A stretch of DNA of 64,000 nt from Hyphochytrium catenoides (lineage: Eukaryota > Protista > Hyphochytriomycota): NCBI GenBank assembly GCA_900088475.1, contig FLMG01002858.1:9024-73023 (forward strand), written 5' to 3'. The notes beneath the pieces are model-generated. The model saw only the letters and a program-made list of their open reading frames with translations, did not search any database and was not told the origin of the DNA. The translations under genes and the position numbers were made by a program. Shown one piece after another: positions 1-64,000 of the stretch (within the stretch, counting starts at the first letter, position 1; each line of letters starts with the position of its first letter).

Positions 1-3000
1 TGCGCTGACAGAAGTTCGATCTGCTTATTCTTGAGTAGACTTCGCTGCTCCTTTAGTCGAGCGATAGAATCCTCTAGACTGCTTATACTGCCAGAGTAAT
101 AGATGTATAAAATCAGTATCATAAGGACTGGCGCAATGGTGCTGTAAAGACACTCCAAACTGCCACAAAGCGGAACTGATTACACGTTACGTCCCCAAAG
201 GTAAACTGTGGGAGAAGAGTCGGACTTCCTGCTTCTTATATCCCTTCCCGTCCTTACCGTTGGGATTCCCTTCTGGCGATGATGAGGACTTGCGAGAGCT
301 GCCGCTGCTCCTGTTTGAGCGTGAGCAGTTTGGCGGAAACGTCTTCCTGAGCTTGCTGGTTCTGGGCCTGGGATATACCATAGTGAAAAGACAGTGGAGC
401 GCATCAGTGATGCGAAATGAAGACTAGCCAGGTTGGGGTACTTGATGGACACAGGACCCACAAGAATTCGCGTAGAGAGGAGCAAAGGCAACAACAGAGA
501 CACAACGTCGTCAAAATTGAGAGAACATCTCTTCTCCCCGGTACCGTTGGCATGCTCAGCATGTTCCGCTGTTTCTCTTCTAACTCAGAGATTGAGTCCT
601 GGAGCCTTTGATAGTCGCTTTCAACCTGCATTCACAAGCTTTAGTGCCAAAAAGACGGGAGCTTCATCCGGTAATTCGAAGTGCACCCTCTATATCTCTC
701 TCTGACACAAGTCCATGGCCAATTCAATCTGCGTCTACAGCTGCGTCTCCATTTGTTTATGCACCTACTTACTTGTCTGAGCTCCAGTCTTCTCGTCTTA
801 AGTAGCTCCAGGCGTCGTCCCTTGCTCAGTAGAGCGCACTCAATCTCGGCCAGTTCTGCTTCACTCTGCAGTAAGCCGTGCATGAACAGTCAGCCTTTGA
901 CTTGTGTATACAAAAGCGCGGACGGGACTGATGGATAAGACGTAATAGAATAATTGAAGACCCTTCCTTCTAATGACAACATTTGTGTTGCAAAGGAAGT
1001 CGGGAAAGCACCACCTGCAGCTGGTCTGAAGCAAATTGAGCTTCTCTGCGTTCCATCTCCAACAATTCGTCCAGAACCAGAAGATCAGCGTCTACGTACT
1101 CCGGCTCCTGCAGAGACCTGGGACAATTGAAGCGCGTAAGAACCAAAGTTGAGCCTGAAGAGATGCTTGATGAAAGGTCAAATTCGCGCCGAGAGGCGCC
1201 TGGGGCGGAGGGGGGGGAGGGGAGGGGCAACATTACAAAGAGACTTAAGCAGCCCAGCGTCGAAAGAGAGAAGTGACAAGCGTATATACGGCGCAACTAA
1301 GCATTCGGACAGAAAAGATAGAGTTCTTGTGGCTATCCTTACTCTGCAGATTCCGATCCCGGGACAGATTCAGAAGCTGTGCTGCCAGCGTTTGTCCTCT
1401 TGCTATCGCTGGGAGGCTTGAGTCCCGAAGCCGGTCTCGAAGCGTTCGTCGAAGGGAGTTTGGAAACTGGAAGAGAGGAGCCCTTCCCGGTCGCTGTTCC
1501 GGGTCCTACGGCTGCTTTCTTTGAAAGCCCAGTGCTACTGATAGAAGAGCGATTACCGCCAGCCGCTCCCCGTGGACTAACGGCACCGCTGGGTCCTTTA
1601 GCTGAAGGTTTAGAGGCCCCAGTTTTAGGTCCCGTTGAGGAAGAGGAGGAAAGAGAGGGCGGCTCTTGATTAGGTTTTGGGGATAGAACCCGACTTGGGG
1701 TAGCGCCTGAGGCAGGTATTGAAAGGGTGGAAGCAGTAACTTCTGAGATGCGAGAGAATAGGGTTGAGAAGTACTCTTTGACGTCACTTCTCGTCAGAGC
1801 TTTTTCGGCTTCCTCGTCGTTAGTTTTCTCTTCCTCCTGTTGGAAGAGACAGGAAAGTGGAATCATAAGAAATGTCGATTAGTTCCAAAGGTAGGCCCAG
1901 TGTGCCATATTGCTATTAAACGCCTAATCAGCTCAGCAAGAAAGCAAGTAGGTGATCAAAGGAGAGGTCGAACATGCCGCATGACGGTTTGATAGCGCTA
2001 AACTGATGTAACAAAAAGGCAAGCGTGGTGTCAGAGATGCTATCGTCTACCTTGAGAAAGACTTGCTTTACGAGTTCCCTCTGTAGTAACACCGAGATAC
2101 TCTTCAAGCGGAGGAGTTCCGCCGAGTTGGAGTCGATATTTTTTATAGCCTGCCACAAGCGACCCAGGTGAGAGAGAGGTAGACTGTCGCGGGTGAGGTA
2201 TCGAAGGGAATGGAGAGCAAAGAGCCTTCTCTCCAAGAAAAGAATAAGTTCAGAGAGGGACGGAGGCAAGACTCAGGAGGCGGGAGGAAAGATCGCATGA
2301 CATGAAATGAAAGGGGAATGCTCTGACCTTGTTCTGAATGTTTTTGGCTCTGTTCGCATATCGCAAGGTATTGATTGTCTCGTTCAAATTGTCCTCCGCA
2401 GGAGACACGCAGGCACTTGCAGTCAAGGGATAGAGTAAAGGGGACCGAGGCAAGGAGGTAGATGTAAGTGGAGGAAGAACCATTTCCAGGGATAGAGTTG
2501 TTTGACCATATGCCACGATACGTGAAATAAAGCTTCAGAAGTATGCAGATGCCGGGAAGATGCCCTAGCATGAGCGTGAGCAACTTGACCAACAAAGGAA
2601 AAAGCATATAGAGTCCATCCAGCAAACTATTAGCGCAACTGAAAGGCAAGCTTGCCGTAGTGGTACTTACATAAATAGGGTCCGACTGTTCCCTCCCAAT
2701 GCGTCTTGCAGAAGCCTGGTCAGCTTGGAGCTGCGATAGGGGATGTGGGCTTTCTCTCCACTCTTCTGTTTGGCCTCGGCTAGAGCGTTGATCACATTTC
2801 CTAGGGCAAGGAGTCCGACTACACAGACAGCAACTTGTTTAGGTCTCCGCTAAACGATTTGAGTAGGTGATCCTCCTCTTATCTTATCCTTATTCGTCAC
2901 TCTTGATTCTGCACCTATCTCTCTAAACATCTCATCAGCGTACCGTTGATGTTAATGCCTTCTTTCATTCTAGACCCTTCCGCCCCAGTCCGTTTGATAC

Positions 3001-4817
3001 TAGAGATTAACAAACACCGAGGGGCAACGGATGGTAAGACTCCTAAAGCTGGTACCAATACTGTGTGCTCGAAAAGAACTTCGAGTACGGGACAGAGGGA
3101 GCCAAGGAAAAGAAATAGATATTGTCGATGATCACAAGGCAAACAATATTAGCGATAACGAAGGGCCCTCGAGGGGTCATCAATAGGAGAGCAGGCCGAG
3201 AGTCAGTCCCTGCTAACCGTTCGCTTCCTGCCAAGTCTACAAAGGTGAGTTTTGAGACGACGGTAGACTCCACAACGTCGCCATTTGAATTTTCAGGGGA
3301 CGCCTCACTTTTCTCCTGAATCTATTCAGTGATCCACATTAGAAGCGATAACGCCTAGGGGTAGTTTAGCAGCACAAGATCACTCTAGTCTATACCTTTT
3401 GGGTCAGCATCACTGTGAAGACAGCGTGTGACCGACTGGACTCAGCGTTCATCAAAGTTGCCCCAGTGGTTCTTTGCAGGGAGCCCTAGTGCCAGAGAGA
3501 TATAAGAACCCATACACGAAGGAACGCGAAATGGGGAAGTGTTTCTTTATGGCACAAAGCTACGAGACAGAATGGCGCCCCACCAGAATCAACTCAGCCA
3601 GAGGGCAAGATAAACGATCAAAAGCGCACCAGATGCAGTATCCTCGGCCTTACCGATCTAATGCACTCGATGGCTTCAGCTTTATTGGTGACAGGGACCT
3701 GTCGTAGTCCTTCCACCCAGACACCACCGTGGTCTTCCCGAATACGAAGTGATTCACTGCCCAAGGGATTGTGAGTCATTCTTCAAAGGTACACCAAGTT
3801 CCCCATTATCTCGCTCGTTGCCTACTGTGCACCGGACCAAACTTTTTGCCCGAACCCTTCATACCCCTTACGTCGAGGTCTAGCGCGGCTATACTGCGCG
3901 ACCTCATCTATGGAACACACCTGTCATACTGATCGTTACCAGGTAGCAGGTCCCTGATCTCCTCTCCATATATTTCCAAAAATGAGGCCGTCACCGTGGC
4001 TTCGTATCCGTCCTTCCTGGCCGCAATCTCGCCGAACAGCTCCTCAATAAAGCGAGGTATAATACCTTGATTGCTGTTCTCGGCCTGAGTGCTAGTGACA
4101 CCAGAATCCATACTTCCGATGGTGTAAGTCTTGCCAGACCCAGTCTGCCCATAGACTATACGGCCATAGATCGAAGGACGTAGTTGGAACCAATAGCCGG
4201 CATGTCATGTGAGCGGACGGGAAAGTTCGAGGAATACAGAGAATGACGAGGTATGGCAAGAGCTATAAAGGGTAGGCTGGCTTCTACAGGGTCCGAAGAC
4301 AATGCAACAGAAGAGAGAGGAAAATGCCCGAGAAGAAGGATGCGGAGACATGCAAGAGCAGAGAGCGCGGGGAACATTTGAGCAGGGATGGGAAGAGGTC
4401 GTTCCCCACGAAGGAACGAGGTGGAAGAAGTTGACGACTGTATTACCCAGAATTGTAACGTTGTAGCCATCGAAGAAAGGCTTGATTAGAGGAACTAAGG
4501 CAGCCTTGTAAAGTTCTGCAGAGGATAACATTGTCAGCATCGTGGAAGCGCTTCCTCTTCATGATGTCATCCAGATCGCACCTGTTTGAGAAGCCTGACT
4601 TGGCCACACATAGTCAAACCTAGCAAGCGTATCTATTAGGGTTGTCACAATTATAACCTGACTTCAGGTTGAAGACGTACGTGAAGCGCTTATCCTGTCC
4701 CACCAGAATCTGCTGGGCCGCAGGGTGCTGGATGCAGTCAGAGGTATGTCGAGCATGCTCATGGCCCAGTAGGGGTCGGACCCTCACCCCCACACGAATC
4801 CGGTTGGCCTCTTCCAT
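1..4817 (-). CDS. Kinesin-4-like motor protein (KIF4/KIF21/KIF27 type), multi-exon, 3' end beyond window start
   Basis: Starts [15 protein letters not shown] at 4817. Spliced exons give the P-loop [11 protein letters not shown] (~4120-4155), [15 protein letters not shown], switch [13 protein letters not shown], switch [46 protein letters not shown] and [29 protein letters not shown], followed by coiled-coil and low-complexity exons. Confidence 0.93.
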
Positions 4818-5298
4818 CTTATTTTCTCTATGAGGGAGAGAAGGAAGTACCGCGAGATCGGCAAGATGACGTTTAGCATGCGAACTTTTGCGTCGCCTCC
4901 AGCATCTTTTACAATGCTATGCCTCACTCCTCGACAGAGTCAGCACCCGACAGCAGAGATGGTCCCAGCTAGTAGCCGTCCCGCTGCACGTAGGTCTCCG
5001 TGGCAAGTGGCCGCCACTCTCAGGCACGTATCATAGCGTGGAAGAGATTGCTCCTGCAGTTAGATTCACTACGCTGCCGCCTTCTGATCCGAAGAGCCAG
5101 CCTTATTGATGCCGTTTCTCCGTCTCAATGTCTCAATGCGTTGCGAAGAGACTGACAGCAGAGGTCAAGCACCATCATCTCATAAAAACTTGGCGCGAAA
5201 AATGGGACTACCCTCACCGTTGCTTGAGGACCGCTAACGTCAATATATATTTCCGAAGCTTACCAAGGTTTCATGAAGTTTTGGTCGGTGGACAAAGG

Positions 5299-5535
5299 GT
5301 ACAAGTACAAGTACAAGCACAAGTACGATAGCAGGTACAAGTACAATTACCCAAGTACCGATATCTCAAGGCTTGATGTCTTCCATTGTCTTTGTTGAAC
5401 AAGGGCTACAGAAATGTGCTTCAACTGCGTATGGGTCTACCAGGAATTATGGGCTTTCTTGTCAGTACTTGTACTTAGTACCTGAGAATAGTCCAGTTCT
5501 TGTTGCTGCTTATTACTGGGGATTGTACTTGTACG
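5299..5535. repeat. GTACAA-motif array with an inverted TTGTAC array (imperfect inverted repeat) in the divergent intergenic region
   Basis: gtacaagtacaagtacaagcacaagtac...gtacaagtacaa at 5299-5346; gtacttgtactt at ~5465 and attgtacttgtac at ~5522-5534. Confidence 0.6.
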
Positions 5536-6057
5536 TTCCTGAACTCGTCTCGTCTTTATTTACTCCCTCAGATTCTGAGTGGAGACTATCTAACGCAGTC
5601 TCTGTCTTGAGCGCTTTTTAGCCTATGGGTGACTGTCTGCGTGTCTCCCTCTTCCTCTCACTCGCACGCTATGTTCTGCTGAGAAGTGATCCGGAGTTGA
5701 GCTTCTTGGTTCTGATACCTGTTGTCGCCTGATCAGCGTCTGGCCGAGGGCCTGTTAGAGCTTACCTTGATGCACACTCTATATTCTTCCTGTCTTCGTG
5801 AAGCTTGAGAAGCCTCTGCTCATTGGGTTCTACCATTGTCGTTGATTTAGTGCTCTTACGGCTTTTAATTTATTGGCGGTGCGGTGGTGGATAAGGACGA
5901 GGGGTGCGTAGATTTCAAGGGGCGGAGCTACGACCAATCTGGCATGACCCACTGGGACTTAGCGCCATCATCCTAGCCGCAGCCAGCTGTCCTTCACACT
6001 TGGACAATATTCTATTGGATTGCTTGCTTACTGCAAGTGATAGAGACTTTAGATAAA

Positions 6058-6834
6058 ATGAACTACGGCGATCCGAGTAACTTCTTTGTGGATCCCAGTA
6101 CGAGCACGATGCTGGCGCTACTGCAGCAGCAGCAACAGGCGGCCAGATCGCCCATGATGGGTAATGGCCAGATGCTCCATCCTCAATTTTCTGGGGTAAG
6201 TGTAGCCGAAGCATGCACCGCGAATTAAATTCCTCTCACGCAGCCTTTACACAACTCAGCTCAACCTTCAAGGACTGGATCCACAGCAACAACAGCAACT
6301 AGGAATGACTGCTTTTATGATGGCTGCGGGAGGTCCTGGTTTAGACGGCAGTTATAACGTCGAATACGATAGCAAACCTCACCCAAAGTCGAGTCGCGGA
6401 AACTATCGCTGTAGTAAGTGCGGCGAACCGAAGAAGGGCCATAAATGTGTGTTTCAGAGTTCAGCGCGAAAGGCAAACGAACCTGCACCAAGCACCCGCA
6501 CTGCTGCCATTCAGGTTGGTTCCGGGAAAATGCAGAACATTTAGAGCCAAGGAGGAGCGGGAGCAAGAAATTGAAGAGGGATTTGTGTTGTTGAGGCCGG
6601 GCATAAAGAGAGCCAGAGCATCCGAGCATCGAGGGACGTTCGTTGTTCATTTATCCGATGCTCAAATCTAACGAAAAGGAGAACAAGAGAGAGTAAGAGG
6701 GTCAACACAGGCATAGACGTGGGATATTGGCTGAGTGCTGACTCTGATCCGTCTATCAGGTGGAGCTTGATGAAGAGATGACTGTTCGGACCCTTGTTTT
6801 ATCCAAGCAGGGCTACCATGACCTCATGTACTAG
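6058..6834 (+). CDS. Small CCHC zinc-knuckle protein (3 exons, ~6058-6196, ~6260-6513, 6760-6834)
   Basis: MNYGDPSNFF...polyQ; second exon contains RGNYRCSKCGEPKKGHKC; last exon VELDEEMTVRTLVLSKQGYHDLMY*; GT-AG introns. Confidence 0.75.
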
Positions 6835-7548
6835 TTCAAAGAAGCCAAGAGACTGGCAGAAAAAGTCTCGCCGAACAAAATCCCGACGCCCCTCACCTAA
6901 AGTCTCTCACATATGCATACGAAGGAGGATACTATTTATTTTCAAGACCACTTCCACTTCGCGCACACGGCAATCCCCAGCAGAAGAATGTGGTCCTCAG
7001 AATATTGGGGCGAAAGCGCAGCATGAGCAGTCGACAGCCACGGATTTATGTTATGCTCAAGCGATTTTGGAAGTGGTGCAGCTGTATCCTAAGTCTTACA
7101 TTCTTAACCTAATGGACCAAGCTCCCAGATACCGTGCTATCTTAAAGTGCCACGGCTAGGATATCCATTCCTTTCCGCCACCATGGCCTAGGGCAGTTTC
7201 CCTAGCTTTTCTGATGGTGATACAATGCATCCTCTTCCTCATGACTCATTTGACAGCTCGGCCCTCTTATTCTTGTGATCCCTTCTCAGTCTACCAAGCT
7301 TTCGTTACGTCCACTGCCCCCTTTTCCCAGACGCAGGGGTTAAGCTACTATCGAGTGGCCTTACCACCCCTCGTGACCGGCTAACATCGCATCCCGTTCT
7401 CGCAGCTTATGTCTGTGTTTCCTAGTCTACTATTCAATGCACGCTTCAAAATAGGATGGCACAGAGGGCCAATGGTCTAAAAGGGACCTAGTACTTATTG
7501 TTGACAACGAAGTCCAAGCTTAAGTTGATGAGCCAAATGGATCACACA

Positions 7549-10294
7549 TTACGGGGTGTGTCGTCCTTGTTCGAATGTTCCATAACCTCCTCTTCTGATA
7601 CCTTCCTCATGAGGATCATGATATTCAGTCAGATAACTCTCCTTGACCTAGAATGCCAAAGAAAAGGAGGTACTTAGTAATGCGTCTAATATGATGGCCG
7701 GGAAAAGGACAAGAGACATAAGAGCGACATTCCAAGGTCCAATGGGGCGTCGACAAGGGTTGTTGTGACGAAGAAGGAAAAGTAAGACGACCACCCCTCT
7801 TTAGACTTGTCACAATATTAAAGGCAGAGATGTCATATACTGAAAGACAGTGCAGAAGGAGAACCTTCTTCTGCTGTCGCAAAGGAGTTCTGCTGAGCAC
7901 TTCCTGGGCCTTGAGCGCGTTCCTGTTGATCAAAGGACTGCGCGTCATGCTAGTCGAGGCTTGATCCAATGGCGTACGGATAACGCCCTAGATAATGGGG
8001 GAAGTAATGGGTAAGGGTAAAAATGAAGAAGACGTTAACATCCATGTCCGCAGGGGTTCCTCGAGTAACTTTTATTATAATCTACCTTCTCTTCTTCCAA
8101 TAGACCATAGTCAAAGTATGGCAAAAGTACACTGCCGTTGTACACTGCGGTGCCATACAGCAGAACCACCATACCTACGCAGATAGTTGAATCAACGTCA
8201 AGGTATTGATAGTTGGAATGAACGGAAGAAAGTATAGGACGAAGTCTTCTGCGTATCCTACCTGCCATTTGTAGCCAGCTCCAAACCGTCCAGGGCTCGC
8301 CAAAGGAACCAGCGGTAAAAAAGTAGAAGAGGGCGAGATCAAAACCCCATACTGAGATAGGTCTGAAGTTGTCCAGAATAGCGTGCCAGACACTGTCCAG
8401 CAGGTAAGTAGTCAGCACGGCAAAAATGTTAAAGCCCAAGATGACCAGGACGTAGATGGCAAAGATGCCTTGGATCTGCGAGCTGTGCAAGAGAAACGGC
8501 GTTAGAGAAGAATTCAACTACCTAAGAAAATGACGGACACGATTCGATTCACAGCACTCAGCAATCCAACGTAGCGATAGCGGCTAAGTATGAGTATATA
8601 GAGGGTTGTGGAGAGTCTCTGTGAGGAGATTCCTTTAGTAAGGACGTAATACACCAAGGTCCCTGTCCAAACGAGTGGAACGAAGGAGCTCTTTCTATTT
8701 GAGCGGCGACAGGGGAAAGAGACGAAAAACAGGGGGAGTACGAGGTTGGAGGTTTACCTATTACGAAGTTGCGCCCAGCCCTCGTCAAAGCGTTCCATTG
8801 ACCCATGATCACTGCCGGGGAGCATGTATGCCGTCGGGAAAACCACAAACGTTGTCAGAACGAGACCCCAGAAGCCCTCCATTCCAACAACCTGCCAATA
8901 TTTTCATCAGAACGCGTTATAAGATTCTTAACACGCCACTATAAGACGAAACCAACGAGAAAAGAGAGCACTCTGAGGGTATCTAATACTATTTAGACAG
9001 AAGCCATAGGAAATGCATTTTATCAAATAGAGAGAACGTAGCCTAGCAATCGTAGTAATGGCTCCTCGTATTTGGTGTCTTACCACTAGCGGAGGCGCCC
9101 CACCGCCATCCGTCATCACGAACTCTTCGAACACGTATTGTCCAGACTGGACCAGGCAACTGAGAACAACGAAGGTAATCCCAAGCCTAGTGGCAGCAAT
9201 GGTGTTCAGCAGACATTACTGCGACTCTGCCAGGTTTGGGCTAACTTACAGGGGATTGCCGCTCGCGTTTGCCTCGGCCCCGGTATGAATCGAGTTATCG
9301 AGAAAACTAGTGAGTCCCACAAGGACAACGGCTGCAGGGAGTGCAGAGTGTTAGAACGTCTGGGAGCACAAGTTGCTAGCACATTGTGCAACAAGATGTG
9401 CTACAGCAGCTTTGATAACGTGATCTGCTTTCTTTGGGTTCGTTCATACGTCAGCGTTTATCTCAATGTTCTCGCTCTCTCTAGCATTTCCTTCCCACAA
9501 ATCGTCCCCAGCTAGCAATAGCCTTTCCTTGACAAAGAACTGACCGACTGTATTCAGGAAGATGCCAAACCACATGTAAGGTCGGAGTTTATGCTTCAGC
9601 ACTAGGACCTTCAACAGGGCGACGAAGATAATGACTGTGCACTTCATCAGCTATAAAGGCATCCAGATATCTGGTGAGTATGCAAACGAAAAAACGTCGA
9701 AGACTTCAAGTTTTGTACCTGGAAAGTTGAGACTGCAATATATAGCAGACCCAGGTTCTGCAGAACGGTACCAATCAGATCAAAAATGGAGGGGAAGATA
9801 AGGATCCAGAAGATTTTGGCAGGCGTCTTCGGAGCTAGGTAATGTAGCAGCAAGAGTGAGTTAGGGCCCCGTAGGTGAATGCGCGACCAGAGCAATGCAA
9901 AGACGTACCTGGCGTTGCCTTCCCACGGTGAACATACCACTGGTAGGCGTAGTGAATGGGCAGGGCAAAGACCATGGCCACAAACATGCCCCAGGTTTGC
10001 AGGATGGGCTTCTCAAACGGCCGAACCACGCCATCGATGCCGGGAGCACGGAGCCCGTACAGCACCTGCAGAGATGTGACCGCATATAAGCGACTTGCTC
10101 TCCTTGTAGGTCACTGGGCGTTACGTTACCTTTCCCGTGCTGATGAAAATCGCGGGTGCATGGTAAAGGGTCAGAGAGCCAAGTCAGTTCAGGTAGTTTA
10201 ACTTGGTTAAACATTAGCACACTTACATCGTTGTCCCTGTGCCGGTGATTAGTCCCAGCGAAAAAACTGTAGCTTCAATCAGCCCGCAACCCAT
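7549..10294 (-). CDS. SLC35F6-like drug/metabolite (nucleotide-sugar transporter family) membrane protein, multi-exon
   Basis: Starts MGCGLIEATVFSLGLITGTGTT. Exons contain PFEKPILQTWGMFVAM, PSIFDLIGTVLQNLGLLY, LMKCTVIIFVALL, QYVFEEFVM, VGMEGFWG and LDSVWHAILDNFRPISVW. Last exon ends GRHTP* at 7549. Confidence 0.85.
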
Positions 10295-10904
10295 CTTTTC
10301 TCCTGGAAGGTAGATCGCGTTACCTTCAGCAGCCCCCTTTCTTAAACCTCCTTCGACCCAGCCTGTGACTGTGTGTACGCTAGCGAGGGAGTCTCCACTC
10401 TTGAGCTACAACGCGCCGGGATGCTCTCAGCAATCGCCTTGGCTGAGATTTCAGTGTGGTCGGTCGCAGACGAGCGGCAAGAGCTGTCACAAGGACCACC
10501 ACCCTATCAATATCCTAGCAACCGTATCATCAAGCCAGAGCACATGGTGATGGCAAAAGATCCAATTCTCAAATAGCCCGATAATAATTCTCAATATCCG
10601 AAACCTTGGCCACGAAGAAATCATAAGCTGAAAGGAAATCCTTAGGTAAATGGGAGGAATGGCCCGAGGTTAACTAGGTGGATGTGGAAGTAATCGAAAT
10701 TACGTGAAAATTAAATTCGGACCTACCTCCTAATGAGTTCTTGCTTGTCTTCATCACGTTGACATCCTACGAGCTTTGAAAGACTGGCCCTCTCACCTTG
10801 AGATTGAGGTTCTGGGCATCCTGCTGTTGAGACACAAGCTTGACATCAGTAGTGGTGGCGATCTACTGGTGCTGTCTTGTTAACAAGGGGACTACCGGGT
10901 CTCT

Positions 10905-30686
<19,782 letters not shown>

Positions 30687-31036
30687 AAAGTAACCATCTA
30701 CTAGTAATGACGGCCCTGGAAGTAAGGGCAGCTGAGCGTCATATGCAAAATATACCCTTCTCTTCTAGCTTCCCTTCCCTCTTTGAGAAAGCCTACGCCC
30801 TTCCTTACCACAAGGCACTTTCTAGCTCTCTAGGACTTGCAGTCATAAACTCACTGGTTCTTAGACATTACTGCGCATAGCTAATTTTGATAGGCTCCTA
30901 CCGTTAGCACTCAAAGGTGAGTGCACGCTGAGAGCAGGTGCGCTGATGGACGATTAACATAAGAAAAATGTGAAGCCTCCCTTGTTTCTTGGAGAATGCA
31001 ATATCTTCATCCTGTCTGCACCGCCGATAGCCGCCT

Positions 31037-31585
31037 TTAAAGAATCTTCACTGGAACTCTGATCTCCGTTCTAAGCTCCTCCTCTGGAGTTTTATCATAG
31101 TCGTTCAGATATACCTCGTAACAGACACCAAGATCCCAGTCTTTCTGTAGCTTCTTCTCCTGCTCCTGCTTCTTCACCCATTCCATAGCTTTGCCCCATG
31201 CTTCAGGAAGCTGGCTGTATGAGCCATTGAGAGAGAACACCGCCCAGGTCCCCGCTTTGGCCTGAATTAATCGGAGAACTCTCTCGTCTTTTCCTCCCTG
31301 GGCGATCTCCAGAGGGTTCTCTGCAGAACCCAGAGCTTCTTTGACCTTTCCTATGTCAGCGTCACTCTTTAGGATAGCGGAAGGTTGAGAGAAGAGGCGC
31401 TCAGCAGGCGGGAGGACAGGGATAAATGTCGCCCAAGGCCCTACGAGCGCGTCGTGAAGGCCGCATTTCTGTACAAAGGCGTTGACTTTCTTCATGCCCA
31501 CATTGCAGGCGGTACCCCAGTCATTATTGACCAGTTCCAAGTGTGCGCCAATGGCGTAGACATCAGGAAGATTCTTTACCTCCAT
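31037..31585 (-). CDS. GyrI-like small-molecule-binding domain protein (intronless), paralog 1
   Basis: 182-aa ORF with GTWAVFSLNGSYSQLPEAWGKAMEWV and the C-terminal YEVYLNDYDKTPEEELRTEIRVPVK typical of GyrI-like/AraC effector-binding domains. Confidence 0.85.
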   Translation of the reverse strand: MEVKNLPDVYAIGAHLELVNNDWGTACNVGMKKVNAFVQKCGLHDALVGPWATFIPVLPPAERLFSQPSAILKSDADIGKVKEALGSAENPLEIAQGGKDERVLRLIQAKAGTWAVFSLNGSYSQLPEAWGKAMEWVKKQEQEKKLQKDWDLGVCYEVYLNDYDKTPEEELRTEIRVPVKIL

Positions 31586-31964
31586 GGCGCGGTGTCAAGA
31601 ACAGGAGAGGAAAAAAGTGCTTCAGGCTAGAGGAAAGACGCGCTGGTCCTGTTGCTCAGAGGGACGGTAGGTCTGCACAAGGTCACTTTTGGCTTAGCTG
31701 GGAAATTGATGTTTGGGAAAAGAGTCAGAAGTATTCAAGCGCGATGGCTCAACATGAGGATGCTGTGCGGAAGTAAGAAAGGAAAGAGATCTAGACAAGG
31801 AGAGAGCATGTGAGATGGCAAGAAGTAGAGTAGAGTGCCCTGCTAAACTAAGCATGAAGAGAAGTGAGTGGGAAAAGTTCACTAGGAGGAAGAGAGAGCG
31901 ATAAAGGCAAAAGAGAGAGCTGGAGCAACGAAGCGGCAGGAGAGAAGACAGGGGAGAAAGGGGG

Positions 31965-32007
31965 AGAGAGAGAGAGAGAGAGGGAGAGGGAAGAGAGAGA
32001 GACAGAG

Positions 32008-32062
<55 letters not shown>

Positions 32063-32080
32063 TGAGAGTGCGTGTGAGAG
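31965..32080. repeat. (GA)n microsatellite
   Basis: Direct GA dinucleotide run, partly interrupted. Confidence 0.9.
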
Positions 32081-32902
32081 AGGGGAAAACCGAGAGACAG
32101 GCCACACCTATACAAACATTCATCATTTCAGCAGTTTCGCGCGCAATCGGTGTGCTGTTATTCTAGATAAGTAACAAAGATCGTGTTGTATTGATGATAA
32201 TGGTTAGTTATCTTCTAAAGGGATGCCAATGATCAGAATCTTTCTGTTTCCCGCCTATTCTGCTCTTCCTGAGTGATGGTCTACCAGCCTGCTGATCGCC
32301 TTCCTTTTTCTCCTGCTCAGCAGTAAGAAGTCGACATGAGCTTCGACATGCCTTCTTCCACACGCAAGCCTTGCATCCACAACCAAGAGTTTGATGCTGA
32401 GTGAGGAGGAAGAGTGTGCTTGCTGCTGTTACGAGAGTATAGCCCACTATTGAGGTTAGTTGATGATGCCGAGCTGAGTGAGGACGAGGAGGGCGTGCAG
32501 TTAGTTCTACTACAGGTAAAGTGCACCGTGAAATATGCTCACCTATGATGCCACATACTAAGGGGCCGTTTATGACGTCAAAGGCAAAGTGGTGGTATCA
32601 AGCACGGGAGTAAGAAGGGGCAGCATCGTCATCTTGTCTGTTGGGAATGTTAGTACAGCGTCTGAGAGAGCGACGCAGTAAGGGACGAGGACTATAGTTG
32701 TCAACCCTCTTCTACTACTACTGGCTAACAAAGCTTTCACCTCTGCGCATCTTAGGAACCTTGTACCAGTGAAAATTTTTCGGTGCATTACGCCTAGGTT
32801 ATCCACTAACTGTAGTGAAGTGTTGTTCATTACCCACTCAATGCTAGCCCAACAACAGGCTTGTATGGTGTCAGCTCTACTTGGCGGCTGCGTCCGATCA
32901 TT

Positions 32903-33487
32903 CTAGGCTACTACTGTCTTTACAGGGATCCGAATCTCAGTGACGAGCTCCTCTTGGGGAGTGTCAGTGCATGAGTTATGATAGAAATCATAGGAGAAGC
33001 GTCCAAAATCCGGGGTCCTCATCTTCCCATCGGGCCCCAGTGTGCTTCCTATCAGGCTATACGCGGTTGGCCAGGCATTCTTCAGCTGAGAGTATGGGCC
33101 TCGGACAGTATAGATTGCATACTCTCCTGGCTCGGCATGATATAGACGGAGGAGCCTCTCACCATGTCCTTCAGGATAAGTCTCTTTTGGGTTGTCAGAG
33201 GATGCTAGAGCCTCCTTCACTCTGGCAAGGTCAGCGTTTGGTCCTAGCTTAACGGCGGGATCGGCATAGTGCGGCTGTTCTTTTGGGTCTTGTGTATAAA
33301 TGTATGCACAGCCTTGTGTCTCTGGCACGACCATTTCCAAGAGATTGAGCTTCTGCAAAAACTCAAAAAGCTTAGGGTATGACTGTTCCGCTGCCTTGCC
33401 AAAGTCCATGTCGACGATTTGCACATGGGCGCCGATAGAATTAAACGCTGGCAGCTGCTTGAACTCGATCGCCATTGCACTGGTCAT
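32903..33487 (-). CDS. GyrI-like small-molecule-binding domain protein (intronless), paralog 2
   Basis: 194-aa ORF with PGEYAIYTVRGPYSQLKNAW and YDFYHNSCTDTPQEELVTEIRIPVK; aligns end to end with paralog 1. Confidence 0.85.
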   Translation of the reverse strand: MTSAMAIEFKQLPAFNSIGAHVQIVDMDFGKAAEQSYPKLFEFLQKLNLLEMVVPETQGCAYIYTQDPKEQPHYADPAVKLGPNADLARVKEALASSDNPKETYPEGHGERLLRLYHAEPGEYAIYTVRGPYSQLKNAWPTAYSLIGSTLGPDGKMRTPDFGRFSYDFYHNSCTDTPQEELVTEIRIPVKTVVA

Positions 33488-36174
33488 TCTTTTTCGTCGT
33501 CGATAAAAGAGAAGTAGTAGGCGGAAAGCGCGTCTTGGTTTGGCAAGGTGCGAGCGGCTATTTTAAGCTTAGTGTCTGTGGAGGAGGAAGCTGATTGACA
33601 AGTGGCAAGTTGCAAGCAGTAGGTAGTACGAGAGATACCCATCCAGGATGATGACTGGCAGTAGCAGCCAGTTCTCCTGAGGGAAGAAGACCAAGAACTA
33701 ATGAGGAAAGACGATGGAGAGGGAAGAAAGAGAGAGGAAGAAGATCGTGCTACAACGTACTGCGCAGTTGTTGTTATCCTCATGACCCACCGTCCTGACA
33801 ACAGAGAGATGATGCCTCGTCATCTTTTATTTCACTAATGAGACCGGCTCGATTCGGAACAAAATGCATGACTATCCCTTTTATCATTGATATTGATCAG
33901 AACCAAGATCTTTGTAGAGCGGTTGGCGGGATGTCGCTGGCACCTCATCATCGCGCCTTTCTCATTCTTCTTCTGACGATTCATTATTCCCCTTTCTTCT
34001 TCTTTATTACCGGGGTTGACACGGCCACTCATAGTAAGTGGAAGGCACTTCTTCGTCCCTCATACTGACTTCTTGGCATCACTGCTGCTGATAACAGAGG
34101 TTGGGCCTTAGGAATAAAGCTGCATAGGAAGTAAATCAAGAGCAGCGTTACTTGTCTTCTCTGGTGGTGCAATGGATGAGAGACGTGCTGGATCATCTGA
34201 TCTTCTTTGTTCTCCAGGCTGCCTTTAACTACTTGGGGAGAGCGTGGCTACTTTGCTGGAAGGAGGAGTGGCTTGTGCTTGCGGCTTAAAGCGCCCATCG
34301 CATATGCTGGTCCACTCCTTCACCACTCTGTGGCATGCTGCTCAATAACAGTCCTTCCTTCTGCTCTACTTATCTATGCTATTACTGCGTATAGCTCATC
34401 AGACTTTTCCCTCTACTTCTCGCTCCTAGCTTATCCCCTTATATTCCTGAAGGCTCCGTATTGGCCTTTACTCCTCGCCCCTAGTAAAAGCGTAACACCT
34501 TCCTGAAGACAACAGCGTGGTGTGCACAAAGAGGGAGGATGCCCAGTGCGAGCGAGAGGTCTAGTAAAGGTGCAGTAGTTGTGACGTGGTGAGAAACGCA
34601 TTACTCATGATGCTTCTTTACTTATCTCGACTTACTATTCCTTCTAAGGTCAGGTTGACCGGCCAGTCAAATTCTTATCTTTGGGAATGACAAATGGTGG
34701 AGACATACCTCCAATAACTATCATCGTAGTAGGCCTCATCATCATCATGTCCCTCGTTGCCACGTAGAGTAGACTAATGACGAAGGGTTCTCAATTTCAA
34801 CAATCAAGGCCGTAGCTCTCTATGAAAAGCTGTCAAACGAAGCTATGCAGGCTCTCCTCCAATCGACCGTGAACTCGTGTCCTCCTGTGGGTGAACACTT
34901 TTTGCTTTGTTCAAAGTCAGCTCTAACGCCCTTTTTACGTTCTGGTATGAGGTCGAGCGGGGTCGTGTAAGTCTTCTCGGACTGCGAAAAATTCCTAAGC
35001 ACAATTATCCTGTCCCGTCTCGACGATATGATGAGAGTGGTCCCATCCATCAAGGACTATGCGAATAAAGTGAGTAGTGACGCGTCTTTGCCGACAAGAG
35101 CCCAGATAGAAGAGAAGAGGTCTACTACTCACAACAGATCATATTCATCATCAGATCACCTACTACTGCTACTACCCTTTCGGCAGCAGACGGTGGATCA
35201 TTCTTCCTGATTTGCTTACTTCAACAATAGATTGCTTGTTCTTTTAATCCCCAAACACTCAGGAGGTCTCCTGATGTCAGCGTCGAGCGCTAGTAGTACG
35301 AGGTTGTTAGTTGCTTCCCCTCAAATATCTCACGATGGTTCTTTATCCTGTGGCCTTAGCTCAGATTTCTTAATATTTGCCTGTGGTAGCACAAATAACG
35401 CTTGAGCCGCTCTTTTGCAGCCCTGGTCCAGTTGTTGTCGTCGTGCTAGGCCATGACATTATTCACTGCATGCAATCCGATTATTATTGTTGAGTAGTAC
35501 TAGGAGGTGCATGCTGGCACCATCTTCATCCTTCCGATGGCGGCGGCAGTCATCATCACTGCTCCACATGGCTAGTAGTTACCCTTACTTTAACTAGCTA
35601 CATCATCTGCTGCTGCAATTACAGGTTTAAGGAGGATCAAGAAGCAAGTAGGCACCACGACGGACGAAGTAAAGAAAAGAGCGCCGAATGTGGTGATGGT
35701 ACAAGCATGAGAAGACGGAGCGGCGTGATGATAGATATGATGATAGCTACAAGGAAGGCGGCTTATCGTGGGAGTGAGGCAGCCGTCAGATTGGGATGGG
35801 CGGCGGTGATGGTGCGAAGATCTGACTGTGTCTGCTCTGTTACACGACTTTTCATCACTGATAACAACAACAGTAATCTTTCGTCTTCAAGAACTAAACA
35901 TACAGTAACTTACTCTGGGACGGACGCTTTTTATTTTTCACAGACCCTGTACCCTTCTGGTATCCGTCGCATTTATGACGAATCCGCAATCAGCATCAAC
36001 ACATGTTCGGATTTTGTACTCCACTAGATAGATAAGGAATATGTGGCGTATATTCCGGAATCGTTGGATTGTCTCTGTGGCTGTGGGGCAGTGTGGGTGG
36101 TCGGGTCGCCTGCCCCACAGCAACACGTTTGAAGCCTTCCTGAGATGCTTCCTCAGTAAATGACAGAAAGATCT

Positions 36175-36275
36175 CGTCTCTCTCTCCCTCTCTCTCTCTC
36201 TCTTTCTCTCTCTGTCTTCTGGTCCTCTGACAGTGTCCCCTCTCCCACAAGCAGGGGCCACTCTTTCTCTCTCTT

Positions 36276-36346
<71 letters not shown>

Positions 36347-36475
36347 CGCTCTCTCTCGCTCGCTCTCTCTCTCCTCTCGCTCTCTCTCTCGCTCTCTCTT
36401 TCCCTCTCTCGCTCTCTCCCTCTCTCGCTCTCTCTCTCGCTTACTCTCTTGCTCTCGCTTGCTCCCTCGCTCTCC
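36175..36475. repeat. (CT)n microsatellite, compound
   Basis: Long CT/CTCG run. Confidence 0.9.
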
Positions 36476-36914
36476 CAACTTCTGCCCTACTCCGTGGTTA
36501 AGGTAAAGGTATGTCTCCTTATTCCTGTGCCTTGAATGTACCTTGTTACCTGTCCGAGGCAGGGGGTCAGGTTGTGCCAGTTCCGGTCCGATCTTCTCTC
36601 AGGTGAAGCTGCGCGTCTAAAGAGAGAAGCTTGAGATCTCTTTCTCTTGACCGAAGTGATCGTCAAGCTCAGACAGCTTTTGTGGCTTCTTCTGACCGGA
36701 ACAGGAGACGGAAAGAGCGCAGGGTCTCTCCATGCTCCTGGTGTCAACAGCCTAGAGGCTAACGAACAAAAGAACCAAAGACTACGAAGGTTTTGCCGCA
36801 CCCGAAGCTCGACCAAAGCCGTAGACAGCTTAAGTTCCAGAAAATCTGTCAAACTCTCCACGGCCGTCAGCGGCAGTAGCGGTTTTTGGTTCCGAAGATT
36901 CTGCTGCTGCCGCT

Positions 36915-38260
36915 ATGAAGATCAGTCAAGAAAGCCATGGGCTCTTACTCCGCAAACCCCTCTCCGGAAGAATTTACCTTCTTTCAGAGAAGCTTCCCGA
37001 GAAGGCAACGAAGTTAAAGATGCTTCTTGGCCAAATTGGAGAAGAGGTGCGGAGACTGGAGCTCTCACAACGGGTGGAAGATCAGAGAGGCCAACTAGGG
37101 ACAGGAAGTTGCTTCTCTGGTCACACCGACGAGCTAATTGGCTCACTTGCGCAGAAGGTGGTGCGAGAAGTGTCACGTTTACAAGGCTTGTCTTGTGAAG
37201 AGAAAGCCCTGATTCCAGCGAGCGAGTTAGATCGCCTCATCGGTACGGTCCACTCCCAGGCTCTTGTCCTAACCGAACTGAAGCACCGGTCAGAGGCCCT
37301 GTATACGCTACTACTACTCCAGCCGTCACAGCCAAAGTCTGCAGGAGGAGCAAAGGATACAGAAAGTGATAACGATGCTCATTCCTTTGAACAAGTCGAC
37401 ACTTTCTCTGAGCCTTCCCTCCTAAATTTATCCACAGCCAGTGAACAGATGGAGATGGACTCAGACTTTGGTGATCTTATACTTCTGCCAAAGACTGAAC
37501 TTCAGGCTGGACGAACAGTGGGTCAACCTTTGAATGAGGAAGGAGTAGAGAAGGCGGTCGAAAAAGTTATTATTCGCAACTTAACCAGTCAGGTCCACTA
37601 TCTCCGGCAGCAGCTAGAAGTCTGTCAACTCGCCCCTGAGAGCCGAGATCAGGAGACCAGCACAGACGACCTTGGAGCAACTGAGCCAAGAGAGACATCC
37701 CTTATGGGTGTGGATGCTGAAAATGAGGTAGATCTTTCTTCTTTATAGATCCAACTCTTGGCATTTCGCTCTATGGGTCACTGAACAGTCAAGGTTTTTG
37801 ACGCTGAGCGCAAATGATATCTGTTTGGCCTTGCCTTCTACGTTACAATCCTCTCTCTCTTGATTAACCTCGGCATAGTTATCTCCTGTCCCTTAGCTCC
37901 TATCTCCTTTCTTACTTATTCCTGGCGACCGCGACTTTCCTTACACTCTCTTCCACTAGAAAAACGCAACTTCAGAGACCACAGATGTACAACCATTGGG
38001 GTCGTCGTCCTATATAGAGGTGAATCCTTCAATGCTAGAGGATCGCGTTGAGGGTAGAGGAGGCGAAGAGACTACAAGCCAAAGGCTGAAGGACAAAGCT
38101 CAACTAAGTGATGAGATAGAAAGACTCTCACGGGTCATCGCTGAACTAGAAATGAAGAGGTCAGATGATGAGTATGAGCTGTATGTGCTGAGAGACAGGC
38201 TGTCGGCAGAGCAGAGCAAGAGCCAGAGCCTGGAGGATGAGCTCTATAGATTTCTCGAGA
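36915..38260 (+). CDS. Hypothetical coiled-coil protein (at least 2 exons; ends uncertain)
   Basis: 277-aa ORF ending near a GAG|GTAGAT donor (~37728), then a heptad-rich exon (~37960-38260: LSDEIERLSRVIAELEMKRSDDEYELYVLRDRLSAEQ) ending at ATG|GTAAG. Confidence 0.55.
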
Positions 38261-39170
38261 TGGTAAGAGGCATGAAAGGCACTCAGAGGCGGCACTTATC
38301 CGTGCGGAGAGCCGACTAGAGGGACTCACAGCGTTTCTTTATCAGCGTGCCGAGGAGGATACAAGGCACATAGAGCAAGAGGCAAAGAGATCAAAGTACT
38401 ACGACCTTGAGTGTGGTCTCTGTGATGTGTCACGTAGGTCACCCATTTAAGCCTTATCACCGCTGTATCTCTGCCTCTGGCTGAAACCTGCACTCCATGT
38501 CTTACAGGGACCTGCCATGGCCCACAAGACCTATACTTCTGGACCACTGACATCCGGTAAGCAGGGAATCACACTTATTTGGGCCAAAGAAGGCACTAAT
38601 GAGGTTAACCCTGCCTTCACCGCCATGTCATTACTGCTCTTTACAGAGTTCTCTCCCCGTGGGCACGCTCATGCATCCCTTCATCGTCATCCTTCTTGGT
38701 AACCCCGTTCCGCATGGCACTAATGTACTTATTCCTCATCCACGCGGGAGGCCTTTACTTCTTCTGCTCGAATTTGCGAATCATATGAGATTCGTCAGTA
38801 GAGTACCCTCGTTCTTGACCCAGAAGAAGGAGCTACTTATGTCTGGTCTGACAACTCATGGGAGGGATGGGAGCTTTTATGCAGTTCGAATAGCCCCACT
38901 CTTTCCACATCCTCTGAAGCGGTTGGCTCCTTCACTTAAGGGGTTGCCCCTTCTCCTCCTGTTAGATAATACCAACGAGGAGTGCTGAAGGAGCCTGTGA
39001 GACAGATAAGCCCTTATATTATTTAATGCTGATACCCCGGAACCTCCCAACTCCATAAGACATCTTACTTTGGCACTTATCGCACCGCACTCAAGCCCCT
39101 CCCATGTTCCTCATATATGAAAGCCTGAAATAAAGAGACCGTCTAGATATGACACCCGTCAGCTTCCCGT

Positions 39171-39273
39171 NNNNNNNNNNNNNNNNNNNNNNNNNNNNNN
39201 NNNNNNNNNNNNNNNNNNNNNNNNNNNNNNNNNNNNNNNNNNNNNNNNNNNNNNNNNNNNNNNNNNNNNNNNN
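39171..39273. other. Assembly gap (N run)
   Basis: 103 Ns. Confidence 1.
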
Positions 39274-42200
39274 TTCTCCTGCTTGACTTCTTCCGGGGCT
39301 CCCCGCGCGTTGGGCAGACGGGGTAGTTTCAGCTTCGCGATCGCTTTGAGGTTTATATTATCGATGGTCTCCGTTTGAACCTCCTTCATCAGCCCACTCT
39401 CTGCTTTCTTGCTTGAGGATCTAACGTTCAATCCTAGTATGCCACGCTTCTTAGGCGTCACGATAGGCAAATCTGAAGACTCCAGATCGATCTCTAGCAG
39501 ATCTTCTTCTGCATCTTCATCCTCTAGACGAAAGCTCGGCTTCCGGGGCTGTGGCGCTCCTCTCAACCGTGGGGTTAAGTCTTCCCTGAGACCTGAGAGG
39601 TTGTACTTTTCATAAAACGCGAATAGGAAGCCAATGAGATCCTCTCGCTTGACGCAGCCGATGAAGGTCATCGCCACCTTGTCGTCCACAATTGGAATGT
39701 GGCTAAGATGTGTCGTAGAGAGAAATCGGACTATCTCTGCATATGTGGTCGTCCTAGGTAATACGTCTAATTTACCAATCATAAGGTCCTTGGCCATACT
39801 TTGATGCTGAGAGTCGAAGCGCAGCTTGGGAAGGTAAGGCAACCCCTTACGCATCAAGATCTGGTCGTAGACAGAGTGGCTGATGGTCTGAGCGACAGCC
39901 ATGGAGACAACCGTACCCACCAAGGCCGGGAGGACGAAACGCAGCTGGCCCGTCAACTCCATGGCAATCACTTCGGGAAGAGACGACAAAGAGGCAGGAG
40001 AGAGGAGGTCAACGAGGAGTAGGAGAGCCAAAGTGGTCGTGGTTAGCGTAGGCACCTTCCTATCATAACGAGGGTGGAGTAAGGAGAAAAGCCGCTTCAA
40101 GACCCTAAACATTCCCTCAAATAGCAGAAAGACCAACGAAAGGGACATCGAGAGTGCGCCAACGCAGACAAAAGCAAAGGAAGCCCTAAAGGTTGCAACA
40201 GACAGCAGCAAAGAGAGAAGGAGCAAAGACCGTCGTAGCATACCTGCTGAGGAAAATGCATGGGTCACTGAGCCCAGCATGGCCGATGCTCCCACAACGG
40301 CGTAGCCTCCAGGCAAGATGCCTGCCGTCGGGAATAGCAGACTGATGACCTCCCCAAAGAGGCGTCCCCAGAGAGCGCCCGTTACAAAGTTGGGGAGAAA
40401 GTCTCCCGCTGGAATAGGAAGAGTGACGGACAGTGCGGTTGCAAGGGTTCTTACCACTATTGCTCCGGCCAGCGTTTGTAAGACCCCATTCTGAGATTTC
40501 CCCCAAATGTCCGGAAGCCCGCTCCCGCTAAGTAGTTGGTTTATCGTCTCTTCAAACGAGATCTGCATGTGGGGACCAGGCAGAAACAGGAGAGACGCTA
40601 CCACGATGGATATAAAGAGCGGCCAAAGGAGGGGGAACCGATGAAGAATGTGATACTGCAAAGTCCGAGCTTTATCAGCGAAGTAAATGTAGAATGGGCC
40701 AAAGAAACCGAGGACCAAACCCAAAAGGGCAAAGCTGATGAGCTCAATGTTGTTGAAGGAGCTGCTGGGAAAGTTGGTGGGATAGAGTGTTCGGAAGCTG
40801 TCTGCTTCCGCTCTGTGGAGGCTTGCATATAGTTGGGAGACCACTGCTCCCGTGACCGCGGCGAAGAATCCCTTATAATAGTTCTAGATTGGCAAAGCAG
40901 CACCAGAAGACAAATGATGGTGTAAGGAAGGCAAACTGGACAGAGAGGTAAAACGAGGTAGTTCCACGTACCGAGACGAGGTAGAAGGTGCTAGTGACTT
41001 CTATGGAAAACAAGACACCGCCAATCGGAGCCTTGAATGCTGAAGAGACCCCAACAGCGCAAGCCGCAATGTAGACCTGTCGCCTAAGTGTCTCGCTTTC
41101 ATATAACGTCTTAAAGTAGGCAAGCTTCTTCATCAGCTGGTGTGCGATAACGTTTGATATGTGGACGAACGGGCCTTCTCTTCCTACGGAGAGACCAGCT
41201 CCTAATGCGAGGACTAGTCCTATTGCCTTCGCAAAGAAAGTCCGTCTGCTAAGGTATCTCTCTGGCTCGCGGCGGACATCTCCAGAGAGGATGGCTTTCA
41301 TCTCAGGAATACCCGATCCAGCTTTATCGGTACCAGACAAAGCGTTAAAGCGGAGGGCGTAGTAGAAGGGTGATATGTGAGACCACGCAGCTTAAACAAG
41401 TTTGGGACATTAAAAAGAACTATTCATTGACGAGACCCATACAGAGAAGCCCACTGTCCCTCTATTTCTCACCTGCCATGGGGTCAATGAGATGAGTCCA
41501 CGCTACAGAGAGCCAACCGACCATCGCAGTGAAGAAGACAAATATAAGATAGCCATAGCCTGTGTATCCTTCAAGGCTCAGAAGGTAGCTCTTTGCTTGT
41601 AGCAGGAGGCTGATCACGTGGTTCGCAAAGTAATCCAGGGTTGCCACTGAGACGGGAGAGCACAGGCAGATAAACAGGAGACGTGAGGAGGAAAAAGAGG
41701 ACAAAGTGGAACATTGGACACTTAGCGGCATGCGGGGAAACAGTAGAAGTAAAGCTAGTACCTCCAAAGCCCAGGAGAAGAAGACAAAGCGTGGTCCGAC
41801 TCTGCCTCTTGCAGATCGTACTAAAACTTCTCAACGTCAGAACGGGCGGCGCCATGCCAAAGACATTGTCCCAGATATCCTGCTGCTGACTGCTTTCCTT
41901 CTATTGCCAATGTAGCGCAAGAGCAACCGATAAGTAGAAGAACAACGGTAGCCAACTGCTACATATATCGCGCCCATAAGAATAAGGGCGATGGGAGCAG
42001 GACCCCTTGAAGCAAGACAGAAGAGTGACGATTGAGGCTATGCGGTCATGGTAACGTACCTCGGTAGCAATATCTATGGCCATCCTCTTAGCCTCCTTAG
42101 CCAAATCTAACCGATAGCCGCCATAAAGTGTCCTATGATGCTCCTGCTTCTTCTCTTTCTCACTCTCGTTGGCTTTGAGAGAATGGATTGAGCTCATAAA

Positions 42201-42655
42201 AGCAATTATATCGTCATTTTGACCAACAGTGCCTGCATGTGCCAAGAGTGCTTTAGCCTTCCTGGTTGATGAGAAGTGTCTTCCTTCCTCTCCTCCATTC
42301 GTCAAAGTACGAGTTCTTCGATTTCTTCCAAGCCCGACATCTATGCCCCTATTCACTTACTTGACGGCTTCTTATCTGTGTCCGTCTCTTCCTCCTCCTC
42401 GAGCACCGTTGCATACTTCGGCTTCCCTCTAGTACTGGCTTGTCGTGGCGTCACTCTAGGTGAGAGAGCAGAGGGCTGCAGACGTGGCGGTAGCTGCAGC
42501 GCCGGCTTAAATTTGTTTGGCTCCTGCTTGGTGGCTGCCTTGGGTGTGCCCGTCTGTGCTATGGCAGGAGAGGAGGCATCTAGGATATCTACGTTGATGC
42601 GACCTAGATCCTCACTATCAAGATCCGAAGTAGCGGCCTGATTGGCGCTCATCAT
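39274..42655 (-). CDS. CLC chloride channel with CBS domain; C-terminus interrupted by assembly gap
   Basis: GSGIPEMKAIL, GREGPFVH, APIGGVLFSIEVTSTFY, NYYKGFFAA, PAGDFLPNFVTGA, PGGYAVVGA, SSAVIAMELTGQ, SVYDQILMRKGLPYLP, CBS1 (HIPIVDDKVAMTFIGCVKR). Confidence 0.93.
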
Positions 42656-43209
42656 TGGCAGGCGATAAGGTGTAAATACCCGTTATCGGAGGCTGTGGGG
42701 AAACAAGGACTGAGCTGCTCTGGCCAGTGCTCGAAGGGTCAAGGTAGAATATCGGTGAAGAGCTCAATAGATAAAGAAAGACGCTATAATGAATGCCTGG
42801 AAGAGCGAAGTAGTACGTATCAAGGGAACGCTAGTAGAGGAGCTTTTGGTTTATCCATGACAGAGTAAGGCAGGATTGCGTAGATGGAGATCCTCTTCTT
42901 ATAAGCAGAGATGAAAAGCAGCGGCCACTGGCAAGAGGCACTTTATGGTCTCCTGGGCTGCATGATCGTCTCGTCTGTTGCACCTGTAGCCGGTCATGCA
43001 GTGGATTGACGAGGACATAAGATCAAGAGCCAGCAAGAGTGGGAACTGTTGGGCAGTAGGGGTCCTTTGAAGATGGTCGACAAAGGCGAGACAAGCTACA
43101 GAGATAAAGGGGAACAAGAGAGAAGACAAATACGAGGAGGGAGAACAGAGATGAAGAGAGAGCAAGAAAGATGTATAGGCGAAGCGAGCGAGTCGGATAC
43201 CAAAGAACG

Positions 43210-43380
43210 AAGAGAGAGAGAGAGACAGAGACAGACAGACAGACAGACAGACAGAGAGAGAGCATGAGAGAGCAAGCGAACGAGGAGGGAGAGAACGAGC
43301 GTGCGCGAGAGAGGGGAGGAGCCAGAGAGCGAGACGTAGAAGCAAAGGCAGGGACAAGGGAAAGAGAGAGAGAGAGAGGT
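43210..43380. repeat. (GA)n/(GACA)n microsatellite region
   Basis: GAGA/GACAGACA runs. Confidence 0.8.
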
Positions 43381-46300
43381 CAATGCGAATGCTGGGTGTG
43401 GCAGGTACCGTTGGGGAGGCCAGCGGCCTGGCCTGGGCCTCTGGCCTCAAGGTCCTCCTCCTCCTCCTCCAGCAGCAGCAGCAGCAGCAGCAGCACCAAG
43501 CCTTGTCCCTTCGGCAGTTTGGAAACCGCCTTGAGAGCCGGTACCCGCTACTATTAGAACGGCTAACGGATGAATTATTGAGGGAGGTCCTCTCTAGCGG
43601 GTAACGGTATTTTTATTGCTGACCAGTTTCCTTCTTCTTGGCGGTTGTTCCAATAGTTTGGATGATGATGATGATGAATCATTGAATAATAGCCCACGCT
43701 CCTCCTCACGGACGGGATCCATCGGCGTCCCACCACTCTTCCTCTGTACGATACCCTGCTGACTGTCCTCGTTGGCAACGCAGATTCCTCCTTCGAATCG
43801 ACTAGAGGTCATGAGAAGGTTATCTATAAGAGTTTGCCTTTAGATATAAGGCGGCAAGTGAGACGATAACCCGGTGGCGCCGTTTGAGTTTAATTCTTTC
43901 AAGCATCTTTCCCGTCTCTCGACGTCATACCCCTAACATTATCTTAGAAAAAAAGTAGATTATTGATTCAGCAGGCACTTCACTACTTATTATGCATTCA
44001 TTTGCCCGAAGAAACATCTTGTTGTTGGGCTCATGTGAAAGTCTTCCTTGCTTCATACAGCTTGCTTCTCTGCAATGGATCCAGGTCAGCCAAGGTAAAG
44101 ACAAAGGTAACAACCCCACTCCCCCTTCCCAGATAGGGTACATTGGAAGCCGCTAGTGGATTTTGCCACTAAAAATATCAGACTGGCGTAGTGCTCTTAA
44201 AGTTTGTCATGTGCCAGGATAATGAAGCGGTGAGATTGACGTGCTTTGAGCGCTGTTAATAGCACCATCGTCGTGTTGTCGGAAGCAATGTCCCCATCAG
44301 TTTTAGCAAGCGGTGCCTGGAGTCATCCACCACTATAGGATTATCTTAACAATGAGGAGAAGATGGAAAGAAGAGTCGTGATGGTGGATAGTCTCTTACT
44401 AAACGAGATAGTAGCAACACTCCTCATAGTGACCGACGATGCAGTTAAGCGTTAGGGAGATCTTCTAAAGCCTCAGAACGTGCTGAGTATGAGGCACAGG
44501 GACAAGGAGGTCAACATGAAGTGACCGACTCTATTCGACACCAGTTCAAGAGATAGGAGGTGCTCGCAGGACAGGTAGTAATAGGAAGGACCATCGTGCG
44601 ATGGCTGGTTCGGGTCGCCGGCCCTTCTTGTTAAGTGTCATCTTGCTGTGGACCGGAAAAGCTTGCACGTGAGGCTAACCTTCTGCAAGTGTGTGAGGCC
44701 TAGTGTAAGGAGACCTCTGAAAGAGAATGGAGAACGCAGGGAACGCTGCTGCAATGGACTACCAACATAATCGCGCGTATTATGAGACTATGAAAGGAAG
44801 TATTATTAGCACCTTATAGTGGGCTACATGGATGAAGAGGAGGAGAAGGAAGGGCTTCGTAATAACTGAAGGAGCGTCAGTCATCGCTATCGTTCTGCTG
44901 CTGCGGCTGTCCCCTGGCTGGGCTGTCGTCAGTTAGAATACTCTGTAACTTCCTTCTCTTGCCTGCTCTATAATCTCTCAGGTCGTAGTAAGAGCTCTCA
45001 CACACAGCAAAAGAATCAGATTAGGCTACGCAGCAGGGGATGTGTACATACATCGCAGCCTTCTTTATGCCCAGGCTGATCCCCCAACCCACAACCATGT
45101 CATCGCTGTGCTAATGAGAAGTGCCAAAGGAAGTGAGAAGTGACGCCTCAACTCTTCTTAACGGTTGCCGCCTCTTCTTGATGGCGTCTCCTCCCTCTCC
45201 TCTAGGCTCATCTATTTCCCGCGCCGTCGCCACCTGTCTGATTCATCCCCAGGGCCCCATCTCGCTCCATACGCTCTTCCTCGTTCCTCTTGCTTCCCCG
45301 TAATACTGCACGAAGCATCCTCAAACTTCTGACCCTTGAAAGTGATTAGGCGTTACTGTTCAAGAGTGGTTTCGACTCCTGTCCTCATGTGATTGACGTG
45401 ACGTGACGGGACAGTATCCTGTGCTCTCTGTGAGTCCAGTAACCTCCCTAATTCTCTTAGGTACCCATCTGGTGTGCAAAACGGACGCCATGGCAGCTCG
45501 AATCAGTGTGGCAGTGAAGGAAGACGCTATACAGTAGATTGTAGGAGAGAGGCACAACAGAAAGCAGCGTAAAAGTACTGAGAGGAAAATCGGGGAGGGG
45601 AAAGCGACGGAAGTAGTAATAATAAGAGTCAATCTCTGTTTTGTTTCTTCTGGGGATGGGAACGCCTTCTTTTCGCTTAGAGAAGTGACGATATTGTTAG
45701 AGCTCTATAGAAATACCAAAGGAGAGTTGCCAGGCGAAAGCACTCTCCTTCCTCTTGGTTCTCTTTCTTTCTTTCATTTCTTATGATTAGTGGTTGAAGT
45801 TGCATCTTCCTCTTGATGAGGGCAGGGCGTCCTTTAAATATGACAGGCTTCTGGAGAGGACGAGATGGGGAGAAAAAACGGGCGATGAGAAAGGTAAGGC
45901 GATGGAACCAGTTCTGAGCAAGAAGGAGTACCACCTCCTAGAGAAGAGGTAGTAGATCTCTAGATGAAGAAAACGACAATAGCAATGACAACAGCAGGAA
46001 GGTGCTTTGTCATCTCTGCCTTGCGACTATTGGTACCGTCTCAGTCGTACTATTATGCCTCTCTCTGTCCTTGATCTCTTGTACGAACCCAACGGTTGTC
46101 ACTATTACTGCGCCATCGGAAAGCCTTGGCTGCGATTGGAGAGCGCGGACCGAAAGTGCAGCTTGGGCCTTGGAATCAGAGAGAGGAGACGCCTCATTTT
46201 CTTCGTCTTCTCAACTGTCTTTTCCCCTTTCCTCTTGCGCCACTCTTTTTCTCCACCTTTCCATAGGAAACTGGTGCTTCGAGTCGTGCCTCTTCACTCG

Positions 46301-47536
46301 CTCTTTCTCGTCGTGCAGGGGAAGTGAGAGGGGAAGGCGCCACCAGCTGAAGAGGTGGATCGAGACACACTTTGAAAGCTGTTACATTTCACATTCTTTG
46401 TAGGTTACCGCGCAACATTATTATGCGGAAATAGGGTAGACCGGGTGGTCATCCCTCCACTAAATGTGTCACAGGATGGAGTGTCAAGAGAGGTGCATAT
46501 ACACTGATCGGCCCATCGCCTTCCTCAGCTGCACACAACAGGAAAAAGAGTAGGAAAGTTCATGTCAATTTACAGACAAGCGGCCATTGAAGTATATCTG
46601 TCAAATATGTGTTTTTCATATATGTCGTAAAAGGAGAAATTTACAGGTGATCCATTGATCCTTCATCTTGTTCTACAGTACCCTTGTAAAGAATAAAGAA
46701 TTGCTGTGTTTTTATAAATGTCTAGTTGTTTTGCAGTGATCATTTGTTTTTGACTGTCAATTATGAAGAGGAAACTGGAGCTGGTCTCCTGATTCTTCAC
46801 TTCCTTCTGAAGAGTCACTGGGAGCCAGGGACCAAGCTGCAGCTCGGCTCACTGAAGGGCATGAAGGGGAAGGAAGAAGCTGGAAGGCAACAGAGTGAGG
46901 CATGAGCGGTGCGTTACTTCTGTGTGGGTCAACGAGAGAGAGAGAGAGGGGATAGAAGAGGGAGAGAGCGGACAGAGAGAAAGAAAGAGAGGGAGCAGGT
47001 GTCTAGAAAGAACCATCGGGGAGGAAAACCTTGAAGTACGAGGAGTATCGACCAGAGACAACAAGCCGTACAGTTAGGTAGCAGGAACCTTCCAGGAGGA
47101 GTAGCAACAGGACAAGGATACCCTGGAAGATGCCAGAGAGATTTAGGCAAAGCCTGGTCTCTTGACTGTTGGGACAGTTGAGCTACAGTCTGTCCTATCA
47201 CCCCTAGTCTTTCTACTTAGGCAGAAGAGCTGCCAAAGCAGACTAGGAAAAGCCAGGAAAAAGAGAAGTAACAGTCGAACAACGTGCAAAGGTGAAAGCT
47301 AGTGCTGCCGGCCGTAGGAAGGCATCAGCTTCCATCGTTTCGCATCTCTCCCGTCACGGGCAGACCTGAGCGAAGGCTCCTGAGCCCAAGGTAGCACTGC
47401 CCTTTTTCTCTTCATTCCTGACTTTTCTCCCTTTCTGATCACGGCCTGGCGTCAGTTCCACCACAGCGCGGTCTGGCTATCGACGAGCATCAAAGTAGAA
47501 GCGCCGGTTATCTGGCAGACTCTAAAAGGGAGCACA

Positions 47537-48274
47537 ATGAAGATTAGCGACATGATCAACTCTTGCTCTGACGAGCTCCAAGACAGCAAAATGACGATAA
47601 TGCAGGTAGCTCCAGTGCGACCCATTGATAACTCTGTGACAACACCGCCCGCTACTGTCAAGTGCGACCTTCCCCGGCTCCATATTGAGCGGAACTGGGT
47701 GGAGCCCATGGGCGTTCCCAGAAAGACCGGAATGACAACTCCGATTAGAGAAAAGGTGCTCCGCAAACTATCCATAGATTATGCCATTCAGAAGCCCCAG
47801 TCTGGACTTCTGACGCTAACGGCCATCGCCGAGATCATCGAAGAGGACAATTTATCAGTCCGAAAGCCTAGCATTGCTGACCTGGGCATCAAGGACATAA
47901 AGCCCGCTTCGATTCTTTCTATCCACGCTGTCGTCCCAACAAGAACTCCTGCGCAATCTGAGAATCTCCCCAGTGGCCTGGCTGCAGAAGTTGTCGCTAC
48001 CGATGACAGGCTGCCAAGGAAATTGGCCCGCATTCTGGCTCAGCCCCCTCTCTTGTCTTCTACTTCTTCCACCTATCGCGGACGATGCAAGTATAAGACA
48101 GGAAAATGCTTCAACGAGCGTGCCGTGAAGGTCAACGGCAGGCCTCACAACCTATGCGACCATCACAGATCGAAGCAAAACAGCAACCAGCGGAAGCTCG
48201 ACAGGAAGATTCGAGAAAAACGCCACGACGTGACAGCCGTGGTCCTAGGGTCAGTAAAAAGAAGGAAGGCATGA
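47537..48274 (+). CDS. Intronless protein with C-terminal C-x6-C-x15-C-x2-H (WRC-like) zinc finger; putative transcription factor
   Basis: GRCKYKTGKCFNERAVKVNGRPHNLCDHHRSKQNSNQRKLDRK followed by a basic tail (KRRK), a motif I recall from a family expanded in oomycetes. Confidence 0.8.
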   Translation: MKISDMINSCSDELQDSKMTIMQVAPVRPIDNSVTTPPATVKCDLPRLHIERNWVEPMGVPRKTGMTTPIREKVLRKLSIDYAIQKPQSGLLTLTAIAEIIEEDNLSVRKPSIADLGIKDIKPASILSIHAVVPTRTPAQSENLPSGLAAEVVATDDRLPRKLARILAQPPLLSSTSSTYRGRCKYKTGKCFNERAVKVNGRPHNLCDHHRSKQNSNQRKLDRKIREKRHDVTAVVLGSVKRRKA

Positions 48275-48499
48275 AGTGAGCCCAGTCATTCAGCGACTGA
48301 CGGCTTGGCGAATCAACAACCTCCCACTATTCACAGCTCTGCTTTGCGGGCCAGCTTCATCACCCTATTTATTTAGCTGTCTTGCTAGGACCTGGTGCTG
48401 GCTCTTGTCGTGTTAGCATATGTTCCCTTTCCTATTGTACAAGTCTATATGTGGCTCCATAGAAAGCGCGGTAGACCCGTCGTTGTAGGCCTCTCCGTG

Positions 48500-51000
48500 T
48501 TACTTTTTAAATCTATATCGATCATTTGTCGTCTTTCCGCGTTCGACCTTCCTGTACTTCGTGCGCAAGCTGCGTTTTCTACTAAAAGCACTATCCAGTC
48601 CATCCTTGGCCTTTCTTATAGAGTCATAGAGAAGGATATTCTCCGACGTGACCACGTTCGTCACTAATAGAATATAAGGGGTCAGTAGACGTTAGGGCTG
48701 CCAAAGTGCTAGACATATCTAGGCTTACCTCGGCCTTCGCGGCCAAATCTGCCAGTCCTGCCCACTCTATGGATGTGGGAGACAACGTCTCGAGCAAAGT
48801 CGAGCTGTATCACGTGGTCTACCTAAAGGGAGCCGATGGTAGTACAAGCGAGCCGCAGCGATGAAGGTTAGTTCATTAGAGTTAAGAGTTAACCATGGTC
48901 AAGACTTACATGAGATGTGTCAATGCCTCTGGCACCCAGGTCAGTGGAGACTAACACTTTGACGTCTCCCATGAAAAATTGTCCCAGTCTTGCCTCTCTC
49001 TCTAGGGAACGAAGATCCTATATGGCACCAGTGAGTAGGACACGACATTCTAGACTACAACCTCATCATCAAACCTTATGAAGGGAGACAGCCGGTACTG
49101 ACGATTCCTTGAGAAAAGCGGCAACACTTTCCGCTCTCTCGCCGGTCTCTACGAATACTATAGACGGCTGTCCATCTAATAGCTACATTGTGTGCACGTT
49201 ACATGAGCGGCTAGAGGAAAGCGTCAGATGCAGCTTAGCATTAAACACCGACCTCGATCAGTAGCTTGTTCTTGCTGTTGCAAAGTGGTTCAGTGGTCTG
49301 CGGTGTCGGCAAAAGAGTTCCGCCAGCATCAGGGACATCTTGTAGAGAGCCATTGGGAAGTCTTGTCACTTCTAGGCTATCCGTGATAAAGATATCTTCC
49401 TCCGTTAACTTGGGGTTAAATTTGTGAAGCAGCTACGAAGGGAAGGACGGTATAAGGTAGCAAGGTAAGCTCAGGTAACAACAGGCAGATGCGACTCATC
49501 TAGTGACCCTACGGAAGTTTTGATCCAGGAGGCTCGAGGAAACTTCTTGGTAATATAGCTGTGGACCGATAAGGGGCCATAATCGGGAATTGTGGCCTAA
49601 AGTCAGTGACCAAGAGTCAGACGATGTTCAACAACGCTGATACGACTGTATCCTATAGGACAAGCAAGCAGTCGATGAAGTGTACGAGAGGCAGGCTCCT
49701 CACCCCAGCGAACACTACTTGAGGAGCAGGAGAGCGCCAACCAGGAGTGACCTCCCGGTTAAGCACCAGGCGAGACAGGATCAGCTTAGTGTCGCGCTCA
49801 TAACCTCCTGACAGCAAAAGATCAGCCTCATCCACTACGAGTACTTTGACGCTTGAGAGCTTCAAGAGTTCTCCAGTATTTTTGATCCTAAAGTTCTAGG
49901 GGGCTATTAGAGTTAGTTGGAAGCGAGCGGAGAGGAGCGCCACGGACCCAATAGGAAAAAGGATAAACATTTAAGAGGAGGAGAACGGACAAAGGACAGA
50001 AAGATAGAGAAGATGAGCTTATTCCAAGGCACGCGTAGATTCCAGCACCAACCTCTAACAAATGGTGGGGAGTGCTCACTAGTACTCTACGCTTGGTCAG
50101 TGATCCTGGTGCCGGTGCAGCTAGAACCTGCACTGCCTCAGCCAGCTCGCTATCGAGATCCGACGCCATCTTCTTCACCTTAGTTTATAGTGAGTCAGAG
50201 CTTGATCAGACATGCCGGGATCATGCGAGAGGGATGAGGCTAAGAAAAAGTAAGCACCCGGACGCTATTGCGGGAGTAGACGGGGCTCAGGTGCATGGAG
50301 AACTATAGATTGAGAAGCCTTCCAGGACTGACCCTCTATGCACGCCTTCCACTCTTTATTCCATGCCCACGACAAAGAAAATAATGCTCTCAAGGCCTGC
50401 TTCTGTTTGTCCCTCCAGACAGGTAAGTGTACTCTTCAGCTTACCTGTGCTGCCAGCTCCTTGTTTGGCACTAAGACAATGGCCACTGGACCCTTACTTG
50501 ACTCTTCTGTGGTAGAGGTTACACTCACCGCAGTTGACGACTCTCCTGACCTCCACACAACGTCCCAGAGCCTCAATAAATACGTTAGTGTCTTTCCGCT
50601 GCCCGTCTCCGCAGCGAGCACTGTGCTGGAGCCCTTAAGGAGCTCGGGTAGAGCCTGTCATCATTGGCAGAAAATGTCAGTGTCATTTTCACAGAAAGAC
50701 GCGATGACGCAGAGCATTTAGCAGGCAGGAAGCCCTCTGGCGTCACCTGTGCCTGAACCTCCGAGGCCTTTCTGAAGGGGCTTCTTTGCAATCGGCTCCG
50801 TAAGCTTTCGGGGACGAAAGCCATGTCCTCGAACAAGGCTGCTTCTTGAGAACCACTCTCACTACTGAGGGCTGCGACGTTCACAGTAAGGCTAAACCTN
50901 NNNNNNNNNNNNNNNNNNNNNNNNNNNNNNNNNNNNNNNNNNNNNNNNGGCCTGACTACGAAGTAGAGAAAGCATCTGTCCTTCGCACGCACACACAGGG
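48500..51000 (-). CDS. DEAD-box RNA helicase, DDX28/RH22-like (organellar ribosome assembly type); 5' end uncertain (gap)
   Basis: Q motif FRKASEVQAQ, LAAETGSGKTLTYL, IVLVPNKELAAQV, VLVSTP, VVDEADLLL, GAT, VLVSTDLGARGID, HRVGRTGRFG, C-terminal AFSRKRSLRTKYRK; stop at 48500. Confidence 0.88.
50900..50948. other. Assembly gap (N run)
   Basis: 49 Ns. Confidence 1.
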
Positions 51001-51500
51001 ATTGATGATCTGCTACCAACTTGAGCCCCGTCCCGCCAGGCTCCTTATGGCTTGGGAATCATCATCAAGCAGCTCTGTCGACCTTGACGGAGAGGAGGGA
51101 TCACTTGCATCACTAGGAGGCTCGATCTGTTACTTGGGAGGAAGGAGCCTGAAGGTGATGGACGGGACAGACGGATGATGGTTCGCATCTACCACGTTCG
51201 CATAACTAGCCGGTAACGACACTAATATGGCCCACCCGTCCTGCTGAATCTGTAATAGGTTCATTTATTGTCAACAGAGTGGATGGGCGCAAGTGGGCTG
51301 AATGGGCTACAGCATGATGGGAGTTTATTTCTGAGAGACTTGGAAGTATGGAAGTTCAGGCGTCTTGCAGTCCTTGCTATAAGGCTTTTGATGCATTATG
51401 AGAAGCTGCGGCGGCTGTCCTCGCAGCTCTGGGAGCCCAGGTGGTGGGAGGCCGTGATAGACGCAGTCTTTATTACTATCTTCGACGTGGGCAGCGCTGA

Positions 51501-53167
51501 TCACCGCTGCTTGGCTTCGTCTAGTAGCTCTATAAAGGCAGCTTGAATGGCCTTTACTACCGGATGTAGTTCTTTGCAAACGGCGGCGTCCAGAGTCACC
51601 CCAAGTCTAACCTGTAACGCCGACCAAAGTATCGTTTGTGTGAGAGCGGAGGTAACATTCTAGCTAGGCGTGATGTTGAGACGTGACAATTGCTGGTGTT
51701 ACCTTGCCGTCATAGCTGCTCATGCAACCTCCAGCTATCACTGCCCCTGATGCCGGTGGCCAGGCAAAGAGGTCGTGCACCTTCCTGCCACCAAAAAAGA
51801 TTGGCTTGACAGGACCAGGAACATTCGACAACACTGTGATGAGGAGGCAGTTTTTAGCTTTCTCTATAAAACTAGGTGCAACTGCGAAGTACAGGGATAA
51901 TATACTCACAGACAGTGGACTTATTAGTGAGCAGCTGCTGGAGAGCTGTGACCCATGATAGCGGCAAAATGCTTGCCGCTATGAGCAGAGCAAAGTACAT
52001 TGCTAGTGGTTCAGGACTTTTCTTCAGGTTCTCCATTCTCTGGTTGACCTTGGTGATAACGTCACCCACAGATTTACTCATGCTTGTAGGGAGGTCCACG
52101 CCTACGAGGCATAACTTGTTCTCAAGCTTGATGTTCTTCATCTCTCCAGACGTGCGCATGTTCACGGGAATGATGGCATTGCAGTCAACTAGCTCTTTGT
52201 ATCCAATAGCGTACCAGTGCTTCTGAAAGCCCCTCGCAACCACAGCCATGAAGACGTCATTGACGGTTACGTTGAACTTATTTTTGATGAGTTTTATGTC
52301 CTCCAGATCTATTGGAGGCAGCCAGCCGACGAGCCGCCGCCCTTCAGGCAGTGGGCCGTGGAAAGGGTTATTGTCTGTTCTGGAAAGGAGTTTCAGGAGC
52401 AGGACCATGGGAAGAGACAACGCGGAGTAAACAACCTTCATAAGGTTCCCCCCGTGCTTAGCGATAGAGTTCAGGGCTGATTTTTGAGACCGTCTCCCAC
52501 TGTTATGACCCACAGCCTTAGGCATGAGGTCTTCTAACTTTTCGCCATCCCTTGGAGGATCCATTATTCCCTGTAGTGCCAACCCCAAGAGCCCTACGCC
52601 GTCACTCAAAGCGTGATGGAACGTCCATAGCAACACAGTCCTTCCTCCCTCATAGTTCTCAATGCACTCATAAGCCCAAGGAGAAGCGTTTTGGGGCAGT
52701 ACGGAGCTATCAGAATACATTTCTCCAAGACGCTGTAGCGCTTGCTCCTCTGAAACCTCTTCCTGACCCGGGAGAGGTAAGAGCTTTGATGCCGTCATGT
52801 GCTTGTCAATAGAGAAGTCAGGATCCGGCCTAAAGTAAAAGTTTTCTCCTTGCAGCTTGATGATTGTGCAGCTAAGTCGTGGATATCTGGGTATAAGTCT
52901 CTCCAAATAGAGCTGCTTCACGGTATCCAGCGAAATTCTGTCACAGACCAAGAGGCCGACAGGAGTCATTGGATTCTTAGGATCATCTTGGGTCAAGTAT
53001 TTGTCAATCAAAGAAAGCTTCGTCCAGCCCTTGGCGACCAGCGGAGAGAAGAGAACATTTTTTGTCAGATAAACTGCCAGGACAATACCCGCTACCCACC
53101 AAATTCGCGCAAGAGCGTACGCTGTCAACAACGCGCTGAAGGGCAGAGCTAGGTCTGGGACAAACAT
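51501..53167 (-). CDS. Wax ester synthase/diacylglycerol acyltransferase (WS/DGAT), 3 exons
   Basis: Catalytic HHALSDG (HHxxxDG), TVNDVFMA, IPVNMR, LSNVPGP, SYDGKVRLGV; N-terminal hydrophobic anchor; last exon ends EAKQR* at 51501. Confidence 0.92.
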
Positions 53168-53829
53168 CTTTCAGGTATTGGTCCTTTTTCGGCAGATACG
53201 AAGAAGGTGACGTCTGCTGGTAGCGTGATCGGCTCTGGAGTCCTCCCAGCCTTCCTCTTCTAAGGACCAGACTCTAGGAGTAGCACCACTGCCTACGTGC
53301 ACTAGTCAGAGCCGCTATCTAGGAGGGCTCTTATCACTTTTTTAATAACCTGGGCTCTTAAGAAAGAATGGCTTGTTCCAGCTGCTGTTTGTCTGCCCAA
53401 ACTGTGCTCTCATTCTGAAGTTCATCGGGTCATCATGTCATCATGTCATCGCTACCTCACGTCGGCACCAGAGCAACGAGAGCGGAGAGAGTGAAGGTGA
53501 TTAGGCAGAGTTTGGCAGATCCCTTGGATTACGGTAATCAATTCCTGATAACCACAGGGTAGTTGTGCTGCCTAAGACTCAGTTATCGTAAACTTTTCAG
53601 TGGATGGCTGGCGCGAATACAGACACAGAGCGCGGGATCTCTCAATGGTGGCGGCAACTACGCGGTATTATCACTGCAGCGTGATTAATAGAAAGACATT
53701 GCTATCGTACTCAAAGAAGTACATTATTATTGACAGAAGGCGCTTCAGACTTCATAGGACGAAGAATCACTTTCTTGCAAGCTTCAGGAGATCTGTAAGA
53801 GCTCTATTTGCCGGGACTGAGACTGAACC

Positions 53830-54580
53830 ATGGTAAGTGCTGTTCGTTGGCTATAACCTAGCGGGTTGGTGTAGATGATCCGTCATGCCTACCACTTCGT
53901 AAATCTTTCTCTGTTACGTCAACTGGGAGTTCATTTAGTGGAAGGGTGAGGGGTTGTCCTATTGCGAACGAGGGTTACCCCAGCAGCTAACGCTTGCGTC
54001 TAGTCGCTCGTTATCGCCCCCGAGTTCCAGCACATTCTTCGTGTTCTTAACACGAACATTGATGGACGGCGCAAGGTTATGTACGCCTTGACCTCCATTA
54101 AGGGTGTGGGCCGCCGTTTCTCAAACCTCATCTGCAAGAAGGCTGAGGTTGACCCCACCAAGAGGTGAGCTATCGCATTTCAATAAGCCTACTACGCCCC
54201 AGCTAATCAAGAAAACTTTAGAGCCGGAGAGCTTACCAACGATGAGATCGAGCGGTTGGTAGCTATTATTCAGAACCCTCTGCAGTTCAAGATCCCCCAG
54301 TGGTTCCTGAACAGACAGAAGGACCACAAGACCGGCAAGTTCAGCCAGGTCTTCGCTAACCAGCTTGAGGGCAAGCTCCGTGACGACCTCGAGCGCCTTA
54401 AGAAGATCCGGTATGTCAGTTTCTCTAGTTGTATAAGGCTCTCCCTGTATAGGCTGACGAGGCTACTTGCTCAGTGCTCACCGCGGTCTTCGCCACTGGT
54501 GGGGAATCAAGGTTCGTGGACAGCACACAAAGACCACCGGTCGTCGCGGACGCACTGTGGGCATTGCTGGCAAGAAGTAA
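53830..54580 (+). CDS. RPS18: 40S ribosomal protein S18 (uS13), 4 exons, first coding exon is ATG only
   Basis: M|[42 protein letters not shown]...[12 protein letters not shown]...[12 protein letters not shown]|[34 protein letters not shown]. Confidence 0.97.
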
Positions 54581-54985
54581 GGTTAGAAATTGGTACGGCG
54601 GATGGTTTAGCGAGCGTCTCATGGGTGAGGTTCTTCTATTGTTCAAATAAACTACTTGACGTGCCCACCCTCTGAGAAGCTCGCCTTTTCTGTCGAAGAA
54701 GCACCGTTATAGTGGCCGTAGAACGAGAGAGAAAACAAAAGTAGCATAGGAGGTTCTACGTTTTGGCGGCTGGAACGAAGATTTTCTTGGCCTTCGTATT
54801 GGAATAGCGAAATGTCTGGTTAGGGAACCGCCTTCCCTTTAGAACTTCTAAGTCGTGATACGGAAGAAGTTATAGCGAAAGGAAATTACAGGAGTAGCGA
54901 AGGGCGCGGGCGGGAGTGGATAGATGGAGTGAACAGTGGTTGTTGGTGAGAGCTCGGCTCTGGTAAACCTTGGAGATCGTTTAGT

Positions 54986-56480
54986 TTAAAAGAGTAACTT
55001 TCTAGACCACCGTATCGTGGCCTCAACGAGACGTTGGGGCAGACAAATGAGCTCCCACAGACCAGCAATGGCAAAAATAACTAGATGGCGAGCTCCATGA
55101 GGGAAGAAATGGACGGGAGTGTTCTGCGGATGATCCACAAATTTGATCTGCTTCCAGAGCAGCTTTGCTGCTTGCCTACTCTCGTCTTAGTAACTCTCCC
55201 ATGGTGAGGAAATTCAATAGGAACGGGAAACGCTTACCAATGAATCCAGAGCTGCACAGTCAAGGTCATGAGTGGCTGTTTTATAAGAATGGAACACAGG
55301 GATCCGAAACATATCTCTTTGCGCCGGAGATTTAACCCAACGGTAAAGCTTTGAATCTCCTGAACTGTAGGAGCAGTAGACCATAGATTTATAAGGAGTA
55401 CATAATACATGGACGGAGTTTCCCCCACCTGTTTCTTGGTGCTCTCCTTCTAGTTGGATGTCGTCAGGGCTATCGCTGGCCTTTGTTTCCGATGTGCGCC
55501 TCCAGCTAAGCGCTCGTACCTTCAGACTTTCTTCTGGAAGCCATAACTCCCAATCGTACTGCCAGAATTAACGTTAGGAGTGCTACGCATATGGTAGTGA
55601 GATTAGTTGATGACCACGTATTGATCAGCTCACCTCATGATTTAGATCCATGAATGGACTGACGTGGAAATCCTTCTTGAAGCGCCGCCGCCAGGATCGT
55701 GGTTGTAGTCTTCTCTCAGATGGGTTTCCTGTCTTGCCTCCAGTGGAGCCAGAAAAGTCCAGAACATACTGCCTGCGTTCCAGCCAAGGTGTGTTTGTGA
55801 CATCGAGGACTACAGCTTGGATGACATTGTCTGTCCATGAACAGCCCAAGTCAGCACCAAAAGCCAAAAGGTCATCACACGCCCCACACTTCGTGCCTTA
55901 TTATACTACCTTCATGTGGCGCAAAGCAGTAGTAAATGGTCACTGGATTGAAACAGTAGCCAAAATATCGCAGATGGGTTAGCATCCGGATAGGTCCTTC
56001 TGGCTTGAAACCCGCTTCCTTGACAACTACATCTCTTATCACCTCATCCAATGGAGTGGACGGATCGCCAACGTAATCTAGATGTACGTAGCTTTAGGTC
56101 CGGTAGGGACACCGCCTTAGCGTAGGTCGCACTTTGGTCTCACCTTCACGATGAAAGGCTGCAACGTTACGCCCATTGATAGACCAAAACCATCGTCCTT
56201 TGAAGATTTCATTGACCTCGGCAAGATCAATGTAGAGCATGGATAGAGAATAAGAGAACTTGTTGGATGCAGGAGAAAGTCCTGAGACTTGTGGGCGGTA
56301 ATGATACACACGGCCTTTATAGATGCAACTTTCCAGGGCACGTGGGCCGCTAGATTTAAGAGCGACGTTGCTCTTCAATGAGACAAGCAGGCGGCTCCCA
56401 GGCCACCATGATAGGGCCACACAGAACAAAAGGAGGACTATCAAGCTAATACCAAGCCCTCCTAGCCATTCGAAAGCCAT
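54986..56480 (-). CDS. DUF1365 family protein with N-terminal membrane anchor, multi-exon
   Basis: IYKGRVYHYR...FSYSLSMLYIDL, LTHLRYFGYCFNPVTIYYCF, DVTNTPWLER, KKDFHVSPFM, IHWQAAKLLWK. Confidence 0.87.
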
Positions 56481-57143
56481 CTTCCTGCGCGTTAACTTTG
56501 CTTGTAGAGGGGGGCAACCCTATAGCGGCCCAATACTGAGGCTCGCCCGAGGAAAGGCACGGAGATAACGGGCTTGTTAGCTGGATCATCAGAAGAAAAC
56601 AGAAGCTTTGTAGTGTTCGATCCTACCGTTCTCCCTGAGCTGCACAGGGAGACGAGCTGGCACCTTGAAGGAGCTAGCGGGACCTGTGACGATACATCTC
56701 TTCTTCGGCTACTAGAATTGGTCTGGTGCTTTATGGATGTGGAGAGGTTGAGGAAGCCGAAGAAAGAAACCAAGAACTCTTTAAAAACCAAGGGGACGAG
56801 CAGATTGTTGCGGAGCGAGGTAGTGAAAGGAAGCGGAGGCCCGCTCAATAAGGCCAGTGCAAGGGGAAGAAGTAGTCAGAAGAACGGCGTTGTCATCAAT
56901 CACCCTTCTTCCGTGGAACTGTCGATGATGGAAGGATTTATTGATGAGTGACTCTCGAGGGAGAAGTGTACTTCACAACGCGGAGGAAGTATGTGGTCAA
57001 GTGACCGCAAGGGGGCCGGAGGGCTAAGAAGTAAGAAGGACCTCGTCGCGGCGGCGAAGAGAGAAGAGAAAGATGCCGTGCTGCCAGTGTGCTGCTGACA
57101 TGAAGAATCAGAAGGCAGCGGCCAAAGCACAATAAAAGGATCC

Positions 57144-60100
57144 TCAAGTGGCAAACCAAACATAGGTAGGGCAGGCCGTAACGTTTTGGATCAGAGAAGG
57201 AAAGAGAAAAAAAAAGGAAGAGAAGAAAGAAGAAGAATTGTTGAGACTCTCAACTCTCTCTTCTTCGCCCTCTTCTTCCTCCATTCCACTTTCCTGGCCT
57301 TCACTTTCGTCTGCCTGATCACCTCTCCGTCTCTTATACGTTCTTTTTGGTCTCGTGACCCTCGACGTGGGCAACTTGGCCCTCTTGTGGAAAATTTCTG
57401 TACAAGACGTACGAGCAGGAGGGATTGCCGTGGAACAGAGGAATACGCAGCAGACTGGGCAATAGTAAACCGTTTCTCTGTCGCAGTACTCGCACTGCCT
57501 AGGTCTCGTCACAGGTTTGCCATCCAGAATCTTTGGCCTTGTTGACAAGTGGCCGGGAGTATGGAGTCTAGTTGTAAGGAAGTTGTGAGCATGAGAGTTG
57601 CTAAAGTCAGATGACAGGGACGAAACTCAAACCTTAACTTTATGCCAGCTTCATGGGTGGCAAAGAACCTCAGCTTCTTATATTTGGGCACTTGAGCTCG
57701 CAGAGATTGCACAGCACCAGCATCAGTGATAGCCGGGGCTAGTGGAGCCCTGCTGTCGTCATCCAAGTCGTCTGGCATCTCTGATGGAAGGTTGATTGAC
57801 TCCAGCAGCTTCTGACGTAAATACTCTACGTCACAAAGCTCTTCTCCAACCTCCATCATAAAATCGTTGATGGACTCCACGTGGTTGAATGCATCTCGGA
57901 GCTTACTCAGCGTAGAAGCAGTAGCCTGCAAGTTGACAAGCAGATCTCTTCGCTGCCACATCCTCCATATAATTGCAGCATTGATGAGGACTGTGAAGAT
58001 ACTACGAACGACAAATTTCCTCTCAAAATCCAAGGCGCCAGTATTTGGAGGAAACCCCGCATGATACTCACTTGATCCGTCCAGACCCCCTTTTGTCTTG
58101 CTGTAAAGGGCCTGAGCTGCATGGCGATAAAGTAGCACAGGTTTGGAAGGGCCGTTTTCATTGATGTAGGCGTCCACCATTTTCCAGAAGCGGAAATGAG
58201 AACAGATAATCTGTTTATCTTCTCCATTGAGAAAGGTTGGAAACTCCAAAGTAGGCTGGTGAGCCCACCCCAGGGTCTCTCTCAGACATGATAGACTGGC
58301 CCCAAAGACTCTTAGCAGTTCAGCACTTGCATGCACGAAGACCACATAGCCAATGCCAGTTGTAGTAGCTTTGACATAGAGAGCGTGGTCGATATTGCAA
58401 ACAAACATTTGGTGCAATACTTGCGCACGATGATCCTGAGGCACAGCTGTCCACCAGATGTCGTCCCCGACCTCACACAGGAGAATCTGTCCGCTCCTAG
58501 AGCTTACTCTGCCCAGGCTTTCAACAGTGCTGGATGCCACGGCTGTCTTCAGCTCCACTGTCGCAAGAACATCTTGATCTGAGCCGGGAGGGCGGATGAC
58601 AGCGATGGCGTCAGGAGATGCCGCCAGCCACGGCAACTCTCTGTGTTGGAGAAGACCGACTTCACAAAGCGCAATAACAAAGTCTTTCCGTCCTCTAAGG
58701 GCATCTAGAATCATACCCTACAACAACTCATAGTTAGTTAAGACTACCTCCGCATGAAAGACTGAGCTGGCCACTCACCTCGTTCTTTGTTCCTTGTCTC
58801 ATCTCATCTGTAGATGTTGCCTTTGAGTACCAGCTCTCACGAAACTTAGATAATAGCTCTTCGTTGGTAGGGAGAGGCACCCGTATACCCGAATCATCTT
58901 TGTGGAGAAGAGACCGCGCCCGTTCATCATACCTGGAGACAAAACTAGCCATCGTGCCAGTGCATCTGTGGGCGCGCGCTACAAACCAATCTGCACAACG
59001 CTGACCGGGGGTCAATGCTTTAACTCTGGTGTTAAGTTTGGTCTCTAATAGCCGCCGCGCGTCTGATTTGTCCTCCGACGGGTAGAACAAGCAGTCGCTT
59101 GCCTTACTCTGGGTTCCTAGAAAATATTATTAGCTAATCATTCAGCCTCTGCTGTATAATAAGGAACAAACTAACCCTTGATGAAGACTGCGGTCCACTT
59201 GTGAAGGAAGGGCTCAATCGTAGGCCACGAAATGTAGAAACGTAACACCTTGGTGGATGCCTGGTCTCCTCTTTCCCTCACCGCCAGCGCGTGGAGCTTC
59301 TGAGACGAAGCTCTACTTTCGTTTGCTACAGGTATAGTCTTATACGCACTGTATACCGTAGGGCCCAACAGAGGTCCATCAGGAATGATCCATTTCGAGG
59401 GCCGCTCATCCGCAGTCTCTATTGATGGCTCCAAGGTATCCTCAGCTGCAGCTGGACTTATTGGGTTGAGGTGCAGAAGGGATGATGGTTCGCTAGATGA
59501 TCAGGGACAATAAATGCGCAACCAAGGCCCCTACATGGCAAGCAAGCACTTTAGATAATGAAAGGCCGTGCCGGTGCTGGCAAACTTACATTCCCATGAC
59601 CGTCTCAACTAACTTGGGCTTGCAATACCCTCGATCCATGGTTATAATGCCCCCTCGCCAGCTTCCAGTTTGCTGCTCCTTCAAACTCTCTAGCAGTTTC
59701 TTCACCGACTGGTCTTGATCCGCACCCCGACGCTTCAGGCGGATAGCAAGCACCACGCGTGTAAAACTATCAGCAATAACGTCCATGCTGTGTCCTTCTT
59801 TTCCAGCTTTCCTAGTGTTAAGGCTTTTGACCTACGCATGAGTCAATATTCAGAATTCGCTGAGAGGCCGTCGTCAGCGTAATTACTTATGCTACCTGAA
59901 CGTCTTGGGACCTGGACGCGATGAGCTCGTCATCCAATACTAGTGTTCCATTCTTCATGTCGAGCAGTATATGACGTGACTCTTCCATTAGCAAGCTCTC
60001 AAAGGAACTTAGGTTAGGAGTCAAGTCCCCCTGCGCTAACCATCCACAGTCCCAGTCGCCAGTCCTGCCCTCAGATGTATAGGCACGCAGAGAGCGAAGA

Positions 60101-61023
60101 ATTTCTTTATATCGTTGTTGTGGCAAAACGGTCCATTCTAACTTGCAGAGCTTTTGATAAGCCTTGGAGGGAGAACATACGAAACAGCTGAGACCAATTA
60201 GTGTACCAATAAACCGCATGAACTCAACAGGGTTCGTCCGCAATGCCTCTTGAGGCATGGCTCCGTTACATAAACGAACCAACCGATGCAAAGCAGGCTC
60301 AAGCAGGAGTAGCACAAAGTCCGCACGCGTTGCAGGTACATGGGGTTGGCGGCTTTCTGGATGATTAGCTCCTGCTACTCCTAACCCTTCCAGCTTCCTC
60401 TCCAGCTTAGCCAAGATGGCTTGGTGATGCCGAAGAAACCGCTCACTGATTGCTTCTTTTAGGAACTCGTCCTCATCAACCAGCTTCCATTCAGGAATGT
60501 GCTCTGTAGTCCATCCAGCTGTCGCCTGATTGCGCTTAGCTTGTCGCCTCGCCGCCCCAGGTATGTTATTATTGTCACTCTGACTCCCAGGAGAAGGGGA
60601 AGATCGTCTTCCTCCTCGTCCTCGCCCCCGCCCTCTTCCTGGACTTTCACCCCTTCTAGAACCCCGCCCTCCCCTTGTTGCGGGACTGCTGCTTCTTCCT
60701 CTGCCTCGTCTTGATATCCTTTCCTGCTCCTGGCTCCTTTCTCCTCCTTCTTCTGACTGAGAGAAGACGACCGAGGAGCCAATCGAACCCAACACGTCAC
60801 CTTCAAGTCCACCATCAGCTTGAGAAGCATCACTCGCACCACCCACGAATGGAGGAAGTACAGGGTAAGGGGAAGAAGAAGAAGAAGAGAAATGCTGTTG
60901 CTGACTCTCCTCCTCCAGTGTATCGGCTTGGGACACAAAGGGGCCATCAGCACCTACACTATCTCCTCGTCCTCCTCCCCATTCACGATCACTCTCTGCC
61001 ACCTTCTGCTCATCGTCCATCAT
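57144..61023 (-). mobile_element. piggyBac-like DDD transposase with inserted YqaJ/lambda-exonuclease domain and C-terminal Cys-rich domain (6 exons; possible frameshift ~59470)
   Basis: Exons ~61023-59896, 59831-59590, 59530-59176, 59116-58779, 58717-57633, 57567-57144. piggyBac motifs EFMRFIGTLI, RYKEILRSL, LVLDDE (D1), ITMDRGY (D2), YSKTKGGLD (D3), CEYC...YYCPVCCVFLC...CTEIFH. YqaJ motifs GQRCADWFVAR...TGT, MRQGTKNE, WLAASPDA, VELKT, QVLHQM. Confidence 0.8.
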
Positions 61024-61310
61024 CGTCAACCTGTAAGAGCAGCAAGTAAGGAGTCCGTCGTTGCTGCAGTGGTGGTACTAGTAGTAGAGTAGCACCAGCG
61101 TGCCTCTTCGTCGAGCCTGTCTACAGTAAAAGATAGGCTTAACTTATCGATCAGTAAATTGCTTGTAACTCTGCGAAGCCTCAGCCGATTGAGCTCAAAC
61201 TTCGTGCCGGTCCAGGTGAATGTACCACCAAGGAGATTTTGTCCTCGGTCCACCGATTGTGCAGCTCTAACTAGGGGTGCTGAGGTACATCTGACCGCTT
61301 CCTGGCGCCT

Positions 61311-61392
61311 AAATTACCGTATTATAATACGGTAATCACAACCTTCCTGGGGGAGATCTGAAACCAATTACCGTATTATAATACGGTAATTT
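61311..61392. repeat. Two copies of the perfect 24-bp palindrome ATTACCGTATTATAATACGGTAAT
   Basis: Copies at 61313-61336 and 61367-61390 (the second extends to a 26-bp palindrome, 61366-61391), 54-bp period. Confidence 0.95.
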
Positions 61393-62280
61393 TACAGTAG
61401 GGATATCGGTCCCGTGAAGGCGATAGCATGCGTGGAGCGTTAGTCGTTTGCAGACGTCATTAGTTATAATTCTTGCTGCACAAGAACGATGCTTTCCCTG
61501 CTGCTCTCATTAGCTTGGTCTCCAAAGTCAATGGAAATATCTGTAGACTCCATGCCGGGGCTCTGGGCCTCCCAAAGTCGCTATGATGGCAGAGAAGAGG
61601 AACTAAGACCACTTTCACGAGCAGCAAAGAAGACCCCAATACTCTTTAAGGCCAATCTTAACCTTTCCTGCTGACCATATTATCACAAACGAGAACTACT
61701 ATGCAATCTATCCTCCTACTATGGTGTTTTGCTGTTCAGAATCAGGATAACTGGCAGCTGTGAAGGTATTATTCAAAATGCAAACCAGTGGTCTCTTGGT
61801 GGCCGTCTGAAAAGGGACTATCTGCGCTACTGCAGTCCATGATGATTGTTGGAATAGTATGACAACCGTTTTACTAGACAGTGAGATCGAAGAGACAGTA
61901 CACTGGAATTACTTAAGGCCCCATCCTTGCAGCAGTCGCAACTCAGCGTTTCGGTTAGCTGGAGAGAGTGAAAAGTAGAGTAAGAGTGATGAGCTTGTAT
62001 TGCGGAGTACTATGGCCCTCTTAATTATTATGTTCATGCATTTTAAACATAGGCACCTACTGTAACGATGGGATGGTGGATCAACAACAAGAAGCTCCAT
62101 GGCGCTAGCTATGGCGGAGAGTTTATTCTCGTATTTTTGCTTCAGTCTTCTCACGATGAATGATAGAAGTTCTATGGTGCGTTTTTATTATTATTCTGAG
62201 AGAGGTAGGTCGGGGGTACCACGCCGTACGCTTCTTTCATTCCACCAGAACTGCTGACTTATGACTTAAGCTGACGTGGA

Positions 62281-64000
62281 TCAATCCATTTGCTGTTGTT
62301 GTCTTCTTCTCTTTTGCGGCCCATTGTCGTAAAGGTCGCGACAAACTTGACAGAGGCAAGGAGTCCAATTAGCCTGCCGCTTAGTTCGCTCCTCAGTACC
62401 ATAAACAGGTCCTTGCCGAGGGTTAGGGGAATGGTCCTGCCGCGGTACTCGGCAACTGAACCAAGAGCCCCTCCTACTCCTATTGGATTCCTCGCTCAAG
62501 GTTGTCACTTCTGAGGCGCCGGCGGCTTGTTGCTCCGGTACCTGACTAGTAGCAGGATTCGGCTCGGGAGCGGTCCCGTCGTTGTTGCTGGATGCAACAA
62601 CCTCTGTCGTCAGCGAAGGCTGTTTATGGAGCGATAACCAAGGTTGCATCCTATAATAATGCCCACAAATGCTGCATCGTTGGGGCTGACGGACCCGCTT
62701 ACGTGTTCCTTCGCCGTGGTTGAACACTACTGTTGGAGGTGGTGTTATTCCCAGCCTAGGTGCTGCATTTACCCCGCCAATCTCCCCATTTTCTTCGCCA
62801 TCTTCTACATCATCATCGACATTGATATCTACCACAGGGGGAAAGAGCTCATGGAGGTGTGAAGGAATACCTTCTAGCATGAGTGGTGGCAGATGGACAG
62901 GAAGGTTAGGGTTAGATAGGTCCCGCAACCGCTGGCTTATCGTGCGTACTGCGTCTCCGTTCTGCCGGGAAAGATGATACCTTCGCAGCCTCTGTAGAGT
63001 CTTGCGGTAAAAGGCTCTAAGAGCATGCTTGGACTTGGGAAAGACAGATTTGCCAGCGGCAAGGTCCTGGTCACAGCTTTGGTTCCACTTCAGCGCTAGA
63101 GCTTCAAAGTCAATATCATCTTCGCCATCACCAGGATGCATGGATCCAATGAGCTCAAAGAATTTTCTCTGCTCATCTTTACCGTACACCGTGGCAATGT
63201 TTCTGCGTACAAAGAGCTCTGGATTTGTCCTTAGCCTCAGGGAAGTAGGGGGCTCGTTGTGCTCCAAATTAACACCCTCTCTAACGACACCTTCATTCTC
63301 CATAATGTTATTGCCTTCCATCGCTTCTTCTTCCTCTACCGCTCTATTGCTTCCATCCGTCTCCTCCTCTTCATCAAGATCGTTATCTATAGAGAAATCC
63401 CCCACCTCAATGCCGAAGTCCATACAGTCCTCATTCACTGAGGCCACTGCCTGTGTACTTCTCCAACCGAAGAGCGGAGAGCTTTCCACCCTTACCTCAT
63501 CGTAGTCGACGCCATAAAAGCCTTCAGTAAGCTCCAGAATTGTCTCCACCAGCGCAAAGTTGTAGACTCCTGTTAGGTTGGAAAAGCCCCGGTAGCGGAC
63601 ATCAATACGATGATTCCAGCGGAAGTTGAACTCTTTCAGGATAAGGATCAGAAGGTCTAGAGACATGAAGCGAGAGACTATAAGTGCTCGTATGTGTCTA
63701 TGGTAACCTTCAATGTCACTAGTTCCTCGCCGGCACCTAAATATGGGAAGCCCCCTCTTATCACGACCAATCTGGACGTACAGCGGTACCTCATCTGGAT
63801 CAGAAAGGCAGCCCTTAAGTACATGTCGCTTCAGGTTCCTCCAGGCCGTCCAGGTACTAGGTCGAAAGAGCTTCTCGTTTGATGTGGGGTCTATCGTCTG
63901 GGGAAGAACTAGTTCCACTTCTTGCAGTCGCCGAAGGAGGAGGGGAGGCGATGGAATCTTTCTTCTCATGTGCGGAAGCCAGCGGCTAAATTGCCCATAG
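62281..64000 (-). mobile_element. C-terminal part of a second, unrelated transposase-like ORF (GCLSDP...RCRRGTxxxEGYH family), 5' end beyond window
   Basis: The frame is open from the window edge (YGQFSRWLPHMRRKIPSPP...), intronless, ~570 aa. Motifs GCLSDPDEVPLY, LPIFRCRRGTSDIEGYH and EFNFRWN resemble TE-derived proteins of fungi, fish and oomycetes (DUF6729-associated, Mutator-like TNxxE-type catalytic Glu). Later KWNQ...KSKHALRAFY helix block and CxxCGH...CxCxxC. Superfamily not certain. Confidence 0.65.

What the first reader, a model, noticed from the sequence alone, without database searches (positions are those of the whole stretch)
57144..61023. piggyBac-type transposase with a complete lambda-exonuclease (YqaJ) domain inside its catalytic core
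Seen: splicing six GT-AG exons gives a ~1190-aa protein. It has piggyBac N-terminal helices, D1 (LVLDDE ~59930), D2 (TMDRGY ~59630), D3 (YSKTKGGLD ~58085) and the C-terminal Cys-rich domain. Between D2 and D3 lie ~450 aa carrying every PD-(D/E)xK YqaJ motif intact (QRCADWFVAR, GTKNE, ASPD, ELK, QVLHQM). Established: T. ni piggyBac has only ~100 aa between D346 and D447, excises precisely via hairpins and needs no exonuclease; YqaJ/lambda exonucleases are 5'-3' resecting enzymes paired with annealases in phage recombination. Inference: a two-nuclease transposase that could resect donor or target ends, for example to drive homology-directed copy-back or transposition not restricted to TTAA. Lambda-exonuclease fusions are known in some Kolobok elements, and atypical piggyBac relatives (Repbase piggyBacX) exist in oomycetes and red algae, so novelty has to be checked against those.
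Basis: partly seen in the sequence, partly recalled or inferred. Interest (0 to 1): 0.85.

Follow-up and report, generated by a model that had tools for sequence, protein, structure and literature searches.

The report
piggyBac-type transposon with nested lambda-exonuclease
This is a slightly broken copy of a jumping gene from a widespread but undescribed branch of the piggyBac family, whose cutting enzyme carries a second, complete DNA-chewing enzyme (lambda-exonuclease type) inside its catalytic core and which inserts at ATAT instead of the classic TTAA.

Summary
Five GT-AG introns give an open 1177-aa reading (61023..57144, minus strand).

The architecture is a conserved family, not a chance juxtaposition or a nested gene. 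About 600 cluster representatives match exon 5. About 29 full-length proteins (900-1400 aa) are colinear with the whole model, among them intronless single ORFs and transcripts. Named hosts are Plasmodiophora, Gracilariopsis, Durusdinium and Hondaea.

A family profile hits T. ni piggyBac at E 1.9e-19. An AlphaFold model of a homolog matches piggyBac at Z 27 (residues 248-1023). It matches lambda exonuclease at Z 15 (608-892), nested inside the piggyBac match. Both active sites are (near-)invariant.

New here: complete elements carry ATAT|CCCTA...TAGGG|ATAT ends, so the target duplication is ATAT, not TTAA. Most (L003, L006, L001) also have paired ~24-bp subterminal palindromes.

This copy is damaged. 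Homologs show that exon 3 starts at 59530. A net -1 frameshift then gives TAA at 59460-58. The 3' end of the element is missing.

The role of the exonuclease is only inferred. No open paper describes the fusion. RepeatMasker's unpublished 'PiggyBac-X' class probably covers it. The scan flagged five more copies in this genome.

The parts
61403..61406 (-). ATAT flank next to the 5' terminus (the family's target-site duplication)
   Evidence: The same ATAT flanks both ends of the complete elements L003, L005 and L006.
61392..61402 (-). 5' terminal inverted repeat tip, CCCTACTGTAA
   Evidence: Similarity to the related element L001 starts exactly here. L001, L003, L005 and L006 all begin CCCTA and end TAGGG.
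61367..61390 (.). Subterminal 24-bp perfect palindrome 1 (ATTACCGTATTATAATACGGTAAT), a candidate transposase (Cys-rich domain) binding site
   Evidence: Expected by chance 0.00. The same layout is seen in L001, L003 and L006.
61313..61336 (.). Subterminal 24-bp perfect palindrome 2, 54 nt from the first
   Evidence: Spacing is also 54 nt in L001 and 55 nt in L006.
59896..61023 (-). Exon 1: disordered RG-rich N-terminus, the piggyBac N-terminal helical (dimerisation/DNA-binding) region and D1 (D364, codon 59934-59932)
   Evidence: (DDE_Tnp_1_7, E 1.6e-3).
59590..59831 (-). Exon 2: beta2-beta4 of the RNase H-like core with D2 (D442, codon 59636-59634)
59461..59530 (-). Conserved start of exon 3 (beta5 and the 'HPF' block, GLGCAFIVPDHLANHHPFCTSTQ).
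   Evidence: 55% identity to Plasmodiophora P0151 residues 217-238, E 5e-9. Family alignment.
59458..59460 (-). In-frame TAA created by a net -1 frameshift relative to the close relative L002
   Evidence: L002 reads HPFCTSTQYIPPQ...KWIIPD in a single frame.
59176..59457 (-). Rest of exon 3, now in another frame: piggyBac insertion-domain beta strands (KWIIPDGPLLGP...)
58779..59116 (-). Exon 4: N-terminal part of the YqaJ domain (QRCADWFVAR..TGT, the 5'-phosphate-binding Arg motif; GTKNE)
57633..58717 (-). Exon 5: YqaJ catalytic core (D711 58612-58610; E730 58555-58553; K732 58549-58547; QVLHQ), then the piggyBac D3 (D888, codon 58081-58079) and C-terminal helices
   Evidence: (YqaJ, E 4.4e-4). 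dN/dS 0.115 against L002.
57144..57567 (-). Exon 6: Cys-rich domain (57494-57381), an acidic tail and the stop. Similarity to L001 ends at about 57286.
56481..57143 (-). Space before the next host gene (DUF1365), where the 3' palindromes and the TAGGG|ATAT end should lie. None is present.

Best explanation
The locus is one copy of an autonomous DNA transposon from a distinct, ancient lineage of the piggyBac superfamily.

Shown:
- The single transposase has the full piggyBac layout: N-terminal helical DNA-binding/dimerisation region, DDD RNase H-like core with its beta-rich insertion domain, C-terminal helices, and a cross-brace Cys-rich domain.
- A complete lambda-exonuclease/YqaJ PD-(D/E)XK domain is nested just before the strand-helix that carries the third Asp.
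- Both catalytic sites are conserved family-wide.
- Complete relatives have CCCTA...TAGGG termini and 4-bp ATAT duplications. Most (L003, L006, L001) also have two ~24-bp palindromes near each end.
- This particular copy is probably dead. It has a net -1 frameshift in exon 3 and has lost its 3' end.

Inferred mechanism:
- The DDD core performs piggyBac-style cut-and-paste at the self-complementary tetranucleotide ATAT.
- The palindromes are binding sites for dimers of the Cys-rich domain.
- The nested nuclease is an active, 5'-phosphate-dependent 5'->3' exonuclease acting on ends made in the transpososome. Most likely it resects the broken donor flanks. Repair then goes through homologous recombination and restores the element, giving a net copy gain. 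Abortive repair would give internal-deletion derivatives.
- I put about 0.35 on this specific role. The confidence given below refers to the identity and architecture.
For: Gene model.

Family:
- 608 cluster representatives at E<=1e-3 with exon 5 alone.
- About 29 full-length proteins are colinear with residues ~120-1135 of the model.

piggyBac identity:
- Family profile against PDB sequences: 6x67 at E 1.9e-19, in three stretches that flank the insert and include the Cys-rich domain; piggyBat 9c0f at E 6.5e-10.
- Homolog P0013 passes the Pfam DDE_Tnp_1_7 threshold.
- AlphaFold model: pLDDT 74, pTM 0.69.
- That model against 6x67_C: Z 27.4, 383 residues aligned, model 248-1023 to piggyBac 117-523.

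Nested YqaJ:
- Lambda exonuclease 3slp, Z 15.3, model 608-892 to chain 14-226; LHK-Exo Z 14.
- Foldseek probability 1.00.
- YqaJ Pfam E 4.4e-9 on P0003.
- Sub-profile against LHK-Exo at E 3.4e-5 and R354 at E 1.2e-5, aligning QR..WF..R..T.S, G..E, SPDG and EIK.

Conservation: D405, D749, E714 and N713 are invariant. D485, D929, E770, K772 and Q815 are conserved in at least 90% of sequences (alignments).

One polypeptide: single intronless ORFs in L005-L007 and transcript-derived P0013/P0152.

Mobility:
- ATAT|CCCTA...TAGGG|ATAT in L003 (Plasmodiophora), L005, L006 and L001.
- L001 is an internal-deletion derivative with both ends. It is 99.95% identical to the full-length-type L002 over their overlap.
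- Five further copies in this genome were noted by the scan (unverified).

Selection: dN/dS 0.115 at dS 0.73.

Damage in this copy: frameshift; no 3' end.
Against: - No transcript evidence: no RNA run was listed.
- The frameshift could not be checked in reads. It could be an assembly error.
- The structure was predicted for a 28%-identical homolog, not for the window protein, because a spliced protein cannot be passed by reference.
- The window pieces alone fall just under the Pfam thresholds (18.3 against 22.4; 21.0 against 22).
- No biochemical data exist for any member, so nuclease activity, polarity and substrate are inferred from conserved motifs.
- Lambda exonuclease works as a toroidal trimer. 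A domain nested in a (presumably dimeric) transposase may not form one, so processive resection is uncertain.
- ATAT rests on four complete elements plus one end. No empty site was examined.
Confidence: 0.85

Rival explanations
1. Same element, different role for the nested nuclease. The YqaJ domain cleaves or trims the 5' (non-transferred) strand at the transposon ends. The protein would then work like Tn7's TnsA (PD-(D/E)XK, 5' ends) plus TnsB (DDE, 3' ends) in one chain. This would replace or supplement the piggyBac hairpin route.
For: - The PD-(D/E)XK site is as conserved as the DDD site.
- The domain sits at the insertion-domain position of the core, next to the catalytic helix. In related transposases that position contacts the cleaved end (established knowledge for Tn5 and Hermes).
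- The fourth Asp of canonical piggyBac (D450 in GGVDTLDQ) is not conserved here (GG.DG.TQ).
- TnsA is a transposition PD-(D/E)XK nuclease (PMC3424549).
Against: - The fold and motifs are specifically lambda-exonuclease/YqaJ, including the Arg motif that binds a terminal 5'-phosphate. They are not restriction-endonuclease/TnsA-like.
- The piggyBac core is otherwise complete (383 of ~407 core residues superpose). The palindromic 4-bp target is the hallmark of the hairpin/seamless-excision chemistry.
Confidence: 0.25
2. The window copy is intact and functional. Either the apparent frameshift is an assembly error, or the 59492 acceptor is really used and the 1177-aa product works.
For: - Apart from this one site every exon is open, and all catalytic residues of both nucleases are present.
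- Purifying selection is strong against the relative.
- The alternative acceptor has a good polypyrimidine tract and AG.
Against: - The site is not a homopolymer run.
- The alternative splice deletes or garbles a block that is conserved family-wide, including the near-invariant P of 'HPF'.
- It needs a 97-nt intron where the other four are 59-65 nt.
- The 3' TIR and palindromes are absent, so the copy could not be mobilised even with a good protein.
Confidence: 0.12
3. A domesticated host gene derived from such a transposase. It would be immobile but selected for a cellular function.
For: - No 3' end in the window.
- Low dN/dS.
- Introns are conserved with the relative.
Against: - The 5' TIR tip, the ATAT flank and both palindromes are still perfect.
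- There is a premature stop in the conserved frame.
- The relative's copies have transposon ends and a deletion derivative.
- Several copies were noted in the same genome.
Confidence: 0.04
4. The YqaJ exons belong to a separate gene, or to a secondary insertion nested in a piggyBac gene.
For: In this window the YqaJ region lies on its own exons (exon 4 and part of exon 5).
Against: - Exon 5 is one uninterrupted reading frame that contains both the YqaJ catalytic core and the piggyBac D3.
- Dozens of relatives at 23-31% mutual identity keep the same order in single ORFs and in transcripts.
- An AFDB cluster representative matches model residues 247-1140 in one chain.
Confidence: 0.01

Closest known systems
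Canonical piggyBac transposase/transposon (T. ni piggyBac, PDB 6X67/6X68; piggyBat 9C0F; Pfam DDE_Tnp_1_7)
   Same: - Same overall fold and domain order (Z 27.4 and 24.4; profile E 1.9e-19).
- DDD triad at equivalent positions.
- C-terminal Cys-rich domain.
- TIR tip 5'-CCCTA.
- 4-bp self-complementary target duplication.
- Subterminal repeats near the ends.
   Different: - About 285 residues of lambda-exonuclease fold are inserted before the D3 helix. D2-D3 spacing is about 445 aa against 101.
- The target duplication is ATAT, not TTAA.
- The fourth Asp (D450) is not conserved.
- The subterminal repeats are paired perfect palindromes of about 24 bp.
- The hosts are protists and algae.
RepeatMasker/Dfam class 'DNA/PiggyBac-X' (Repbase piggyBacX)
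   Same: Probably the same lineage. The label is reported for Plasmodiophora brassicae repeats (bioRxiv 10.1101/2025.07.30.667784), and P. brassicae carries a complete member of this family (L003).
   Different: I could not read Repbase or Dfam records. No paper in the searchable library describes the class, its YqaJ domain or its ATAT target. The equivalence is an inference.
KolobokE and ISL2EU transposons
   Same: They are eukaryotic DDE transposons that also carry a lambda-exonuclease-like/YqaJ nuclease of unknown role (PMC9587614; PMC4122938; PMC4482050).
   Different: They belong to other transposase superfamilies. The nuclease lies downstream of the transposase domain (KolobokE) or in a second ORF (ISL2EU), not nested in the catalytic core.
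Dada transposons with a nested DEDDy exonuclease
   Same: An exonuclease domain is inserted between the second catalytic Asp and the last catalytic motif of a DDE transposase (Laccaria and Ectocarpus families; PMC3706591).
   Different: Different superfamily. The exonuclease is a different fold with opposite polarity (DnaQ-like, 3'-5').
Tn7 TnsA/TnsB
   Same: Works-like analogy: a PD-(D/E)XK nuclease cooperating with a DDE transposase on the two strands of each end.
   Different: Bacterial, and made of two separate proteins. TnsA is a restriction-endonuclease-like enzyme, not a YqaJ exonuclease. There is no homology beyond the superfamily fold.
Lambda exonuclease / LHK-Exo / mimivirus R354
   Same: Same fold (Z 15.3, 14.1 and 12.5) and the same motifs: W..R..TAS-like, G..E, SPDG, E.K, Q...Q.
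   Different: Here it is a domain inside another enzyme. The elements encode no annealase partner. Toroidal trimerisation is doubtful.

Membership tests
piggyBac superfamily transposase | Significant sequence-profile similarity to piggyBac transposases | tested here: met
   Family profile against 6x67 at E 1.9e-19. Homolog P0013 scores 29.9 bits on DDE_Tnp_1_7 against a cut-off of 22.4. Window exon 1 alone scores 18.3 bits, under the cut-off.
piggyBac superfamily transposase | DDD triad on an RNase H-like fold, at positions equivalent to D268, D346 and D447 | tested here: met
   D364, D442 and D888 of the window model align with invariant or near-invariant family columns and with piggyBac D268 and D447 in the HMM alignment. 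The fold match is Z 27.4 on the homolog.
piggyBac superfamily transposase | C-terminal Cys-rich (cross-brace zinc finger) domain | tested here: met
   Profile positions 937-999 align with piggyBac 528-594 and piggyBat 520-576. The window has CEYC...CPVC...C...C..FH at 57494-57381.
piggyBac superfamily transposon | TTAA target-site duplication | tested here: not met
   ATAT flanks both ends in L003, L005 and L006. It also flanks L001 and the window's 5' end. It is still a 4-bp palindrome.
piggyBac superfamily transposon | Short TIRs starting 5'-CCC | tested here: met
   CCCTAC, CCCTAG or CCCTAA at all termini examined.
piggyBac superfamily transposon | Both termini present in this copy | tested here: not met
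   Only the 5' end is present (61402). There is no second palindrome pair or TAGGG|ATAT anywhere in the 64-kb window.
YqaJ / lambda exonuclease (PF09588) | PD-(D/E)XK catalytic residues (D ... E.K) plus the G..E and Q motifs | tested here: met
   The window has SPD (D711), ELK (E730, K732), GTKNE and QVLHQ. These are invariant or conserved in at least 90% of the family. They align to LHK-Exo and R354.
YqaJ / lambda exonuclease (PF09588) | Pfam score above the gathering threshold | tested here: inconclusive
   Window exon 5 alone (a partial domain) scores 21.0 against 22. Homolog P0003 scores 37.2 and passes. P0013 and P0022 score 21.9.
YqaJ / lambda exonuclease (PF09588) | Lambda-exonuclease fold over the whole domain | tested here: met
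   On the homolog model: 3slp_A at Z 15.3, 204 residues aligned, chain 14-226 of 226. Foldseek TM by target 0.64.
YqaJ / lambda exonuclease (PF09588) | Arg that binds the terminal 5'-phosphate (lambda exonuclease R28) | tested here: inconclusive
   The motif DWF..R...TGT aligns with LHK-Exo EWFAARLGKVTAS. Equivalence to R28 rests on my knowledge of lambda exonuclease and was not superposed at residue level.
YqaJ / lambda exonuclease (PF09588) | Paired single-strand annealing protein (Red-beta/RecT type) in the same unit | tested here: not met
   Complete elements L005 (256-4630) and L006 (491-4720) hold only the one long ORF.
YqaJ / lambda exonuclease (PF09588) | 5'->3' exonuclease activity; toroidal trimer | not testable with these tools
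   Needs biochemistry or an oligomer structure.
KolobokE / ISL2EU (YqaJ-bearing transposons) | Kolobok or PIF/IS5-type transposase core | tested here: not met
   The best sequence and fold matches are piggyBac and piggyBat. The nuclease is nested, not downstream or in a second ORF.

The most novel reading that the evidence does not exclude
The nested lambda-exonuclease makes these elements a mechanistically new kind of cut-and-paste transposon. One polypeptide would couple DDD-catalysed excision and integration at ATAT with 5'-strand resection or cleavage. Excision would then be obligatorily followed by homology-directed restoration of the donor (quasi-replicative piggyBac transposition), or the second-strand cleavage would be done TnsA-style instead of through hairpins. 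If so, the family would give a natural 'transposase + resection' enzyme with a non-TTAA specificity.
Probability: 0.3. Interest if true: 0.85.

Novelty: new variant of a known kind. Interest (0 to 1): 0.66.

Why it matters
piggyBac is one of the best understood and most used eukaryotic transposases. Its hallmarks are TTAA targeting and seamless, hairpin-mediated excision that needs no other nuclease.

This is an old, widespread lineage. Named members come from Rhizaria, red algae, dinoflagellates and a labyrinthulomycete, with an Oomycota-labelled Atlas cluster as a weaker lead. It keeps the piggyBac core but adds a strictly conserved second nuclease inside it, and it has switched to ATAT. That shows the chemistry at transposon or donor ends can be extended within one protein.

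It makes two questions testable: what accessory nucleases do in eukaryotic transposition (also open for KolobokE, ISL2EU and Dada), and what sets piggyBac target choice.

It also explains a set of database proteins annotated only as 'YqaJ viral recombinase domain-containing protein'. The twin palindromes noted upstream of this gene are explained as part of the element's 5' end.

Tried and rejected
- The search for related loci in genome contigs found nothing. That collection holds only bacteria and archaea.
- The search for homologous proteins with the full-length alignment A2 returned only the query. Low-complexity words probably swamped the candidate list. A region-restricted search with P0010 worked.
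- A CLC-channel ORF was searched to name the organism. The best hits were only 32-38% identical, to animals, Capsaspora and Vannella, so the host stays unidentified. Sequencing-run names are coded.
- The look-up of sequencing runs was busy three times. It then listed DNA runs holding 0.95-0.96 of the sampled words and no RNA run.
The frameshift, the introns and the copy number therefore remain unverified in reads.
- Searches for a 3' terminus in the window, by palindrome and by TIR pattern with mismatches, found only the 5' end.
- Inverted-repeat search around the gene found no flanking TIR pair.
- L004 showed no recognisable termini. For L007 the scan gave only repeated TACGATATATCGTA-type subterminal matches. 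No CCCTA end was seen within the contig, which starts about 325 nt before the ORF.
- An extra small intron to rescue the frame in exon 3 was considered and rejected. There is no GT upstream of the TAA in the right place.
- No SAP domain was detected in this copy's N-terminus, although other copies and an Atlas cluster carry one.
- Literature searches for piggyBac with YqaJ, lambda exonuclease, ATAT or PiggyBac-X found no description of the architecture.


Full report
**1. What is in the sequence**

The minus strand between 61023 and 57144 holds six open blocks. They can be joined by five GT-AG introns of 64, 97, 59, 61 and 65 nt. The result is an open 1177-aa reading that starts at ATG 61023 and stops at 57146-57144.
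- D1 LVLDDEL, 59943-59923
- D2 ITMDRGY, 59645-59625
- QRCADWFVAR..TGT, 59003-58953
- GTKNE, 58793-58779
- ASPDA, 58621-58607
- VELKT, 58558-58544
- HRAQVLHQM, 58432-58406
- D3 YSKTKGGLD, 58105-58079
- Cys-rich domain, 57494-57381

Pfam on the separate exons gives only sub-threshold hits:
- DDE_Tnp_1_7 on exon 1, E 1.6e-3
- DDE_Tnp_1 on exon 2
- YqaJ on exon 5, E 4.4e-4

The case therefore rests on comparison with relatives.

**2. It is a conserved family**

An exhaustive HMMER search with exon 5 alone found 608 cluster representatives at E<=1e-3, and 266 at <=1e-10. Exon 5 contains both the YqaJ catalytic core and the piggyBac D3 in one uninterrupted frame.

About 29 of the hits are proteins of 900-1400 aa. 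They align colinearly with residues ~120-1135 of the window model at 26-33% identity. The members include:
- Plasmodiophora brassicae CEO94475.1/SPQ96822.1
- Gracilariopsis chorda PXF43106.1/PXF39884.1
- Durusdinium trenchii CAK9090653.1
- a Hondaea fermentalgiana gene model
- MMETSP0963/0964 transcript products
- many single-ORF metagenomic or SRA contigs

Databases name them at most 'YqaJ viral recombinase domain-containing protein'. One Gracilariopsis protein is called 'PiggyBac transposable element-derived'. An Atlas look-up puts the nearest large cluster (1206 aa, 20% with a SAP domain) mainly in Oomycota. Ordinary piggyBac clusters come next, and YqaJ clusters after them. AFDB cluster representatives match the homolog model over residues 247-1140 in a single chain.

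**3. Both folds, one inside the other**

A profile of 23 full-length members hits T. ni piggyBac (6x67) at E 1.9e-19 in three stretches:
- profile 111-287 to piggyBac 130-307
- profile 789-872 to piggyBac 435-515
- the Cys-rich domain, profile 937-992, to piggyBac 528-594

The same search hits piggyBat (9c0f) at E 6.5e-10 and the lambda-exonuclease homolog LHK-Exo (3syy) at E 2.5e-3. About 500 profile positions sit where piggyBac has about 128 residues.

A spliced protein cannot be passed by reference. I therefore folded the transcript-derived homolog P0013 with the family alignment. The model has mean pLDDT 74, or above 85 outside the disordered first 216 residues, and pTM 0.69.

Foldseek gives piggyBac at E 2.5e-6 and lambda exonuclease at E 1.5e-4, both with probability 1.00. 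The VIA second look gives:

| Match | Z | Model range | Chain range |
|---|---|---|---|
| piggyBac 6x67_C | 27.4 | 248-1023 | 117-523 (383 aligned) |
| piggyBat 9c0f_C | 24.4 | 249-1016 | 86-476 |
| Tn5 transposase | ~17 | | |
| lambda exonuclease 3slp_A | 15.3 | 608-892 | 14-226 |
| LHK-Exo | 14.1 | | |
| mimivirus R354 | 12.5 | | |

The exonuclease fold is thus wholly nested inside the piggyBac fold. It follows the beta strands that correspond to piggyBac's own insertion domain, and it precedes the strand-helix with D3 (secondary structure).

A sub-profile of the insert matches R354 (E 1.2e-5) and LHK-Exo (E 3.4e-5). The QR..WF..R..T.S, G..E, SPDG and E.K motifs align.

In the 23-sequence alignment (blocks):
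- invariant: D405 (D1), D749 (SPD), N713/E714, Q639 and W644
- conserved in at least 90%: D485 (D2), D929 (D3), E770, K772 and Q815

Both active sites have been kept together across proteins that are only 20-31% identical to P0013, the first sequence of the alignment.

**4. It is a transposon, and it targets ATAT**

A close relative is available from two ENA metagenome scaffolds, at 80% nucleotide and 83% protein identity.
- L002 carries the full-length type.
- L001 is 99.95% identical to L002 where they overlap. It lacks the part equivalent to residues ~203-582, with a simple junction.
- L001 has both ends: ATAT|CCCTACT..., two copies of the palindrome TTACCGTATTATAATACGGTAA near each end, and ...AGTAGGG|ATA at the scaffold edge.

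The window shares the 5' end exactly:
- ATAT at 61406-61403
- CCCTACTGTAA at 61402-61392
- perfect 24-bp palindromes at 61367-61390 and 61313-61336

Upstream of that point the similarity stops. These palindromes are the 'twin palindromes' that the scan noted separately.

Distant members have the same organisation:
- Plasmodiophora L003: ccATAT|CCCTAGCGCA ... TGCGCTAGGG|ATATcg, 5114 bp, with two TAGGTGCAATTAATTGCACCTA palindromes at each end
- L005: ATAT|CCCTAATGTT ... AACATTAGGG|ATAT, 4375 bp
- L006: ATAT|CCCTACTGTTT ... AAACAGTAGGG|ATAT, 4230 bp, with two TTACGATCAGTATACTGATCGTAA palindromes at each end

So the family has piggyBac-like CCCTA termini, but a 4-bp ATAT duplication instead of TTAA. 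ATAT is also self-complementary. The logic of seamless excision through complementary 4-nt overhangs could therefore be kept (inference from the established piggyBac mechanism).

A 2017 survey of the superfamily mentions ATAT only as a rarity. It discarded sequences with long insertions (PMC5381638).

**5. This copy is damaged**

All homologs have a conserved block after D2, for example Plasmodiophora GFNVAFIMPEHLLNYHPFCSES. In the window that block is encoded in the frame entered through the acceptor at 59531/59530, which gives a 59-nt intron like the others. It reads GLGCAFIVPDHLANHHPFCTSTQ (55% identity, E 5e-9) and then runs into TAA at 59460-59458.

L002 reads straight through in one frame (HPFCTSTQYIPPQ...KWIIPD). 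The window is a net 1 nt shorter there.

The open 1177-aa model needs the acceptor at 59492. That drops beta5 and reads the 'HPF' stretch out of frame.

Downstream, similarity to L001 stops at about 57286. The 660 bp before the next gene (a DUF1365 protein starting at 56480) hold no palindrome and no TAGGG|ATAT, and neither does the rest of the window.

The rest of the ORF is clean. Exon 5 has dN/dS 0.115 at dS 0.73 against L002. The lesions are therefore recent compared with the divergence.

I could not check the frameshift in reads.

**6. How it probably works**

Shown:
- a piggyBac-type core with an intact triad in the family
- a lambda-exonuclease-type domain with intact catalytic and end-binding motifs
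- one polypeptide
- transposon ends with palindromic repeats
- ATAT duplications
- a deletion derivative

Inferred:
- The DDD core carries out piggyBac-style cleavage and strand transfer at ATAT.
- The palindromes bind pairs of Cys-rich domains, as the internal repeats of T. ni piggyBac do (established knowledge).
- The nested nuclease digests 5'-phosphorylated strands at ends made during transposition.

My preferred role (about 0.35) is resection of the donor flanks. The break would then be repaired by recombination from a sister or homolog that still carries the element. That raises copy number and, when repair aborts, leaves internal deletions such as L001.

The main rival (about 0.25) is a TnsA-like role in cleaving or trimming the non-transferred strand.

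There is no annealase in the elements. A toroidal trimer like that of lambda exonuclease seems unlikely for a nested domain.

**7. Comparison and novelty**

The closest known relatives are canonical piggyBac and piggyBat. The fold, triad, Cys-rich domain and CCC termini are shared. The TTAA criterion is not met.

Accessory nucleases are known in other eukaryotic DNA transposons:
- KolobokE has a lambda-exonuclease-like domain downstream of the transposase (PMC9587614).
- ISL2EU has a YqaJ protein as a second ORF (PMC4122938 and PMC4482050).
- Some Dada elements have a DEDDy 3'-5' exonuclease nested between D2 and the last catalytic motif (PMC3706591).

The principle is therefore not new. The piggyBac-YqaJ combination, its nested position and its ATAT target are not described in any paper I could search.

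RepeatMasker has a class 'DNA/PiggyBac-X', which is reported for P. brassicae. It most likely corresponds to this lineage, so curators may already hold consensus sequences. I could not read them.

I rate this a new variant of a known kind. As a family it is interesting. This particular copy is a decaying member.

The scan's first readers noted five other such genes in the same genome (unverified). That fits a multi-copy family.

Noticed in passing
window 62281-63969 (-): A 562-aa intronless ORF lies just beyond the element's 5' end. It has no Pfam hit. Language-model features place it nearest a diatom-dominated hypothetical cluster (0.92), then DUF6729 and KDZ/CxC transposase-associated clusters. 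It is probably another transposon-derived gene.
   Followed up: partly
window 61313-61336 and 61367-61390: The 'twin perfect 24-bp palindromes' noted separately by the scan (s1-333943) are the subterminal repeats of this transposon's 5' end. Equivalent pairs occur at both ends of L001, L003 and L006.
   Followed up: yes
L001:1-3474: A metagenome scaffold holds an internal-deletion derivative of the close relative. It lacks the D1-D2 core region but has both termini. The junction at ~1177 shows at most a few bases of microhomology.
   Followed up: partly
window 55875-56480 (-): A DUF1365-family host gene starts 660 bp downstream of the transposase stop, on the same strand. Its first exon is at 56094-56480.
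   Followed up: partly
P0038 (Hondaea fermentalgiana GBG26396.1) and P0003 (P. brassicae SPQ96822.1): Two database annotations look wrong. A 2180-aa 'cytochrome c peroxidase, mitochondrial' contains a piggyBac-YqaJ segment and is probably a fused gene model. The Plasmodiophora copy is labelled '(mitochondrion)'.
   Followed up: no
window 39159-40844 (-) and 51872-53167 (-): These are host genes: a CLC chloride channel with a CBS domain, and a WS/DGAT acyltransferase. The channel's best named relatives are only 32-38% identical (animals, Capsaspora, Vannella). The source organism therefore belongs to a poorly sampled lineage.
   Followed up: partly
family alignment A2, D3 motif: The fourth Asp of canonical piggyBac (D450 in GGVDTLDQ) is replaced throughout this family (GG.DG.TQ).
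   Followed up: no
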